Assembly (NCBI GenBank): GCA_033763755.1
Contig: JANRJX010000075.1
Span: 47,548 to 111,547 of the forward strand
DNA length: 64,000 nucleotides
Direction of reading: 5' to 3'
DNA from: Chloroflexota bacterium
Lineage (GTDB): Bacteria > Chloroflexota > Anaerolineae > Aggregatilineales > Phototrophicaceae
Under the pieces are notes generated by a model. The model was given only the letters and a program-made list of their open reading frames with translations, had not been told where the DNA came from and made no database searches. Positions 1-64,000 of this stretch are shown piece after piece (within the stretch, counting starts at the first letter, position 1; every line of letters starts with the position of its first letter). Position numbers and translations under genes: made by a program.

Positions 1-1062
1 TAAACCGACATATTGAAGGAAGCCGCGCAATGTCGCCTGGACTTCAAAGCCGGGATTGATAAAGAACGAGTCGTCTTCGACTGCAACTGTCGCGTTGATT
101 AGGTCCTGCGGGAAGTCCTGGTACTGGACGTTCGTCCGCCGTCCTTCGCCGAATGCCTCGTAAAGCAGTGCGCCGTTACGGTCGTAGATGAACGTACTCT
201 GGAAATTGTCTGTCTGTCCGACCTGCGCGACCTGCTCCTGATAGCGCTCTTCAAGCTGCGCGCCGAGCGTGGCGGTCAGGATGAGCGTGAGCAACGTCAG
301 CCCGCCGCAGAAGGTGACGAACAACCCGGCGAACACCATCAGGCAGCCGGGCGAGCAGCCGAGGAAGCCGCGCTTGCTGCGCCGTGCACGTCGCTGTGGG
401 GGCAGTGGTTGTGCTTGCTGCTGCGGATACGGGTAGTTGGGCGGTGGGTAGTTACCCGGCTGCGGCGCTTGCTGCTGTGGCGGCTGTCCGTAAAGTTGTT
501 CTGGTACTGGCTTGGGGATACCGTCTGTGCCGGGGCGCGGCTGCTTAACGACGGGTGGTAAGCGTTTGCTGCTGGCAGTCGGTGGCATAGCAGGTGCAGG
601 CTGTGGCGGCGCTGGCGGGGCGGGCATGACGTGTTCCGCCTTGACTGGCACATGCACCACCGTATGCTCGAACGGCACGATATGCGGTACGGTGTAGCCC
701 GCCGGAACATTGCGCGGGTCTTCCGGGAAGAAGTCCGGGTTGGGATCCATGCCGCCGCTGCCCGGCAGGGTCTTTTTGGGATCAGTCGGTACGCGCGGCA
801 AATCGTCTGGCAGTTCGTGCGGCTGCGTCGGCAGCGCCATCGCCGGATCGGGGGGGGGCAGTGTGGGCGCGGTCACATCATCACTTGCTGAGTCTGCCTG
901 TGCTTCGGCAGGTACGATCAGGTCAGCAGTCTCATCATCGTCGTGCGGCGGCTCTTCAATCACCACCGGTCGTCCTTCGACAACCGTCTCAATCTTCGCT
1001 TCAGGGTCACTGGCGTTCTCAAGTTCGACACCGCTGTCATGCGGCGTGCGCTCATCGGGCAT
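1..1062 (-). CDS. Class A penicillin-binding protein (PBP1A-type), N-terminal part; the 3' end lies beyond position 1
   Basis: Own translation of the minus strand from ATG 1062-1060. The frame stays open to the window edge, so it is absent from the ORF track. It reads MPDERTPHDSGVELE..., then about 230 aa of acidic then Pro/Gln-rich sequence, a basic patch RRARRSKRGF, one TM helix (CLMVFAGLFVTFCGGLTLLTLILTATL), and a GT51 transglycosylase-like motif NATVAVEDDSFFINPGFEVQATLRG. Confidence 0.75.
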   Translation of the reverse strand, partial: MPDERTPHDSGVELENASDPEAKIETVVEGRPVVIEEPPHDDDETADLIVPAEAQADSASDDVTAPTLPPPDPAMALPTQPHELPDDLPRVPTDPKKTLPGSGGMDPNPDFFPEDPRNVPAGYTVPHIVPFEHTVVHVPVKAEHVMPAPPAPPQPAPAMPPTASSKRLPPVVKQPRPGTDGIPKPVPEQLYGQPPQQQAPQPGNYPPPNYPYPQQQAQPLPPQRRARRSKRGFLGCSPGCLMVFAGLFVTFCGGLTLLTLILTATLGAQLEERYQEQVAQVGQTDNFQSTFIYDRNGALLYEAFGEGRRTNVQYQDFPQDLINATVAVEDDSFFINPGFEVQATLRGFLQYVGL

Positions 1063-1178
1063 GATGCTGGCTCCGGCTTACGGTTCATCGTACTCAGTAT
1101 AAACGGTATTCTAGCAAACCTGAATACACGATGAATGGCGCGCACCTGACGCAATGGGTACGCTTGCACACCGCTGCC

Positions 1179-2954
1179 CTACGATTGCAATTCTTGTTCG
1201 CGTTCGGTCAGTTCCAGTTGCACCAACTCGCGCCGCAGCGTCTTGCCGACCATCGTCTTTGGCAGTTCGCGAATGAAGGCGATACGGCGCGGCACTTCAT
1301 ACGGCGCAAGGTGAGTGCTGCACAGGTTGATTAAGTCCTGCTCAGTGACGCTCATCCCAGGCTTGACGACGATCCATGCCTTGAGCATTTCCTGTCCCTG
1401 CTTTTCAGTGTGCGGCACGGCAGCCACGCCCACTTCCAGCACGGCGGGATGATCCTTGATGACTTTTTCGATATTGGTAGGGTAGACGTTGAAGCCGCCA
1501 ATGAGCGCCATGTCCTTCTTACGATCCACGATGTAGAAAAAGCCGTCGTTGTCCATACGCGCGATGTCGCCTGTCGAGAGCCACGTTTTGCCATCGTGCT
1601 GGCGCAGCACGTTCGCCGTTTCGGTCGGCATCTTGAAGTAACCCATCATCGTATTGGGTCCCGCCATGACCAGCTCGCCAATGTCGCCTACAGGCACTTC
1701 GGTCACGCCGTCGTCCAGACTGACGATTTTTGCCTCAACATCTGGCAGCGGCAAACCGATGCTGCCGGGGCGGTTTTCACCGAGCAGCGGATTGGCAATC
1801 GACGCGGTCGGCGCTTCGCTCATACCGAATCCCTCGTAGAGCCGTCGTGCGCCATGCGACTCGAACTCGCGTTTAGTGGCGGGTGGCAGCGGTGCCGCGC
1901 CACTGCTGGCGATATGTACTGATTGCATGGTGACAGCGCCGGACTTGACGCGCGGGTGATTATTGACGGCGTTAAACATGGCAGGCACGCCGAGGAACAC
2001 GCCCGGCTTGTAGACATCAATCACATCCACGATCATGTCCACGTCGCGCGGGTTCGGCAAGAGCAGCACAGTCGCGCCGACGGATATTGCCTGTAACAAT
2101 ACAACGATCAACCCGAAAGCGTGGAACATGGGCAGCGCGCCGAGGAAAAGATACTGTGCCGGGTCGATCTTGCCGAGTACCGGATCGGTGACATTGGTCC
2201 AGGCGCGCAGCATCATCACGTTGGCGACCAATGCTTTGTGCTGTCCCATTGCGCCTTTGGAGACGCCGGTGGTGCCGCCCGTGTACTGAAAGATCGCTAC
2301 ATCGTCGCTTCGCACCTGCACATCCGGCTTCCGCCCGGCGTACCGCGCCAGCACATCTTTGAGCCAATGATCACCGTCTGCCAGTGTATCGAGTGCGTGA
2401 CCGTCTTTCTTTTCGCGTGCCAGCGTGAAGAGTGTGCGCGCCAGCGGATGCAGATATTCCTTGACGTTGGCGACGAGGACGGTCTTGACTCTTGTTTGCG
2501 ACTGGAGTTGCTTGATGAGCCTGTAGAAGAGGGTGATGGTGATGACAAACTCCGCCTCGCAGTCGTTAACCTGGAACTGCATCTTGTCCTGCGGATACGA
2601 CGGATTGGTTGCAGCGACCACGCCGCCTGCCTTTAGTGTGCCGAACAAGCCGACTGCGAACGCGACCACGTTGGGCAGCACCAGCGCGACCCGATCCCCA
2701 CGCTTCAAGCCCATGTCGATGAGCGCTGCTGCCAGTGCGTCGCTTTGTACGTCCAGTTCTGCAAACGTCAAGTGCTGCGCCTGGTGCCCGACGAGCGGCA
2801 GTCGAGCCGTCGTGATAAGTGCGGGCTTGCCGGGAAATTGCTTTGCCGCCTGACGCAGGAACTCGTGGACGCCGTGATCGGGATAGGGTGTGAGGGAATG
2901 GGGAACACCCGCATCGTACTGCTTGAGCCAGGGCTTGTCGGCATAAGTGACCAT
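1179..2954 (-). CDS. Long-chain acyl-CoA synthetase (AMP-dependent synthetase/ligase, ANL superfamily)
   Basis: 591-aa ORF with AMP-binding signature FQYTGGTTGVSKGAM. It has a FadD-like N-terminus (MVTYADKPWLKQYDAGVP) and a C-terminal ...PKTMVGKTLRRELV typical of acyl-CoA ligases. Confidence 0.85.
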   Translation of the reverse strand: MVTYADKPWLKQYDAGVPHSLTPYPDHGVHEFLRQAAKQFPGKPALITTARLPLVGHQAQHLTFAELDVQSDALAAALIDMGLKRGDRVALVLPNVVAFAVGLFGTLKAGGVVAATNPSYPQDKMQFQVNDCEAEFVITITLFYRLIKQLQSQTRVKTVLVANVKEYLHPLARTLFTLAREKKDGHALDTLADGDHWLKDVLARYAGRKPDVQVRSDDVAIFQYTGGTTGVSKGAMGQHKALVANVMMLRAWTNVTDPVLGKIDPAQYLFLGALPMFHAFGLIVVLLQAISVGATVLLLPNPRDVDMIVDVIDVYKPGVFLGVPAMFNAVNNHPRVKSGAVTMQSVHIASSGAAPLPPATKREFESHGARRLYEGFGMSEAPTASIANPLLGENRPGSIGLPLPDVEAKIVSLDDGVTEVPVGDIGELVMAGPNTMMGYFKMPTETANVLRQHDGKTWLSTGDIARMDNDGFFYIVDRKKDMALIGGFNVYPTNIEKVIKDHPAVLEVGVAAVPHTEKQGQEMLKAWIVVKPGMSVTEQDLINLCSTHLAPYEVPRRIAFIRELPKTMVGKTLRRELVQLELTEREQELQS

Positions 2955-3115
2955 AATTGCACTCCAAAAAGATCTATCAGGCGAAAAGACTGTTTTGATC
3001 TATTGAAGCGCACTTCTCATCAATACGCAATCATGGAATAACCTGCTATCCTCTTCCGCTCCAGCCGCTTGGATAGGCTCTTTTCTTGCTGTGCCTGGCT
3101 ACCTCGCGTTTAAGA

Positions 3116-5542
3116 TCAGACTCCGTACAGCGCACGATAAATGGCGTGGAAGCCGTAGATGCGCGTCACGTAAGTGCGCGTGCTGCTGATGGTGATCGCG
3201 CTGATGAACAGGTCGGGGTTGCCGCCAGACAGTTCCAGCCATTGCGCCGCACGTCCCGGTCCGGCATTGTAGGCGCTAAGAGCAGCAGGCGCGTTGTTAT
3301 TGAACGCAGCCAACTGTTCTTCCAGGTAGTATGCACCAAAGGCGATGCTGGCATACGGACGGAAAAGGACACTGTGCTGATAGTTTTCCCACGCCAACTG
3401 CTGTGCGATGTACTCGCCTGTGCTGGGAATGACCTGTGTCAAGCCTTTTTCGCCTGCCGCAGCCGTCGCGGTGGCGTCGAAAAGACTCTCATGGCGGATG
3501 AGCGCAAACAGCAGCAGTGGATCCATGTTGTACTGCGCGGCTGCATCCTGTACTACATCGAGGTAGTAGGCGGGGTAACGCATCCGTGCGATGAACGCGG
3601 GCGCTTGCAGTGTGCTGATCTGTGCCGCATCAATCGTGTTTGCTGCTGCACGGATAGAGGCATTGTATGCGCCTAGCTGCTGCCAGTGAACGGCAAGCTG
3701 GTACGAACTCAGGGCATCGCCCTGCGTTGTATTGAGCAGATCGTTGAATTCGGCGCGTGCCTCTTCGTATGCCGCCACCGCCCACAATTCATCGCCCCGT
3801 ATCAGCCGTGGGTCGTTTTGCAGCGTCGGCGAAAGCTGCGATAGCACACCTTCCTGCGTAATGCCAAATGTCTGGCGCAGCCATGCTTCCGCCTGTGCCT
3901 GATCTGTCGCTTCATCAAACGTGAAGCGATACTGCGCAGGTGGCGCGAACGGGGCACGCCCGTCGATGATGTCTTGCGCGCGGGCGCTAAAGTAGCTATC
4001 CGGCGCTGCCAGTGCCGCTTGCTGGAGCGCTTGATTGGCAATCTGCGTGTCACCACGCTGTAATGCCAGCCGCCCAACGTTCAGATATGCCTCTGCCTGG
4101 ACATCGCCCGTTGCGGTTGCTGCCAGCGCCGCGTAGAACTGCTCTGCTCCCCCTGTAGACCCTGTTTGTAGCGAGAGCGTTGCCGCCAGCAGCAAGCCTT
4201 CGCGCGCTTGATCGCTTTCCGGGTAGTCGCGCGCCAGACGGTTAAACGTCGCGATTGCTTCGGCCGGCTGATCGTTCGTGCCGTACAGATAGCCTGCGCG
4301 CCATAACGCCTCCGCCGCCTGCGGCAGGTAGCCGTAAGTGTTTGCCAGATCGAGATAACGTTCAATCGCGCCCACACTATCCCCACTCAGGAAGAACGTG
4401 CGCCCGCGTTCAAGCAGCGCGTCACCGAATGCCGGGTCGGTGGGAAACTGTGTGATGACGGTCTCGAACGCTGTCAATGCCGCCGCTGCGTTGCCCATCT
4501 CGCGGTAGGCGCGTCCAAGCGTCATATAAAACTGTATGGGAATATCGGTCAGCGGTCGCTGTGTGCTGTAGGTGTTGAGCGCGGTCACGGTCGCTTCGTA
4601 ATCGCCAAAGGCAAAACTGACCAGCCCTTGCTGGAACAGATCGATTTCGACACCGTTCGCCAGCAGCACCTGCATGGCACGATAGCCTTCGGGACGGTCT
4701 GAATGTTGGTCGAAAACGCCCTGCATTCGCGCCAGTCCAGATGCCATATCGCCACTATCGACCAGCGCTTGCGCTGCCATAAACGCGATGCTGGCGCGGT
4801 AGGGTGCGTTTCGCGCGACGGAGAGGATCGCGTCATACTGGGCGACGGCTTGAGTGGGTTGCCCAGCACTGATATAGAGCTGTGCCACTTTTTCGCGCAA
4901 CTGCAACTGTGGGACGAGTCCGCGATTGGCGGCGATAGCCGCGTCATAGCTGACGAGCGCAGCATCGAACTGACCGAGCGCCAGCTGCGCATCGCCAATG
5001 CGTTCGCGCGCGTAGCTGTCGATCAAGCCTGGTCGTGAGGTTAGATAAGTCTCAAAATCGGCGATGGCGTCCTGCCACTGCGACAACCCCAGGTAGGCAT
5101 CGCCACGCAGGAAGTACGCGCGTGCCACGCGCACATCCTGCGGGAACTGCTGGATGAAGGTCGTGAGTGCGGATGCTGCCTGATTGAACAGCCCTTCGCG
5201 CAACGCTGCCTGCCCCATGCCGAACGCAGCGGCGATGCGCAGTTCGACAGGTGCGGTTTCGCCCTGTGCCATGACCGCTTCGTAGTTGGCGACGGCATCT
5301 TCGTAATAGCCGTTAAGCAGTTGAGCCTCGGCACTCAGCACCAATTGATCGGGGGGCTGCGTGGCGGTTGGCGGAATTGTCGGCGTGGGCAGCGGAGTAG
5401 CACTGGCAGCAGCAAGCGTCTGATCGATCGCGATCTGCGTTGCGTTGGGCGCGATCACGACGCTTGGTGTGGTATCAGCGGCGGGTGCGCAGCTAGTCGC
5501 CACGATGAGCAGAAGGAGTATGGGTGTCAGGCGTTTCATCAT
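3116..5542 (-). CDS. Lipoprotein with TPR-like repeats and a C-terminal lytic transglycosylase (SLT/GH23) domain
   Basis: 808-aa ORF with a lipobox-type signal (MMKRLTPILLLLIVATSCAP) and a Pro/Thr linker. A long helical-repeat region follows. The C-terminus carries SLT motifs (IRHESLFD, GEKGLTQVIPSTG, YNAGPGR). Confidence 0.85.
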   Translation of the reverse strand: MMKRLTPILLLLIVATSCAPAADTTPSVVIAPNATQIAIDQTLAAASATPLPTPTIPPTATQPPDQLVLSAEAQLLNGYYEDAVANYEAVMAQGETAPVELRIAAAFGMGQAALREGLFNQAASALTTFIQQFPQDVRVARAYFLRGDAYLGLSQWQDAIADFETYLTSRPGLIDSYARERIGDAQLALGQFDAALVSYDAAIAANRGLVPQLQLREKVAQLYISAGQPTQAVAQYDAILSVARNAPYRASIAFMAAQALVDSGDMASGLARMQGVFDQHSDRPEGYRAMQVLLANGVEIDLFQQGLVSFAFGDYEATVTALNTYSTQRPLTDIPIQFYMTLGRAYREMGNAAAALTAFETVITQFPTDPAFGDALLERGRTFFLSGDSVGAIERYLDLANTYGYLPQAAEALWRAGYLYGTNDQPAEAIATFNRLARDYPESDQAREGLLLAATLSLQTGSTGGAEQFYAALAATATGDVQAEAYLNVGRLALQRGDTQIANQALQQAALAAPDSYFSARAQDIIDGRAPFAPPAQYRFTFDEATDQAQAEAWLRQTFGITQEGVLSQLSPTLQNDPRLIRGDELWAVAAYEEARAEFNDLLNTTQGDALSSYQLAVHWQQLGAYNASIRAAANTIDAAQISTLQAPAFIARMRYPAYYLDVVQDAAAQYNMDPLLLFALIRHESLFDATATAAAGEKGLTQVIPSTGEYIAQQLAWENYQHSVLFRPYASIAFGAYYLEEQLAAFNNNAPAALSAYNAGPGRAAQWLELSGGNPDLFISAITISSTRTYVTRIYGFHAIYRALYGV

Positions 5543-5615
5543 GCGCCCGATTATCGCGAGTCGGGCGCCAGGCTGTCAATGTATTTAGCATCGGCGTAGG
5601 GAGAACGTTGGGGTG

Positions 5616-6764
5616 CTAGAGCTTCCCCTGAATGACTCCGCGTTTGCCGTTGACGCGCCACTGTGTGTCTATCGTATCGAGATGCTCAGCCAGACCGGGC
5701 GGTAAACCAACGACAGGATCGCTCTTGAGTGTGCGTAGCGCCAGCAGCGGGGCTGGGAAGTAATTCACCACCTGTGAAAACGGTGTCGTCGGGTCCCACA
5801 GCGCATCGCCTACAGCGCGGCGATAGTTTGCGTCGCCCTTGATAAAGACAAGTGCGGCAGCCTTGAACGTTGTGTGCAGATAGTCCGGCATATCCCACAG
5901 GAAGCGTGTGCTGTTCCAGTAGAAATCCGGCAAGATATGCAGGTGTCCGGTGTCAAAAGCTGCCTGTAGGCGTTCGCCCAACGCGCGCACTTCACCCGTC
6001 CGCGTTGCCAGCAAGCGCCAGAACTCATGCACGTCTGCCACGACGGTATCGCTGACGAACGTGGGGTGCATCTTGACGTGCAGCCAGACTTCATGCCCCT
6101 GGTCGATCAATCCATCCGCCAGTGCGCAATCCATCGCCAGTTCCGTGCCGCAGTTATCGCAGATAACATGAACGACGCCGGGCCTGCGTAACAAGTGTTC
6201 GGCAAAGCGCACTGTGTCGTCTGCTAGCAAGTCGTCTTCGCCTGCCTTCGCACCGTGCGAGGCGGCGATGGCGTAGCTCAGGTCAATGCGATTACCCCAC
6301 AGGTCGAACTCAATGAGCGCGCTGAGCCGTTCTTCTGGCGATAGTGAGCGCGTGGCGAGCGCTTCGTCCAGCGTATGCCAAAGAGCGGTGCTGGCGAATT
6401 CCTCACGCTTCTTGGGCAGGAACGGGTCGCGACCGGTCTCGAACCAGCGCACCGCCTGGATCAGTTGACGATAGAAGTAGACCTCCGCGAAGAACCACTG
6501 AGTATGCAGCCATGTTTCGTTCGCATGTCCGGCATGTTGTGCTGCCCATGCCTCGTAATCCGGCGCGGGCGCAGCGATCATCGGCATTACGGCATCCGCC
6601 TCAACCTGTTCACGCAGGTGCTCCAGCGCAGCATGTATTGCCGGAGGATAGTCGGGATTGAGCGCCTGTGTTTCACGTATCGTTCCCGGCACGCGCTGTG
6701 ATTGGGAGTAATGGGCAAAAGCATTGGTATGATCGGTACGCACGGGCGGCGGACGATTGGGCAT
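5616..6764 (-). CDS. DUF89 / ARMT1-like damage-control phosphatase family protein
   Basis: 382-aa ORF with the family motifs VICDNCGTELAMDCALADGL, FIKGDANYRR and ALRTLKSDPVVG. Confidence 0.75.
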   Translation of the reverse strand: MPNRPPPVRTDHTNAFAHYSQSQRVPGTIRETQALNPDYPPAIHAALEHLREQVEADAVMPMIAAPAPDYEAWAAQHAGHANETWLHTQWFFAEVYFYRQLIQAVRWFETGRDPFLPKKREEFASTALWHTLDEALATRSLSPEERLSALIEFDLWGNRIDLSYAIAASHGAKAGEDDLLADDTVRFAEHLLRRPGVVHVICDNCGTELAMDCALADGLIDQGHEVWLHVKMHPTFVSDTVVADVHEFWRLLATRTGEVRALGERLQAAFDTGHLHILPDFYWNSTRFLWDMPDYLHTTFKAAALVFIKGDANYRRAVGDALWDPTTPFSQVVNYFPAPLLALRTLKSDPVVGLPPGLAEHLDTIDTQWRVNGKRGVIQGKL

Positions 6765-6821
6765 GACGTTGGTATCCTCGTCTGGCAGTCAGACTCATGA
6801 TTGTACACAGGAAGCAGGCAT

Positions 6822-7682
6822 ATGTACGAACATTACACCCCTGCGCCGCTGCTCCAACCGTATATTGACCAGTATTGGTTCCTACGCTCTGCGGGACAAC
6901 TGACCTCGTTACAGGAACAGATTTTTGTCGATGCCCAGGCGGATATCATGTTCAACTTTGGTGTCGCCTATGCACGACAGAACCTGCTCGGCGGCACATC
7001 CGCCATGACGACCGCGCATCTGGATGCGCAGCGCGAATACCCGATTGCCATTGCCCAGGCGGGAGTAATCGATTTAATCGGTATCCGCTTTCGGGCAGGG
7101 GGACTCGCGGCGTTTATCCGGTTGCCACTGCACGAGGCGTCGAATCTGACGATAGATTTGCAGGCCATTTTCGGCGGCGCTGCGGGTGTGTTGGAAGCGC
7201 GCATGTATGAGTCGCAAGACCCGCGAGAAAGAGTCGCGTTGCTTGACCTGTTTTTCTTACAACGACTCGCGCCGCCGCCTGCGCTCACGACCGCGCATTA
7301 TGTTGCAGAACGCATTGTAAGCTCGAATGGCAGCGAACGCATCGCCACGATCAGTGATGACGTTGGCTATTCGATCCGCACTGTTGACCGTCTGTTTGGG
7401 CAGATATTTGGTGTGTCGCCCAAGGTATACGCACGCATCGTGCGCTTTCAGCGGGCGTTGGGAATGCTCGGCGCTCAGCCTTCCATGCCGCTCATTGACA
7501 TCGCACTGCTGTGTGGTTATTACGATCAGGCGCATTTCAGCCGCGAGTTTGCCGAGTTTGCGGGGGATACGCCGCTCGCCTTTCGGCTTGCTATACTGGA
7601 GCGGCAGGGAGACCCGCCGCCTAATCTTTTGCCGCTATACAATCCAGTTGCCCACGATAAAGGCGGCGATCAACAACCCTAA
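6822..7682 (+). CDS. AraC-family transcriptional regulator
   Basis: C-terminal AraC HTH region (IATISDDVGYSIRTVDRLF ... LLCGYYDQAHFSREFAEFAGDTP). Start set at ATG 6822, with AGGAAG 8 nt upstream; the longest ORF begins at TTG 6801. The gene is divergent from the DUF89 gene. Confidence 0.8.
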   Translation: MYEHYTPAPLLQPYIDQYWFLRSAGQLTSLQEQIFVDAQADIMFNFGVAYARQNLLGGTSAMTTAHLDAQREYPIAIAQAGVIDLIGIRFRAGGLAAFIRLPLHEASNLTIDLQAIFGGAAGVLEARMYESQDPRERVALLDLFFLQRLAPPPALTTAHYVAERIVSSNGSERIATISDDVGYSIRTVDRLFGQIFGVSPKVYARIVRFQRALGMLGAQPSMPLIDIALLCGYYDQAHFSREFAEFAGDTPLAFRLAILERQGDPPPNLLPLYNPVAHDKGGDQQP

Positions 7683-8138
7683 CACGCGATTGACCGTGAA
7701 GCCCAACGTGTAGCTGCTTGAAAATCCCCACCAGTTCCAATATTGGAAGTCGATGCTGACCTGCGCCAATAGTGCGACTATCCCTACCAACAGGAGTTGA
7801 TCTTGTAAAGTGATAGTGTTGGTCAGCATTAAAAGCAAGGTGAGCAAAATGCCTACGCCAAGCTGTGTCGCAAATTCCAGGGCAAAATAGCGCGGCATGT
7901 TGTAGTAACTGCCACTGCGCACCGCAACGAAGGCAGCGACTTGCCCGTTAAAAACACCATACATGCCCCTCGGCGGCGTGGTCTTCTGCATAGCATCAGG
8001 CAGCGCGCCGAGATGTTCCTTATCAAGCGATTTCACCGCACGAATGCCCCACGGCGTCAACGCCTGCGTGAGACCTGCCCACAGGAACAAAAAGATGCCA
8101 GCGATCAAGCTTCCAGCTACAAGCGATCCAATGTCCAT
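7635..8138 (-). CDS. Hypothetical integral membrane protein (about 4 TM helices)
   Basis: 167-aa ORF with hydrophobic segments (LVAGSLIAGIFLFLWAGL, LGVGILLTLLLML, LLLVGIVALLAQV, VLGLLIAAFIVGNWIV). I recognise no family. Confidence 0.55.
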   Translation of the reverse strand: MDIGSLVAGSLIAGIFLFLWAGLTQALTPWGIRAVKSLDKEHLGALPDAMQKTTPPRGMYGVFNGQVAAFVAVRSGSYYNMPRYFALEFATQLGVGILLTLLLMLTNTITLQDQLLLVGIVALLAQVSIDFQYWNWWGFSSSYTLGFTVNRVLGLLIAAFIVGNWIV

Positions 8139-8148
8139 ATCTGTCCTT

Positions 8149-8182
8149 TCATAGAATGTTTAGCTGAACATCTATTCTATGA
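8149..8182. promoter_or_regulatory. Perfect 9-bp inverted repeat TCATAGAAT-N16-ATTCTATGA, 11 nt upstream of the start of the 7635..8138 gene
   Basis: Read directly: arm 8149-8157 tcatagaat and arm 8174-8182 attctatga. It is a candidate operator or 5'-UTR hairpin. Confidence 0.4.
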
Positions 8183-8332
8183 AACGGCTGCGCATAGGTC
8201 TTGTAAAAATTGGACAGATTGCTGCAACGTGCGAGCGTGTGACACTCCAACAGCTTTGTCTTCGGGATCTTTAACGGCGTGCGCAAGCGCTTTGGCTGAT
8301 CGAAAGTGGTTACATGCTGGTCGCCCATGCCA

Positions 8333-9550
8333 TCATGGGCGCGATACTGGCGCTCTGGCGTTAGGTGTACTGCCGCGCTGTGTCATCCACCAGAGCAGCG
8401 CGGCAAGCAACGGCATTGTCAGAAACTGGTAGCGCGCACCATCCGTTATGCTTAGGTGCAGCCAGGGCGAAAGCAAAACTACGATAAAGAGGGTTCCCAT
8501 GTGTAGGCGCATTGTCGTGCGCTGCGTCATCCGCCATGCCGAGACGATCAGTATCGGAATAAGAAATGCAAGATAATAGCTACCCGTTATAGGTAACAGC
8601 AGCAGCAGCATAATGAGTACGATGCATGTGAAGTTCACAATGCCCTCTTGCCCACTGATGAGCCTGGTACGCCATAATGTCCAAATACCGATGCCGATAA
8701 CTGCCGCAAAAAATATCGGTTGCAACACTGATGGAAGCAAATCCCCAGCCAGTTGGGGATTTGCATATTCCTGATAAGCACTCAGATTTGCAAACCATTC
8801 TGGCAGCCACCAACCAATGCGCAGCAGCGTTATGACAAAGAGCAGAGACATAACACCTGTAAAGACGAGGGCAGCACGCCATCGACGGTACAGTACTTCG
8901 CGGAGCAGCACCAGCACTACAAGTGGTGCGCCAAACGAGGGTGGCATAGTAGCGAATACGAAAACTACACCTGCCCAGCCCGGTTTACCACGCACAAGAC
9001 ACCAAATTCCTGCAGAAATGCTCAGAAGCATTATTCCGACGAACTGACCCAAAACATAGGAAATCATCGGGTATCGAAAGGCAAAAACAAGTCCGAGTAA
9101 TAAGGCGATTGTGATCCAGGGACGTGGCTTCCATCCTACGAGATCGAACCATACAAACGGAATGATCAGAAAAGCGAGGAATTGAAAGGACGCCCACAAA
9201 GCCAGCGCGACATCGTCTGGAAGCAGAATGAGTGGAGCCAAAAGTACAAAGGAATAGGCAGGATGTGCAACACGCTGCTCATCTTCCCCCGCCGATAATA
9301 CGGCTCCAAACATCCCGATTTGAATTCGTTCCGTCAATGCGGGACTGTAAGGCATTTCGCCAGCCCAGAATGCCTCCGTGCCGACGAGTCTGGGATAGAA
9401 ATCGAGTCTGTATCCATACATCGCAATGACGGTCTGGTGCGTAAACCAGGCCATGCCGGCAACCAGAATAAACGTCAGCGAAATTGCTATTATTGTCTTG
9501 TATGTGCCAGTATTGATTTGGATCCGGCTGGATAGCCCTAGCGATGACAT
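8333..9550 (-). CDS. Polytopic membrane protein, possibly a GT-C/DUF2029-like glycosyltransferase
   Basis: 405-aa ORF with more than 10 predicted TM helices and an early loop containing YRLDFYPR. Resemblance to GT87/DUF2029 proteins is by architecture only. Confidence 0.45.
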   Translation of the reverse strand: MSSLGLSSRIQINTGTYKTIIAISLTFILVAGMAWFTHQTVIAMYGYRLDFYPRLVGTEAFWAGEMPYSPALTERIQIGMFGAVLSAGEDEQRVAHPAYSFVLLAPLILLPDDVALALWASFQFLAFLIIPFVWFDLVGWKPRPWITIALLLGLVFAFRYPMISYVLGQFVGIMLLSISAGIWCLVRGKPGWAGVVFVFATMPPSFGAPLVVLVLLREVLYRRWRAALVFTGVMSLLFVITLLRIGWWLPEWFANLSAYQEYANPQLAGDLLPSVLQPIFFAAVIGIGIWTLWRTRLISGQEGIVNFTCIVLIMLLLLLPITGSYYLAFLIPILIVSAWRMTQRTTMRLHMGTLFIVVLLSPWLHLSITDGARYQFLTMPLLAALLWWMTQRGSTPNARAPVSRP

Positions 9551-9633
9551 TTAGTCAAACCCTGTATGGAAACAAACTTTATTTCATTCTACACTCTAAT
9601 GGTGAGTATCATTTTCTCAATTGTGGGCATTAC

Positions 9634-10701
9634 GTGAAGTTCAAGCATGCTTTCCTCCTTTGTCTACTCGTGTTGTTGTCCAATCTCGGACACGACGTCA
9701 AGGCACAATCAGAATGTACAGCAGTGGTTCGGGATGCCATCGCTATCATCGGTCAGACATGTATTGCTACCGGGCGTAATCAGGTCTGTCATGGCTACTT
9801 TCGCGTTGAAGTGAAACCGACCATCGGTCAGCCAATGATTCCTTTTGCCGTCGGCGATGTCGCTGATCTGGACGCCATAAGCACCCTCCATACCTATCCT
9901 ATGAATATGGCTAGTGGGGAATGGGGGGTCGCCCTGATGCAGGTGCAAGCAAACCTGCCGGATGTATTGCCCGGTCAGAATGTGACGTTTTTGCTGATGG
10001 GCGATACGAGCGTGACCGAAAGTTTTGATGCGCCGCGTTTTACCCCGATGCAGGCGATTCGATTGGAGACAGGTGTAGCAGGTGTCTCATGTGAAGGTGT
10101 GCCAACAAATGGTCTCCTGATCCAAACTCCGCGCGGCGCACAGGAAGTCAAACTGCTTGTTAACGGTGTCGAGATCACGATGGCTGGTACTGCATTTGTG
10201 GAGGCGGTTCCCGGCGAGGATATGACCGTAACCAGTATTGCCGGCAATGTTTCAGTGTCAGTTGGAGAAGACACACAGATGATCGCCCCGCAAGCGCAGG
10301 TGACTATTCCCATGAGTCCTGATCTTGTGCCTGTAGGTAGTCCTAGCTTCCCTGTAGCGACCGGAACAGACTATACGATGCTTATACCTTCAGGCGACAT
10401 AGGCACTACGGCTGTCCAGTCACCTGTTGAAGATAGCGTTCCTGAAGTTATCTCTACCCCCACAAACGATCAGGCGGGACCAGCTGTCGTAACAAATACT
10501 GCGAGTACCAGCGGTTCAGAGACCGTCGAATCAGACTCTTCATCCTCCCCTGCTGCGGATGGTGTCCTGGTAGTCTTGTGGCAGATTATCTCCGGGAATG
10601 GTCCTGTAGTTGTGATAGTGATCGTCATTGTAGCGCTTATCTTGATAGTCATTTACGCACTGGTACGCCGATTGGTTGAACGCCTGCAAGATAGCGTTTA
10701 G
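9634..10701 (+). CDS. Exported, C-terminally membrane-anchored hypothetical protein
   Basis: Signal peptide from GTG 9634 (VKFKHAFLLCLLVLLSNLGHDVKAQS); the longest ORF starts at 9544. The central part is beta-rich and weakly FecR-like (LLVNGVEITMAGTAFVEAVPGEDMTVTSIAGNVSVSV). A Ser/Thr-rich stalk precedes a C-terminal TM helix (VVVIVIVIVALILIVIYALV). Confidence 0.5.
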   Translation: MKFKHAFLLCLLVLLSNLGHDVKAQSECTAVVRDAIAIIGQTCIATGRNQVCHGYFRVEVKPTIGQPMIPFAVGDVADLDAISTLHTYPMNMASGEWGVALMQVQANLPDVLPGQNVTFLLMGDTSVTESFDAPRFTPMQAIRLETGVAGVSCEGVPTNGLLIQTPRGAQEVKLLVNGVEITMAGTAFVEAVPGEDMTVTSIAGNVSVSVGEDTQMIAPQAQVTIPMSPDLVPVGSPSFPVATGTDYTMLIPSGDIGTTAVQSPVEDSVPEVISTPTNDQAGPAVVTNTASTSGSETVESDSSSSPAADGVLVVLWQIISGNGPVVVIVIVIVALILIVIYALVRRLVERLQDSV

Positions 10702-10793
10702 CTGTTTTGTGAAGCTTTAACAATTTCCCTGACGTTCTTTAACATTTTGCGTTATCCTCTGCCCATCCAAGGATGGACAGCAGGAGCAAACTC

Positions 10794-12146
10794 GTGAAAC
10801 GTATTGCGCTCGTTTTGAGCCTCATCGTGTCGCTGGCGCTGGGCATCGCGCCACTCGCCGCACAAGACCGCCCAATCCAGATCGAAATGGTGCATATCTT
10901 CGGCAGTGAACAGGACAGCCGTGTTGAAGTGATCCAGGCAGCAGCCGATGCGTTCATGGCGGCGAACCCGGATGTGCAGGTTACATTGTCTTCACCCAGC
11001 ACCGATTACACCGAACTGTTTAACGGTGCATTGCTGGCAGCCGGTCAGGGCAGCGCGCCAGAAGTTGTGCTGGTCGAAGAAGGGTTGACACAGCTTGCAT
11101 ACGACTCACAGTTGTTCCTGGCGATTGAAGATCTCGCGAGCGTTGAACAGATTGCGTCGCTGGAGGATGTGCTGCCGTCGCTGCTCAACTTCTATCGCAT
11201 TGACGGCAAGCTGTGGTCGATGCCCTGGAATGCCAGCAACCCGATCCTCTATTACAATCGGGGGATGTTTGAGGCGGCTGGGCTCGATCCCGACGCTCCT
11301 CCTGTGACTTTTGAGGAAATCCTGACTGCCTGTGCCGCGATCATGGCACTGCCGGACGATACACGCCCAAGCGCTGGCTGCATCAACTGGCCCATGAGTA
11401 CCTGGTTCTTCGAGCAGTGGGTCGCAATGCAGAACGGTCTGTTTGTAAACAACGATAACGGGCGCATGGCACGCGCGACGGAAGTCCTGTTCACATCGCC
11501 GGAGATGACGCGCGCGGTCGATTGGTTCACCGAGTTGAGCGCCAATGGCTACTTTACATACAGTGGCACGGCGAACGATTTCAATGGCGAAGGTCAGGCA
11601 TTCCTCGGCGGTTCGACCGCGATGACGATCAACAGTACGGCGGGCATTTCGCTCTTCCAACGCTTCTCGGGCGTGTTTGGCGTTGATCTCGGTATTGCGG
11701 CGCTGCCGACACCCGGCGCGGACGCGACTAATGGCGGCACGGTCGGCGGCGGTAGCCTGTGGGTGACAGCGGGGCATACCGATGAAGAGACGCAGGCGGC
11801 TGTGAATTTCATCTTCTTCCTGACGGATACCGCGCAGGATATGGCATGGCACCAGGGCAGCGGCTACTTCCCAATCCGCCAGAGTTCGATTGACCAACTG
11901 ACGACGGATGGCTGGTTTGACGAGAACCCGGCCTTCGGCATCGCGCTCGAGCAACTACAGGCGCAAGCGGGCAATGTTGCCAACGCAGGCGCGGTCATCG
12001 GTCCCGCGCCGGAAGTGCGCGGTGCATTGATTGCAGCGCTGCAATCGATCGTTGATCAAGGTGAAGACCCGGCGGCGGCGCTGGAAGCGGCGAAGGCGCA
12101 GGCAGACGCAGCGCTGGTGGATTACAACGCTGCGGTTGGCGGCTGA
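10794..12146 (+). CDS. ABC transporter substrate-binding protein (family 1, UgpB/sugar type)
   Basis: Signal peptide VKRIALVLSLIVSLALGIAPLAAQD, with AGGAG 7 nt before GTG 10794 (longest ORF from 10773). The length and pattern fit CUT1 solute-binding proteins, and two permease genes follow. Confidence 0.85.
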   Translation: MKRIALVLSLIVSLALGIAPLAAQDRPIQIEMVHIFGSEQDSRVEVIQAAADAFMAANPDVQVTLSSPSTDYTELFNGALLAAGQGSAPEVVLVEEGLTQLAYDSQLFLAIEDLASVEQIASLEDVLPSLLNFYRIDGKLWSMPWNASNPILYYNRGMFEAAGLDPDAPPVTFEEILTACAAIMALPDDTRPSAGCINWPMSTWFFEQWVAMQNGLFVNNDNGRMARATEVLFTSPEMTRAVDWFTELSANGYFTYSGTANDFNGEGQAFLGGSTAMTINSTAGISLFQRFSGVFGVDLGIAALPTPGADATNGGTVGGGSLWVTAGHTDEETQAAVNFIFFLTDTAQDMAWHQGSGYFPIRQSSIDQLTTDGWFDENPAFGIALEQLQAQAGNVANAGAVIGPAPEVRGALIAALQSIVDQGEDPAAALEAAKAQADAALVDYNAAVGG

Positions 12147-13549
12147 TGTCCGCTGCGCTGGAACGCTTGGGCGGGCGAACGGCGCTGGTGCTCGTCGCGG
12201 CGTTTGCTCTGTGGTTCACTATAAGCGAGTGGGCGGGCGTCCAGCGCTTCATCACCTGGTTTGTGGCAGGGGTGGGCGCGTTGCCCATCTCTCTGCAGAC
12301 GGTCGCTGCCTATTACACCGCCACGCCGTTTAGCCAACTGCTGCCGTCGCTCATCATCGGTGCTTTGGTGGGAGCATTTGTGTACGTAATGGCAGGACGT
12401 CTCCTGTCCACGAATAAACGGGCAGCATACGTCCTGCCTCTACAACTGATCGTTGGAGCGCTGCTGGGTCTGGTGGGCGGGCAGTTGTTCGGTTACATCA
12501 CTCAGCACTGCACTTATGCGCCGGATGCTGGTGTTGGCGTTGGGATTGCCGGACTGGTGCTGACAGGCCTGATGGCGGCTGCGTTGCCCGCGCTCGTAGC
12601 CAATCTGACGCGGTTGCGCGACTCACAGGTTAGCAACGCGGGTTACTTCAAAAGCCCGCTGCTGCCGTATCTGCTGCTCGTGCCAACGCTGCTCAGTTTG
12701 CTTCTGTTCCTGTACTATCCGAGCATTCAGACCGTCTCTCTGTCGCTGACATCGCGTCGCTTTCCGCTGCCGCAAGAGCGCTTCGTCTGTCTGAATAACT
12801 ATGTCACACTAGCGGGAGATGCGATCTACCAGAATGCCTTTGTGACGACGCTGCTGATTACAGTACTGATTGTGCTTTTCAGTCTGGCGGTATCGCTGGC
12901 GATTGCAGTGCTGGCATCGCAAAAGCTGCGCGGTGCAACGGTCTATCGGACGCTGCTGATCTGGCCGTTTGCGCTGTCGCCGGTGGTGGCGGGTACGGTC
13001 TTTCTGGCTATGTTCCGTGAAGGCGGCGGCGGGCTGATCAACTTCTTCACCGGCGCGCTCTTTGGTGTCGAACCGAACTGGCTGCGCGATGCGTCGCTGG
13101 CACGTTTCGTTGTGGTGCTGGCGTCGGTGTGGAATATCCTTGGCTTTAACATTCTGTTTTACATCGCCGGATTGCAGAACGTGCCGAAGGATTTATTGGA
13201 GGCAGCCGCTATTGACGGCGCGAATCTGGTGCAGCGCTTCTGGCGTATTACGTTTCCGCTGCTCGCGCCGTTCACATTCTTTTTGCTTGTGACCAATGTC
13301 ACCTATTCATTCTATGGCGTGTACGGCGCGGTTGATACGCTGACACAGGGCGGTCCGCCAATGGGACCGGCGGGTAGTTTGGGTGGCGCAACCGACGTGT
13401 TGATCTACAAGCTGTATGAGGATGCGTTCAATCCTGGGAGTCCGGCGGGGCTGGCTGCCGCGCAAGCACTGGTGCTGTTTGTGCTCGTGGCGGGGATCAC
13501 ACTGCTGCAATTCCGTTATGTCGAACAGCGGATTACGTACAGCGAATAG
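12146..13549 (+). CDS. ABC transporter permease (MalF/UgpA type) with an N-terminal extension of about 165 aa
   Basis: EAA loop EAAAIDGANLVQRFWRITFPLL. TGATG stop/start overlap with the SBP gene. The N-terminal extension adds about five hydrophobic helices. Confidence 0.85.
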   Translation: MSAALERLGGRTALVLVAAFALWFTISEWAGVQRFITWFVAGVGALPISLQTVAAYYTATPFSQLLPSLIIGALVGAFVYVMAGRLLSTNKRAAYVLPLQLIVGALLGLVGGQLFGYITQHCTYAPDAGVGVGIAGLVLTGLMAAALPALVANLTRLRDSQVSNAGYFKSPLLPYLLLVPTLLSLLLFLYYPSIQTVSLSLTSRRFPLPQERFVCLNNYVTLAGDAIYQNAFVTTLLITVLIVLFSLAVSLAIAVLASQKLRGATVYRTLLIWPFALSPVVAGTVFLAMFREGGGGLINFFTGALFGVEPNWLRDASLARFVVVLASVWNILGFNILFYIAGLQNVPKDLLEAAAIDGANLVQRFWRITFPLLAPFTFFLLVTNVTYSFYGVYGAVDTLTQGGPPMGPAGSLGGATDVLIYKLYEDAFNPGSPAGLAAAQALVLFVLVAGITLLQFRYVEQRITYSE

Positions 13550-13572
13550 GTGTTTGGGGTTGGAGTTCACAC

Positions 13573-14430
13573 ATGGAAGCTTCATCGCAATCGACTCCGC
13601 AAATGAATAGTAAAACGCGCTGGGGGGCACATCTGGCGTTGATATTCGTGTGCTTTGTCATGTGCATCCCTGCGCTGTATGCATTGCAAGTCGCCACACT
13701 CGACATCGCGCAGGCGTTCCTTGCGCCACCGCAGTTGTTCCCACCCGGCAGCGATCTCCTGAACAATATTGGCACGCTTTTCGGGCGCAACAACTTTGGT
13801 GGATTGATCGCCAATACGGTCATCGTCGGGGCAGCCGTCGTCGTCGGCAAGACGGTGCTGGCACTGCTGGCGGGGTTGGCGTTCGTCTATTTTCGCTTTC
13901 CGGGCAAAACCGTTCTCTTCTTCGCCGTGCTGCTGACGCTGCTTCTTCCGACCGAGATCATTCTGCTGCCGCTGTATCGCATGATGGCGGAACTAGGGTG
14001 GGGCGAAAACAATCCGCGTCTGGCGCTGACCATTCCGTTTCTGGCGACGGCAACCGGGGCGTTTCTGTTTCGCCAGCACTTCAGTAACATTCCGCGTGAA
14101 CTGGCGGAAGCCGCGCAGATTGACGGCGCGACGCCTGTGCGCTTTCTGTTCAGTGTGCTGATCCCGATGTCGTGGAACGTGATCGTTGCGCACGCGCTGA
14201 TCCAGTTTATCTCCAGTTGGAATCAATATCTGTGGCCCGTATTGATCGTGCAGGATCAGGCGCAGCAGGTGATTCAGGTGGGGGTGCGCGCTTCCGTCAA
14301 TCAGGGGACGCAAACGGACTTCGGGGTGCTGATGGCGGCGGGGATTGTAGCGTCGCTGCCGCCGCTCATTTTATTCATCGCGATGCAGAAGCAGTTTATG
14401 AGTGGCTTTGCGGTGACGCGGGATAAATAA
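13573..14430 (+). CDS. ABC transporter permease (MalG/UgpE type)
   Basis: 285-aa ORF with EAA loop EAAQIDGATPVRFLFSVLIP and 6 TM segments. Confidence 0.85.
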   Translation: MEASSQSTPQMNSKTRWGAHLALIFVCFVMCIPALYALQVATLDIAQAFLAPPQLFPPGSDLLNNIGTLFGRNNFGGLIANTVIVGAAVVVGKTVLALLAGLAFVYFRFPGKTVLFFAVLLTLLLPTEIILLPLYRMMAELGWGENNPRLALTIPFLATATGAFLFRQHFSNIPRELAEAAQIDGATPVRFLFSVLIPMSWNVIVAHALIQFISSWNQYLWPVLIVQDQAQQVIQVGVRASVNQGTQTDFGVLMAAGIVASLPPLILFIAMQKQFMSGFAVTRDK

Positions 14431-14431
14431 A

Positions 14432-14452
14432 GGGGTGCGTCTGGCGCACCCC
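14432..14452. terminator. Bidirectional stem-loop between the convergent permease and lyase genes
   Basis: ggggtgcg-tctgg-cgcacccc forms an 8-bp GC stem. It is flanked by A-run/T-run sequence (ataaataaa ... aaaacc). Confidence 0.6.
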
Positions 14453-14476
14453 AAAACCAAAGACCAAATATATAGC

Positions 14477-15895
<1,419 letters not shown>

Positions 15896-16115
15896 GAGTA
15901 GGGGTCTCCATGAAGAAAACAATACACACTGGCTGCTATTTTACCGCACTGAGATGAGGAACAGCACAGGACGATCATCATGGATTGCAGTCAAGAATGT
16001 CAGTACTGCTTTGTCGAACTTCAGGCATTTTCTGTCATATAGAGATGCAACCAATAGCACCGCTTACGCGTATTCATGTCAAGACAGTGGATAATGATTT
16101 GCTGAGGGGGTCTCG

Positions 16116-16319
16116 ATGACGATTGTGACAGCACCGATCAAACTCTTGTGGCACATGCTGAGCCGATTGTTGGAAGCGGTTGGGCGGCTGCTGGCAGTCG
16201 TGATTGGCATATTGTGTCTTGTGACAGGTGTGCTGCTGACCATGACCATCGTTGGCGCGATTATCGGGATTCCGTTGGGGGTGTTTGGCGGCTTGCTGAC
16301 CTTGCGCGGGCTGTTTTAA
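16116..16319 (+). CDS. Small hydrophobic membrane protein (67 aa)
   Basis: GAGGGGG lies 5 nt upstream of the ATG. Two TM segments (LLAVVIGILCLVTGVLLTM, IVGAIIGIPLGVFGGLLTL), followed by a terminator hairpin. Confidence 0.5.
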   Translation: MTIVTAPIKLLWHMLSRLLEAVGRLLAVVIGILCLVTGVLLTMTIVGAIIGIPLGVFGGLLTLRGLF

Positions 16320-16334
16320 CGCTGTAAACGAAAG

Positions 16335-16357
16335 TGCCGCCCAATCGCTGGGCGGCA
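16335..16357. terminator. Bidirectional rho-independent-type terminator
   Basis: tgccgccca-atcgc-tgggcggca forms a 9-bp stem. It is flanked by aaa on the 5' side and ttt on the 3' side, between convergent genes. Confidence 0.65.
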
Positions 16358-16381
16358 TTTACTGCAAAACCGTAGTAGCGG

Positions 16382-17092
16382 CTATTCCTTGTCTTCCACC
16401 GCAACATATACACCATCGCTGGCGCGCACAACCTGGTCGCGCTTTTGCGTAGGTGCATTGTGCATATCATCCCTGCTGGTGTAAGAAACGTCCTCGGTGC
16501 TGTCCACATGCTGCGCCTGCGGGAGATACAGCTCCGCTGCATCATCACCACTGTTATCACCCCAGGCGATCCGGTTGACATCGAGCGCTTCATTGGCAAA
16601 CAGCACCGCGCGTGCGTTTTCGATGCGGTCATCTTCCACATCGACCACCACCAAGGCACCACCGCGCTTGAGGATGTCCTGATAGCTGGCAACATCACGC
16701 TCGTCGAGTCCGGTGTGGATCAGTCCTGCGACAACACCGCCTGTTACCGCGCCGCTGGCAGCGCCAATACCCGCAATCAGTGCCGCCGCGAACGGACCAA
16801 GCGCAAGTACAGGGCCGATGCCAGGGATGAGCGCGACACCCAACCCAACTGCTGTACCAACCACAGCGCCGAAGCCCGCTCCTTCACCTGCTTTGACATC
16901 TTCATCATCCGATATGGCAAGCTGCTCTGCCATATGAGGGCGATATTCTGCCAGCCCTTCGCTGTACTGCCCGTTGCGGTCGCCCGCGATCAGGCTGATT
17001 TGTGAGCGTGCAACGCCGTTTGCCGCGAGATCATCAACGGCGCGATTGGCGGCTTCATAGTTTTCAAATTGTGCTAAAAGACGTTGTGACAT
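16382..17092 (-). CDS. General stress protein 17M/YflT-like domain protein with a glycine-zipper membrane segment
   Basis: N-terminus MSQRLLAQFENYEAANRAVDDLAANGV...ISLIAGD is YflT-like. The Gly/Ala-rich hydrophobic core (GAGFGAVVGTAVGLGVALIPGIGPVLALGPFAAALIAGIGAASGAVTGGVVAGLI) is followed by a second small alpha/beta domain. Confidence 0.6.
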   Translation of the reverse strand: MSQRLLAQFENYEAANRAVDDLAANGVARSQISLIAGDRNGQYSEGLAEYRPHMAEQLAISDDEDVKAGEGAGFGAVVGTAVGLGVALIPGIGPVLALGPFAAALIAGIGAASGAVTGGVVAGLIHTGLDERDVASYQDILKRGGALVVVDVEDDRIENARAVLFANEALDVNRIAWGDNSGDDAAELYLPQAQHVDSTEDVSYTSRDDMHNAPTQKRDQVVRASDGVYVAVEDKE

Positions 17093-17192
17093 GGTGAACT
17101 CCTATTCGTGACAGTTGTCAGGATAGTAGGGGTTCACATAATCACAGAGGACTATTTTACCTATTTTGGGGTAGGTCAGACGTAGTCCTCGT

Positions 17193-18362
17193 CTAAATCA
17201 CCCGCACCAGCGTGCCGACACTGGCAAAGTCAAACCACCATGCCGCCTCATCTACAGGCAGGTTAACACAGCCGTGACTCATCGGGCGACCAAAGCTGTT
17301 GTGCCAGTATGTGCCATGTATGGCATAGCCTTGATAGAAGTACATCGTGTACGGCACTTGCGGCAGGAAGTAATCAGGACCGCTCATGTCGTCCGCTTCC
17401 AGCTTGATGTAGATGCGATAGTCGCCTAACACAGTCGGCGTTTCCGGTCGTCCGGTCGAAACCAGATGCGAGCGCACAAACTGCCCGTTCTCGTAAGCAT
17501 AGATGCGCTGATCGCCTGTTGAAACAACAATCGCACGTCCTTCGCCCAATGGGGTAGCCGGAGCGTCTGCCGCATTCGGCTGGTAAATCCCGGGTGCGGG
17601 AATGCGCAATTCCTGCCCGACAAACAGCAAGTCGGGATTACTGAGCGCGTTGATCTGCACAATATCGGTCATGGCGACATTATACTGGCGCGCAATCAAG
17701 CCCAGTTCCTCTCCAGGTTGTACCAGGTGGGTGCTGAGTTCGCCGTTGTAGTCAATCGTCGCTTCGGGCGCGGGCGGCTCGACGACCATCATATCGAGTT
17801 CCAGGACTCCGTCTACCAGTTCGCTCGTCGGGTCTATCCGCAGCCGATCCAGCGTGACCGGAATTTCCATCGCGCGCCCGTTATGCGGCGCGATCGCAGG
17901 AATGTTGGCAAGAGTGCTCAAATTGAGCAATGACGTCTGCGTTTGCGTCAAATCAATCGTGTAGTATGGCGTGATGGTGGCATTGCGCTCGGCACGCAGC
18001 GCTTCGCTGACGGCGCGCTCCACATCCACACGCACACCTAGCTCGTCCAGCGTCATGAACCACTGACGATCCTGATCTACTACTGTTACAGGGCGTGCTG
18101 CCAGTTCTGCCACCGCCGCGCGCACATCCGCTTCGTCAGCGCCACTGACGCTCATGCTCGCAATACTTACACCCTGCGCCACGCGGACAGGTGAAAGCGC
18201 CAGCAGCGATAGCAGCACTATCCCTGCCATAATGATGGAAGCGCCAATAATGGCTGCCCCGCCCGCGATGAGCCAGGGCATGACCGTGCGCCGCTTGCGT
18301 GCAGCGATAGCGCGCCGCGGCAGTCGGGGTGGAATAGGGGGTTGCGGAAGGGTGCGCTGCAT
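17193..18362 (-). CDS. L,D-transpeptidase (YkuD domain) with LysM domain and N-terminal membrane anchor
   Basis: YkuD catalytic motif IHGTYWHNSFGRPMSHGCVNLP. LysM-like segment HLVQPGEELGLIARQYNVAMTDIVQINALSNPDLLFVGQELRIP. TM helix WLIAGGAAIIGASIIMAGIVLLSLLAL. Start set at ATG 18362; the longest ORF starts at TTG 18395. Confidence 0.85.
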   Translation of the reverse strand: MQRTLPQPPIPPRLPRRAIAARKRRTVMPWLIAGGAAIIGASIIMAGIVLLSLLALSPVRVAQGVSIASMSVSGADEADVRAAVAELAARPVTVVDQDRQWFMTLDELGVRVDVERAVSEALRAERNATITPYYTIDLTQTQTSLLNLSTLANIPAIAPHNGRAMEIPVTLDRLRIDPTSELVDGVLELDMMVVEPPAPEATIDYNGELSTHLVQPGEELGLIARQYNVAMTDIVQINALSNPDLLFVGQELRIPAPGIYQPNAADAPATPLGEGRAIVVSTGDQRIYAYENGQFVRSHLVSTGRPETPTVLGDYRIYIKLEADDMSGPDYFLPQVPYTMYFYQGYAIHGTYWHNSFGRPMSHGCVNLPVDEAAWWFDFASVGTLVRVI

Positions 18363-18472
18363 GATGCCTCTGGAGAACTTAGTCACAAACTTCAAACGTT
18401 AAAACGCCAGAATTTGTTCCAGTGTACACCCGTTCGCATGTGCGGGGCGCCCCCCTAAAAGTGGTGATTACC

Positions 18473-19468
18473 CTACGCCTTAGGTGAAGACGAAATGCCG
18501 AGTCGCTTCATTTCGTATGGCAATAGCTCACGCATTCCAGCTTCCAGCGAGCGCGGGTTGTAACCCAGTTCGCGCTTCGCTTTCGCATTGCTGCCGATGT
18601 ATGTGGCGTTCATGCTGCGGAGCGTTTCGCTCGCGAACATCTCTGGCATCGGCACCACTTTCTCGACAACGCCCATCACGCCCGCCATGAGCGACACCAT
18701 CCCTGCGCCTGCGCGCATTCCCGGCGCTCGCACACCTGTGATGCGTTCTGCAAGGGCAATCGCCTCTTCCATGCGCGCGATTTCGCCGCAGATGATATAG
18801 CTTTCGCCCACCTTGCCCTTTTCCATCGCCAGAATATGCCCTTCTACAATGTCATCGACATGTGCCCAGGCATATGCCGCGACGGTCGGCAGCATCGGCA
18901 ATTTACCTTGCAGGTATTGCCCCATCGTTTCGCCTGCCAGACTGGTATCCCCCGGTCCGTAGACCAGTCCCGGCTGTACAATCACCAGTGGCAATCCGGC
19001 GCGCATCATCGGTACTGCCACATCAAAATGCGCCAGTGACTTGGTGCGGTCATATTCACTGTCGAAATGAGCAGGGGGAGCAATCGTCTCGTCGGCAATC
19101 TTGCCGTGCGTGTTGCCGTAAATCGCCAACGTGCTGGTGTAAACACCTTTGGGTATCTGCAACTCGCGCATGACCTCCAGCACATTGCGCGTGCCATTGA
19201 CGTTGATGTCATGTGCCATCGTCTTGTCACGCGCGCCGACTTTGTACCAGGCTGCGACATGAAAGACACCATCCACGCCTGTCATCGGGGCGCGCAGCGT
19301 TTCTTTTTCGGTAATGTCACCTTTGTGAACTTCGATGCCGAGTTCACGCAGATCGCCCGCTTTACCCGGATTGCGCGCAATCGTGACGACGGTATGCCCA
19401 CGTTTGACAAGCTCACGTGCCAGCTTGCCGCCGATAAATCCGGTTGCACCCGTTACAAAGTACTTCAT
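18473..19468 (-). CDS. NAD-dependent epimerase/dehydratase family protein (extended SDR)
   Basis: Rossmann motif MKYFVTGATGFIGGKLAREL. 331 aa with an extended-SDR pattern (dihydroflavonol-reductase/HpnA-like). Confidence 0.8.
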   Translation of the reverse strand: MKYFVTGATGFIGGKLARELVKRGHTVVTIARNPGKAGDLRELGIEVHKGDITEKETLRAPMTGVDGVFHVAAWYKVGARDKTMAHDINVNGTRNVLEVMRELQIPKGVYTSTLAIYGNTHGKIADETIAPPAHFDSEYDRTKSLAHFDVAVPMMRAGLPLVIVQPGLVYGPGDTSLAGETMGQYLQGKLPMLPTVAAYAWAHVDDIVEGHILAMEKGKVGESYIICGEIARMEEAIALAERITGVRAPGMRAGAGMVSLMAGVMGVVEKVVPMPEMFASETLRSMNATYIGSNAKAKRELGYNPRSLEAGMRELLPYEMKRLGISSSPKA

Positions 19469-19494
19469 ATATCCCCTCTTTCGGTAAACGCCAA

Positions 19495-19542
19495 GACGCC
19501 ATGGACGCCAAGAAATGATTCCTACTTGGCGTCCATGGCGTC
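19495..19542 (-). terminator. Perfect 18-bp stem-loop between the SAF oxidoreductase and SDR genes
   Basis: gacgccatggacgccaag (19495-19512), a 12-nt loop, then cttggcgtccatggcgtc (19525-19542). On the minus strand it is followed by ttggcgttt. Confidence 0.6.
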
Positions 19543-19586
19543 CTAGCGTTTCTGATTGACTAACACATTATGGCGCGAATTTGTGG

Positions 19587-20885
19587 TTATGCCAGCGCCG
19601 TGGCGAAGTGCGCCTGCTGTTCGGCATAGAGTTTGTCGATCAGCCGTCCTGCGGGAATTTCGACATCATCAAATGTCAGATGTGTGTCTTTCGGCAGGTC
19701 ACGCTTGACACGACAGCCTTCTGCCAACCCGATGGGCAGCAGCCGTTCGCGCTGAACGACATCGCTGTTTTCCGCCTCGCCGTACATGGTGTAGCCGCCC
19801 AGATAATCCAGTTCGTCGCCCGCTTTCAGGTCGATCTTCGCGGTTGTAATGACCTCGACAACCGGCGCGCCCAGCGGCGTAATCACATAGTCTTCTAGCA
19901 GCGCTACACGGGCAATCGACAGTGGCACTTCAAAGTGGCACAGATGGTAGGGCTGGTAGAAGCTGTACAGCGGACCTTCGCCCAGCTTGTAGAGGTTCAG
20001 GTAGTGGCGCTGTTTCGGGTCGTCATGGGTAGCGAGGACGAACACGCCGGGCGATGGTTTGCTGCCGACGACGTAATCGACAATACCCCCGTGCGACTTG
20101 AGCATATCGATGTCATATCGCTTGGTCAGCTCGTCAATATGTCCATCATGATTGTAGCCAAGCATCCCGCGTTTAGCGACACGCATTCCGGTGGCGTTCG
20201 CGACGAGTGCCTGTTCATAGGAAATTTTCGTCCCATCAGCAAAGCTTGTTACCATTGATGGGTTTTGCCCCCACTTTTCGGCAAAGCCTTTCTGTGTGGT
20301 CGGGTTGCGGTACGGGTCTTGCAAGCCCTTGATATTGCCGCAGAGCAACGGGGTGAGACCCAAACCCTTGACGAAGCGGTAGACATTCATTTCGACGCCC
20401 GGTTGGTCGCCATCGCTACCGCTGAAGATGACCCCCGCGCGTTCGGCATAGACTTTGAGCAAGGGGCCGACTGTGCCGTCGAGTTCGGCATTCATCGAGA
20501 CCATGTCCTTGCCGCATTCGATTGCCTTCATGGTCAGGTGTGCGCCAAACTCCAATGCACCCGTGATGTCAAGCACCAGGTCAATATTGTCTGCCTCGCA
20601 CAGCAAGTGAGCATTGTCCGTAACCGCAGGACGGTGTTGATCGATGGCAGCTTCAAGCGCGGTCACACTGTCTACTGTGACGACGTTTTCGACTCCGGCA
20701 TAGGCATAGGCGTCGGCAGCTTTGGCGAGTGTACGATTAGCAATCGCAACCAGTTCGATGCCGTGAACCGAGTTGATGATCTGGTTGGCGATACCGCGTG
20801 CCATAAAGCCCGCGCCTGCCATTCCCACACGAATTCGTTTACCTTCTGCTGCATATTTTTCGAGCGCGGCGCTGGCAATTTGCAT
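19587..20885 (-). CDS. NAD(P)-binding oxidoreductase with C-terminal SAF domain (COG4091-like 'homoserine dehydrogenase-like')
   Basis: Start at ATG 20885 with AGGAGA 8 nt upstream. Rossmann motif IRVGMAGAGFMARGIANQI and a SAF-like C-terminus (AKIDLKAGDELD.LGGYTMYGEAE). The 499-aa track ORF overruns into the upstream epimerase gene. Confidence 0.7.
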   Translation of the reverse strand: MQIASAALEKYAAEGKRIRVGMAGAGFMARGIANQIINSVHGIELVAIANRTLAKAADAYAYAGVENVVTVDSVTALEAAIDQHRPAVTDNAHLLCEADNIDLVLDITGALEFGAHLTMKAIECGKDMVSMNAELDGTVGPLLKVYAERAGVIFSGSDGDQPGVEMNVYRFVKGLGLTPLLCGNIKGLQDPYRNPTTQKGFAEKWGQNPSMVTSFADGTKISYEQALVANATGMRVAKRGMLGYNHDGHIDELTKRYDIDMLKSHGGIVDYVVGSKPSPGVFVLATHDDPKQRHYLNLYKLGEGPLYSFYQPYHLCHFEVPLSIARVALLEDYVITPLGAPVVEVITTAKIDLKAGDELDYLGGYTMYGEAENSDVVQRERLLPIGLAEGCRVKRDLPKDTHLTFDDVEIPAGRLIDKLYAEQQAHFATALA

Positions 20886-20898
20886 CTGACTATTTCTC

Positions 20899-21435
20899 CT
20901 AACGTACCGCTTCAACCAGCGGCCATTGCGCATCTTTACTTGAGACAATACTGACGGGGAGGGGCCAGTCAATTTTGAAGGCGGGGTCATCGTAACGATA
21001 ACCACGTTCTGTACCTGGCGTGTAAAACTCGCCGACGAGGTAAATGACTTCTGTGTTGTCTTCGAGCGTTTGGAATCCGTGCGCAAACATCTCCGGGATA
21101 TAGAGCGCGCGATGATTATCCGCCGTCAGTTCAACGCCAATATGCTGCATAAATGTCGGAGACTCTGGACGCATGTCAATGATCACGTCATAGATGGCTC
21201 CCCGCATGACGCGGATGAACTTGGTTTCCGGCGCGGGTGCAACCTGCATGTGCATCCCGCGCAGTGTGCCGCGTGTGTGATTAAACGAAATATTCGCCTG
21301 GGCAATGGTCGTCTTCAATCCGCGTTCAGCGAATTCGTTGGCGCAAAATGCGCGTGTGAAGAAACCACGCTCATCACTGCGCGGCTCAATATCGACTATG
21401 AAGGCACCGGAAAGCTTTGTTTCGCCAAACTTCAT
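20899..21435 (-). CDS. rfbC: dTDP-4-dehydrorhamnose 3,5-epimerase family (RmlC-like cupin)
   Basis: 178-aa ORF with RmlC motifs: FIVDIEPRSDERGFFTRAF, GTLRGMHMQ, KFIRVMRGAIYDVIIDMRPESPTF, LYIPEMFAHGFQTLEDNTEVIY. Confidence 0.8.
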   Translation of the reverse strand: MKFGETKLSGAFIVDIEPRSDERGFFTRAFCANEFAERGLKTTIAQANISFNHTRGTLRGMHMQVAPAPETKFIRVMRGAIYDVIIDMRPESPTFMQHIGVELTADNHRALYIPEMFAHGFQTLEDNTEVIYLVGEFYTPGTERGYRYDDPAFKIDWPLPVSIVSSKDAQWPLVEAVR

Positions 21436-21628
21436 GGTTTACTCCAACTACGGAAGCGGGCTGATGGAACTCGATATATGTTAAGTTTAACAGCCTTACA
21501 CCGTGATAAAAGCTTGATATTTAGGCGAAAAGTCCTGTTGTGGTCAATGTTTGCATTTGTTAGGTGCGCGCGTTAATCTGTAACAATCTGATAGTTTTCT
21601 CACAAACTTACCTTAAAGGATAGGAATT

Positions 21629-22573
21629 ATGAAGCCCGTCTTTCGCGTGGTGTTTCTAATATTTGCGCTGCTGACAGTGTTCGGCAGCGCTGGCGCACAG
21701 GATGCTCCCGTTGTCGCCGTAATCACGCCGTACCTGGCGCAGCCGGGAACGCAGTTCGTGGTCGAAGGCTTCCAGGCAGCCGCCGAACCGCGCGGCTGGA
21801 CGGTCAATGTCATTGACACAGCGGGCGACGTGGCAGCCGTGATCAGCCGCATTGAAGATGTCGTCACTCAGGGGGTAGATGCAATTGTCATTAATGTCGA
21901 TCCGGCGCAGGTGGAGGCGGGTTTGCAGGTGGCTGCGGACGCGGGTATCCCTGTCTTCGGTATGGACGCAGGCACCCACCCACTGCTCGTCACTAACGTC
22001 ACCAGCAACGGCTACGCGATGGCGGCAGAGACGGCGACTTATGTTGTTGACCGCATTGGCGGTGTTGGTGGCGTCGTGATGTTCGTTTTCGATCCGTTCC
22101 CACCTGTGCAGAAGCGCGGCATCATCGCGGACGCCATTTTCGCGAACAACCCGGACATCACGATTATCGACCGCATTACGCCGGATGTCACCGATGGGGG
22201 TATTGCCGACTCGCGCGCCAAGATGGAAGCGGTGCTGGCAGCGAATCCCGATCCAGGGAGCATTGCAGCGGTGTGGGCAGCATGGGATCAGCCCGCGTTG
22301 GGTGCTTTGCAGGCGATTGAGGCAGCGGGTCGCGAAGGGGAAGGCATCGTCATTGTCGGCATAGATGCCAATCCGCAGGCGCTTGACGCAATTGCAGCGG
22401 GCGGCAACTTTGAAGCGTCAGTCGCACAGGACTTCGCAGGTATCGGTGCGACGACAGCCGATCAGGTTGAAGTCATCCTCGGCGGTGGTGAAGTACTGCA
22501 ATCGGTCATTTACGTGTCGACGACGCTGGTTACTGCCGCCAATGTTGACCAATTCCTGATGCCCAGTCCGTGA
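21629..22573 (+). CDS. Sugar ABC transporter substrate-binding protein (CUT2, RbsB/LacI-type periplasmic binding fold)
   Basis: Signal peptide MKPVFRVVFLIFALLTVFGSAGAQD, followed by a type I periplasmic-binding-protein pattern (VAVITPYLAQPG..., GVDAIVINVDP, VGIDANPQALDAI). Confidence 0.8.
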   Translation: MKPVFRVVFLIFALLTVFGSAGAQDAPVVAVITPYLAQPGTQFVVEGFQAAAEPRGWTVNVIDTAGDVAAVISRIEDVVTQGVDAIVINVDPAQVEAGLQVAADAGIPVFGMDAGTHPLLVTNVTSNGYAMAAETATYVVDRIGGVGGVVMFVFDPFPPVQKRGIIADAIFANNPDITIIDRITPDVTDGGIADSRAKMEAVLAANPDPGSIAAVWAAWDQPALGALQAIEAAGREGEGIVIVGIDANPQALDAIAAGGNFEASVAQDFAGIGATTADQVEVILGGGEVLQSVIYVSTTLVTAANVDQFLMPSP

Positions 22574-24234
22574 CCCCTTTGCTCTCCATCCGCCGTGCCA
22601 GCAAGCATTATGGTGGCACGGCGGCGTTAATGGATGCCACGCTCGATCTCTACAGTGGCGAAATTCAGGCACTGATGGGCGAAAACGGTGCTGGAAAATC
22701 GACGCTGATTAAACTGCTGGCGGGCGTGACGCAGCCGGACTCGATGGAGGTGCGGCTGCATGATCAGCCTGTGCCACTGCGTACCCCTCAGGATGCGTAT
22801 GCGTTAGGGCTGCGCTTTATTCATCAGGAATTGACAGTCGTTCCGCAGCTTTCCGTTGCCGAAAACATCTTCATTGGTCAGCCTTACCCCCGTCGATTGG
22901 GTACGTTGGTCGATTGGCGACGGCTCAACGATGGTGCACGCGCGGCGTTGGCACACCTCGGCATCGCGCACATCGATCCGCGTGTGCCGATGGCGCGGTT
23001 GGCGACGGGCGACCGAATGCTGGTCAAGATTGCCAGTGCGTTTGCGGATAACAGGGCGCGTATCTATGTGTTGGACGAACCAACGGCGGCGTTGACGGGC
23101 GCGGAAGCAAATCGTCTCTTTGCCGTGCTGAATACACTGAGCGCGCAAGGCGCAGCCATGCTGTACGTGTCGCATCGGTTGGATGAAATCTTTCGCATTT
23201 GCCAGCGCGTCACTGTTATGCGTGATGGGCGCGTGGTTGCCAGCGAGATGACGGACGCGCTAACGCCGGAGCGTGTCATCGAACTAATGACGGGACGCGC
23301 GATGGAACAGGCGTATCCGGGGCGTATTGTAGGGACGAGTCCTGCTTCGTCCGCCGCGCGCAAGGATGAAACGGGAACGGGACAGGAGCGGACAGGGCCT
23401 GCCCTGTCCCTACTCGCTGTGAACAGATTGGCGACACGGCATGTGCGCGATGTGACGTTCACGCTGGCGGCGGGCGAAATCCTGGGTGTGGCAGGCTTGC
23501 AAGGGGCGGGACGGACCGAATTGTTACGGGCGCTGTCGGGCGTAGATCGTCTTATTGACGGAAGTGTGGTTCTCAGCTTTCAGGTATCAAGTATCAGTGA
23601 GCAGAGAAGCAAAGAATACAGGTCCGACCACGAAGCACAAACAGCCTCGAAATTAGAAATTAGAACTGAGAACTGGAAACAGAGAACATATGATGTGACA
23701 GCGGCGTGGCAGCGTGGGATTGCCTATGTGCCGGAAGAACGGCGTGCGCAAGGTTTGATGCTGTCGCGCAGCATTCGCGACAATGTGAGCCTGCCGCATC
23801 TGGGGATGTTGAGCTGGCGCGGCGCATTCTTGCGGCGTAGGCATGAGGAACGCCTGGCGTCACAGGTAGGTGAGGGCGTGCGTCTGAAGGCACATGGGAT
23901 GCGCCAGCGCGTGCGTGAACTGAGCGGCGGCAACCAGCAGAAAGTGTTGTTTGCGCGGGCATTGGCACGAAATCCGCGTCTGTTACTGCTGGATGAGCCA
24001 GCGCGCGGCGTGGATGTGGGTGCGAAATACGACATCTACACCTTGGTGCGGCAGGCGAGCGCAGGTGGTACAGGCGTCATCATGGCGTCATCTGACCTGG
24101 GCGAGCTGCTTGGCTTGTGCGACCGAATCCTGATCATGCGTGCGCGGCGCATGGTGACAATTGTCGAAGCGCAAGGGTTGGAGCAGGCGCAGCTGCTCTC
24201 GTTGTGTTACGGCGATGCGCACGCAGTCAGCTAG
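22570..24234 (+). CDS. Sugar ABC transporter ATP-binding protein with two NBDs (CUT2, RbsA-like)
   Basis: GTGA overlap with the SBP gene. NBD1: GENGAGKSTL, VLDEPTAAL. NBD2: GLQGAGRTELL, LSGGNQQKV, LLLLDEPARGVDVGAK. An atypical AT-rich insertion lies between Walker A and the Q-loop of NBD2. Confidence 0.85.
   Translation: MTPLLSIRRASKHYGGTAALMDATLDLYSGEIQALMGENGAGKSTLIKLLAGVTQPDSMEVRLHDQPVPLRTPQDAYALGLRFIHQELTVVPQLSVAENIFIGQPYPRRLGTLVDWRRLNDGARAALAHLGIAHIDPRVPMARLATGDRMLVKIASAFADNRARIYVLDEPTAALTGAEANRLFAVLNTLSAQGAAMLYVSHRLDEIFRICQRVTVMRDGRVVASEMTDALTPERVIELMTGRAMEQAYPGRIVGTSPASSAARKDETGTGQERTGPALSLLAVNRLATRHVRDVTFTLAAGEILGVAGLQGAGRTELLRALSGVDRLIDGSVVLSFQVSSISEQRSKEYRSDHEAQTASKLEIRTENWKQRTYDVTAAWQRGIAYVPEERRAQGLMLSRSIRDNVSLPHLGMLSWRGAFLRRRHEERLASQVGEGVRLKAHGMRQRVRELSGGNQQKVLFARALARNPRLLLLDEPARGVDVGAKYDIYTLVRQASAGGTGVIMASSDLGELLGLCDRILIMRARRMVTIVEAQGLEQAQLLSLCYGDAHAVS
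23649..23690 (+). repeat. Degenerate 7-nt tandem repeat (six units) inside the ATPase gene
   Basis: The units read gaaatta gaaatta gaactga gaactgg aaacaga gaacata. They lie within a low-GC in-frame segment. Confidence 0.6.
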
Positions 24235-24845
24235 AGCTGTCGGGCACGCTCTGCCTCCTCGAACAGTGCCAGGTCCTCGGGCAGGTCAATGTCCAGCGCC
24301 AGCCGCTCACTCTCGAAAATGTGGACGTGCGCACCCGCCGCGTGTGCAAGCATCAGGTGGCGGGTGAAACTCCCCGTTCCATACGTGTACTCAAACAGCC
24401 CTGGCGGGCGCACCAGCAGTGCATTCGTCCCATCGCGGTTACGATCCGTCGCGATGACGACCGAATGTGACTCGCGCGCTTGTAACACCATATCACCCAC
24501 GTCTTGCCGCGTGATCAATGGCAAGTCCGCAGGCAGGATCAGCACACCGCCGCCGCGCCATGCCGAGATCAGGCTGGTGGCGCGCATCAGGGCAGTGTTG
24601 AGTTCGGGTTGTCCACTTTCCTGTACAGTTTTAGCGCCGTAGTCACGAGCAATTGCCAGCGCACGCGGATCGCGACTGATGACAAGTGTACCGGCTACCT
24701 GTGGCGCATCCTGTGCCGCGTGCAGCACACGATGGAACAGTTTTTCGGCAAGCTGCTGCCGCTGGACAGGCGTCAAGACATTAGACAATCGGCTTTTGGC
24801 GTTGGATATCGGCTTAAGCGGAATAATTACCCAAATGCCACTCAT
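24231..24845 (-). CDS. cofC: 2-phospho-L-lactate (or PEP) guanylyltransferase CofC/FbiD, F420 biosynthesis
   Basis: Start MSGIWVIIPLKPISNAKSRLS fits the CofC N-terminal pattern. ATGA overlap with the cofD stop. The longest ORF (to 24926) would overlap cofD by 85 nt. Confidence 0.75.
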   Translation of the reverse strand: MSGIWVIIPLKPISNAKSRLSNVLTPVQRQQLAEKLFHRVLHAAQDAPQVAGTLVISRDPRALAIARDYGAKTVQESGQPELNTALMRATSLISAWRGGGVLILPADLPLITRQDVGDMVLQARESHSVVIATDRNRDGTNALLVRPPGLFEYTYGTGSFTRHLMLAHAAGAHVHIFESERLALDIDLPEDLALFEEAERARQL

Positions 24846-25786
24846 GAAGCCCTGCTTTCTATCCAATTTATGATGGCGCGTGCCAGACGCGCGCGGTCTG
24901 CATCGCTGCGCATGATCGTGTCGCACACCAGATGGGGTTGCGACGGCGGTTCCATGTCTGCATCCACCTGATCATAAACGAAGCCTGTAATGATCTGACC
25001 ATAATGTTGCGCGATAGACCTTGCATCTACCTTATATCCAAGTTCGGTCATCAATTTTGCCGCCGGTCCCTTAATGGCTTTGCCGCCGATGATCGGGCTG
25101 ATAGCAATCCTGGGAATGCTGCGGCTGAGAACGAGGTCGCGCATTCCGTTGAGGTGCAGAATCGGTTCAATGGATAACCAGGGATTAGAGGGCGCGATCA
25201 AGAGGACGTCAGCCTGTCTGATAGCTTGTTCCACCTGTAAGGTCATATGAGCATGCCGGGCATCATTGTAGTCTAAGGCGCGCACCGTTGGTTGCCAGCG
25301 ATGGCGCACAAAATACTCCTGAAACGCTAATGTCCCATGTTCTATGGTATCGACAATAGTCGGTGTTTCGGCATCTGTCATGGGCAGGATGGCACATCTT
25401 ATGCCCAGTGCTTTGCTCAGGCGCAACGTAATGTCGGTCAGACATTCGCCACTGTGGAGTGCCTGTGTGCGCAGCACGTGTGTTGCGAGGTCTTGATCGC
25501 CCAATCGAAACCAGGGTTCTTCGCCAAAACGACGCAGCGCACGGAGCATGGCGTCACTATCGCCGTCTACGCCCCATCCGTTCGTCGGGTCAACTACACC
25601 GCCGAGTGTGTACATCACAGTATCGAGGTCAGGGCAGATGCGCAAACCGTAATGCCAGAAGTCATCGCCCGTGTTGACGATGACAGTCAGGTTTTCCTGC
25701 GGCATGATCTGTGCCAGACCGTGTGCCAGCTTTGCGCCGCCCACGCCTCCAACCAGTGCCACAATCTTCGTTGTCTCTAGCGCCAC
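24842..25786 (-). CDS. cofD: 2-phospho-L-lactate transferase CofD/FbiA (LPPG:FO transferase)
   Basis: 314-aa ORF. The N-terminus KIVALVGGVGGAKLAHGL and the overall CofD/UPF0052 pattern (NTGDD, LIAPSNPWLSI) support the call. Confidence 0.8.
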   Translation of the reverse strand: MALETTKIVALVGGVGGAKLAHGLAQIMPQENLTVIVNTGDDFWHYGLRICPDLDTVMYTLGGVVDPTNGWGVDGDSDAMLRALRRFGEEPWFRLGDQDLATHVLRTQALHSGECLTDITLRLSKALGIRCAILPMTDAETPTIVDTIEHGTLAFQEYFVRHRWQPTVRALDYNDARHAHMTLQVEQAIRQADVLLIAPSNPWLSIEPILHLNGMRDLVLSRSIPRIAISPIIGGKAIKGPAAKLMTELGYKVDARSIAQHYGQIITGFVYDQVDADMEPPSQPHLVCDTIMRSDADRARLARAIINWIESRAS

Positions 25787-26370
25787 ACCATACTCGTTTC
25801 GAGAGGTCGGCGGGTCTTTTCCTTGAACTCTGCTGGGTATCCCAGTGTCACCATGCCCTGTGGCTGCCAGTCGTGCGGCAGTTCGAGCGCTTCACGCACG
25901 ACATCCGGCGCGAACAGCGGTGCGCACATCCAGCACGCGCCCAAACCAAGCGCGTGTGCTGCCAGCAAGAGGTTTTGACCCGCCATTGCCGTACTTTGTG
26001 CCGCCATGAGGAATTCGTGCTGCTGGCGACGATCATCCGGGTAGGTATCCATATCCATCATCGACAAGCATACCACAATCAGAACGGGTGCGCCTGTAAT
26101 TCGGCTATACGAACGTGCTGTATCTTTGGCAATCAGGTCTTCAGTCATGCCATCATGTTCCAGGTCGTGCCGCAACCGCAGTCCCATCGCCCGTGCCAGG
26201 TGCTGCTTGCGTACGCTATTGGTCGTCACGGCGAAGCGCCAGGGCTGCCGATTATGCGCCGATGGTGCCCAGGTTGCAGCTTCCACAAGCTGATTGATAA
26301 GTGCTTGTGGTACGGGATCAGGCAGATAGCGGCGTAAGCTGCGACGGCTGAAGAAGAAGTCCCCGTACAT
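25777..26370 (-). CDS. Nitroreductase-fold protein, stand-alone equivalent of the FbiB C-terminal domain (inferred)
   Basis: Motif RRSLRRYLPDPVPQALINQLVEAATWAPSAHNRQPWRF. 10-nt overlap with the cofD start. Start set at ATG 26370; the longest ORF begins at TTG 26379. Confidence 0.65.
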   Translation of the reverse strand: MYGDFFFSRRSLRRYLPDPVPQALINQLVEAATWAPSAHNRQPWRFAVTTNSVRKQHLARAMGLRLRHDLEHDGMTEDLIAKDTARSYSRITGAPVLIVVCLSMMDMDTYPDDRRQQHEFLMAAQSTAMAGQNLLLAAHALGLGACWMCAPLFAPDVVREALELPHDWQPQGMVTLGYPAEFKEKTRRPLETSMVWR

Positions 26371-26532
26371 ATGTATCAATCCTTCGTTTGCATGGCAAGA
26401 CAGTCTTTACCATAATTAAACACACCCCTATGATAGAAATCATTCGGTATAGGCGTCAACTATCACTGATTAATCATGATATTTATCAAATGTGTGGGGA
26501 CGTTAACCAGATATACTTTGAACGAGGCTGAT

Positions 26533-26628
26533 ATGAAAAATATACATAAGGCTTCCTGGTATAGCTTCAGCGTGGACAGGCTGTGCTTTGCTGATTTTAT
26601 CACTGTGGCAGAAAGCTGGTGCAAATGA
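26533..26628 (+). CDS. Candidate 31-codon upstream ORF coupled to the kinase gene
   Basis: GAGG lies 5 nt before ATG 26533. It encodes MKNIHKASWYSFSVDRLCFADFITVAESWCK. Its TGA (26626-26628) overlaps the kinase ATG 26625 as ATGA. It is below the length cut-off of the ORF track. Confidence 0.3.
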   Translation: MKNIHKASWYSFSVDRLCFADFITVAESWCK

Positions 26629-27755
26629 GCGATAGCACAGCGGGTGGAACTTTATCACAATCTCTTCTGGAACAAGCGGTGGAAAATGCCGCTGCCAGCA
26701 TCATCATTACCGACCACCGGGGCGTTCTGCTGTATGTCAATCGCAGGTTTGAAGACATGACAGGCTACAAACGTGAGGAGGTTTTGGGAACCAATTGCAG
26801 TGTGCTTCAGGTCGATGCGAACGGGATTCGCCATCATCAACAGCCGGGGCTGGCAGTGCTACGTGATGCTATTGTCAAGGGTGAAGCTTGCACAACCCAA
26901 CTGAATAATTTCCGCAAGTCTGGCGAATGGTTCATCAACGAACTGATGATTTCTCCTATTCGTGATGCATTCGGAAACCTCATCCATTACGTTGGTATCC
27001 AAAACGACATTACACAGCGTGTGCGTATGGAAGAAATGCTCAGCCACAAACGGGTGATTGAGCGGACTGTCGCCTTGCTTGAGCGCATCTTTGGCAGCTT
27101 CGATCATGAAATGCGCACCCCGCTTAGCCGTATCAATGTGTCCTCGTATCTCGCCAGAAAATATCTGGTGGGGGATCAATTTGAGCAGGCTGAACGTTAT
27201 TTAAAAGCAGTCGAAAACGATGTGCGTATTGTCCGCACTATGCTTGATCGCTTTGCGTTGTACAAGCGATTGTTCGTTGAAGCCCCGCGTTTTGTTCACC
27301 GCTCACCTGCGCTGCTTATCGAAAGTGAGGTGGCAATCTTTGCCAATCGGCACCGCCATGTACAGGTCTTAAGCAAGGTCGATTCTGTGCCTGGCTCACC
27401 GATTGATGTGGAGTGCTTTAGTCTGGTATTGCGTGAACTGCTAGATAATGCAGTCATTCACAATCATAGTGACCGTATACCCAGCGTTTATCTTAATGTC
27501 TGGTCAGAGGAAGAAAAGATCGTTATACAGGTAACGGATAACGGAGCGGGCATTGCGTCTGAAGACCAACCGGATATTTTTGAGCCGTTCTTCCGCGGCA
27601 ATCGCGCGCGTACCAGCGACGAGACGCGTGTCGGACTGGGGTTGAGTATTGCACTGCGTGCTGTCGAGTTGCATCGTGGCACGTTGTGGCTTGAACGCTC
27701 AGGTGATGCGGGTTCTATGTTTCGCGTCGAACTGCCAGTTGAGGTGTCAACGTAG
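26619..27755 (+). CDS. LOV (PAS) domain sensor histidine kinase
   Basis: LOV motifs: IIITDHRGVLLYVNRRFEDMTGYKREEVLGTNCSVLQ (Cys codon at 26796-26798), NFRKSGEWFINELMISPI, YVGIQNDITQR. H-box FDHEMRTPLSRI. HATPase motifs ELLDNAVIH, DNGAGI, GLGLSI. The start is GTG 26619 or ATG 26625. Confidence 0.85.
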   Translation: MQMSDSTAGGTLSQSLLEQAVENAAASIIITDHRGVLLYVNRRFEDMTGYKREEVLGTNCSVLQVDANGIRHHQQPGLAVLRDAIVKGEACTTQLNNFRKSGEWFINELMISPIRDAFGNLIHYVGIQNDITQRVRMEEMLSHKRVIERTVALLERIFGSFDHEMRTPLSRINVSSYLARKYLVGDQFEQAERYLKAVENDVRIVRTMLDRFALYKRLFVEAPRFVHRSPALLIESEVAIFANRHRHVQVLSKVDSVPGSPIDVECFSLVLRELLDNAVIHNHSDRIPSVYLNVWSEEEKIVIQVTDNGAGIASEDQPDIFEPFFRGNRARTSDETRVGLGLSIALRAVELHRGTLWLERSGDAGSMFRVELPVEVST

Positions 27756-27756
27756 T

Positions 27757-29253
27757 TTAGGACGACGGTGGCATGGGCAGCCCCCGCAGCAGGACTGTGC
27801 CACCTGGCATTGCCTCAACGAGCCGCCGCAGCAGTGCCCAGTCGTCCGGTGCAAGGGTGCGCAATGCCAGTCCGGTCACTATATAGACGCTGACGCCGCC
27901 AACTGCACCGAGGATGAAATGCAGCTGTCCGAGCATCATCATTGTCAGCGCGCCTGCTATGCCTGCCACTATCACGCGCACGACGCGGCTGGGGGAATGC
28001 CTGGCGCGGCGATCTTGCAGGAATGCTGCGTAGAGCAATGCGAGCATGAGCGACTCCCCGATGATGGACGCGACCGCTGCACCAACGATGCCCACGCGCG
28101 GCAGCAGGAACACCAATAGGACGAGATTGACCCCTAAGCCTGCCACGCGGATTACCAGCGTGAGCCGCTGGCGGTTTTGCACCAGTAACGCCTGAGCATA
28201 AACAGCGGCGAGCATCGCCAGCAGTGCGTACCAGACCATCCAGCGTAGGACAGCAGCAGCAGGCAAGAAGTCCGCGCCGAAGATCAGTGCCAGTTGTTCG
28301 GCAAAGATCGAGACGCCGAGCGTGATCGGCAGCACAATCACGAGCGTGAAGAACGCCAGTTTATTGACCATCATGTGGTAGAGCGACAGATCGCCTTCGG
28401 GCGTATACGCACGGGAGAGCAAGGGGTAGCCCGCAATCAGCACCGTGGTGTTGAGGAGCTCGACCATGCCGACGATGATCACGAACGATGCATTGAGATA
28501 GGCGACCTGTTCGAGACCGAGCAGGCGTCCAGCCAGTAGACGGTCGGCACTGTAGCCGAAGACGCCAATGAACGCGCCGAGTGCCAGTGGTGCGGCATCC
28601 CGCAGCATCCCGCGCAGGCGCCCGCGTTCGAGCGGAAATTCCGGGCGCACTTCGTTGCGCAGCACAGTTGCCCAGAGTAGCCCCGCTCGCGCCACCCCGC
28701 TGATGAGCGTAGCGATATAAACTCCGAGCAGACCGTAGCCTGCTGTCAGTGCCAGCAGCGCCAGTGCAATGCGCAAGGCGATATGCCCGATTTCGACCGC
28801 GGCGGTCGTGACCATGCGTTCTTGTGCCTGAAGCTGGTCATAGCATAAATTGCCGAGCATGTCGATGAACAGGCTGAGTCCTGCCAGCGCAATGAAGGCA
28901 CGTACATCCAGAGGGTAGGCTGCGGAAGCGATGAAGATGCCGACATACGCGATGAGCGCGCCGACCGTTTGAATGACGAGCGCGCTGCTCATGTACTGTC
29001 CGGCGAGGCTTCGCTGGCGTGCTACATCGCGTATGACGATGTTCGCCAGTCCGAAAGCAGTGACGACTGCGCCAATTTGCAGGTGGGCGGTGACTGTGCC
29101 GTAGATGCCGTACGCCGTTGTGCTGATGAGCTGCGCGAGCAGGATTTGCCAGACGTAGAGCGCGCCCTTGCTGATGATCTGGGCGATGGCGATAGCGCTG
29201 GCGTTGCGGGCGGCGCGGCGCGCGGCTGCGCCAGAGAGCGCGGAGTCTGTCAA
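27757..29253 (-). CDS. MOP-superfamily flippase (polysaccharide biosynthesis protein / Wzx-like)
   Basis: 498-aa ORF with about 14 TM helices. The N-terminus ...ARNASAIAIAQIISKGALYVWQILLAQLI is typical of Wzx/polysaccharide-biosynthesis proteins. TTG start overlaps the stop of the upstream gene (TTGA). Confidence 0.75.
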   Translation of the reverse strand: MTDSALSGAAARRAARNASAIAIAQIISKGALYVWQILLAQLISTTAYGIYGTVTAHLQIGAVVTAFGLANIVIRDVARQRSLAGQYMSSALVIQTVGALIAYVGIFIASAAYPLDVRAFIALAGLSLFIDMLGNLCYDQLQAQERMVTTAAVEIGHIALRIALALLALTAGYGLLGVYIATLISGVARAGLLWATVLRNEVRPEFPLERGRLRGMLRDAAPLALGAFIGVFGYSADRLLAGRLLGLEQVAYLNASFVIIVGMVELLNTTVLIAGYPLLSRAYTPEGDLSLYHMMVNKLAFFTLVIVLPITLGVSIFAEQLALIFGADFLPAAAVLRWMVWYALLAMLAAVYAQALLVQNRQRLTLVIRVAGLGVNLVLLVFLLPRVGIVGAAVASIIGESLMLALLYAAFLQDRRARHSPSRVVRVIVAGIAGALTMMMLGQLHFILGAVGGVSVYIVTGLALRTLAPDDWALLRRLVEAMPGGTVLLRGLPMPPSS

Positions 29254-29984
29254 CGAGTCACCGCCTCATCGGGAAGCGATTCCAGAATTCGCGCGTATGC
29301 CTCGTTGATCTGCTGCATTCGTGCGGTTGCGGCGGGGTCAGCGTTCAGGTCTGGGTGGTAGGCGCGTGCCAGGTGGCGATAGGCGTGCTTGACAGTGCGG
29401 CGATCAGCCGTCACCGCTAGCCCTAACGCACGATAGTGCCGTTCGAGCGGGTGTGGTGGTGGCGCAACTGGCGCGCGTTCAGGCGGGCGATCACTGAAAT
29501 CAGCGGCAAGGAATTCGCCCTCTAACTCCAACGTATTGAACAACTTGCGACGGCAAACCAGCTTGCTAATTTCGACTTCTTTGCCATATCGAATGAAGCG
29601 CCGGTTACCCGTACCTTCGAAATAGACGGGGAAGATGAAGATGTCGCGCCCATGCACCTCGTAGCCGTAGAGCTTATCGCCGTACAGCGCAAGGAGCGGG
29701 TGCATCCAGTCATCGATCTCGAAGCTGTGATTGTGCGATGGCAGCAGGCGATCTGCCCAGAACAGGAACAGGGTGTACAGGTCCTTATCGCCATTGGCGA
29801 TGAGTGTCTGCACAATTTCAGCAGATGGGATGCTGCTTTCGATCAAATGGATCCAGGCATGTTCGCCCGTCATGAATTCCAGATGGATAATGTCGCCGCC
29901 GTCGTGATGGACGTGGGCGACTGTCCCCGCGCTTTCGAGGTCGCGCACGAGCGCCGCACCTGCAAAGTAAGTTTCCGTTCGCAC
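29250..29984 (-). CDS. Protein with an uncharacterised N-terminal domain and a C-terminal J-domain
   Basis: J-domain with HPD: HYRALGLAVTADRRTVKHAYRHLARAYHPDLNADPAATARMQQINEAYARI at residues about 180-235. I do not recognise the first ~170 aa. Confidence 0.75.
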   Translation of the reverse strand: MRTETYFAGAALVRDLESAGTVAHVHHDGGDIIHLEFMTGEHAWIHLIESSIPSAEIVQTLIANGDKDLYTLFLFWADRLLPSHNHSFEIDDWMHPLLALYGDKLYGYEVHGRDIFIFPVYFEGTGNRRFIRYGKEVEISKLVCRRKLFNTLELEGEFLAADFSDRPPERAPVAPPPHPLERHYRALGLAVTADRRTVKHAYRHLARAYHPDLNADPAATARMQQINEAYARILESLPDEAVTR

Positions 29985-29988
29985 GCCT

Positions 29989-30035
29989 GCCTCTGCCGAG
30001 ACTCAGTTGTACAATTCAAGAATTGTAGCAGAGGC
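29989..30035. promoter_or_regulatory. Two-tier inverted repeat: gcctctgc...gcagaggc enclosing the AT-rich palindrome TACAATT-caag-AATTGTA
   Basis: Outer arms are 29989-29996 and 30028-30035. Inner arms are 30010-30016 and 30021-30027. It sits between the surE stop and the J-domain gene start. Confidence 0.4.
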
Positions 30036-30062
30036 GGACGGGCGTTGCGATCCGCCGTATGG

Positions 30063-30875
30063 TTAGCTTAGATCAACCATTGTGCCAACTGCTGTCATCA
30101 TGCCAGACATCGGCGTGACCGAAACGCAGCGGTCGTAGATCAACGCCTGCACATCGCTATCCGGTTCAAGCGTTGCCGGGTTCACACCCTTTGCCTCGCC
30201 CAGAAGGTAGGGCTGCGACAGGTCGCGCTTCGGCTGCTCGGTGAAGTGATAGAACATCTGTCGGCTTTGCACAGTGTATTTGATTGGAGTCGCCTCGGTT
30301 GCATCCGACGGGACGTTGATGTTGAGCAACGCTACGCCTTCGGGAAGCCCATCTGCCAGCGTTTGCTGCGTGAACAGGCGGACGAAGTGTTTGGCAGCGT
30401 TCCAGTCCCAGGGCGCGTAATCGCGCAGGTGTGTGATTTCCAGCGGGGTCTCAACCGAAAATGCGAGCGCCGGAATATCAAAGCCCGCTGCTTCCAATGC
30501 CGCGCCAATCGTGCCGCTTGCGTGCAGACTGAAGCCGATGTTTTCGCCGTAATTGATGCCGCTCAAGCACAGGTCGGGTTTACGTGGCGCAAGCTCCAAC
30601 ACGGCATGAGCGACCGACCACGCGGGCGAACCGACAACAGCGTATGCAGCTTGCGCTGCGCCGTTGATGTCGAGCGTAATTGACTGGATGATGCCACCAT
30701 CGGGGCGGCGCGGTTTGGCGCGCCCCATGCTGGTTTGCTGCTCGAGCGGTGCCGCTATCAGTAAGTCGCCGTAGAGGGCGGCTGCTTCTGCCATTGCACG
30801 CAGACCGGGCGAGTACACACCATCATCATTTGTAATCAGGATCAGTGGGGGCATAAGTTGACGAGTCCTTGACAT
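30063..30875 (-). CDS. surE: 5'/3'-nucleotidase SurE
   Basis: N-terminal signature ILITNDDGVYSPGLRAMAEA and SGINYGENIG. Confidence 0.9.
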   Translation of the reverse strand: MSRTRQLMPPLILITNDDGVYSPGLRAMAEAAALYGDLLIAAPLEQQTSMGRAKPRRPDGGIIQSITLDINGAAQAAYAVVGSPAWSVAHAVLELAPRKPDLCLSGINYGENIGFSLHASGTIGAALEAAGFDIPALAFSVETPLEITHLRDYAPWDWNAAKHFVRLFTQQTLADGLPEGVALLNINVPSDATEATPIKYTVQSRQMFYHFTEQPKRDLSQPYLLGEAKGVNPATLEPDSDVQALIYDRCVSVTPMSGMMTAVGTMVDLS

Positions 30876-30914
30876 GGCTACAGTGTCAAAAAGAGGATCA
30901 AAAGTGCTTACTCC

Positions 30915-30950
30915 AGAGGGAAGATGAGGATAGAGAATTTCCCTCTCATC
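30915..30950 (-). terminator. Stem-loop downstream of typA
   Basis: agagggaa (30915-30922) pairs with ttccctct (30939-30946). An alternative pairing is gatgag (30923-30928) with ctcatc (30945-30950). On the minus strand a T-rich stretch follows (cttttgatcctcttttt). Confidence 0.5.
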
Positions 30951-30991
30951 TCTTCCATTCTCACCTCTGGAATAAGCCTGTTACTTGGTTC

Positions 30992-32848
30992 CTAACCTTC
31001 GGCGGCTTCAAGCATCTTCTCGCGACGCTTGACTTCCTTGATGCGTTCGTCATTGTTCAGCGTGCGTTTGCGGGCGCGCAGCGACATAGGCGTGACTTCC
31101 AGCAGTTCGTCGTCGTTGATGAACTCCATAAAGTCGTCAAGCGAGAGTTGCAGAATAGACTTCATGCGCTCGTCTTCCGAGCGATCAATCGTGCGGACGG
31201 CGCTGAGGGTCTTGGTCTTGCAGACGTTGACCGCCAGGTCTTCCGGGCGGATGTGTTCTCCGACGACCATGCCCTCGTAAACTTCGGTGCCAGGCTCGAT
31301 GAAGAACTGTCCACGCTCCTGCACTGCTAACATACCATAGGTCGCCGCCGTGCCGTTCTCCCACGCCACCAGGCTGCCGAATTGGCGGCTGGGGATGCTG
31401 CCCGCCAGCGGTTCGTAGCCGTGAAAGATGCTGTGCATCTGCCCCATGCCGCTGGTTGCGGTCAGGAAGCGGGTACGGAAGCCGAGCAAGCCACGTGTGG
31501 GGACGAGGTATTGCAGGTAGGTGGTGCCGCGCTCGCTGCGCATATCGACCATTTGCCCGCGTCGTGCTCCCATCATTTCGACAACGGTTCCGGTCATGGT
31601 GTCCGCGACTTCGATATACACATCCTCGAATGGCTCCATCGTTTCGCCTGTATCATCGTCTTTGCGGATGATGACTTCGGGACGGCTGATCTCGAACTCG
31701 TAGCCTTCACGTCGCATCGTCTCGATCAGGATGCCCAGGTGCAGTTCGCCCCGCCCGCTGACGATGAACTTTTCCGGCGATTCGCCATCTTCAACGCGCA
31801 GCGCCAGATTGGAGCGCGTTTCATTATAGAGGCGCTCACGCAGTCGGCGTGAGGTTCCCCAGCCGGTCTTGCCTTCACGCCCGGCAAACGGCGATGTGTT
31901 GACGCCAAAGGTCATGCGCACGGTCGGTTCTTCAATGCTGATGCTGGGCAGCGGTTCGGTCACAGCGGGGTCCGCGATGGTGTCGCTGATGCCGACATCC
32001 TGAAAGCCGCCAAAGGCGAGAATATCGCCCGCGTGAACTTCATCGACTTCCTGCTTCTGCAAATTCGAGAATGTGAACAGGTACTCGATATTCCCCTTCT
32101 GGCGTGTGCCATCCTGCTTGATGCGGACGACAGGCATAGTCCGGCGCAGGCTGCCGCTGCGCAGTCGCCCGATGCCGATTTGTCCCTTGTACTGATCGTA
32201 TTCGAGCGTGGTTACGAGCAGTCGCGCGGGCTGGTCTTCATCGACCGTAGGCGGTGGGATTTCCTTGACGATAGTCTCGAACAGCGGCGCGAGGTCATCG
32301 TTCAGTTTGTCCGCGCTGTGTCCCGCCTTGCCTTCCAGCCCAATTGCGTACACGACCGGGAAGTCTGCCTGCATGTCGCTGGCGCCGAGTTCAATGAACA
32401 GGTCAAACGTTTCATTGAGGGCTTCGGCAAGTCGACGATTTGGGCGGTCTACCTTGTTGATGACGACGATCACGCGCAAGCCAAGTTCGAGAGCCTTGCG
32501 CAGCACAAAGCGCGTCTGAGGCATGGGCCCTTCGACCGCATCGATCAGCAGCAGCGCGCCATCGACCATGTTCAGCACGCGCTCAACTTCGCCGCCGAAG
32601 TCGGCGTGACCGGGTGTATCGACAATATTGATCTTGGTGTCGTTGTAATGGATCGCCGTGTTCTTGGCAAGAATGGTAATGCCGCGCTCGCGTTCGAGCG
32701 TGTTGCTATCGAGAATACGTTCGCCAGCGGTAGCTGCGTTGCGGAAGACGTGTGCCTGTTTAAGCATACCATCGACTAGCGTCGTCTTGCCGTGATCGAC
32801 GTGAGCGATAATGGCGATATTGCGAATGTCATTGCGGGTGGTGGTCAC
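30992..32848 (-). CDS. typA: Translational GTPase TypA/BipA
   Basis: G-domain [36 protein letters not shown], with BipA-type domain order throughout. Start set at GTG 32848 after GAGGAA; the longest ORF begins at 32893. Confidence 0.9.
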
Positions 32849-33004
32849 GCGCGGTTCCTCTGTTCGTACTGTTGCGTTGAATATCAATTGCATTCTAGCA
32901 GGCGAATGTTAAGGGAAGTAGAGCAGGAATGCGTTGATTGTGTCATACGCTATACTGAACACAGAGCAGAAAAGCGAACGAAACATGTTTTGACGAGGTG
33001 CGGG

Positions 33005-33910
33005 ATGGTCGCACGATGTGCAACAGTGTTAGGTGCAGTGCTGCTGATCTGCTGCATGGCGGGTGTTGCGCTGGCGCGTGCTGTGCCTGACGAGGGTCAG
33101 ATCGCGTATCAGAGCAATCGCAGCCGGGGCGAGAATATCTACCTGCTGGACGTGCGCACGCGCGTCACTATCAGCCTGACGCGCGATCGCGCGCTCTACA
33201 ACGCCATGCCCGCCTGGTCACCGGATGGTCAGCACATCGCCTACACGATGAATATCGGTGAGAATCTGGATGCGTCATCGATCTATATCATGAGTGTTGA
33301 TGGTACGGGTTTAAGTCGGGTGACGTACCAGAATTCGATACTTGCAGCGTGGTCGCCGGATGGGGCGCACATCGCCTACACGATGCTTGGCAACGTGGTG
33401 TCGATGGTGCCAGTTGCAGGCGGCATGTCACAGCGGTTGGGGCGCGGCAGCAGTGCCGATTGGTCGCCAGATAGCAGCGCAGTGGTGTTTCTGGGGCGCG
33501 ATAATGCCAACACAGAGACGGACGGGACGCAGATGTTGCAAATTGTACAGGTGGACAGCCGCCAGCGTCGCAACTTGCTGCCGGAGACACTGCTAGCCTA
33601 TGCGCCCGACTGGTCACCCGATGGACGCTGGATCGCGTTCATCAGTCCCGTCGGCGGGCAAAGCCGATTGTATCGGGTGGAGGCGGCGTGCAACCGCGAT
33701 TGCGAGACAGCGATGCTGCCGATTGGCGACGCGACGATTGCGGCGAGCGAGCCGGACTGGTCGCCAGACGGGGCGCGGCTGGTGTTTGCGTGTGGACAGC
33801 CGCGCCGCCGCACCGAGATTTGCATCGTGAATGCGGACGGCACAGGGTTACAACAGTTGACCGCCAGCGCGAGTCATGTCATCAACCGCGCCCCCGCGTG
33901 GCGACCGTGA
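33005..33910 (+). CDS. Exported PD40/TolB-like beta-propeller repeat protein (paralogue 1)
   Basis: Signal/anchor MVARCATVLGAVLLICCMAGVALARA. Five WSPDG-type blades (PAWSPDGQHIAYT, AAWSPDGAHIAYT, ADWSPDSSAVVF, PDWSPDGRWIAFI, PDWSPDGARLVFA). The C-terminus is APAWRP. Confidence 0.8.
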   Translation: MVARCATVLGAVLLICCMAGVALARAVPDEGQIAYQSNRSRGENIYLLDVRTRVTISLTRDRALYNAMPAWSPDGQHIAYTMNIGENLDASSIYIMSVDGTGLSRVTYQNSILAAWSPDGAHIAYTMLGNVVSMVPVAGGMSQRLGRGSSADWSPDSSAVVFLGRDNANTETDGTQMLQIVQVDSRQRRNLLPETLLAYAPDWSPDGRWIAFISPVGGQSRLYRVEAACNRDCETAMLPIGDATIAASEPDWSPDGARLVFACGQPRRRTEICIVNADGTGLQQLTASASHVINRAPAWRP

Positions 33911-33912
33911 GG

Positions 33913-34743
33913 CTAATTCTCCTCATCCCCCAACTCATCCGCTTCGCTCGGCGTTGGTGGATCCACCAGCGGCGCTTCCGGCGTACCGAGCGTTTGCGCC
34001 AGCGCGATGATGCGCGAGTCATCGCAGAACAGCGACCGCTCCAGGAACGCGCGCTCCAAAGCCAGCGGTGCGTTCGAAAGCAGTACGGTCGAGCGCGCCC
34101 GCGCCAGTACGTTTAGCACAAACACCGGGTCGCTCGCGCGCAGGTAATGCTGCGGCTGATTGATCGCTGCCAGCCGCGTCACATACGCTTCACGAGCCTC
34201 TATACGCCAGGGGTGGATCAGCATCGCACCGACAATGCCGTAAGTCGCCCATGCCGCGTCAAGCGTCTCGCGCAGCATCGCGGCTGCATCCGGGTTGGCA
34301 TCCAACGCTGTCACGAATGCATGGGCGATAAGTGCTGAAGGGGACGGGGGAGGAGGTTGTGGTGGCTTCAGCGCGCCCAGCTTCGGCTTTGGACCCTCCT
34401 GCCCTCCCTCGCCTTGGGGCAGAGGAGCAGGTGGTGCGGGTGGAGGCGTCAACGGATCGGGATCAGGATACGGCAGCCCGGCAAGCGCAAAGATTGCCGC
34501 GCCGATGTGCCCTAACTCGAAGCGCACGACGCCATCTTGCAGCGGGACGATCTCCCAGGTCACACGCCCCGGACCACGTCCGCCGAACAGATTGTTGGGC
34601 AAGCCCGGACGCTGTGGTGGCTGCGGGCTGGGAGGCGTAGCAGGTGTGTTCGGGCGCGGCAGGTTGCCACTCAACGTCGGCTTTGCCGCGCCGGGCAGTC
34701 CGGGCGCTTGCTGCGCGTTGCCCGTTGGGTTTTGTGTCGTCAC
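33913..34743 (-). CDS. Pro-rich hypothetical protein, partner of the AAA+ ATPase
   Basis: 276-aa ORF with a 4-nt overlap onto the ATPase gene. Pro-rich N-terminus and linker (KPPQPPPPSPS), a small beta segment (VTWEIVPLQDGVVRFELGHIG), and a helical C-terminal domain. No DxSxS/MIDAS motif. Confidence 0.6.
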   Translation of the reverse strand: MTTQNPTGNAQQAPGLPGAAKPTLSGNLPRPNTPATPPSPQPPQRPGLPNNLFGGRGPGRVTWEIVPLQDGVVRFELGHIGAAIFALAGLPYPDPDPLTPPPAPPAPLPQGEGGQEGPKPKLGALKPPQPPPPSPSALIAHAFVTALDANPDAAAMLRETLDAAWATYGIVGAMLIHPWRIEAREAYVTRLAAINQPQHYLRASDPVFVLNVLARARSTVLLSNAPLALERAFLERSLFCDDSRIIALAQTLGTPEAPLVDPPTPSEADELGDEEN

Positions 34744-36278
34744 TGCTGCTGCTCCTCTTCCAGACCAATGCCGAACAGGTCACAATACTCACGGAAGTAT
34801 TGTAACTCTTGCTTCCAGTCCATGCGCAGCCACAGGTCAGGGAAGCCGTTGAAAACGAAGTTGCGTTCCAGGCGGTGGCGCAGCGAATGTGTATCCTCCA
34901 CCGGAACCTGCCAGTTGACGATCTCGTTCCAAATGTCGGTCATTGCGCCGGGGCGCAGCGTGGACGAGAGCGCCCGCGCTTCCAGCACGCGCGCAGCGAA
35001 CTGCGTCAGCGGTTCCCACGCGGCGGGTGTCAGGTTGCGGCGACTGCGGAAGGCGACGAAGATGCAGGTTGCCAGCCCGACGCGGCGCGCGTCTACCTGC
35101 TCCGAACCAAGTGCCTGCGTGATCAGCCGCGACACATCCTCGTCGCTCAAGCCCAACTGATCGGCAAGCACGATGCGGCGTGCGGGGTGCAGTTCCTCCA
35201 ACACCTGTCGCCAGGCGTCATTCTCCGAAAGATTGCTGATCTCCCACGCCTGGCGATGCACAGAGACAATCGTCGCCCGTGTCGGCGGGACTTCGCTCGC
35301 GCTTTGGGGCAGGCAGTAAGTTAGCGTCAGCTCAGCGCTCTGTTCGAGTTCGGCATCTTCGCCCTCCAGTACCAGCCGCGCAGCGTGAATCGCGATCAGC
35401 GCTTTGGCGAGCATGACGGCGCGACGCGGGCTTTGCGCAAGCTGCGCCTGCTCCAGCAGGTCGACTGCGCTGACGACATAATCGCTGACCCAGCTCATCA
35501 GCGCGTCGTGAATGTCCGGGATTAACGCCTGCGTCTGCTCAATGTAGCTGCCGAGCATCTCAATCATGCCGTCGTCTTCATCGATCGCCAGTGGGTTCGT
35601 TGTCTGCCCGCTGACGAGCGCGCGGCGGCTCTGCTTGGTCAGTTGCTTCCAGTTCGGTACAGGGACGACAAACGGGAAGCGATCCGCCAGCGCCGGGTCG
35701 AGTGGTTCGCTGCCGAGATATGTATCCATGCCTGCGTTGACTTCAGGGTCTTCGGGTGCGGGTGGGTTCATCGCTGACCAGCGATGGCGCAGCTGCTCCA
35801 GCCGGATACCCGCAATGCGTCGTTCGTGGATGATCGGAAACATCTTGTTTTGCAAGTCCGGGCGGCAGCGTGAAATCTCGTCAAAGAAGACGAACTCTGC
35901 GCCCCAGATCGCGCCCGGCGTCGAGATGAAATGCAGGTTTTCCCCGTCTTCGTCCGGCATCGGAATGCCAACCAGATCATCATAGTTGATGAGCGAGGCG
36001 TTGTAATGGCGCATCGACAAACCGAGCGCACGCGCAATCTTTTCGACAAGCTGCGATTTCGCCGTGCCGTGTGGACCGACGAGCAGCAGCGGCGCATCTA
36101 TCGCCAGTGCTGCCAGCAGCACCGGATCGAGATGTCCCCACCCCTGGATACCCAGGGCAGCCGTGATACCAATGGGTTCGGTATCGGTGTAACGGTCATA
36201 AGGATAGGTCTGCACAGGAACGCCCCAAAACGTATGAACGAACGCCTGTAGCTTAGATCGCGTACAGGGGAGCGTCAA
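34740..36278 (-). CDS. AAA+ ATPase, MoxR-like (helix-2-insert clade), with a C-terminal helical extension of about 250 aa
   Basis: Walker A LLLVGPHGTAKSQLVEKIARAL and Walker B region VFFDEISRCRPDLQNKMFPIIHERRIAG (MoxR-like DEINRAxPxxQxxLLxxMxE pattern). The start is uncertain: TTG 36278 or GTG 36215. Confidence 0.7.
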   Translation of the reverse strand: MTLPCTRSKLQAFVHTFWGVPVQTYPYDRYTDTEPIGITAALGIQGWGHLDPVLLAALAIDAPLLLVGPHGTAKSQLVEKIARALGLSMRHYNASLINYDDLVGIPMPDEDGENLHFISTPGAIWGAEFVFFDEISRCRPDLQNKMFPIIHERRIAGIRLEQLRHRWSAMNPPAPEDPEVNAGMDTYLGSEPLDPALADRFPFVVPVPNWKQLTKQSRRALVSGQTTNPLAIDEDDGMIEMLGSYIEQTQALIPDIHDALMSWVSDYVVSAVDLLEQAQLAQSPRRAVMLAKALIAIHAARLVLEGEDAELEQSAELTLTYCLPQSASEVPPTRATIVSVHRQAWEISNLSENDAWRQVLEELHPARRIVLADQLGLSDEDVSRLITQALGSEQVDARRVGLATCIFVAFRSRRNLTPAAWEPLTQFAARVLEARALSSTLRPGAMTDIWNEIVNWQVPVEDTHSLRHRLERNFVFNGFPDLWLRMDWKQELQYFREYCDLFGIGLEEEQQQ

Positions 36279-36390
36279 CCCGCATTAGTGGGGGATAAGT
36301 ACTAAGTGAAGCATAAAGAGTTTTCGGCAAGCGGGTGAATGCGTTACCATTACGCCACATTCCGAAAGCTACGAAAGGTTGCATTTTATC

Positions 36391-37182
36391 ATGTCGCTTG
36401 GCAAAGCTGTCCGCCTCAACCGCCTGTTCGCGCATCCATCCGGTAATCTTCTTTCCATCGCAATTGACCATTTTCCTATCTATGATGTCGGGCTGCCGCC
36501 GGGTCTGCGGCAGATCGAGAAGACGCTCGACGCGGTAATGGCGGGAGAGCCGGACGCCGTGACAATGCACAAAGGCATTGCCAAAGCGTTATGGCACAAG
36601 TATGCAGGCAAGAAGCCGTTCATCATGCAAAGCGGCTTTGTTCGTCCTGATGACAGCGCCCAGGAGCAGGTCGCGACGATTGAGGACGCGGTGCGCATCG
36701 GTGCAGACGCCTTCGCGGTTGTTGCGTTCGTTCATGGCAAGACAGAAGCAGCGTATCTGCGCACGGTCGCTGACTGTGTGCGCGAAGGCGAACGGCTGGA
36801 GATGCCCGTAATCTGTCATGTCTACCCTCGCAATACGAACAACGAGGTTATCTATCAACCCGACGATATTGCCTGGGCGGTGCGCTGCATCCTCGAGGTC
36901 GGCGTGGACATCATCAAAGTGCCGTACTGCGGCGACCCTGTTGCCCACAGGCAGATTGTCGATGATTGCCCGGTGACGATTGTCGCAGCTGGAGGTCCCA
37001 AAACTTCGACCATGCAGGAAGCACTGAGCGTGCTGCGCGAGGCGTGCGATGTCGGTGTACGCGGCGGCACGGTTGGGCGCAATGTGTGGGGAAGCGATAA
37101 TATCACGGGGGCTGTGCGTGCCTATAAAGCCGTTATTCACGACGGCGTGCCTGCGGCTGAAGCGGTCAAACTGCTGTCATGA
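36391..37182 (+). CDS. Class I aldolase, DhnA/FbaB (DeoC/LacD-like) family
   Basis: MSLGKAVRLNRLFAHPSGNLLSIAIDH..., with a Schiff-base-lysine-type motif VDIIKVPYCGD and GGTVGRNVW. Start at ATG 36391; the longest ORF begins at TTG 36379. Confidence 0.7.
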   Translation: MSLGKAVRLNRLFAHPSGNLLSIAIDHFPIYDVGLPPGLRQIEKTLDAVMAGEPDAVTMHKGIAKALWHKYAGKKPFIMQSGFVRPDDSAQEQVATIEDAVRIGADAFAVVAFVHGKTEAAYLRTVADCVREGERLEMPVICHVYPRNTNNEVIYQPDDIAWAVRCILEVGVDIIKVPYCGDPVAHRQIVDDCPVTIVAAGGPKTSTMQEALSVLREACDVGVRGGTVGRNVWGSDNITGAVRAYKAVIHDGVPAAEAVKLLS

Positions 37183-38063
37183 TCGTGCGCCTCGCCGTCA
37201 TCAGTTGCGTTCTGCTGCTCGCGCTGATCGTTACCGCGCGGGCAAGTGGTATGCTGCTGGCTGATGGCGGGCAAGTCGCGTTCCAAAGCAGCCGTGACGG
37301 AGATGCAGACATCTGGTTGCTCGATGTGGCGCGCGGGCTGCTGCATAACCTGACCGTCGATAATCCTGACTTTGACGGCAGCCCTGCCTGGTCACCTGAC
37401 GGCAAAGCCCTGGCGTTTGACTCCGTGCGCCGTCGTGATGGGCAGCGCCAGGTGTATGTGATGGATCATGTGGGGCGTGCGGTACGGCTGCTGGTAGATT
37501 TGCCGGGCTCGCAGCCGTCCTGGTCGCCAGATGGAACACAGATCGCGTTCTATTCCAGCGCCACGCTGCTGGCAGATGTGCAGACTGGTGCAGTCCGCCC
37601 GCTCCCACCGAACGCGCTGCCGGAGTGGACTCAAACCGGACTGCGCGTGCTGCTGGCGAACAGTCGCGCTGCGCCACTTGCGCAAGCGGATGCGTACAGC
37701 GATTACGAACGCCTGGAGAATATGTCTTTCTTCAATACAGCGACCTGGGCAGCGGACAGGCAGCGTGTGGCGATGGCGTGGGAACAGGGTGGCGACATGG
37801 GCTTGTTCACGCTCGATGTGTCGTGTATGCCGCAGTGCGACGGGGCGATGCAGCGCATTCCGAACAGCAATGGTGGGGTACAACCGAGCTGGTCGCCTGA
37901 TGGAAGCTGGCTGGTGTATCTGTGCCCGCAGGTGCGTGGCGCACGCGCTTCCGGTGAGGCGGAAATCTGCATCATTCAGCCCGATGGCAGTGGACGGCGT
38001 GTCTTGACACAATCCCTCGTCAACGCCTTCAATACTGCGCCTGCGTGGAGACCATACCCGTGA
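37179..38063 (+). CDS. Exported PD40/TolB-like beta-propeller repeat protein (paralogue 2)
   Basis: ATGA overlap with the aldolase stop. Signal/anchor MIVRLAVISCVLLLALIVTARA. Blades PAWSPDGKALAF, PSWSPDGTQIAFY, PSWSPDGSWLVYL. The C-terminus is APAWRPYP. Confidence 0.8.
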   Translation: MIVRLAVISCVLLLALIVTARASGMLLADGGQVAFQSSRDGDADIWLLDVARGLLHNLTVDNPDFDGSPAWSPDGKALAFDSVRRRDGQRQVYVMDHVGRAVRLLVDLPGSQPSWSPDGTQIAFYSSATLLADVQTGAVRPLPPNALPEWTQTGLRVLLANSRAAPLAQADAYSDYERLENMSFFNTATWAADRQRVAMAWEQGGDMGLFTLDVSCMPQCDGAMQRIPNSNGGVQPSWSPDGSWLVYLCPQVRGARASGEAEICIIQPDGSGRRVLTQSLVNAFNTAPAWRPYP

Positions 38064-38068
38064 CACTC

Positions 38069-38959
38069 ATGCGCTGCGCCTGGTTTATCGCGCTCAGCAA
38101 TTTGCTGGCGCTTATCCTGATATCAATGAGCGCCCGCCGCTTGCCGGATGCGGGACAGCTTGCATTTACAAATGATCCGGGGGGTTACGCGGATATCTTT
38201 CTGTTTGACCTGCGCACCCACATCAGCGTTAATCTGACGCGCTCACCCGAACGGGACGAGATCGCCCCTACCTGGTCACCCGATGGTGAGCAGCTTGTTT
38301 TTCAGTCGCTCGACAAGCAAGCACTCACTGATGTCCTTTATGTCCGCCATATGCGCACTGGCAGCGAACGGCGCTTGACACACGATGGAACATACAGCTT
38401 CAGCCCGGACTGGTCACCGGACGGCACCCAAATTGTGTATGTGCTGGGTTACAATCTGATACGGGCAATCGAGCTGGATGGCAGCGATGATCACCAGATG
38501 GCGCGCGGAATTGACCCGGTATGGTCGCCAGATGGCACACAGGTTGCCTACATCACAATTGACGAAAGCGGTGGCACGCATCTGGCAAGTGTTAATGTGG
38601 CGACGGGTGTACGAAACTTTCTGAGTTTGGGAGCATTAGCATTGCTAACCCCGGCATGGTCGCCAGACGGCAGCCAGATTGCGCTGACCGTCGTCAACGA
38701 TCCGCGCGATGCTGATATTCATGTCTTTACGGTCGCCTGTTTGCCCGCCTGCCAGTCCGCACCTGTCTTACGCATCAACGATACAATGTCAGAGATCGCG
38801 CCCGCCTGGTCGCCGGACGGCACACAGATTGCCTATGTATGCGTGCGGCGCCCCACAACCAGCGATCTATGTGTGACGGACGTGACGACCCGTGAACGGC
38901 GCATCCTGACGGCAGTGCCACCGAACGTCAGCTATGGCAGCCCCGCCTGGCGACCTTAA
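38069..38959 (+). CDS. Exported PD40/TolB-like beta-propeller repeat protein (paralogue 3)
   Basis: ATG 38069 lies 5 nt after the preceding stop; the longest ORF begins at GTG 38045. Anchor MRCAWFIALSNLLALILISM. Five WSPDG blades. The C-terminus is SPAWRP. Confidence 0.8.
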   Translation: MRCAWFIALSNLLALILISMSARRLPDAGQLAFTNDPGGYADIFLFDLRTHISVNLTRSPERDEIAPTWSPDGEQLVFQSLDKQALTDVLYVRHMRTGSERRLTHDGTYSFSPDWSPDGTQIVYVLGYNLIRAIELDGSDDHQMARGIDPVWSPDGTQVAYITIDESGGTHLASVNVATGVRNFLSLGALALLTPAWSPDGSQIALTVVNDPRDADIHVFTVACLPACQSAPVLRINDTMSEIAPAWSPDGTQIAYVCVRRPTTSDLCVTDVTTRERRILTAVPPNVSYGSPAWRP

Positions 38960-38975
38960 CAGGTATAATTTCCGC

Positions 38976-40400
38976 ATGATACGCATCTTTGCATACTTCA
39001 TTGTGGCGTTGATGGTGCTGCCTGCCTGTGCGCCGCAGCCCCCACAGCAAACCTTCCGCGCCACGCCGGTGGTGGTGCAGGCGACCGCGCCAATGGTGCC
39101 GACGGCAACGCTGCTCCCGTCGCGCACACCAACCGCGACGTTTTCGCCAACACCAAGTTCGACTGCCACAGTTACAGTAACGCCGCAGCCGAGCGCGACA
39201 TCAACCGCGACTCAGACACAACCGCCATCGCCCACGCAGCCGCTGCTTTCGCTCACGCCGGCGTCCGTCATCGGCGCGCCACCTGCCATCACAGCACAAG
39301 CTGCCGGGCTATCGGCTGTCGACGGTTGGTCGTGTGGCGATTTCCCGTGTGAAGACGACATTGAAGGCTTTTTGCGGCGCATCGTCGTGCCCCCGGGCTT
39401 TACCGTATCGCCTGTGGGGCGCTTTCCCGGTCAGCCGATACAGATCGCCTATGGTCGCGATGGGCGGCTGTACGCGACCGTTTTGGAAAACGGCACGCGC
39501 ATGGGCGCGGTCTACGCGCTGACAGACGATGGCAGTGTCACCCGTTACGCGGGTGATTTTGTGTCGCCCGTCGGGCTGGCGTTCCAACCGGGGACAGATG
39601 TGCTGTATGTCAGCGCTCGGCGCACGCTCGATAGTGGCGGCGTCCTGTGGCGGGTTGCGCCCGGCACTGCGCCCGAAATCGTGCTGGATAACCTGCCGTG
39701 CTGCTTTCAGCTTGTCGATAATCAACCGAACGGTATGACGTTTGGTGCGGATGGCTGGCTCTATCTCGGCGTCGGCTCTTTGACCGATCGTGCCGAACCG
39801 CCCGACCCGCGCCGCACACAGTATGCCACGCTCGACCCGCTCGAAGCCGCCGTGCTGCGCATTCAGCCGCACACGGGGGAAGTCCTGGTGTACGCGCGCG
39901 GCATTCGCAATCCGTTTGATCTGGCGTTCAATAGTTTGGGGCGCGGCTATGCGACTGATCAGGGGTTGCTCGCGGGGCCGGGCGACCGGGTACTGGCGTT
40001 GCAACTCAATGGTCACTTCGGCTTCCCCTACTGGCGGTTACGTGGCTGCCCGGAGTGTCCGTTTGCTCCGTCGGATGTAACCGTCCTGCCTGATCTGGTT
40101 TCGCTTCCCGATTACACGCTTCCGCGCGGCATTGTCGCCTATACGGGAGTACAATTCCCCGCGAATTACTTTGACGGCCTGTTCGTTGTGTTGTGGAATG
40201 GCGTAGTAGGGGGGCAGCGTATCGTTCGCATTGACCCCGGTGCTGTTCCTGCTGACGCTGGTGAGCGCGCAGCCTACATGCCAGAACCGTTCATGACCGG
40301 GCTGATTCGTCCGATTGACGTGACAATTGCGCCGGATGGCTCATTGGTAGTTGCCGACTTCATCTACGGACATGTGTGGCGGGTAAGATATAGTAACTAA
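38976..40400 (+). CDS. Lipoprotein, PQQ-dependent sugar (glucose/sorbosone) dehydrogenase-like beta-propeller
   Basis: Lipobox MIRIFAYFIVALMVLPACAP and a Pro/Thr/Ser linker of about 100 aa. GSDH-like segments follow: PGFTVSPVGRFPGQPIQIAYGRDGRLYAT, GIRNPFDLAFN, PDGSLVVADFIYGHVWRV. Confidence 0.7.
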   Translation: MIRIFAYFIVALMVLPACAPQPPQQTFRATPVVVQATAPMVPTATLLPSRTPTATFSPTPSSTATVTVTPQPSATSTATQTQPPSPTQPLLSLTPASVIGAPPAITAQAAGLSAVDGWSCGDFPCEDDIEGFLRRIVVPPGFTVSPVGRFPGQPIQIAYGRDGRLYATVLENGTRMGAVYALTDDGSVTRYAGDFVSPVGLAFQPGTDVLYVSARRTLDSGGVLWRVAPGTAPEIVLDNLPCCFQLVDNQPNGMTFGADGWLYLGVGSLTDRAEPPDPRRTQYATLDPLEAAVLRIQPHTGEVLVYARGIRNPFDLAFNSLGRGYATDQGLLAGPGDRVLALQLNGHFGFPYWRLRGCPECPFAPSDVTVLPDLVSLPDYTLPRGIVAYTGVQFPANYFDGLFVVLWNGVVGGQRIVRIDPGAVPADAGERAAYMPEPFMTGLIRPIDVTIAPDGSLVVADFIYGHVWRVRYSN

Positions 40401-40421
40401 TGATGTGTACGTAACGAATTG

Positions 40422-40445
40422 AAAGTGCAGTGTTCGCTGCACTTT
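40422..40445 (+). terminator. Stem-loop after the dehydrogenase-like gene
   Basis: aaagtgcag-tgttcg-ctgcacttt forms a 9-bp stem. Two more direct copies of ctgcac follow before the next start codon. Confidence 0.45.
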
Positions 40446-40476
40446 ACACCCTGCACTCTGCACAGAAGAGATTGTT

Positions 40477-41010
40477 ATGCCAACGACGGAAATTCTGATC
40501 AGCGCGCTTGTGATTTTCGTGCTGCGCATTCTCAACAGTGGCATCGGCACGCTGCGTCTGATCGTAGTCACGCGCGGGCAGCGGCTGCTTTCGGCAGTGA
40601 TGGCGTTCATCGAAGCGCTGACGTTTGCCTATGCCATTGCGATTGTTTCGAATAACCTGAACAATCCCTGGAATCTGGCAGCATATTGCGGCGGATTTTC
40701 GGTGGGTGCGTATCTGGCGATGGTGCTGGAGTCGAGGCTGATCCGTAGTTTTGTCAGCATCAACATCATCGCCAAAACGCGCGGACACGAGATTGCAATG
40801 GCACTGCGCGCCGCGGGTTTTGGCGTGACGGAGACGGAAGGAGAAGGGCGCGATGGCGTTGTCACGGTATTGCGTAGCATTGTTGTCAGCCGTGATGTGT
40901 CGCGCGCCCTGGCAATTGTACATGAGACACAGGATGATGCCTTTATTGCGGTCGAACCTGCCCTGACCTTGTATCGCGGTTATATGGGCGGGCGCACGAC
41001 ACAGCTCTAG
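40477..41010 (+). CDS. UPF0316 family membrane protein (DUF2179-containing)
   Basis: N-terminal three-TM region ILISALVIFVLRILNSGIGTLRLIVVTRGQR, and a C-terminal soluble domain GFGVTETEGEGRDG matching the UPF0316 pattern. Confidence 0.65.
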   Translation: MPTTEILISALVIFVLRILNSGIGTLRLIVVTRGQRLLSAVMAFIEALTFAYAIAIVSNNLNNPWNLAAYCGGFSVGAYLAMVLESRLIRSFVSINIIAKTRGHEIAMALRAAGFGVTETEGEGRDGVVTVLRSIVVSRDVSRALAIVHETQDDAFIAVEPALTLYRGYMGGRTTQL

Positions 41011-41034
41011 CACGCATTCACCTTACTATCAACG

Positions 41035-41400
41035 TTACTTTGTCTGCGCTGTGTCGAAGTATTCTCGCCAGTAGAAGATTTTCCCATCACGCACGGTGAA
41101 AATAATCGCATCATCCGTCATATGACGTTTCCCGGTTGCAATGCGCGTTTCGTTCCACGTCCATTCCACTGCACCAAAGTTGTTCATCAGAATAACGCGC
41201 GACACATTAATCTTCACGTCGCGTGCTGCGGCAAAAAAGTCCATCGCAGTCTGTCGAATTGCATCCTTGCCTTCCCAACGCCCATTGGGCGAAATGAAGA
41301 CCCCGTTAGGAGCAAAGTCTGCAACGATGGCATCCAGATCTGCGCGCTCCCAGGCGCGAGCCTGTCGTTCCACCAAAATACGTGCGTCTTCTACTGTCAT
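41035..41400 (-). CDS. SnoaL-like / NTF2-fold protein
   Basis: MTVEDARILVERQARAWERADLDAIVADFAPNGVFISPNG... is typical of the SnoaL/DUF4440 fold. Start at ATG 41400; the longest ORF begins at 41472. Confidence 0.6.
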   Translation of the reverse strand: MTVEDARILVERQARAWERADLDAIVADFAPNGVFISPNGRWEGKDAIRQTAMDFFAAARDVKINVSRVILMNNFGAVEWTWNETRIATGKRHMTDDAIIFTVRDGKIFYWREYFDTAQTK

Positions 41401-41573
41401 CACAATCTCACTCACCTGTAGGGGAAATATGCCTCGCTCATCACTCGCGTTACTCCATAATGAGCTAACCACCAGAATGTCATTATAACACGGGCTTCAC
41501 TAATTGTAACGTTTAGCCGCTATTGCAGTTATATTAGCTCGACAATTCGACTAAACTATTGTGTAAAGTGTAC

Positions 41574-42458
41574 TTAGTCGTCATCCTGTCCGACCAACTC
41601 GGCATTTGGATCCACCCATTTGCAGCCACCTTCTTTCTCCGGGCGGATGTGTGGCTGCATGACGTCTTCGTAGCCCTTCCAGGCATATGGATCGACGCCG
41701 GCGACCATGACGACATCACGGTGATCGAGCTGTGCGGTCCATTGCCCGTCTTTCAGTGCCCGCCAAGGCAGCAGCGACTCAGCGCTCATATAGTGGTTCA
41801 CAAGGGCACGACGGTAGCCTGTTGTGGCAACATTTTGCAGCGAACGATGGAGCGTGTAGCCATTAAAGAAGACGACAGTACCTGCTTTGACTTCGACGGG
41901 GATAGCCTCTTCATCGCGATAGGGAAAACCGACAGAGACATCGGCACAATCGAATGCTGGGTCATCCTGTGCCTTCATCTCCCAGAGTATGCCGGGTTTG
42001 TGGGAACCGGGAATGATCCACAGGCAGCCGTTTTCGACCGTCGCATCATCCATCGCGATCCACACGCCGCACAGAGACCGATCGCGTGTGGGAATGAAGT
42101 CCTCATCCTGATGCCATGCCTGTCCCGGCTTGCCCGCCGATTTGATGAAGAGCATTGATTGCATGCACTTGACATTAGGACCAATGACTTGCGTCAAGAC
42201 ATCCACGACGCGCGGATGCACCATTGCGTCGCACATGACATGCGAAAGTTTGTGGGGAAAGTGGATGCACAGGACACGGCGCTGCATGTCGTCGTCGCTA
42301 TCGCCGAACTGTGCGGCGGGCAGACCACTAATTGTACCCAGATCACCTCGACAAATGCGCGCTGTTTCGTCACGCAGTCCGGCGATTTCCTGTGGGCTGA
42401 ACAGGTCAGGAATGATCAGGTAGCCATATTCGTGGTAAAAGTTGGCGTAATGAGACAT
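41574..42458 (-). CDS. Phytanoyl-CoA dioxygenase (PhyH) family Fe(II)/2-oxoglutarate oxygenase
   Basis: N-terminus YHEYGYLIIPDLFSPQEIAGLRDE, plus GQAWHQDEDF and VVFFNGYTLHRS motifs. Confidence 0.75.
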   Translation of the reverse strand: MSHYANFYHEYGYLIIPDLFSPQEIAGLRDETARICRGDLGTISGLPAAQFGDSDDDMQRRVLCIHFPHKLSHVMCDAMVHPRVVDVLTQVIGPNVKCMQSMLFIKSAGKPGQAWHQDEDFIPTRDRSLCGVWIAMDDATVENGCLWIIPGSHKPGILWEMKAQDDPAFDCADVSVGFPYRDEEAIPVEVKAGTVVFFNGYTLHRSLQNVATTGYRRALVNHYMSAESLLPWRALKDGQWTAQLDHRDVVMVAGVDPYAWKGYEDVMQPHIRPEKEGGCKWVDPNAELVGQDDD

Positions 42459-42462
42459 CCGT

Positions 42463-43311
42463 CTATCCTTTCAATGCTCCCTCCAGCATAGCACGGAAAA
42501 AGACCCGCCGCAGTGCCAGAAAGACGATTAATACCGGAATAACGATGACAATAGCGGCGGCTGCCCAAACGTTGTAGGCGATCTCGAACGATGATTGGAA
42601 ATCATACAAGCCGACGGTGGCGGTCTTGTCCTGAATTGCCAGCACGACGGCTGCGAGAAATTCATTCCAAGTATCAACAAAGTTGAGCAGGAAAGCGGCG
42701 AACAAGCCCGGCAGCGCCAGTGGCACGACGATATACCACAGCGCGGCAAGGGGAGTGCAGCCGTCAATCTGCGCCGCTTCTTCCAGTTCGATTGGAATGC
42801 TCTCGAAGAACGAGCGTACAATCCAGATGCTGAAGGGTAGCCCACCTGCGGTGTAGACGAGGATCATGATCTCGTTGGTATTCAGCAATCGCCATTCGCT
42901 CGCCATGCGGTAGAGTGGCAGCAGGTTGGTCAAGCCGGGTATCAGCATTAACCCTAAGATGAGAATCTCCAGCACACGGCTGCCGGGAAACTTGTAGCGT
43001 GTGAAGGTGTACGCGGCTAACCCCGCCAGCGGTACAATCAGCAGCGAAGAGCCAAACGAGTTGATGAATGTGTTGGGCAGGTATTCGCGCATCATGTTGC
43101 TGCCGTTGATGACGGTATCGTAAGCCTCCAGCGACCATTCGCGTGGTAGGAAGCTTGGCGGTGAGGTTAACACATCGCCGCGTGACTTGAGCGAGGTCAT
43201 GAGCGTGTAGAGGACCGGGAAGATGAAGACCAGTGCCAGCGAGAATAGAATCACATGCGTGCTCAAAGTGTCTAAACGTTTTTCCCAGCGTGGGCGCACC
43301 ATGCTGCTCAT
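42463..43311 (-). CDS. Carbohydrate ABC transporter permease (MalG type)
   Basis: EAA loop EEAAQIDGCTPLAALWYIVVPLALPG, with 6 TM helices. Confidence 0.85.
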   Translation of the reverse strand: MSSMVRPRWEKRLDTLSTHVILFSLALVFIFPVLYTLMTSLKSRGDVLTSPPSFLPREWSLEAYDTVINGSNMMREYLPNTFINSFGSSLLIVPLAGLAAYTFTRYKFPGSRVLEILILGLMLIPGLTNLLPLYRMASEWRLLNTNEIMILVYTAGGLPFSIWIVRSFFESIPIELEEAAQIDGCTPLAALWYIVVPLALPGLFAAFLLNFVDTWNEFLAAVVLAIQDKTATVGLYDFQSSFEIAYNVWAAAAIVIVIPVLIVFLALRRVFFRAMLEGALKG

Positions 43312-44225
43312 GATTGTTTATCCTTCTGGCGAGTAATGATCCACAGATAGACGGCGGCGAGCGCGACATTGAAAATGAACATCACGACTGAGACGGCTGC
43401 CCCACGAGCGAAATTGCCTTCGCCCCATGATACCCGGTACAAAAACGTCGCCATCGTTGTCGTTGCGTCACCGGGTCCGCCGCGCGTGGTTGCCAGGATG
43501 AGACCGACGGTGTTGACACTGCGGATGGTGGTTAGCAGCAGCGCGATCAGGAAAGTGGACTGAATGATGGGGAACGTTACGCGCCAGAACGATTGAAAAC
43601 GACTCGCGCCATCGAGCGCTGCGCTCTCCAGCACTTCTGCCGGGACAGTTTGCAGCGCTCCCAGAAACAGGATCGCCGTGAACGCTACCGCACGCCAGAT
43701 CGACGCGGCGATAACGATGCCCATTGCTCCATCCGGGTTGATGTAAATCGAGTCACCAAAGATCGGGCGTAGCCAGTCCTGGAGCAGACCGTAATCTTCC
43801 AGGAACATCCAGCGCCACATTGTCCCTGCTACAACGTCCGACAGCACCCAGGGAACGAAAATGACCACCAGATACCAGCCGCTAAAGCGCACGCGCCGAT
43901 TGACGAGAATTGCGACGAGTAAGCCTAGCCCAATCGTCAGCACAACATACCAGAATGAGAACGTGATGGTACGCCAGACACTATCATGAAAATCACTATT
44001 GTTTAGCAGCAGTTCAAAATTGGTCAGTCCCATAAATTCAAATTCGCCGCGCCGCTGGCGGGTCAAACTCAGGTAAACGGCGTAGATCGTTGGGTACACC
44101 TGTAAGACCAGCAGCACCGCCAGCGCAGGCAACAGCATCCATAATGAAACATATTTGCGCAGCCGACCGGGAGCGTTGGTGGATTCACGTCCGGTTGTGT
44201 TACGGGTGGCGGATAAAGTAGACAA
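43308..44225 (-). CDS. Carbohydrate ABC transporter permease (MalF type)
   Basis: EAA loop ESAALDGASRFQSFWRVTFPII. 4-nt overlap with the downstream permease gene. Confidence 0.85.
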   Translation of the reverse strand: MSTLSATRNTTGRESTNAPGRLRKYVSLWMLLPALAVLLVLQVYPTIYAVYLSLTRQRRGEFEFMGLTNFELLLNNSDFHDSVWRTITFSFWYVVLTIGLGLLVAILVNRRVRFSGWYLVVIFVPWVLSDVVAGTMWRWMFLEDYGLLQDWLRPIFGDSIYINPDGAMGIVIAASIWRAVAFTAILFLGALQTVPAEVLESAALDGASRFQSFWRVTFPIIQSTFLIALLLTTIRSVNTVGLILATTRGGPGDATTTMATFLYRVSWGEGNFARGAAVSVVMFIFNVALAAVYLWIITRQKDKQS

Positions 44226-44268
44226 AAGGGTTCTCCGTAGCGACTCAATGGACTCTATTGAGTACGAA

Positions 44269-44292
44269 CAAGGGGCTAGATGCAGCCCCTTG
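44269..44292 (-). other. Intercistronic stem-loop between the SBP and permease genes
   Basis: caaggggct-agatgc-agccccttg forms a 9-bp stem. A second 7-bp hairpin, actcaat...attgagt, lies at about 44243-44264. Confidence 0.5.
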
Positions 44293-44320
44293 CTTTGTGA
44301 CAGGTCAGCAGAACGGTGCG

Positions 44321-45601
44321 TTAACGCTGCGCCGCAACGTCGGCGTTGTACTCATCCTGTGCCGTCTGTAACTCGGTCAGAATATCCAGCTCAGGATCGA
44401 GCAGCAGCGCGGTGATCGTGTTGGCAATCTTGGTGGCGCCGGCGCTGTAATCGAAGAAGGCAGGGGGGGGCGCGCCATACGTGTTCAGGATTTCCGATAC
44501 GCCAGTCCAGTACGGTGTCTGGAAGGCTTCGGTTTCCAAACCACTGACCAGAGTGGGTAGACCACCGTAGGAGGCAGCGTAGGCGCTGTTGCGGGCGCTG
44601 GTCATGTGCCAATCAATGAAGGCGAGTGCGGCTTCCACGTTTGCCGAGCCGGACGGAATTGCCCAGCCGTTGACATTGATGAAGCTGACCGGAGTGCTGC
44701 CCGTCAGATGCAGCGGCGGCGCGAACGCCAGCGCGCCTGCTTCGAGCGCGGTGGAGACAGCCGTCGAGTCGGCAGGGAATTCCACACCATCCGGTGAAGT
44801 CAGCGGGTTGAGGAAGACATACGACCACGACCCAGCGACAAACATACCCGCCGTGCCGTCTTTGAAGGCGTTTTCGAAGTCGAAGCCTGCTGCCAGTGAC
44901 GTGTCGGGGATGTCTCCATTGGCGTGCAGTTCACGCAGGAATTCGATTGCCGCGACCGATTCGGGCGATGCCCAGGTTGCGTTGCCTTCGGCATCTGCCA
45001 GCACTGCGCCGTAGCTCGCCATCAACGGGTAGAAGAAGACTTCGAAGCCGAACTGCTCAGTGTTCTTGCCCGTCAGACGATATTCAGTCGTGACGTTGCC
45101 CATCAATGCATCAGTGCTGCCATCAAACCCATCCGGGAAAGCAGCTGTCCAGTAGTACGACAGTGTACCTTGTGAAACAGTCGGTACGCACAGAATCGTG
45201 CCATCGGGCGCGGTGCAAGCCGCCAGCGCGGTCGGGCTAAGGTCTTCAAACCACGATGCATTGGTGACGAACTCGGTCAGGTCGGTCAGTGTGCCGTTGA
45301 TGAAGTAGCGGCTGAGGAACGGCGTATCCATATATGACAGGTCGGGGATTTCGCCACCCGCCAGCACTGCGCTGTTCAGGTCCGTATTGATCGTGTCGAA
45401 CGGGCGCGTCACGTTGTCAATCGCAACACCAGTATCCGCCGCATATTCTTCGATCAGTGCAGCCATCCATTCGTCCTGAATGTTTTGCGGGCTTTCGGAA
45501 TTGTACTTTGTCCAGATCGTGAGCGAGTCTTGCGCGAATAGGGTGTTGACGCTGAGGGTGAGCAGCATCAGTGCCAGCAGAAACAGAACAACACGTTTCA
45601 T
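44321..45601 (-). CDS. ABC transporter substrate-binding protein (family 1, CUT1 sugar type)
   Basis: Signal peptide MKRVVLFLLALMLLTLSVNTLFAQD. 426 aa, lying upstream of two CUT1 permease genes. Confidence 0.8.
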   Translation of the reverse strand: MKRVVLFLLALMLLTLSVNTLFAQDSLTIWTKYNSESPQNIQDEWMAALIEEYAADTGVAIDNVTRPFDTINTDLNSAVLAGGEIPDLSYMDTPFLSRYFINGTLTDLTEFVTNASWFEDLSPTALAACTAPDGTILCVPTVSQGTLSYYWTAAFPDGFDGSTDALMGNVTTEYRLTGKNTEQFGFEVFFYPLMASYGAVLADAEGNATWASPESVAAIEFLRELHANGDIPDTSLAAGFDFENAFKDGTAGMFVAGSWSYVFLNPLTSPDGVEFPADSTAVSTALEAGALAFAPPLHLTGSTPVSFINVNGWAIPSGSANVEAALAFIDWHMTSARNSAYAASYGGLPTLVSGLETEAFQTPYWTGVSEILNTYGAPPPAFFDYSAGATKIANTITALLLDPELDILTELQTAQDEYNADVAAQR

Positions 45602-45749
45602 AGCAGCTTCCTCGATATCCTAAAAAACGATTCTGTGTTTATAACGCACACGGGGTTGAAATGCGAATGAGTGTTCTCTACGAAGTTATGGTCAGGCGAA
45701 TTGGTGGGTTAGAACAAATGTGATCGATTGGCGGTCGTTCGCCTTTGTG

Positions 45750-45780
45750 GACAGGGGTAGCTCCGCGAGTCACCCCTGTC
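45750..45780 (-). terminator. Stem-loop downstream of coaE
   Basis: gacaggggt (45750-45758) pairs with acccctgtc (45772-45780), with a 13-nt loop. Confidence 0.5.
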
Positions 45781-45791
45781 TGCGGCAGAGC

Positions 45792-47039
45792 CTATATCGG
45801 CTTGGTCACGCGATCAGCGCGCAACTGCTTGTACAGTCCGGTCACGCCGGGGTGCATCTGCTCGTGGGCGGCTTCGCGCCAGGCAGGGGAGGCGAAGTCT
45901 TCGATTTTGATGGTCTGATAGCCACTCTTGACCCAGCCTTCACGAATCGATGGGTCGCCATTATTGGGCAAGAAGATGAAGCTGACTTCGCTTTGTAACT
46001 GGCTGGCGTATTCTGCGATGCTTTCCGACAGCGCATGGATCACATCGACATACGGCGCATCGGGCGCAATCACGACCTCGTCAATATTGGTGATCAGATT
46101 TTCTACCTGCCAGCCTGCCACGCCGATCAGGTTATTGGCGGCATCCTGTGCCAGCAGATAACTCTTCTGACCAAATGCCAGCATGATATCCATACGGCTT
46201 ACGTCTTTGCCTGCATGTTTGGACATGAACTCAGCGATCTGTGCAGCGTTGTTTGGCGTTCCGCGTCGTGCGTGAATGCTGCCCACGACCATGGGCTGCT
46301 CGTCGGTGATGCGGGCTGGTGCGGCAGGCGGCACTGGCGGCGCGGCAGGTGCAGGGGCAGCCGGAGTACGAGCTGCCGCCGGAGCCGCTGGCACGGTGGG
46401 AGCAGAAGGCGCAGACTTCGGGGCAGCGAAGATCGCATTCCAGGCGTCCTGTACCTGCTTCCAGGTACTATCGACATCGCCTGCGTTGTTGATAACGACC
46501 TGCGCCCGCTTCAGCTTATCCGCCTGTGCGTTCTGCCCGGCAATACGCTGGCGGGCTTCGGATTCGCCCATCTTGCGGCTTTCCATTAGTCGCTTAAGTT
46601 GCAAATCTGGCGGTGCGTCTACGACCCAGATCGAGTTGCACATACTGGCGAGGTTGCCCTCTAGCAGCTTGATCGCTTCAACGACCACGACTCGCTGCTG
46701 TGCACGACTGACGAGCGCTTGAATGGCGCTGCCAACAATCGGATGAATGATGCCTTCGAGTGCCTGCATCGCTTCTGGCACGGCGAACGCCACCGCACCC
46801 AGCCGGGCGCGATTGATCTGCCCGTTGCTATCGACGACAAAGCGTCCGAAGGTTTCGATGATGGGTTTGTAGGCAGGTGCGCCGGGCGACATCGCCTGAT
46901 GCGTCAAGCCGTCAGCGTCAATGGTGTATGCGCCGAGATGCTGCAACATGCGTCTGACGACGCTTTTGCCGACGGCAATGTTGCCAGTCAAGCCGATGAT
47001 GTATTTGTCGTTTGAGCCAGCCACCGCGCTGCCCTCCAC
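45792..47039 (-). CDS. coaE: Dephospho-CoA kinase fused through a Pro/Ala linker to an uncharacterised C-terminal domain of about 170 aa
   Basis: CoaE N-terminus IIGLTGNIAVGKSVVRRML with a P-loop. Linker APKSAPSAPTVPAAPAAARTPAAPAPAAPPVPPAAPA. The C-terminal domain is possibly GNAT-like in fold but lacks an R/QxxGxG/A motif. Confidence 0.75.
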   Translation of the reverse strand: MEGSAVAGSNDKYIIGLTGNIAVGKSVVRRMLQHLGAYTIDADGLTHQAMSPGAPAYKPIIETFGRFVVDSNGQINRARLGAVAFAVPEAMQALEGIIHPIVGSAIQALVSRAQQRVVVVEAIKLLEGNLASMCNSIWVVDAPPDLQLKRLMESRKMGESEARQRIAGQNAQADKLKRAQVVINNAGDVDSTWKQVQDAWNAIFAAPKSAPSAPTVPAAPAAARTPAAPAPAAPPVPPAAPARITDEQPMVVGSIHARRGTPNNAAQIAEFMSKHAGKDVSRMDIMLAFGQKSYLLAQDAANNLIGVAGWQVENLITNIDEVVIAPDAPYVDVIHALSESIAEYASQLQSEVSFIFLPNNGDPSIREGWVKSGYQTIKIEDFASPAWREAAHEQMHPGVTGLYKQLRADRVTKPI

Positions 47040-47125
47040 CGATGATGTTAGATAACGTTGTTCAGATGAGCGTCCAACGTTCTCTATTGTAGCGCGTTCA
47101 CACGATTCGCGATAACAATTGTTGG

Positions 47126-49573
47126 CTATTCGGCGCGCGCCAGCACAATCCCGTCCATGCCAGACAACGTGATCTCGGTAACGGGTGTGCCATCGTTGAA
47201 GCGGGCGCGCGATTGCACGTAGATGGCGTCTGCCACACAGGGCGCACTGCCATCACAACGAAGCCGCACGAATGCACCAGGCGTGAGCGTAACTTCGCCG
47301 ATGACATGCCAGCGATCACCATTGACGCGCTGGTCAATCGTTGCACTTGCCACGACCTGATCACCTTGTATGACTTCGTAAATGACCGCGCCATTCCATG
47401 CCATCGCTTCTGGTGCGGCGGGGAACCATGCAGAGATCGTGTAGGTATCTTCAGCAGGGATCGCCAGTTCCCAGCGCGCCTCTCCCTCCAAAGCCTGATG
47501 AACTCCATCACCCCAGTCATGATAAAACGGTGGAATTGCCAGCCACTTCTCGGTGCTGTAGTCGGCTGTAAACCAACCGTCGCTCACGCTAAAGCCGGCG
47601 TCGTTATCATCCACAATATACTGGTAACGTGGTGCCTGATTCCCCATCAGGCGGCGGAAACCGGGAGCAACGGGGATAGTCACCGGAGCGTCGTTGGGGT
47701 TGACCAGCACCAGACCATTGTCAAATTCGCGTTGCATGTAGTAAGGTGCGCTTTCGACCATCTCAATGTTATCGAGCCAGATATTCCCCATCTGATTGCC
47801 GAAGTGGAACAACAGACGAGCTTCATCGGTCGTAAGGTTAGCGCGCCAGTAAAGGACGAACTGCTGCCATTCTCCGGTGACTCCCACCATTTGGTCTAAA
47901 CCATAATTATCCCATTCGGGTGCGCTCTTCTGGACGGTGACGTTCATATTGCGCGGCGCATCACTGCGCGCCCAAAAACGTGTTTCATAAATGGTTCCCT
48001 CGGTGACTTCGAGGTCAAATTGTGCGAGTTGAATGATGAAACTGGCCCCCAACGCTTCCGTTACCGCGATACGGGCGGCAGTGCTGCCGTCTGGACCTGC
48101 ACCGATTTCGCGCGTCAGGTCAGCGGCGTAGCCGTCATCTACCTCATCACCATCCCAGAAGTTCCATGTTCCTTCAACGACGTTCTCGAAGCCGCCGTTG
48201 ATGATGCTGTCGGTGGTATCGACGGTGACAGGCAGCAGGACTTGCTCGGCGGACGCGAGAGGGTAGCCCAAGTCATGGTCGAGTTCGTCATAGTGCCAAC
48301 GATTGCCATGATAGGCATCGCCAAACTCATGTGTGAAGTACCCCTCCTGCATCAGTGTAGTTGCCAATCCAAAACGCATATATGGATAGTAGGTGCGCGC
48401 GAATTCGAGAGTTGCTTCCGGGACGAAGCCGTCGAGTGGCGTGTACCCATATCCATACGAGATCTCAATCGGGATCGACGACTCCATCAGCGTCAGCGGC
48501 GGAGAGAGAGGTAGTGTCAGCCAATCGGTGTACGTTGCCCACAGCTCACCAAATGTTTGTTGTCCCTCAATCACTTCCGGAAGATCAAAAGTTATGCCAG
48601 CGCCATTAAAGATCTGCTGCACTTCCACGTCCTGTACTTGCATCCAATGTCCCATGAATAGTGCATGTGGCAGCAGCCCGCGCAGCGTTCGCAGGAAATG
48701 CAGCACACCTGCGCGCCAAGCGACGTCAAATACGCCTTCATCGTCCTTTATCCCGTCCTGGTCGCTGTCGTAGGGGAACGGGCTATCGTAGATATCTGCA
48801 TCCTGCCACGATTGACTCATGTAGACATTATCCAGGAAGATGCCGTCGTACATCCAATCGTTCTCGTTGAACTGAGCATATGCTCGCAGTGCCCAGTACT
48901 CTGCAATATCGAGGCGTGTCATGTTGAGCCGCCACGCACCGGGCCAGACTTCGACGCGATTACCTTCGGTATCGAGCAGGAAGTATTCATCTGGTACATT
49001 GTCTGCTTCAATCGCTTCAACGGCGTTCCATCCTGCGAGAATCTGAACATCAGGGTTCATATTGCGCAGTTCAGTCGCCTGACTCGGTGTGAATTCGGCA
49101 TTCAGCCACAGGTCGATCTCGGCGTCATCCTGACCAATACCATCCGCGCGGTACTGCCACGAGCCATCGAGATTGCCCAGGCGCGGGAATGACGGGTTGA
49201 ACGTGGACAGTACGCGGTAACGCAGATGCAGCAAGTCATCCGGACGGGGCGCGCAGCGGATAAAGACTTCGTTGACGACGGTACGATCCGGGTTAAGCCC
49301 TTCGATCACGGTCGAATGTTGCGTGTTGTTGGTGCTGACAAAGGGGGTCATCGCGTCAATCGGCGGTGATGCGCCGAGGGCATAGTGACAGGTGGCGGTT
49401 TCCTCTGTCGTAAGGATGACCTCAACGTTGGTGGTTCCAGGAGGCAGCAGTGTGCTGGGGGTGAGCGCACGCAGCCAACCGCCGCCTGCGAAGTCAACAG
49501 TGGGTTGTGCCTGTGCAGCACTTGCGGTTAAGAGCAGCAGTGTGAGCATAACAAACAAGAAGCGCCAACGCAT
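47126..49573 (-). CDS. Secreted multidomain putative glycoside hydrolase (GH114/GHL-type TIM barrel) with a CBM4/9-like module
   Basis: Signal MRWRFLFVMLTLLLLTASAAQAQ. A barrel-like segment contains DGIFLDNVYMSQSW. A CBM-like segment contains IINGGFENVVEGTWNFW. A C-terminal beta domain follows. Start at ATG 49573; the longest ORF begins at TTG 49585. Confidence 0.5.
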   Translation of the reverse strand: MRWRFLFVMLTLLLLTASAAQAQPTVDFAGGGWLRALTPSTLLPPGTTNVEVILTTEETATCHYALGASPPIDAMTPFVSTNNTQHSTVIEGLNPDRTVVNEVFIRCAPRPDDLLHLRYRVLSTFNPSFPRLGNLDGSWQYRADGIGQDDAEIDLWLNAEFTPSQATELRNMNPDVQILAGWNAVEAIEADNVPDEYFLLDTEGNRVEVWPGAWRLNMTRLDIAEYWALRAYAQFNENDWMYDGIFLDNVYMSQSWQDADIYDSPFPYDSDQDGIKDDEGVFDVAWRAGVLHFLRTLRGLLPHALFMGHWMQVQDVEVQQIFNGAGITFDLPEVIEGQQTFGELWATYTDWLTLPLSPPLTLMESSIPIEISYGYGYTPLDGFVPEATLEFARTYYPYMRFGLATTLMQEGYFTHEFGDAYHGNRWHYDELDHDLGYPLASAEQVLLPVTVDTTDSIINGGFENVVEGTWNFWDGDEVDDGYAADLTREIGAGPDGSTAARIAVTEALGASFIIQLAQFDLEVTEGTIYETRFWARSDAPRNMNVTVQKSAPEWDNYGLDQMVGVTGEWQQFVLYWRANLTTDEARLLFHFGNQMGNIWLDNIEMVESAPYYMQREFDNGLVLVNPNDAPVTIPVAPGFRRLMGNQAPRYQYIVDDNDAGFSVSDGWFTADYSTEKWLAIPPFYHDWGDGVHQALEGEARWELAIPAEDTYTISAWFPAAPEAMAWNGAVIYEVIQGDQVVASATIDQRVNGDRWHVIGEVTLTPGAFVRLRCDGSAPCVADAIYVQSRARFNDGTPVTEITLSGMDGIVLARAE

Positions 49574-49613
49574 AATTGACTCCAATGCCCATGAACCGGA
49601 TAGTCATTTAGAC

Positions 49614-49629
49614 GATTATATGATTATAT
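49614..49629 (-). promoter_or_regulatory. Tandem duplicated -10-like boxes (two TATAAT hexamers 8 bp apart on the minus strand)
   Basis: The plus strand reads gattatat gattatat, which is CATATAATCATATAATC on the minus strand. The boxes lie about 40-55 nt upstream of the 47126..49573 start codon. Confidence 0.4.
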
Positions 49630-49657
49630 GAGTTGCAGTGACACAAAAGAATCAAAA

Positions 49658-49683
49658 CAGGGCGCCTAGTGCGCCCCGTTTTT
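49658..49683. terminator. Rho-independent-type terminator after efp
   Basis: gggcgc-ctagt-gcgccc stem, flanked by aaaac on the 5' side and gttttt on the 3' side. On the minus strand the hairpin is followed by tgttttgattctttt. Confidence 0.65.
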
Positions 49684-49700
49684 CAGTTGTTTTGCTGTAA

Positions 49701-50258
49701 CTACGCACGCCCGACATAGGAGCCGTCGCGCGTATCGACCTTGATCGTCTCGCCTTCGTTGATGAAAATCGGCACCTGCACGCTCAGACCGGTCTCGGTC
49801 TTGACCTTCTTGTTGACGCTGCCAGCCGAGTCGCCGACGACAGCGACTTCTGCTTCCGCAACCGTATAGGTCATGGTCGTCGGCAGCACATAGTCAATCG
49901 GCTTGCCTTCAAAGACGCGCAGTTCGAGTTCCATGTTTTCCTTCAGGTAGAAAATGTCGTCACCGAAGAGCGCATGTGCCGCCTCATACTGCTCATACGT
50001 CTGCTTGTTCATGAAGTGGAGCAGGTCACCGTCATCATACAGGTATTCGCACGGCTCTTGCTCGACATACAGGTCATCCAGCTTTTCTTCGGCATCGAAG
50101 ATTTTGTTGACGGTATTGCCCGTGCTGAGGTCAAGAAGCTGTGTGTCCATATAGGCAGTGCCGCGCCCCGGCTTGTTATACTTGGTCTTGAGTACGCGCA
50201 TCAGCTTGCCGTCAACACGGAGCGTTACGCCCTTCTTCAAATCGCCGCCTGGAATCAT
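49701..50258 (-). CDS. efp: Elongation factor P family protein with Arg at the loop tip (KPGRG)
   Basis: 185-aa ORF with EF-P three-domain length and motifs (DLKKGVTLRVDGKLMRV, YNKPGRGTAYM, ...VQVPIFINEGETIKVDTRDGSYVGRA). The R32 codon CGC is at 50163-50165. Confidence 0.85.
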   Translation of the reverse strand: MIPGGDLKKGVTLRVDGKLMRVLKTKYNKPGRGTAYMDTQLLDLSTGNTVNKIFDAEEKLDDLYVEQEPCEYLYDDGDLLHFMNKQTYEQYEAAHALFGDDIFYLKENMELELRVFEGKPIDYVLPTTMTYTVAEAEVAVVGDSAGSVNKKVKTETGLSVQVPIFINEGETIKVDTRDGSYVGRA

Positions 50259-50297
50259 TGATCAGTTCCCCACGTTTGTTTAACACGTTAGCGAGCC

Positions 50298-50303
50298 ATT
50301 ATA
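50298..50303 (-). promoter_or_regulatory. Perfect TATAAT hexamer in the 54-nt gap upstream of efp
   Basis: The plus strand reads attata, which is TATAAT on the minus strand, about 40 nt upstream of the efp ATG. Only a weak -35-like sequence is visible. Confidence 0.3.
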
Positions 50304-50312
50304 GCAGACGAG

Positions 50313-51350
50313 TTAACTTTGTTTCCAGACCTCAACCTGTGGGTTACGCGGCGCAGCAGCATAGCGATAGCCGCCCCAATCAACCCATGACATGCCAAAT
50401 CGTGCAACATGGGCGCGCATCGCCGCCTCACAATCGCTGATCATCGCGTCTGCTTCTGTCAGCAGCCGGGCGTAGCGTGGGTCCCTTTGAGCGCGCTGCC
50501 AAGACTCCTCGCTCGGTGCAGCGTGCAGCGCGCTACGGCGCTCACCGGGTATTTTGAGTGAGTAGTGCAGATGCCGTTCGATGACGCGGCGCACACTCTC
50601 ATGGTCAAAGATCGGCGGGCAAAGACGATAGCCTGCTGCGTCCTCTATCGGAATGCAGAGCGCGGGACTGCCAATTTCGGTCAGTACACGGTCAATTTCA
50701 AGATCATCTTCCCAGGCATGGGTATCGACAGCATTCAGGACTGCTGCGCAGAGTCCGCCGGGAATTGCACCCAGCTTACCCCAAAAGCCTTGTCCGCCGT
50801 TCTCACCTATGCGCGCTAACGGTTTGCGGTCAAAGGCGGCGTTGTGCAGGTCAATAACGTCAGTTAGGATATTTGCAGCGGCTACGAGACTGTGCGTATG
50901 CCGCGTCGTCAGGCTGAAGGGGCGGTCTCCCGTGCGCTCCATCGCTGCTTCCATTATGGCGCGTGTGTAAACAGCATCATGTGCAGGCATTACCAGCAAG
51001 TCCGGCTGAGTCGCGATGGCGGCGCGCAATGCGGCCAGAATGCGCACCCAACGGTCGCTCATGTCCATTTGCTGCCAACTCTGCGGCGCTTCCCATTCAC
51101 AGCGATTTGGCGTGTCGGCTTGGGGAGCGCACGGCTGCGGATTGACGATGACGGACTGTATCGTCAGGCGTGGGAAGTCGGCAAGCGGTGGTTGCAAGCT
51201 GGCGCGGGTGGCGTCGCTATCGCAGATAAGCAGGAGTGTATCGCGGTCGCTCAGCGTTGCCAGACGTGCACGAAACGCATAGTCAAACACCGCCCGCGCT
51301 CGTTCATCCGTCGGGCGCGGGCGGTACATCAGCTCGGCGTGGAGGAGCAT
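50313..51350 (-). CDS. Cytoplasmic hypothetical protein, weakly GT-A (GT2-like) glycosyltransferase-like
   Basis: 345-aa ORF with no signal peptide or TM helix. Acidic motifs LLLICDSDA and LLVMPAHDAVY, plus AWEDDLEIDRVL reminiscent of the GT2 ED..L..R motif. The start ATG directly abuts the stop of the upstream hydrolase gene (TAGATG). Confidence 0.4.
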   Translation of the reverse strand: MLLHAELMYRPRPTDERARAVFDYAFRARLATLSDRDTLLLICDSDATRASLQPPLADFPRLTIQSVIVNPQPCAPQADTPNRCEWEAPQSWQQMDMSDRWVRILAALRAAIATQPDLLVMPAHDAVYTRAIMEAAMERTGDRPFSLTTRHTHSLVAAANILTDVIDLHNAAFDRKPLARIGENGGQGFWGKLGAIPGGLCAAVLNAVDTHAWEDDLEIDRVLTEIGSPALCIPIEDAAGYRLCPPIFDHESVRRVIERHLHYSLKIPGERRSALHAAPSEESWQRAQRDPRYARLLTEADAMISDCEAAMRAHVARFGMSWVDWGGYRYAAAPRNPQVEVWKQS

Positions 51351-52994
51351 CTACTCAAAACCCGGTATCGGATTCGGTGGGATGCCGCACCAGTCCTGCA
51401 ACTGCACATCGTGACGGAAAGCATCGTAGAGCATCCAGTATACCGGGCGTTCCGTGCTGCCTTGGTTGTTCACATCCACCGCGCAGCCGCCGCCTGGAAC
51501 GAGCATACTGTACGCCGCTCGCTCATCACGTCCGGTAATTAAGCCTGATAGCACAGCGAAATTTAGATTCCACAGCACTTTGACCCCAATGTCGCCGCGT
51601 TCTTGCGCGATCTGGATGGCACGAACGGTATAGCCGCCCTGCTGCCAGCGCGAATTGAACGCCATCCAGGGCTGCGGCGGTTCGAGCGGATAGCCATCCC
51701 AGCTGGCGTAACCGAACTCGGTGATCCACATTTGCACATCCTGATGCCCGTTGGCGTTCATGATTTCGCGGTAGGCGTCGAGTGTCTCCAGATAGAAGAA
51801 GTGTGGATTGTCATCCCAGCCCCGCTCACCACAGCAGCGCGAGTCAGGCGCGTTGCCCCAACCGTAAGGGTGTGCACCGATGACGATATCGCGGAAGTTG
51901 CCCAGTCCGGCGGCGTACATCTGGCGCAGGAACTCGGTGTCATCCACTGAACCTTCAGAGTTACCCGTCGGGGCAAGCCCGGCGACGATCACAGTGATGT
52001 CTGGCGAATACGCGCGCACGGCACGATAGGCAGGCTCGAAAAGGCGCATGTAGCCTGCGCCTGTAAAGGGCAGCGTGCCTTGCCATTCGCGGATCAGGTT
52101 CGGCTCGTTCCAGATTTCTACGGCGTCGATATAGTCGCCGATGGTCGGGCGTTGCAACCCGGCGTTGAACTCTTCGAAAATAATCGTGATGAAGCGTGCG
52201 AGGGCATTCGGGTCATCGGGCGGTCCGTCTTCCGTCTGATTGCTGCGCGCCCAGGCAGGTGCTTTGACAACGCTGACCATGACACTGAAGCCGCGTCGCG
52301 CCGCATCTTCGAGATGCTGCTCGATACGGCGAAAGAACTCTGTGCCGCGCTCGTCCGGTCCGTTTGGCTGCATATCTCGCCAGGGCAACTGGACTTTGAT
52401 CCACTTGACGCCGAGGTTTTCGATGCGACCCATCGCTTCGTTCCAGTCTTCCTGCGACAGGTTGATGTCCAACTGGATGCCAACCAGATTCGGGTCCAGA
52501 TTGGGCAATGGAGCGAACGTCCCCTGCTGCGGTGGCTGTGTGGCTTCTGGCGCAACGGCGACGGCTGTGGCTTCGACGGGTGTTGCTGCAGCATCCGTGA
52601 CGGGTGGGGGTGCTGACGTGGGTGCCGAAGTTTCTGGAGCAGGAGGCAGAGTCGGCGGTACATAACCCGGTCCAATCAGCGGTCCAATAACCTGTGGACT
52701 GGCAGCCGGGGTGAACGTTACGACGGCTGCAACGGTAGGCGGCTGAGTCGGCACCATCGGTACAGTCGGGGCGTCAGGTGTGACGATGATGGGTGTTGAT
52801 TCTACAGGACTGACCGTCGCTGTTTCCGTCGGGGTCGCGCTGGCGGCCGCAATTGTCGGGTTGATCACGGTTGCGACGCTCGCCGCGCTGGTAGGCTGTG
52901 CTGTGGGTGTGACATAGACGATGATGGGGTCTTGCGGGACACATGCATTGAGCATGAAGGTGAGCAGGGCAATCAGGAGCAGTCTGGTTTTCAT
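51351..52994 (-). CDS. Lipoprotein glycoside hydrolase, clan GH-A (GH5-like) TIM barrel
   Basis: Lipobox MKTRLLLIALLTFMLNACVP, with a Pro/Thr/Ala tether of about 170 aa. Catalytic-type motifs are VEIWNEPN (acid/base) and WITEFGYAS (nucleophile). Confidence 0.7.
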   Translation of the reverse strand: MKTRLLLIALLTFMLNACVPQDPIIVYVTPTAQPTSAASVATVINPTIAAASATPTETATVSPVESTPIIVTPDAPTVPMVPTQPPTVAAVVTFTPAASPQVIGPLIGPGYVPPTLPPAPETSAPTSAPPPVTDAAATPVEATAVAVAPEATQPPQQGTFAPLPNLDPNLVGIQLDINLSQEDWNEAMGRIENLGVKWIKVQLPWRDMQPNGPDERGTEFFRRIEQHLEDAARRGFSVMVSVVKAPAWARSNQTEDGPPDDPNALARFITIIFEEFNAGLQRPTIGDYIDAVEIWNEPNLIREWQGTLPFTGAGYMRLFEPAYRAVRAYSPDITVIVAGLAPTGNSEGSVDDTEFLRQMYAAGLGNFRDIVIGAHPYGWGNAPDSRCCGERGWDDNPHFFYLETLDAYREIMNANGHQDVQMWITEFGYASWDGYPLEPPQPWMAFNSRWQQGGYTVRAIQIAQERGDIGVKVLWNLNFAVLSGLITGRDERAAYSMLVPGGGCAVDVNNQGSTERPVYWMLYDAFRHDVQLQDWCGIPPNPIPGFE

Positions 52995-53122
52995 AGGCTC
53001 AATCGACTATGCGGACAGATACCGCTTTCAGGATACCACAGGCGGTCAATATGTGCAGACGCAGCGCGAACCTGTTATCATTTGTTATACATTGTCTCCA
53101 GACCATCAGGTATAGAACTCGT

Positions 53123-54541
53123 ATGTGGCAGCGCTATCTGAACGTGACTTCGCTTGCACAGGCACTTGAGGCACTAAACGAATATGGTGAACGCGCTCGC
53201 ATTATTGCGGGCGGCACGGATTTGCTGATTGAGATTGAACGCGGCATACGCAAGGGGATTGATACCCTCATCGACATCACGCGCGTATCGGGAATAGCTG
53301 AAATCCGCTTGCACGGTGGAGACATTCGCATTGGTGCGCTGGTCACGCATAATCAGATCGTCGCCAGTAAGCTGATCGTCGAACGCGCGCTGCCGCTGGC
53401 GCAGGCGTGCTGGGAAGTGGGCGCGCCGCAAATTCGCAATCGTGGGACACTGGCGGGCAATCTGATCACCGCATCGCCCGCGAACGACACGATTACGCCG
53501 CTGATGGCGCTGGGCGCAAGTGTGACGCTGGCGTCGGTGGATGGCGAACGCAGTGTGCCGCTGCATGAGTTCTACACGGGAGCGCGCCGCAACGTGCTGC
53601 GCCCGAATGAAATCCTCACCGCTGTGACTGTTCCGGCGCTGGACAGCGACGAACGCGGTATTTTCCTCAAACTCGGCTTGCGCCGCGCGCAGGCGATAGC
53701 GGTCGTCAACGCAGCGGTGATCGTGCGCATAGAGGGTGATGTGGTGCAGTCAGCGCGGATTGCGCTCGGCAGCGTCGCGCCCACCATCATCCGGACACCG
53801 ACTGCGGAAGCGTTTCTGAGTGGCAAGGCGCTTACCACAGACACGATTACAGAAGCTGCGCGGCTTGCAGCAGCAACCCCGTCGCCGATAGATGATGTGC
53901 GCGGCACAGCGGACTATCGGACTGAGATGGTGCGCGTGCTACTCATGCGTGCGCTGCGTGCACTGGCATCTGGCACACAAGGCAATGACTATCCCGACGA
54001 TCCAGCGCAGCTTTGGGGTGAACGACAGGGACAAGGTGTACTGGCGGACCCGACCACGCACAGCGGCAGCGAGCCGATTGTAACGACGATCAACGGGCAG
54101 CCTTACGCCATTGCCACAGGTCACGATAAAACCTTGCTGCGCTTCTTACGCGAGGACTGCCACCTGCCTGGTACGAAAGAGGGCTGTGCCGAGGGGGAGT
54201 GTGGGGCATGCACCGTGTTTATCGACGGTGCGGCAGTAATGTCGTGTATGGTGGCAGCCCCGCGCGCGCATGGCGCGGAGATCGTAACGGTCGAAGGACT
54301 GGCACAGAACGGTGATTTGCATCCGATACAGACCGCGTTTGTCGAACAAGGGGCGGTGCAGTGCGGCTACTGCACACCGGGCTTCATCATGGCGGGTGCA
54401 AAGCTGCTGGAAGAACACCCGCAGCCGACGGACGTGCAGATTCAACAGAGTATCTCCGGTAATCTTTGCCGCTGTACGGGGTATTATAAGATCATCGAAG
54501 CGTTCAAGCAGGCGAGCAGCCAGAAAGAGATGATCCGATGA
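53123..54541 (+). CDS. Molybdenum hydroxylase FAD-binding subunit (CoxM/XdhB-like) fused to a 2x[2Fe-2S] subunit (CoxS-like)
   Basis: FAD domain from MWQRYLNVTSLAQALEALNEYGERARIIAGGTDLLIE. Fe-S motifs are CAEGECGACTV, CGYCTPGF and CRCTGY. Start at ATG 53123; the longest ORF begins at 53009. Confidence 0.8.
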   Translation: MWQRYLNVTSLAQALEALNEYGERARIIAGGTDLLIEIERGIRKGIDTLIDITRVSGIAEIRLHGGDIRIGALVTHNQIVASKLIVERALPLAQACWEVGAPQIRNRGTLAGNLITASPANDTITPLMALGASVTLASVDGERSVPLHEFYTGARRNVLRPNEILTAVTVPALDSDERGIFLKLGLRRAQAIAVVNAAVIVRIEGDVVQSARIALGSVAPTIIRTPTAEAFLSGKALTTDTITEAARLAAATPSPIDDVRGTADYRTEMVRVLLMRALRALASGTQGNDYPDDPAQLWGERQGQGVLADPTTHSGSEPIVTTINGQPYAIATGHDKTLLRFLREDCHLPGTKEGCAEGECGACTVFIDGAAVMSCMVAAPRAHGAEIVTVEGLAQNGDLHPIQTAFVEQGAVQCGYCTPGFIMAGAKLLEEHPQPTDVQIQQSISGNLCRCTGYYKIIEAFKQASSQKEMIR

Positions 54542-54942
54542 GTCAGGTTAAAGTCTCCGAGCGGCGTCAAAGTCGCGCAGCATGGGGCGTGATGGGGTTC
54601 TTCCTCGCCGTCGCGTTAGGGGTAGCCTCGTGGTTCCTTGCACCGGTGTTGACAGATGCACTGCCGCGCAATCTGCAAAACCTGTTGGAACAACGCTTTC
54701 CAGAACCGGCAGGGCAAATCATTGTTGCCGCTGCTATTTTCGTGATTCTGCTTTCAGTCGTCGGTGTGATCGTGGCGATCTTTGCACCGAAGCCGCGTGC
54801 GACCGTCAATGATAGCGATATGCTGAAAGATCGGCAGGCGATGCAACGCGACAGAATTGCGCGTGAACGGTTGGCGCGCAACATCGCGGTTGAAAATCGC
54901 AAGACGTTACGGGAGCAGGCGAATAAGGATAAGAAGAATTAG
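54538..54942 (+). CDS. Small two-TM membrane protein with a basic C-terminal tail, embedded in the Mo-hydroxylase operon
   Basis: ATGA overlap with the upstream gene. TM helices are AAWGVMGFFLAVALGVASWFLAPVL and IIVAAAIFVILLSVVGVIVAIFA. The tail is rich in R/K/E. Confidence 0.55.
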   Translation: MSQVKVSERRQSRAAWGVMGFFLAVALGVASWFLAPVLTDALPRNLQNLLEQRFPEPAGQIIVAAAIFVILLSVVGVIVAIFAPKPRATVNDSDMLKDRQAMQRDRIARERLARNIAVENRKTLREQANKDKKN

Positions 54943-54965
54943 CCATACATTGAGGATCGGGTATC

Positions 54966-57179
54966 GTGTCGGAGCAGCGTAAGCAGAATATAGCCATTGG
55001 TCAGAGCGTGCGGCGGCTGGATGCGGTCGGCAAAGTGACGGGCGAAACGCCGTACCCCGGCGACATCGATATGCCCGACCAATTATGGATGAAGACCAAG
55101 TTCAGCGACCGCCCGCACGCGCGCATTCATAACATTGATACTCGCGCGGCACTGGCGCTGCCCGGCGTGCATGCCGTCTTCACAGCAGCGGACATTCCGT
55201 GCAATGAGTACGGGCTGGTCACGAAAGATCAGCCTGTGCTATGTGGTCCTGGCAGCGGGATGGCAGGCGCGGACATAGTGCGCTGCTACATGGATAATGT
55301 GGCGGTTGTGATTGCTGACACTGAAGCAATCGCGGCGCAGGCGGTTAAGTTAATCGCCGTTGAATACGAAGATCTGCCGACCGTCTTTGACCCGCGCGAG
55401 GCACTCTTGCCTGACGCGCCGCAGTTGATGGAGCGCTACCCTGGCAATCAGTTGTGCCACTATCGCATTCGCAAAGGCGATATGGAGGCGGGTTGGGCTG
55501 CGGCTGATGTTATCATCGAACAAAGCTTTAGCACGGGCTATCAGGAACACGCCTATCTGCAACCGGAGGCGGGGCTGGGTTATATCGATGAGCAGGGCCG
55601 TGTAACGGTCGTCGTCGCCGGTCAGTGGACGCATGAAGACCAGCACTTGATCGCTCATGCGCTGGGCTTGCCGGAAGATGAAGTACGTGTGATTTATCCG
55701 GCGGTCGGCGGTGCATTCGGCGGTCGCGAGGATATGTCTGTGCAGATTGTGCTCGGGCTTGCTGCCTGGAAGCTGCGCCGTCCAGTCAAGATTATCTGGA
55801 GTCGTGAAGAGTCGATCCTGTACCACCACAAGCGCCATCCGATTTACATGACGCTGAAATGGGGTGCGCGCAAAGACGGGTTGATTACTGCCATGCACGC
55901 CGAAGTCATCGGCGATGCAGGTCCGTATAACTACACCTCCACCAAAGTGCTGGCGAACGCCAATCTGATGGTGACAGGTCCGTATGAATGCGAGAACGTG
56001 CATACGGATAGTTACGCCGTGGCGACCAATAACATCCCGACGGGCGCATTTCGTGGGTTTGGAGGTCCACAGGCAGCGTTCGCTGCGGAAAGCATGATGA
56101 ATCGCTTGGCGGAGGCGCTCCACCTTGATCCAGTCACTATTCGCGAGAAGAATACAGTGCGTGAAGGCAGTCATCTCTCCGTCGGGACTCCCCTGCCTGC
56201 GGGCGTGACAATGCCGGAAGTCCTGGCGCGCTGCGGCGAAGAGTTCACTTTGTTAAAGACAGAGACGAGGCAAGCCTCGTTGGTGCCACAACCTCATCTC
56301 CGGCGTGGGTACGGCATGGCGGCGGGTTTCAAGAATATCGGCTACAGCTTTGGCTTCCCCGAGCAGAACTGGGCAACAATTGAATTGCATGGCAGTGCGG
56401 AGATTGAGCAGGTGATAGTGCGGCAGGGCGGCGCGGAAGTCGGGCAAGGTGCGCACACCGTCTTCGTACAGATGGCGGCGGAGGCGACGGGCGTACCGCT
56501 GCACAAAGTCCGGCTGATGGGGCACGACACCGCCGAGACGCAAACGGCGGGCAGCGCGTCGGCGTCGCGCATGACGTTCATGGCAGGCAATGCCATCAAA
56601 GGCGCTGCAGAGCGGGCGCTGGAAATGTGGAAGAATGAAGAGCGTCCCGCTATTGCGACCTATCAGTATCGCCCGCCCAAGACGACGCCGTATGACCCGA
56701 TGACAGGCAAGGCAGAGCCAAACTTTGCGTATGGTTATGTCGCGCAGGCGGTCGAAGTCGAAGTGGATATTGAGACGGGTTTGATCCGTGTGCTGCGCGT
56801 GGTCAGCGTCAACGATGTCGGACGGGCGATCAACCCGCAATTGGTGCAGGGGCAGGTGGAAGGCGCGGTGGCACAGGCGATTGGCTATGCGCTGATGGAA
56901 CATCTGGTGAGCAAGAACGGGCGCATCGTCAATCCGTATCTGTCCACGTATCTCATCCCGACAGTGCTGGATATGCCGCTGGACGTGAAGTCGGTCATTC
57001 TGGAATACCCCGATCCGATTGGACCCTGGGGGGCGCGCGGCATGGCAGAGATGCCGATGATCCCGCTGGCTCCGGCACTCGCGGCGGCAGTGCATGACGC
57101 GACAGGCGTCTGGTTCAACGACCTGCCGCTGCTGCCGGATCGGGTGGTGGCGAAACTGCGCGCTGCGGGGATTGGGTGA
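54966..57179 (+). CDS. Molybdopterin-binding large subunit of a xanthine dehydrogenase/aldehyde oxidase family enzyme
   Basis: 737-aa ORF. The N-terminal a/b-hammerhead pattern is GQSVRRLDAVGKVTGETPYPGD. The segments GGAFGGRED and GAFRGFGGPQAAFAAES are typical of the family. Confidence 0.85.
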   Translation: MSEQRKQNIAIGQSVRRLDAVGKVTGETPYPGDIDMPDQLWMKTKFSDRPHARIHNIDTRAALALPGVHAVFTAADIPCNEYGLVTKDQPVLCGPGSGMAGADIVRCYMDNVAVVIADTEAIAAQAVKLIAVEYEDLPTVFDPREALLPDAPQLMERYPGNQLCHYRIRKGDMEAGWAAADVIIEQSFSTGYQEHAYLQPEAGLGYIDEQGRVTVVVAGQWTHEDQHLIAHALGLPEDEVRVIYPAVGGAFGGREDMSVQIVLGLAAWKLRRPVKIIWSREESILYHHKRHPIYMTLKWGARKDGLITAMHAEVIGDAGPYNYTSTKVLANANLMVTGPYECENVHTDSYAVATNNIPTGAFRGFGGPQAAFAAESMMNRLAEALHLDPVTIREKNTVREGSHLSVGTPLPAGVTMPEVLARCGEEFTLLKTETRQASLVPQPHLRRGYGMAAGFKNIGYSFGFPEQNWATIELHGSAEIEQVIVRQGGAEVGQGAHTVFVQMAAEATGVPLHKVRLMGHDTAETQTAGSASASRMTFMAGNAIKGAAERALEMWKNEERPAIATYQYRPPKTTPYDPMTGKAEPNFAYGYVAQAVEVEVDIETGLIRVLRVVSVNDVGRAINPQLVQGQVEGAVAQAIGYALMEHLVSKNGRIVNPYLSTYLIPTVLDMPLDVKSVILEYPDPIGPWGARGMAEMPMIPLAPALAAAVHDATGVWFNDLPLLPDRVVAKLRAAGIG

Positions 57180-57218
57180 TTTCACCCACCCCCTCGCCAA
57201 ATGATCGGGACTTTCTCA

Positions 57219-58070
57219 CTAGCAGTTGCCGCTGCCGCCGTTGATGATCTGGGTGTTGACGCAGTTCCAGTACATGGTGTTGCTGAATGTGGCGACCATG
57301 TGGCTGCGCATCATCTGGTCAACCTGATTCTGGAAATCCTGCATTAGTAGGGCATCCATATCGTTTGTGCCATGCTGGTATTCGAGCGTATATGCCTGTG
57401 CTGCCTCTGCATCGATTGTCAGTGTTTGCGCGAGCCGCATCAGCGCTTCCTGAGCGATGACTTCCGCGCCGGGCTCTGCCAGGAAGCCAAACAGGTCTCC
57501 AGGCATCCAAAACCGTGCGCCACTGGCATCTTCGATCGTATAGAGTGCAACATAGAAGTAGCCGCTTGCGACACCAGCATCATATGTGCATTCCAGTGTG
57601 ACTTCGCCTGCCCGGTAGTCGCGGTTGCCGTCAAGTTCTGGTAGGGCATCATACTCAATGTCAGCACAGACAGCCGCGCTGATCAGTAGCTCATCGAGAT
57701 AGTACGACAAGAATTCAGCGGGCGAAACCTGCTGCACAATTGGGATTGACCAGTCGCCAAATGGCAGCGCGTCGCCCTCATACAGACCGAGCGACTCGTT
57801 GGGTTCGAGGAAGACATAGCGTTGATTCAAACCCGCGATGACCGCGATGCTGCTATCTGCGGACATCAGCACGATGTTCGGTTGCGGACTGCCCAAGAAA
57901 TCAACGATGCCTGCGTTGATCTGCCAATTAATGGGAATTTCCGCAGAATACAGGTTCATCTGCGGTTCTGTCCACGAGATAAACTCAAGGCTTTCGTCTT
58001 GGGCAGCGGCGCTGAATGTAGTTGCTGTTAGCACGAGAAGGACGAGCAGAAGGCGCTTGAACAAACGCAT
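57219..58070 (-). CDS. Secreted hypothetical protein
   Basis: Signal peptide MRLFKRLLLVLLVLTATTFSAAAQD. 283 aa, ending in Cys-containing INGGSGNC. I recognise no family. Confidence 0.55.
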   Translation of the reverse strand: MRLFKRLLLVLLVLTATTFSAAAQDESLEFISWTEPQMNLYSAEIPINWQINAGIVDFLGSPQPNIVLMSADSSIAVIAGLNQRYVFLEPNESLGLYEGDALPFGDWSIPIVQQVSPAEFLSYYLDELLISAAVCADIEYDALPELDGNRDYRAGEVTLECTYDAGVASGYFYVALYTIEDASGARFWMPGDLFGFLAEPGAEVIAQEALMRLAQTLTIDAEAAQAYTLEYQHGTNDMDALLMQDFQNQVDQMMRSHMVATFSNTMYWNCVNTQIINGGSGNC

Positions 58071-58198
58071 GTGAGGATGTCTCCTATATGTATCACGATG
58101 TGTTTATCTTAAGCACGATGGCGCTCGCACGTCTTGTGCGTTGTGGCTGTAAGGCAGTCGTCCGTTTGGCGTACAAACGCCCGAGACTTGCGTCGACT

Positions 58199-59254
58199 CT
58201 ACGGCTCAAAATTCGCATATGCCGCATCGATATTCGCACGTACCTGCGCGATGAAGTCGTCGCTGATGACCGCCTCGTGCGCGATGCTGTACCACAAACC
58301 TGCCTGCCGCACGAACGCTGACAGGTTCTTGAGCGCATGGCTCACGTCCTCCCACATAATCCCCATCGCCTGTGGGCGAATATCGACACCGACGCGGCGG
58401 ATGGCGGCAAGCATCTCGTCGGCGCGGTCGTTGTGCAGCAATGAGCCGATGTAGATGCCGAGGCAGACGGGCTGCCCGTGTATGAACTTCTTGCCTGTAT
58501 AGTATTCCAGCGCGTAGAAGACGAAATGATCGATGCCTTCGATATGGCGCGGATTCCAGCCCGCGTTATGGTACGTCGCGCCGCCCCATCGATTTGCTGC
58601 CACCAGCGCGCGGATGCCATCTTCGTTGACGGCGTGAATATCATCCAGCTTGAGCATAAGCGTATCCAGCACTTCGCGCGCTTCGTCCACAAGCCGCTGC
58701 TCATAACGCCACTTCGGTTCGCACATGCCGCGCGTGTCCGCCAGTCGCCAATCGGCATGGGCGGTGTGGTAGCAGAAGATTTCGCACACGCCGCTCCGGT
58801 TCAACTGCTTCGGCGCGCCCTGAATGACATCGAAGTCGATATAGACCGCTTCTGGTACGGCGAAACCAACATAGCGCACATTGCCACTGTAACGCAGCCC
58901 GCTGCGATGCCCGAACGGGGCGTTGACCGTGAGCGATGTGGGAACCTGGAACAGGGGCAGTTGCTTGCGCCAGGCGAAGAATTTGGCAACATCAATTGCC
59001 TGCCCGCCGCCCAAGCCGATGATGCTGTTGCAGTGCGGCAGACTGGGGAGTTCCGCTTCGAGCGCATCGCCATCAATCGTGTGGACGAGGTATGGTCCAG
59101 CGATATGTGCGTCAAAATGGGGCGCGAACATGTCCCACAGGTCGGGCATAGTGACGACCAGATAAGGCGGATTGGCAATGTATTTGAGTTCAGCGATAAG
59201 ATTGCGACCGAAAATCGTTGTAAACATGCTGCCAGTGTCGGTGGTGCGCATCAT
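58199..59254 (-). CDS. Iron-containing alcohol dehydrogenase / glycerol-1-phosphate dehydrogenase-like (DHQS-like superfamily) protein
   Basis: GGAG lies 6 nt upstream of ATGATG at 59254. Nucleotide-binding motif IIGLGGGQAIDVAKF. The 645-aa track ORF extends spuriously upstream, antisense to GH31. Confidence 0.7.
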   Translation of the reverse strand: MMRTTDTGSMFTTIFGRNLIAELKYIANPPYLVVTMPDLWDMFAPHFDAHIAGPYLVHTIDGDALEAELPSLPHCNSIIGLGGGQAIDVAKFFAWRKQLPLFQVPTSLTVNAPFGHRSGLRYSGNVRYVGFAVPEAVYIDFDVIQGAPKQLNRSGVCEIFCYHTAHADWRLADTRGMCEPKWRYEQRLVDEAREVLDTLMLKLDDIHAVNEDGIRALVAANRWGGATYHNAGWNPRHIEGIDHFVFYALEYYTGKKFIHGQPVCLGIYIGSLLHNDRADEMLAAIRRVGVDIRPQAMGIMWEDVSHALKNLSAFVRQAGLWYSIAHEAVISDDFIAQVRANIDAAYANFEP

Positions 59255-59341
59255 AAAGGCTCCGTCATTATGTGTTTGAACATGGATGTGCCAGATCGTA
59301 CCAGCAGCGCTCGTAATTCCAAACGAAGGATCAGAGTGTTC

Positions 59342-61672
59342 ATGCCCACCTACGAACTGCCGACCTTTCTGAACGAACCGCCCGCGCCTGTCGAACTTGT
59401 TAGCAAGCTTGCGCGCGTCGAACATGATGGTGCGCGTATCCTCCTGCGCTGTTACACGCTGCGCTACACGCCTGTGATCGCCAACTATTACGGGACGAAT
59501 GTGGAGACGATCTTTGAAGCGCCGACAGCGGGAATGCCTGCGACGATCTGGCTCGACTTCTGCACGGATAGCATCATTCGCATTCGCTACGCACGCGGAG
59601 AAGCCGTTACAGATGCGCAAACACCTATGATCGTCGGCAGCTTTGACGGCATCTCGCCCGATGTGCAGCCGCATGACCAGGGGGTGACGCTGCGCACCGC
59701 GCGGCTGCGCCTCGAAGTTATAGGTGAGCCGTTTCAGATCAGCATCTACGATCTTGCGGACAAGCTGATCTGGCAGACGAAGGCGATAGACATCGAAGGC
59801 TTGCGGCGACCGGAATTCCAGTGGAATCCCCAGGAGCAGCGGTGGATCTTCCTGCATCGCTACGCCTATCCGCTTGGCAGCATCGATCACGGCGACAGGC
59901 AGCAGGCGTTCTTTTCGCTCGATTTGTGCCATGACGAGCATATCTACGGCTTTGGTGAAAGTTACGGGCGGCTGGACAAGCGCGAAACGTACCAAACCTT
60001 GTGGAATCAGGAAGGCTTCGGCAACGCATCGCCCGCGTCGTACAAGCGCATCCCGTTCTACATGAGTACGCGCGGCTACGGCTTGTTCATTCACAGCGGC
60101 AATGCCATCCGCTGCCGTGTGGGGGATCTCGAGCACACGGCGCTCTCAACGATTGTGGACGATATGACCGCGCTCGACCTGTACTTCATCTACGGTGAAA
60201 CGCTCAAGGACATTCTCCCACAGTACACAGCGATTACGGGCAAGCCGGCGCTGCCGCCATTGTGGAGCTTTGGTTTATGGATGGGGCGCATCAGCTACAA
60301 CCGCCAGACGCAGGTGGAAGCCATCGCCGCCCAACTGCGCGAACATGCCATCCCGTGTGACGTGATTCACATTGATACCGACTGGTACAAAAACGATTGG
60401 GAATGCGATCTCGAATTCTGCTCGGACAAGTTCCCCGACCCGGGGGGCATGATGGCGCGACTGCGGGCGCAGGGATTTCGCGTGTGCCTGTGGCAGTGGC
60501 CTAACATCGTGATCACATCAGCAATGTTCGCGGAAGCGCGCGCAGGTGGCTATCTGGCGACGCGCGCCAACGGACAGCCGTATCTCTTTCCTGGTTTCCA
60601 GCCTGATGCAGGATTCATCGACTATTCCAATCCGGCGGCGGTCGAGTGGATCAAGGACAAGTTCCGCAAGCTGTTCGACCTGGGTGTGGCGGCGATCAAG
60701 GTCGATTTTGGCGAAGGCGCTCCGCCCGACGCGCGTTATCACAACGGGCAGAGCGCGGCGATGCACAATCTGTATCCGCTGTTGTACGGCGGTGCGATCT
60801 TCGATGTGACGAAAGAGCGCTACGGCGAAGACAATACGCTGATCTGGGCGCGGTCGGCATGGGCAGGCTCGCAGCGTTACCCGATCCACTGGTCAGGTGA
60901 TGGCGTCGCGCGCTATGAGGACTTGGCGTGTGTGCTGCGGGCGATGCTCAGTTTCGGTATGAGCGGCTTTCCGTTCTACAGTCACGACATCGGCGGCTTT
61001 AGCGGGCTGCCGAGTCCCGATCTGTATGTGCGCTGGGCGCAGTTAGCCTTCTTTGGCTCGCACGTCCGTGCGCACGGGACGCCGCCGCGTGAGCCCTGGG
61101 CGTATGGCGAGCAGGCAGAGGCGATCTTCCGCCAGTATGCCGAACTGCGCTATCGTTTACTGCCGTACATCTACAGCGAGGCGGTCGCCAGCACGCAATC
61201 CAGCCTGCCAATGGCGCGCCCGCTGGTACTGGAGTATCCCGATGATCCGACGTGCTACACCATCGAGGATCAGTATATGTTTGGGACTGCGCTGATGATC
61301 GCGCCGATACTGGATGAAACAGGGCGTCGGCGCGTCTACCTGCCACAGGGCGACTGGTACGACTACCGGACGAAAGCGAAACTGGCGGGCGGGCGCTGGA
61401 TCAGTGTGCAATGCGCGCTGGACGAGATGCCGATCTATGTGCGCGCCGGATCGATCATTCCCTACGCGCCGCTGGCACAGACGACGGACGCGCTCAGCTA
61501 TGATCCGCTGCGGGTCGAAGTTTACGTGGGCGACAGCGATGGTGAATACACAGTGACGCGGGCTGACAAGAGTCGTATCGATATTCGCGCCCGTCTTCGC
61601 GACGCGCGCATCGTCGTCACGGCAGACGGCACGCCCGGCGCTGTGGATGTGCAGGTGTACGGCGAGGCATGA
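59342..61672 (+). CDS. GH31 alpha-xylosidase/alpha-glucosidase (YicI-like)
   Basis: From MPTYELPTF. GH31 motifs are YGFGE, IHIDTDW, the nucleophile-type KVDFGEG and the acid/base-type HWSGDG. The 1064-aa track ORF extends spuriously upstream. Confidence 0.85.
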   Translation: MPTYELPTFLNEPPAPVELVSKLARVEHDGARILLRCYTLRYTPVIANYYGTNVETIFEAPTAGMPATIWLDFCTDSIIRIRYARGEAVTDAQTPMIVGSFDGISPDVQPHDQGVTLRTARLRLEVIGEPFQISIYDLADKLIWQTKAIDIEGLRRPEFQWNPQEQRWIFLHRYAYPLGSIDHGDRQQAFFSLDLCHDEHIYGFGESYGRLDKRETYQTLWNQEGFGNASPASYKRIPFYMSTRGYGLFIHSGNAIRCRVGDLEHTALSTIVDDMTALDLYFIYGETLKDILPQYTAITGKPALPPLWSFGLWMGRISYNRQTQVEAIAAQLREHAIPCDVIHIDTDWYKNDWECDLEFCSDKFPDPGGMMARLRAQGFRVCLWQWPNIVITSAMFAEARAGGYLATRANGQPYLFPGFQPDAGFIDYSNPAAVEWIKDKFRKLFDLGVAAIKVDFGEGAPPDARYHNGQSAAMHNLYPLLYGGAIFDVTKERYGEDNTLIWARSAWAGSQRYPIHWSGDGVARYEDLACVLRAMLSFGMSGFPFYSHDIGGFSGLPSPDLYVRWAQLAFFGSHVRAHGTPPREPWAYGEQAEAIFRQYAELRYRLLPYIYSEAVASTQSSLPMARPLVLEYPDDPTCYTIEDQYMFGTALMIAPILDETGRRRVYLPQGDWYDYRTKAKLAGGRWISVQCALDEMPIYVRAGSIIPYAPLAQTTDALSYDPLRVEVYVGDSDGEYTVTRADKSRIDIRARLRDARIVVTADGTPGAVDVQVYGEA

Positions 61673-61695
61673 CCGGAACTATTTTACGCAGAGAT

Positions 61696-61743
61696 GCAGG
61701 GGTGCAGAGGGATAAACACCCTGTGCTTCTGCGCCCCTGTGCT
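61696..61743. terminator. Stem-loop region between convergent genes, with alternative pairings
   Basis: gcaggggtgcagag (61696-61709) can pair with either copy of the direct repeat ccctgtgct (61719-61727 or 61735-61743). Confidence 0.4.
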
Positions 61744-61752
61744 AAATCTCAC

Positions 61753-62445
61753 TTACCGACGGCGGCTTGCCATGCTCATGAAGTAGAGCAGTTGCAGCAC
61801 CGCGCCGACAGCCGCCGCGATGTAGGTCAGTGCGGCGGCATTCAACACCGCCTTCGCGCCCTGCCGGTCCTGCTCGCTACGCATCAGCCCGCTGGCCTCG
61901 AGCAGCTTCAAACCGCGTGCGCTGGCATCAAACTCCACTGGTAGCGTCAGGAGCATGAAGATGACCATGATGCTGAACATGCCGACGCCCAACCAGAACA
62001 GCCCCATAAAGTCGAGCAGCAAACCGCCGACGATCATCAGGTAGCCAATCGTCGGGCTAATCTGCACGGCCGGCACAAGGAAGTTACGCGCCTGGATGAG
62101 AGGTGAGCCTTCCTGATGCTGCTGGGCATGACCGAGCTCGTGGGCGACAATTGCCATTGCCGCGACCGATTGTTCATCGTCGTTGCCTTCCGACAGGCGA
62201 ACGGTATGTGTGCGCGGGTCATAGTGATCGGTTAGTTGCCCACGCACCGCTTCGACGCCGACGCCACGTACGTTCGTATTCTGCTGGATGATCTGTGCGA
62301 CGGCGACGCCGCTGGCATTGGACGAATTGCGCACCTGCGACCACTTGCTATAGGCATTGCGGACCATGAATTGTGCGCCAAGCGAGAGGATGAGCGACGG
62401 GATCATCACCCACAACAAATAGCTGGGATCAAATGCGAATGGCAT
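61753..62445 (-). CDS. Putative neutral zinc metallopeptidase (Zn_peptidase_2 family membrane protein)
   Basis: AGGAG lies 7 nt before ATG 62445. Family pattern MPFAFDPSYLLWVMIPSLILSLGAQFMVRNAYSKWS, LTDHYDPRTHTVRLS, and zinc motif VAHELGHAQQH. Confidence 0.75.
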   Translation of the reverse strand: MPFAFDPSYLLWVMIPSLILSLGAQFMVRNAYSKWSQVRNSSNASGVAVAQIIQQNTNVRGVGVEAVRGQLTDHYDPRTHTVRLSEGNDDEQSVAAMAIVAHELGHAQQHQEGSPLIQARNFLVPAVQISPTIGYLMIVGGLLLDFMGLFWLGVGMFSIMVIFMLLTLPVEFDASARGLKLLEASGLMRSEQDRQGAKAVLNAAALTYIAAAVGAVLQLLYFMSMASRRR

Positions 62446-62556
62446 AATGTGACTCCTGTGAAGCCAATGCGCCTGTAAAAAACGTATATTCATCATAGTC
62501 AGCAAACATTAAAATGCTACTAGAAGCGAATTTATTTCATCACAAAAAGGGTTGTC

Positions 62557-63657
62557 ATGTCTACTTCTTCCTCCCCCAACTGGCAGGATCTTGGCACGAT
62601 TGCTGACCTAAAGGCGGTTACGCTTCAGCAAATCACAATCGGGCGCACGCGCATCGCATTGACGTATAAGGATGGACGCTTTGGCGCGGTTTCCAGCGTG
62701 TGTAATCACGTTGGCGGTCCGCTTGGATTGGGGCATCTCGAAGGCGATTATCTCGTTTGCCCCTGGCATCACTACAAGTACCACTGCATGACGGGCGAAG
62801 GCGAGCCGGGGTTTGAGGACGACCGCGTGCCGCGCTATGAACTGAAGGAAGAAGACGGGCATCTGTTCATCAACCTGAACGCTGTCACTCCGCGCAACAA
62901 GCCGCATCATGACCCGCACCCGCTGACGCGCCCTATTCGCCGTGAGCCAGGCGCACTGCGGTTGCTCGGTCTCTCCACGACGGCAATGGATCCGGCGCAT
63001 CCGCGCTATTCGACTTCCGACGCGCTGCTGATGAGCGCGCTGCAACACGGCGTTGCCCTGGGTGCAGAGACGAAACTGATCAAGATCAACGACCTGCGCT
63101 TCCGCAACTGCGAAGGCTACTACTCGAAACATGCTCATGCCTGTACCTGGCCCTGTTCGATTACACACATGGACCCCGACGACCAGATGGAGCAGGTCTA
63201 CGAGGCGATTGTTCACTGGTGTGACGCGGTGATTATCTCAACGCCAATTCGTTGGGGCAGTGCCAGTTCGCTCTACTTCAAGATGATCGAACGCATGAAC
63301 TGCATCCAGAACCAGATCACGATTGCCAACAATGTGCTGATCCGTAACAAGGTGGCGTCGTTCATCATCACGGGCGGACAGGACAACATTCAGGCGGTGG
63401 CGGGGCAGATGCTACTGTTCTTCAGCGAACTCGGTTTTGACTTCCCGCAGTTCCCGTTTATCGCCCATTCGCGCGGCTGGTCAGCCGAAGATATGGATCG
63501 CAACGTGGCGTTCGTGCAGGGCAGCCGGGAACTGCACGATGGAGCGCGCGAACTGGCGGAACGCGCGCTGGCGAAGGCGCAATCGCTGCTGGACGCCGCG
63601 CCTGTCACGAAGACCGAGCGCGGCGGTCGCAAGGGACATCATATGGAGGGGGAGTAG
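62557..63657 (+). CDS. Rieske [2Fe-2S] domain fused to an NADPH-dependent FMN reductase/flavodoxin-like domain
   Basis: Rieske motifs CNHVGGPL ... CPWHHYKY in the first ~110 aa. The C-terminal domain has an FMN_red/iron-sulfur-flavoprotein-like pattern (LLGLSTT..., CEGYYSKHAHACTWPC, DAVIISTPIRWGSASS, FIITGGQDN). Confidence 0.7.
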   Translation: MSTSSSPNWQDLGTIADLKAVTLQQITIGRTRIALTYKDGRFGAVSSVCNHVGGPLGLGHLEGDYLVCPWHHYKYHCMTGEGEPGFEDDRVPRYELKEEDGHLFINLNAVTPRNKPHHDPHPLTRPIRREPGALRLLGLSTTAMDPAHPRYSTSDALLMSALQHGVALGAETKLIKINDLRFRNCEGYYSKHAHACTWPCSITHMDPDDQMEQVYEAIVHWCDAVIISTPIRWGSASSLYFKMIERMNCIQNQITIANNVLIRNKVASFIITGGQDNIQAVAGQMLLFFSELGFDFPQFPFIAHSRGWSAEDMDRNVAFVQGSRELHDGARELAERALAKAQSLLDAAPVTKTERGGRKGHHMEGE

Positions 63658-63819
63658 CATCTTTGTAGAAGATGTGACACCGAGCAGCATAGATAGTTAC
63701 AAGTAACAGCATAGCTCTCAACATCTACAGCCGAATAAGGCTGCGTCACCACACCCACATCGAATATCGTCAAATCCTGTTGCCTCATATGGTTGGCTGC
63801 TTTAACAGGAGAGAAGATC

Positions 63820-64000
63820 ATGTTTCGTGTCACAATTGATGCTTTTTCGGGTCGCCCAAATCCAAGCTGGATCGTCGATAACGATGAGGACGCACAAGAA
63901 GTCCTGCGAGCAATTGCAGGTCAACGCGAAATTATCAGCAAACCTGATGAAGGTTTTGATGGACTCGGATACCGCGGCATGCACATTCAACTCTTTGGCG
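63820..64000 (+). CDS. Hypothetical protein, 5' part (continues beyond the window)
   Basis: AGGAGAG lies 7 nt upstream of ATG 63820. Open frame MFRVTIDAFSGRPNPSWIVDNDEDAQEVLRAIAGQREIISKPDEGFDGLGYRGMHIQLFG runs to the window edge. Confidence 0.4.
   Translation, partial: MFRVTIDAFSGRPNPSWIVDNDEDAQEVLRAIAGQREIISKPDEGFDGLGYRGMHIQLFG

Follow-up and report, generated by a model that had tools for sequence, protein, structure and literature searches.

To our knowledge only three chemistries of elongation factor P (EF-P) modification are known. The rhamnose of EarP-type EF-P and the beta-lysine of EpmA-type EF-P do the same job, that of reaching the CCA end. The EarP system resembles the locus described here in having an Arg at the tip of a seven-residue EF-P loop, a lineage-specific glycosyltransferase-type gene adjoining efp, and an enzyme that is co-distributed with a particular loop type. 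It differs in that EarP, a GT-B enzyme for which Pfam has a dedicated family, acts on a KSGRNAA loop in Betaproteobacteria and some Gammaproteobacteria, whereas the candidate enzyme here, X345, is predicted to have a GT-A-like fold, matches no family, lies beside an EF-P with the loop KPGRGTA and is found in Chloroflexota. The EpmA/EpmB/EpmC system, responsible for the beta-lysylation of EF-P Lys34, shares the K-P-G-x-G scaffold with this locus and frequently has its modifier genes beside efp, although the tip residue is Lys and the modification is carried out by a LysRS paralogue, an aminomutase and a hydroxylase, all without a GT-A fold. Both earP and epmB typically adjoin efp (PMC11388002), and around half of bacterial genomes carry EF-P types without a known modification route (reviews, 2026; PMC13602936, PMC11388002).

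EarP-type factors are not the only EF-Ps with Arg at this column. Those of T. thermophilus (KLGRGGA), Thermotogota, D. radiodurans and Herpetosiphon aurantiacus also have a seven-residue G-R-G loop with Arg at the same position, and fall outside the EarP, EfpL and PGKGP classes (PMC11388002, PMC12931083). The Thermotogota EF-P has been termed an 'arginine type of unknown modification' (PMC11388002), and in E. coli the Arg-tip factors of D. radiodurans and N. communis are functional without being modified (PMC12931083), thus an Arg tip alone does not imply modification. That GT-A chemistry on Arg is feasible is known from NleB/SseK, GT-A enzymes that glycosylate the arginine guanidinium (PMC7199390, PMC5892559), although these are secreted type III effectors acting on host death-domain proteins and have no sequence similarity to X345.

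The locus lies in a 64-kb window, by which is meant the whole stretch of Chloroflexota DNA that was analysed, and which holds one copy of efp. Its features are as follows.

51351..52994, minus strand: GH5-like ORF of 547 aa (Pfam Cellulase), with a TAG stop directly preceding the X345 start codon
50313..51350, minus strand: X345, a 345-aa soluble orphan of GT-A-like predicted fold, candidate EF-P modifying enzyme
50259..50312, minus strand: X345-efp gap of 54 nt from the ORF coordinates, without a terminator
50298..50327, minus strand: promoter-like site of efp (TGGAAA, 18 nt, TG-TATAAT), 10/12 consensus matches in a promoter scan
49701..50258, minus strand: efp, encoding a 185-aa EF-P of the [KN]PGRG subfamily
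50154..50174, minus strand: seven-residue beta3-beta4 loop K29-P-G-R32-G-T-A35, from strand bounds in the model and gap-free alignment
50163..50165, minus strand: Arg32 codon CGC, read from the sequence; loop-tip residue and proposed acceptor
49654..49682, minus strand: strong intrinsic terminator 3' of efp from a terminator scan (12-bp stem with 7 G-C pairs, T-rich tail)

It is suggested that X345 is a new, non-EarP enzyme that modifies Arg32 of EF-P, a reading to which we would give a probability of roughly 0.5.

The product of 49701-50258 (KTKYNKPGRGTAYMDTQLLDL, 185 aa by ORF translation) is a genuine EF-P. It has all three EF-P domains, namely a KOW-like N domain, an OB domain and a C-terminal domain (Pfam PF08207, PF01132 and PF09285), and scores 203.1 bits against the NCBIfam efp equivalog TIGR00038, above the cut-off of 185.8. 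EfpL and YeiP are distinguished by a loop longer by two residues together with scores over their equivalog cut-offs; here the loop is of canonical length, with 105 bits against a cut-off of 216 for NF003392 and 99 against 264 for TIGR02178. As the efp cut-off is passed and the EfpL/YeiP models are failed, the factor is not the divergent paralogue that the original prediction had suggested. It is also not an EarP-type EF-P, which is defined by a K/R-S-G-R-N-A-A loop and an earP gene in the genome, as P30 and G33 are found where EarP-type EF-Ps carry Ser and Asn, and the enzyme gene next to it does not match the EarP family in Pfam. Nor does it belong to the unmodified PGKGP subfamily, the tip being Arg and the loop (K-P-G-R-G-T-A) being without the second Pro.

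The KPGRG loop and its CGC codon were read correctly in the original prediction, and the placement of the Arg at the loop tip also holds. The AlphaFold model of EF-P (pLDDT 90.7) has strands at 18-28 and 36-43, hence the loop is made up of residues 29-35 with R32 at its centre, and HMMER aligns it without gaps to solved EF-Ps, R32 corresponding to K32 of 6rk3 (KPGKGSA) and to R32 of the Thermus thermophilus EF-P 1ueb/4v6a (KLGRGGA). The further claim that an Arg tip on a PG-G scaffold fits no known class went too far, since seven-residue G-R-G loops were already known from T. thermophilus and Thermotogota. What sets the subfamily apart from T. thermophilus-like Arg-tip EF-Ps is the presence of Pro30 and an invariant Tyr27, and these other factors are also without an X345 homologue, with the KMGRGGA-type efp genes (L109, L111) being followed by accB/accC. 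Within the subfamily R32 is invariant (n=55 members in the alignment), Tyr27 is likewise invariant, Pro30 is kept, and the PGRG loop is common to 119 of the 120 nearest relatives of this EF-P.

The gene upstream was correctly described as a 345-aa ORF 54 nt from efp on the same strand, without a signal peptide. The highest 19-residue Kyte-Doolittle mean in X345 is 1.26, and therefore a membrane segment or signal peptide is not indicated. The acidic motifs that had been picked out are all present, with CDSD at residues 43-46 and two further motifs in the positions below.

50976..50984, minus strand: A123-H124-D125, right after strand 118-122, placed by alignment (family consensus PA[HQ][DE]A)
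50688..50714, minus strand: W213-E-D-D-L-E-I-D-R221, in which E214, D215 and D216 are invariant columns

Sequence searches have not placed X345 in any known family. It has no match in Pfam, NCBIfam or PADLOC, and when all 49 members of the family were searched against Pfam no glycosyltransferase family was found at E <= 5, there being just weak zf-Nse noise. Phmmer and profile searches of the PDB gave MMS21 alone (E 0.05-0.6) and no glycosyltransferase, an hhalign comparison with one GT2 (from locus L063) gave a probability of 3.8%, and no sequence-profile membership was seen for curated glycosyltransferase families such as PF00535. The X345 profile finds 43 clusters among 1.84 billion representative proteins and no distant relatives, so this is a closed orphan family.

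The AlphaFold model of X345 (pLDDT 93.7, pTM 0.92) has 176 Foldseek matches in the PDB at E <= 0.001, of which the best are COLGALT1, WrtF, PcManGT and TarP (E ~1e-6, probability 1.0), and it contains a single Rossmann-like alpha/beta/alpha domain matching solved GT-A enzymes. TM-scores against the best GT-A matches are modest at 0.38-0.46, with a sequence identity of 7-15% and no sequence-profile relationship to these four proteins. The model thus matches a GT-A-like fold, as had been proposed from the motifs, a call made from predicted structure only since no sequence search assigned X345 to a known family. Outside the matched domain there is a family-specific insertion at ~69-98 and a C-terminal helical/beta extension at 250-345. 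One of the closest structural matches, COLGALT1/GLT25D1, is a protein hydroxylysine galactosyltransferase, that is, an enzyme of side-chain glycosylation; the 50 listed Foldseek matches do not include NleB/SseK. The statement that X345 does not resemble EarP also stands, as it has no Pfam match and the structural matches listed are GT-A glycosyltransferases and nucleotidyltransferases rather than GT-B proteins with two Rossmann domains.

From the topology of the model, H124 and D125 probably occupy the GT-A DXD metal/diphosphate position, with [HQ][DE] as a variant of the motif. All 22 paired rows of alignment A2, in which X345 and EF-P of syntenic loci are joined through a G25 linker, have D125. 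E214-D215-D216 lies ~90 residues past the DXD position and is a candidate for the catalytic base, given a GT2-like spacing that we take to correspond to the catalytic-base region of GT2 enzymes such as SpsA. It could be argued that X345 is a catalytically inactive protein of GT-A fold with a structural or regulatory role, whether associated with EF-P or not, as might fit an orphan family without detectable relatives in which the metal motif is a variant. This is highly improbable, as there are 35 invariant columns over 49 diverse members, including D125, E214, D215 and D216, and acidic residues at the expected active-site positions are typical of an active enzyme.

Whether the transferred group would be a sugar is a separate matter. 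The GT-A-like fold is common to nucleotidyltransferases, and KdsB, GlmU and GMPPA/B are also found among the Foldseek matches, hence X345 could transfer a nucleotide or some other activated group; it might equally act on another residue of EF-P, or make the donor for a second, unlinked enzyme. The non-canonical [HQ][DE] at the DXD position and the lack of a sequence match to any glycosyltransferase family point the same way. Against this, the top Foldseek matches are glycosyltransferases, the invariant EDD may resemble the catalytic-base region of the GT2 enzyme SpsA, and the loci do not contain a second conserved partner gene, so that action on EF-P by one of these other means appears improbable. 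The RmlC-like gene that had been noted at 20899..21435 is real (dTDP_sugar_isom, E = 2.9e-63), yet as a clue to a rhamnose donor it says nothing, being 29 kb away in an unrelated context.

Within a single Chloroflexota lineage X345 and efp are tightly linked, by position as well as by distribution. A sample seeded with X345 comprised 75 species-level genome loci, 74 of them with room downstream, and efp was found directly downstream on the same strand in 62 (84%), every linked EF-P having a [KN]PGRG loop. All 62 have one gene order and orientation and so go back to one ancestral arrangement, and the pair is kept at a divergence down to ~35-40% identity for X345 and 54-60% for EF-P. When the sampling was turned around, X345 was found at only the three PGRG loci out of 80 EF-P-seeded metagenome loci, whereas the other 77, which serve as controls and have loops such as KPGKGAA and KMGRGGA, lack it, thus bearing out the expectation that X345 homologues sit beside R-tip efp genes. 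X345 records that name a phylum are from Chloroflexota, save a few loci labelled Pleurocapsa or Bacteroidetes, and this narrow range matches that of the EF-Ps with a PGRG loop. An EF-P modifier would be expected to be linked to efp and to be distributed with one loop type, and both are seen here. Natural X345-EF-P fusions were sought among longer database homologues, where just N-terminal start-site extensions or a frameshifted tail were seen.

Clustering of all neighbours across the 75 loci found no third conserved partner, the next commonest gene occurring in 24 (<=32%). A short-chain dehydrogenase/reductase-type gene (SDR) lies downstream of efp in ~20 loci (also L160); it is not YmfI, as it scores 99 bits against a cut-off of 238 for NF047420 and generic FabG-like models outscore this. 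In L161 and L162 efp converges with a gene of ~285 aa that is unrelated to X345.

The linkage is not absolute. Adjacency is missing in 12 of the 74 X345-seeded loci, having been lost in several lineages, and four of six EF-P-seeded look-ups were without an adjacent X345 (the rest of the genome was covered for two of those four). Both genes are nevertheless retained after separation in each of the three genomes examined: OLB15, with an unlinked X345 (L033) and efp (P0160); a MAG labelled Pleurocapsa minor GSE-CHR-MK-17-07R, with X345 (L041) and efp (P0191); and GCA_964432445.1, where X345 is on CAYSOC010000156.1 and efp on CAYSOC010000033.1 (assembly accessions matched).

The arrangement of the genes themselves bears on how the linkage is to be read. 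The GH5-like, X345 and efp genes are all on the minus strand, with the X345 start codon directly after the TAG of the 547-aa ORF (TAGATG), as the original prediction had described. The gap between X345 and efp has a median of 54 nt in related loci (n=65), of which only three have a T-run in it; the two genes share a reading frame, and the read-through translation has three stop codons. The TATAAT at 50298-50303, which had been taken as a separate promoter for efp, was found again by the scan with a TG extension and with its -35 hexamer, TGGAAA, within the coding end of X345, and a -10-like hexamer is found inside the gap in 50 of the 65 related loci. Since a promoter-like element of efp is thus conserved between the two genes, X345 and efp do not form a simple obligate operon.

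A promoter-like element of efp that runs into the X345 3' end might on its own make the two genes slower to come apart, and this is one of several points that fit a GT-A glycosyltransferase whose substrate is unrelated to EF-P, be it a small molecule, a lipid or another protein, with the adjacency simply inherited and the PGRG EF-P unmodified or modified otherwise. The identical order and orientation in all linked loci fits such a single origin, the loci without adjacency are as would be expected, other conserved neighbours of efp such as accB/accC are not modifiers, and the Arg-tip EF-Ps of D. radiodurans and others manage without modification (PMC12931083). Inherited adjacency does not, however, sit easily with the shuffling of all other neighbours (<=32% kept) whilst the pair is kept in 84%, with the presence of X345 only where the PGRG loop type occurs, or with the retention of both genes once they have come apart, and in none of the loci does X345 lie within a polysaccharide or natural-product cluster. 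We regard an EF-P-unrelated substrate as the less likely reading, though it is the alternative to be taken most seriously.

Returning to X345 as a modifier of Arg32, it makes a good candidate, though an unproven one, for a fourth bacterial EF-P activation route, because its pairing with an Arg-tip EF-P is kept across a whole Chloroflexota lineage; that EF-P is the substrate and R32 the acceptor is what we infer. As proposed, X345 would be a cytoplasmic GT-A-fold transferase whose target is the loop-tip Arg32 of the EF-P from the next gene downstream, the likeliest modification being the addition of a sugar from a nucleotide-sugar (NDP-sugar) donor. The [HQ][DE] after strand 4 (H124/D125) would bind the metal-diphosphate and the invariant E214-D215-D216 may supply the catalytic base. 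With the added group, the side chain of Arg32 would be long enough to reach the P-site tRNA at its CCA end. That efp has a promoter-like site of its own where X345 ends would suit an abundant factor paired with a low-copy enzyme. The fuller proposal, that a Chloroflexota lineage has a fourth, independently evolved EF-P activation in which an orphan GT-A enzyme glycosylates Arg32 of the KPGRG loop or otherwise modifies it from an NDP donor, is a tentative one and is held a little less firmly than the modification itself.

If X345 does not modify EF-P, the pair would be instructive as a case in which deep synteny does not reflect functional coupling. If it does, X345 would be the first arginine-modifying enzyme of GT-A fold whose target is a bacterial housekeeping factor, and EF-P arginine glycosylation would have a second, convergent origin, the activation of EF-P having arisen by convergence on the two major glycosyltransferase folds alike. 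It would also represent a new enzyme family, possibly with a new arginine modification, and would provide an annotation for a family of >200 'hypothetical proteins', whose members include those of wastewater and bioreactor Chloroflexota MAGs such as Ca. Flexifilum and OLB15.

The best-supported explanation of X345, the 345-aa ORF upstream of efp, is that it encodes an enzyme that modifies EF-P, new and distinct from EarP and most likely glycosylating Arg32, to which we give a probability of about 0.5. The window genes considered here are as follows.

18473-21435, (-): sugar-nucleotide-type gene cluster with RmlC, a DRL-type oxidoreductase and an NAD-dependent epimerase/dehydratase
45792-47039, (-): dephospho-CoA kinase, CoaE domain at residues 13-189
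47126-49585, (-): 819-aa apparently secreted glycan-active protein with GHL15, CBM_4_9 and Golvesin_C domains
49701..50258, (-): efp, encoding a 185-aa protein that reads ...KTKYNKPGRGTAYMDTQLLDL...
50313..51350, (-): X345, 345-aa ORF, with a 54-nt gap before efp
51351-52994, (-): 547-aa GH5-like, apparently secreted glycan-active protein with a long Pro/Thr/Ala-rich linker, its TAG abutting the X345 ATG (TAGATG)

The linkage of the two genes was examined from both sides. A scan seeded with X345 peptide patterns, taking one genome per GTDB species, gave 75 loci, with efp directly downstream on the same strand in 62 and a [KN]PGRG loop in all 62 of these; one further locus was too short to tell and 12 had room yet no efp within 6 kb. 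When all ORFs were clustered X345 had no other conserved neighbour, the next most frequent real one being present in 24 of 75 loci, and the pair persists where identity has fallen to about 35-40% in X345 and 54-60% in EF-P. In the reverse test, with EF-P as the seed against metagenome contigs, 80 loci were recovered, of which three had a PGRG loop and all three had X345 upstream, whilst X345 was found in none of the 77 with KPGKGAA, KMGRGGA, KRARGGA and similar loops. The [KN]PGRG loop is shared by 119 of the 120 EF-P sequences closest to this one in the protein collection. Five loci with the pair or X345 alone (L024, L041, L048, L054, L073) come from MAGs whose labels read 'Bacteroidetes bacterium', 'Pleurocapsa minor' or 'uncultured Pleurocapsa sp.', and these loci are likely to be mis-binned or mislabelled Chloroflexota contigs.

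The adjacency has been lost in several lineages, as within a small EF-P-seeded sample of six long contigs X345 adjoins efp for P0141 and P0236 and not for P0160, P0182, P0192 and P0228. About half of the 12 X345-seeded exceptions are one clade with a common alternative context, an OLB15-like group. Three assemblies could be checked for the two genes, and each has both: OLB15 (X345 in locus L033, EF-P P0160), the MAG labelled Pleurocapsa minor GSE-CHR-MK-17-07R (X345 in L041, EF-P P0191) and GCA_964432445.1 (X345 on CAYSOC010000156.1, efp on CAYSOC010000033.1). As both are retained once unlinked, this argues for selection on co-occurrence over simple physical hitch-hiking. In two lineages where X345 does not adjoin efp, the gene directly downstream of efp, convergent with it, encodes a conserved protein of about 285 aa (L161 3564-4433 (-) and L162 3599-4450 (-)); this protein has a Pro/Ala-rich N-terminal part and no Pfam match, and was ruled out as a relative of X345.

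The main rival, possible but the less probable reading, is that X345 is an unrelated GT-A enzyme whose place beside efp reflects ancestry and promoter overlap, and that EF-P is unmodified. Retention of both genes after separation speaks against it, but the architecture of the gap offers it a non-functional reason for adjacency. A promoter scan bore out the TATAAT at 50298-50303, and the window gap holds an extended -10-like element with its -35 hexamer inside the end of X345 (50259-50327 (-) for gap and X345 end together). Across 65 X345-efp gaps from loci L001-L078, an extended -10-like element (TGnTAnAAT) precedes efp by about 35-50 nt in 50 and a terminator-like T-run occurs in only 3, so efp probably has its own promoter overlapping the X345 3' end, which counts against the modifier hypothesis. 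In the window a strong terminator lies after efp, and the gap has none. An own promoter would also suit an abundant factor beside a low-copy enzyme. The two ORFs share a reading frame (49704-51350 (-)), with starts 1092 nt apart and 18 codons between them, 3 of which are stops.

Returning to X345 as a modifying enzyme, its proposed substrate is a genuine EF-P, the only copy in the 64-kb window, with three EF-P Pfam domains, 203.1 bits against the NCBIfam equivalog TIGR00038 (cut-off 185.8) and scores far below the EfpL/YeiP cut-offs. Codon 32 is CGC (50163-50165 (-)), and HMMER alignment with solved EF-Ps, gapless across the loop region, pairs R32 with K32 of 6rk3 (KPGKGSA) and with R32 of the Thermus thermophilus EF-P (1ueb/4v6a, KLGRGGA). 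The AlphaFold model (pLDDT 90.7, from an alignment of 55 subfamily members) has strands at 18-28 and 36-43, which makes the predicted loop residues 29-35, of the canonical length of seven, and puts R32 at its centre, so that arginine sits at the tip as originally proposed.

Three EF-P modifications are listed in reviews of January and August 2026, namely beta-lysylation, EarP Arg rhamnosylation and 5-aminopentanolylation; EfpL and the unmodified PGKGP subfamily appear there too, and about half of genomes are said to carry EF-P types that none of these classes covers (PMC12856214, PMC13602936). The original prediction that an Arg tip on a PG-G scaffold belongs to none of the classes is only partly right, because although the loop sequence is distinctive the broader category of Arg-tip EF-Ps of 'unknown modification' was already recognised, e.g. 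in Thermotogota (PMC11388002). An Arg tip by itself is no proof of modification. In the study that found the Arg-tip EF-Ps of D. radiodurans and N. communis to be active in E. coli without modification, the EF-P of Herpetosiphon aurantiacus, also of the Chloroflexota, barely worked (PMC12931083). At four metagenome loci (L079, L082, L109, L111) the Arg-tip EF-P has a KMGRGGA or KRARGGA loop and no glycosyltransferase gene beside it; the ORFs after efp in L109 and L111 resemble accB and accC by their N-terminal sequences.

X345 itself is a closed, lineage-restricted orphan family. It has no hydrophobic segment (maximum 19-residue hydropathy average 1.26) and no match in Pfam, NCBIfam or PADLOC; PDB sequence and profile searches gave nothing meaningful, and with the threshold relaxed to E <= 5 no Pfam glycosyltransferase family was matched by any of 49 diverse homologues. 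In a word-indexed search 219 homologues came up, with all 33 that a source names called 'hypothetical protein' and those with an organism in the name coming from Chloroflexota, Anaerolineae, Aggregatilineales, Phototrophicaceae or Limnocylindrales MAGs. The 49-member profile reached only 43 clusters among 1.84 billion representative proteins, the weak tail being fragments only. Residues of about 208-258 (window 50577-50729) have a weak, recurrent similarity to the SP-RING/MIZ zinc finger of MMS21/Nse2 (PDB E 0.05-0.6; Pfam zf-Nse in 5 of 49 members, best E 0.0034), probably by chance because no conserved Cys/His ligand set is evident there.

The AlphaFold model of X345, made with the 49-member alignment, is confident (pLDDT 93.7, pTM 0.92) and its topology fits GT-A. 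Foldseek gave 176 PDB matches at E <= 0.001, headed by the GT-A glycosyltransferases COLGALT1, WrtF, PcManGT and TarP, with the same-fold nucleotidyltransferases KdsB and GlmU after them (E about 1e-6, probability 1.0, TM-scores 0.38-0.46); comparison with one GT2 profile was not significant (probability 3.8%). COLGALT1 itself glycosylates a protein side chain. The motifs originally quoted for X345 (CDSD, AHD and WEDDLEIDR) are all in the ORF: D/N-S follows strand 38-43, A-H-D follows strand 118-122 (family consensus PA[HQ][DE]A), and the invariant E214-D215-D216 lies about 90 residues beyond, the latter two positions being tentatively equated with the DXD motif and catalytic base. That X345 is instead an inactive protein seems very improbable, and a non-glycosyl transfer or action at a different site is unlikely. 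GT-A enzymes able to glycosylate arginine are known in NleB and SseK (PMC7199390), although these are secreted effectors unrelated to X345 and absent from the 50 Foldseek matches listed; no paper linking a GT-A enzyme to EF-P was found.

The predicted RmlC at 20899..21435 is indeed a dTDP-4-dehydrorhamnose 3,5-epimerase (E = 2.9e-63), overlapped by the DRL-type oxidoreductase ORF, in a cluster 29 kb away from efp, and was not taken as evidence for a rhamnose donor. The pair is flanked by the 819-aa and 547-aa glycan-active proteins, neither of which is among the conserved ORF clusters of related loci. In the dephospho-CoA kinase a Pro/Ala-rich linker leads into a C-terminal extension of about 225 aa, which has no Pfam match. 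About 20 X345 loci carry a FabG-like SDR about 1 kb downstream of efp (e.g. L010 8298-9014), and in L160 (3647-5556) one lies just downstream, followed by a GT4 glycosyltransferase; at 99 bits against a cut-off of 238 it was rejected as YmfI, the EF-P aminopentanone reductase, and is best treated as a generic SDR.

The X345-EF-P pair is thus a well-supported candidate, not a demonstrated system, and it provides a cheap test case for an acknowledged gap in what is known of EF-P modification.
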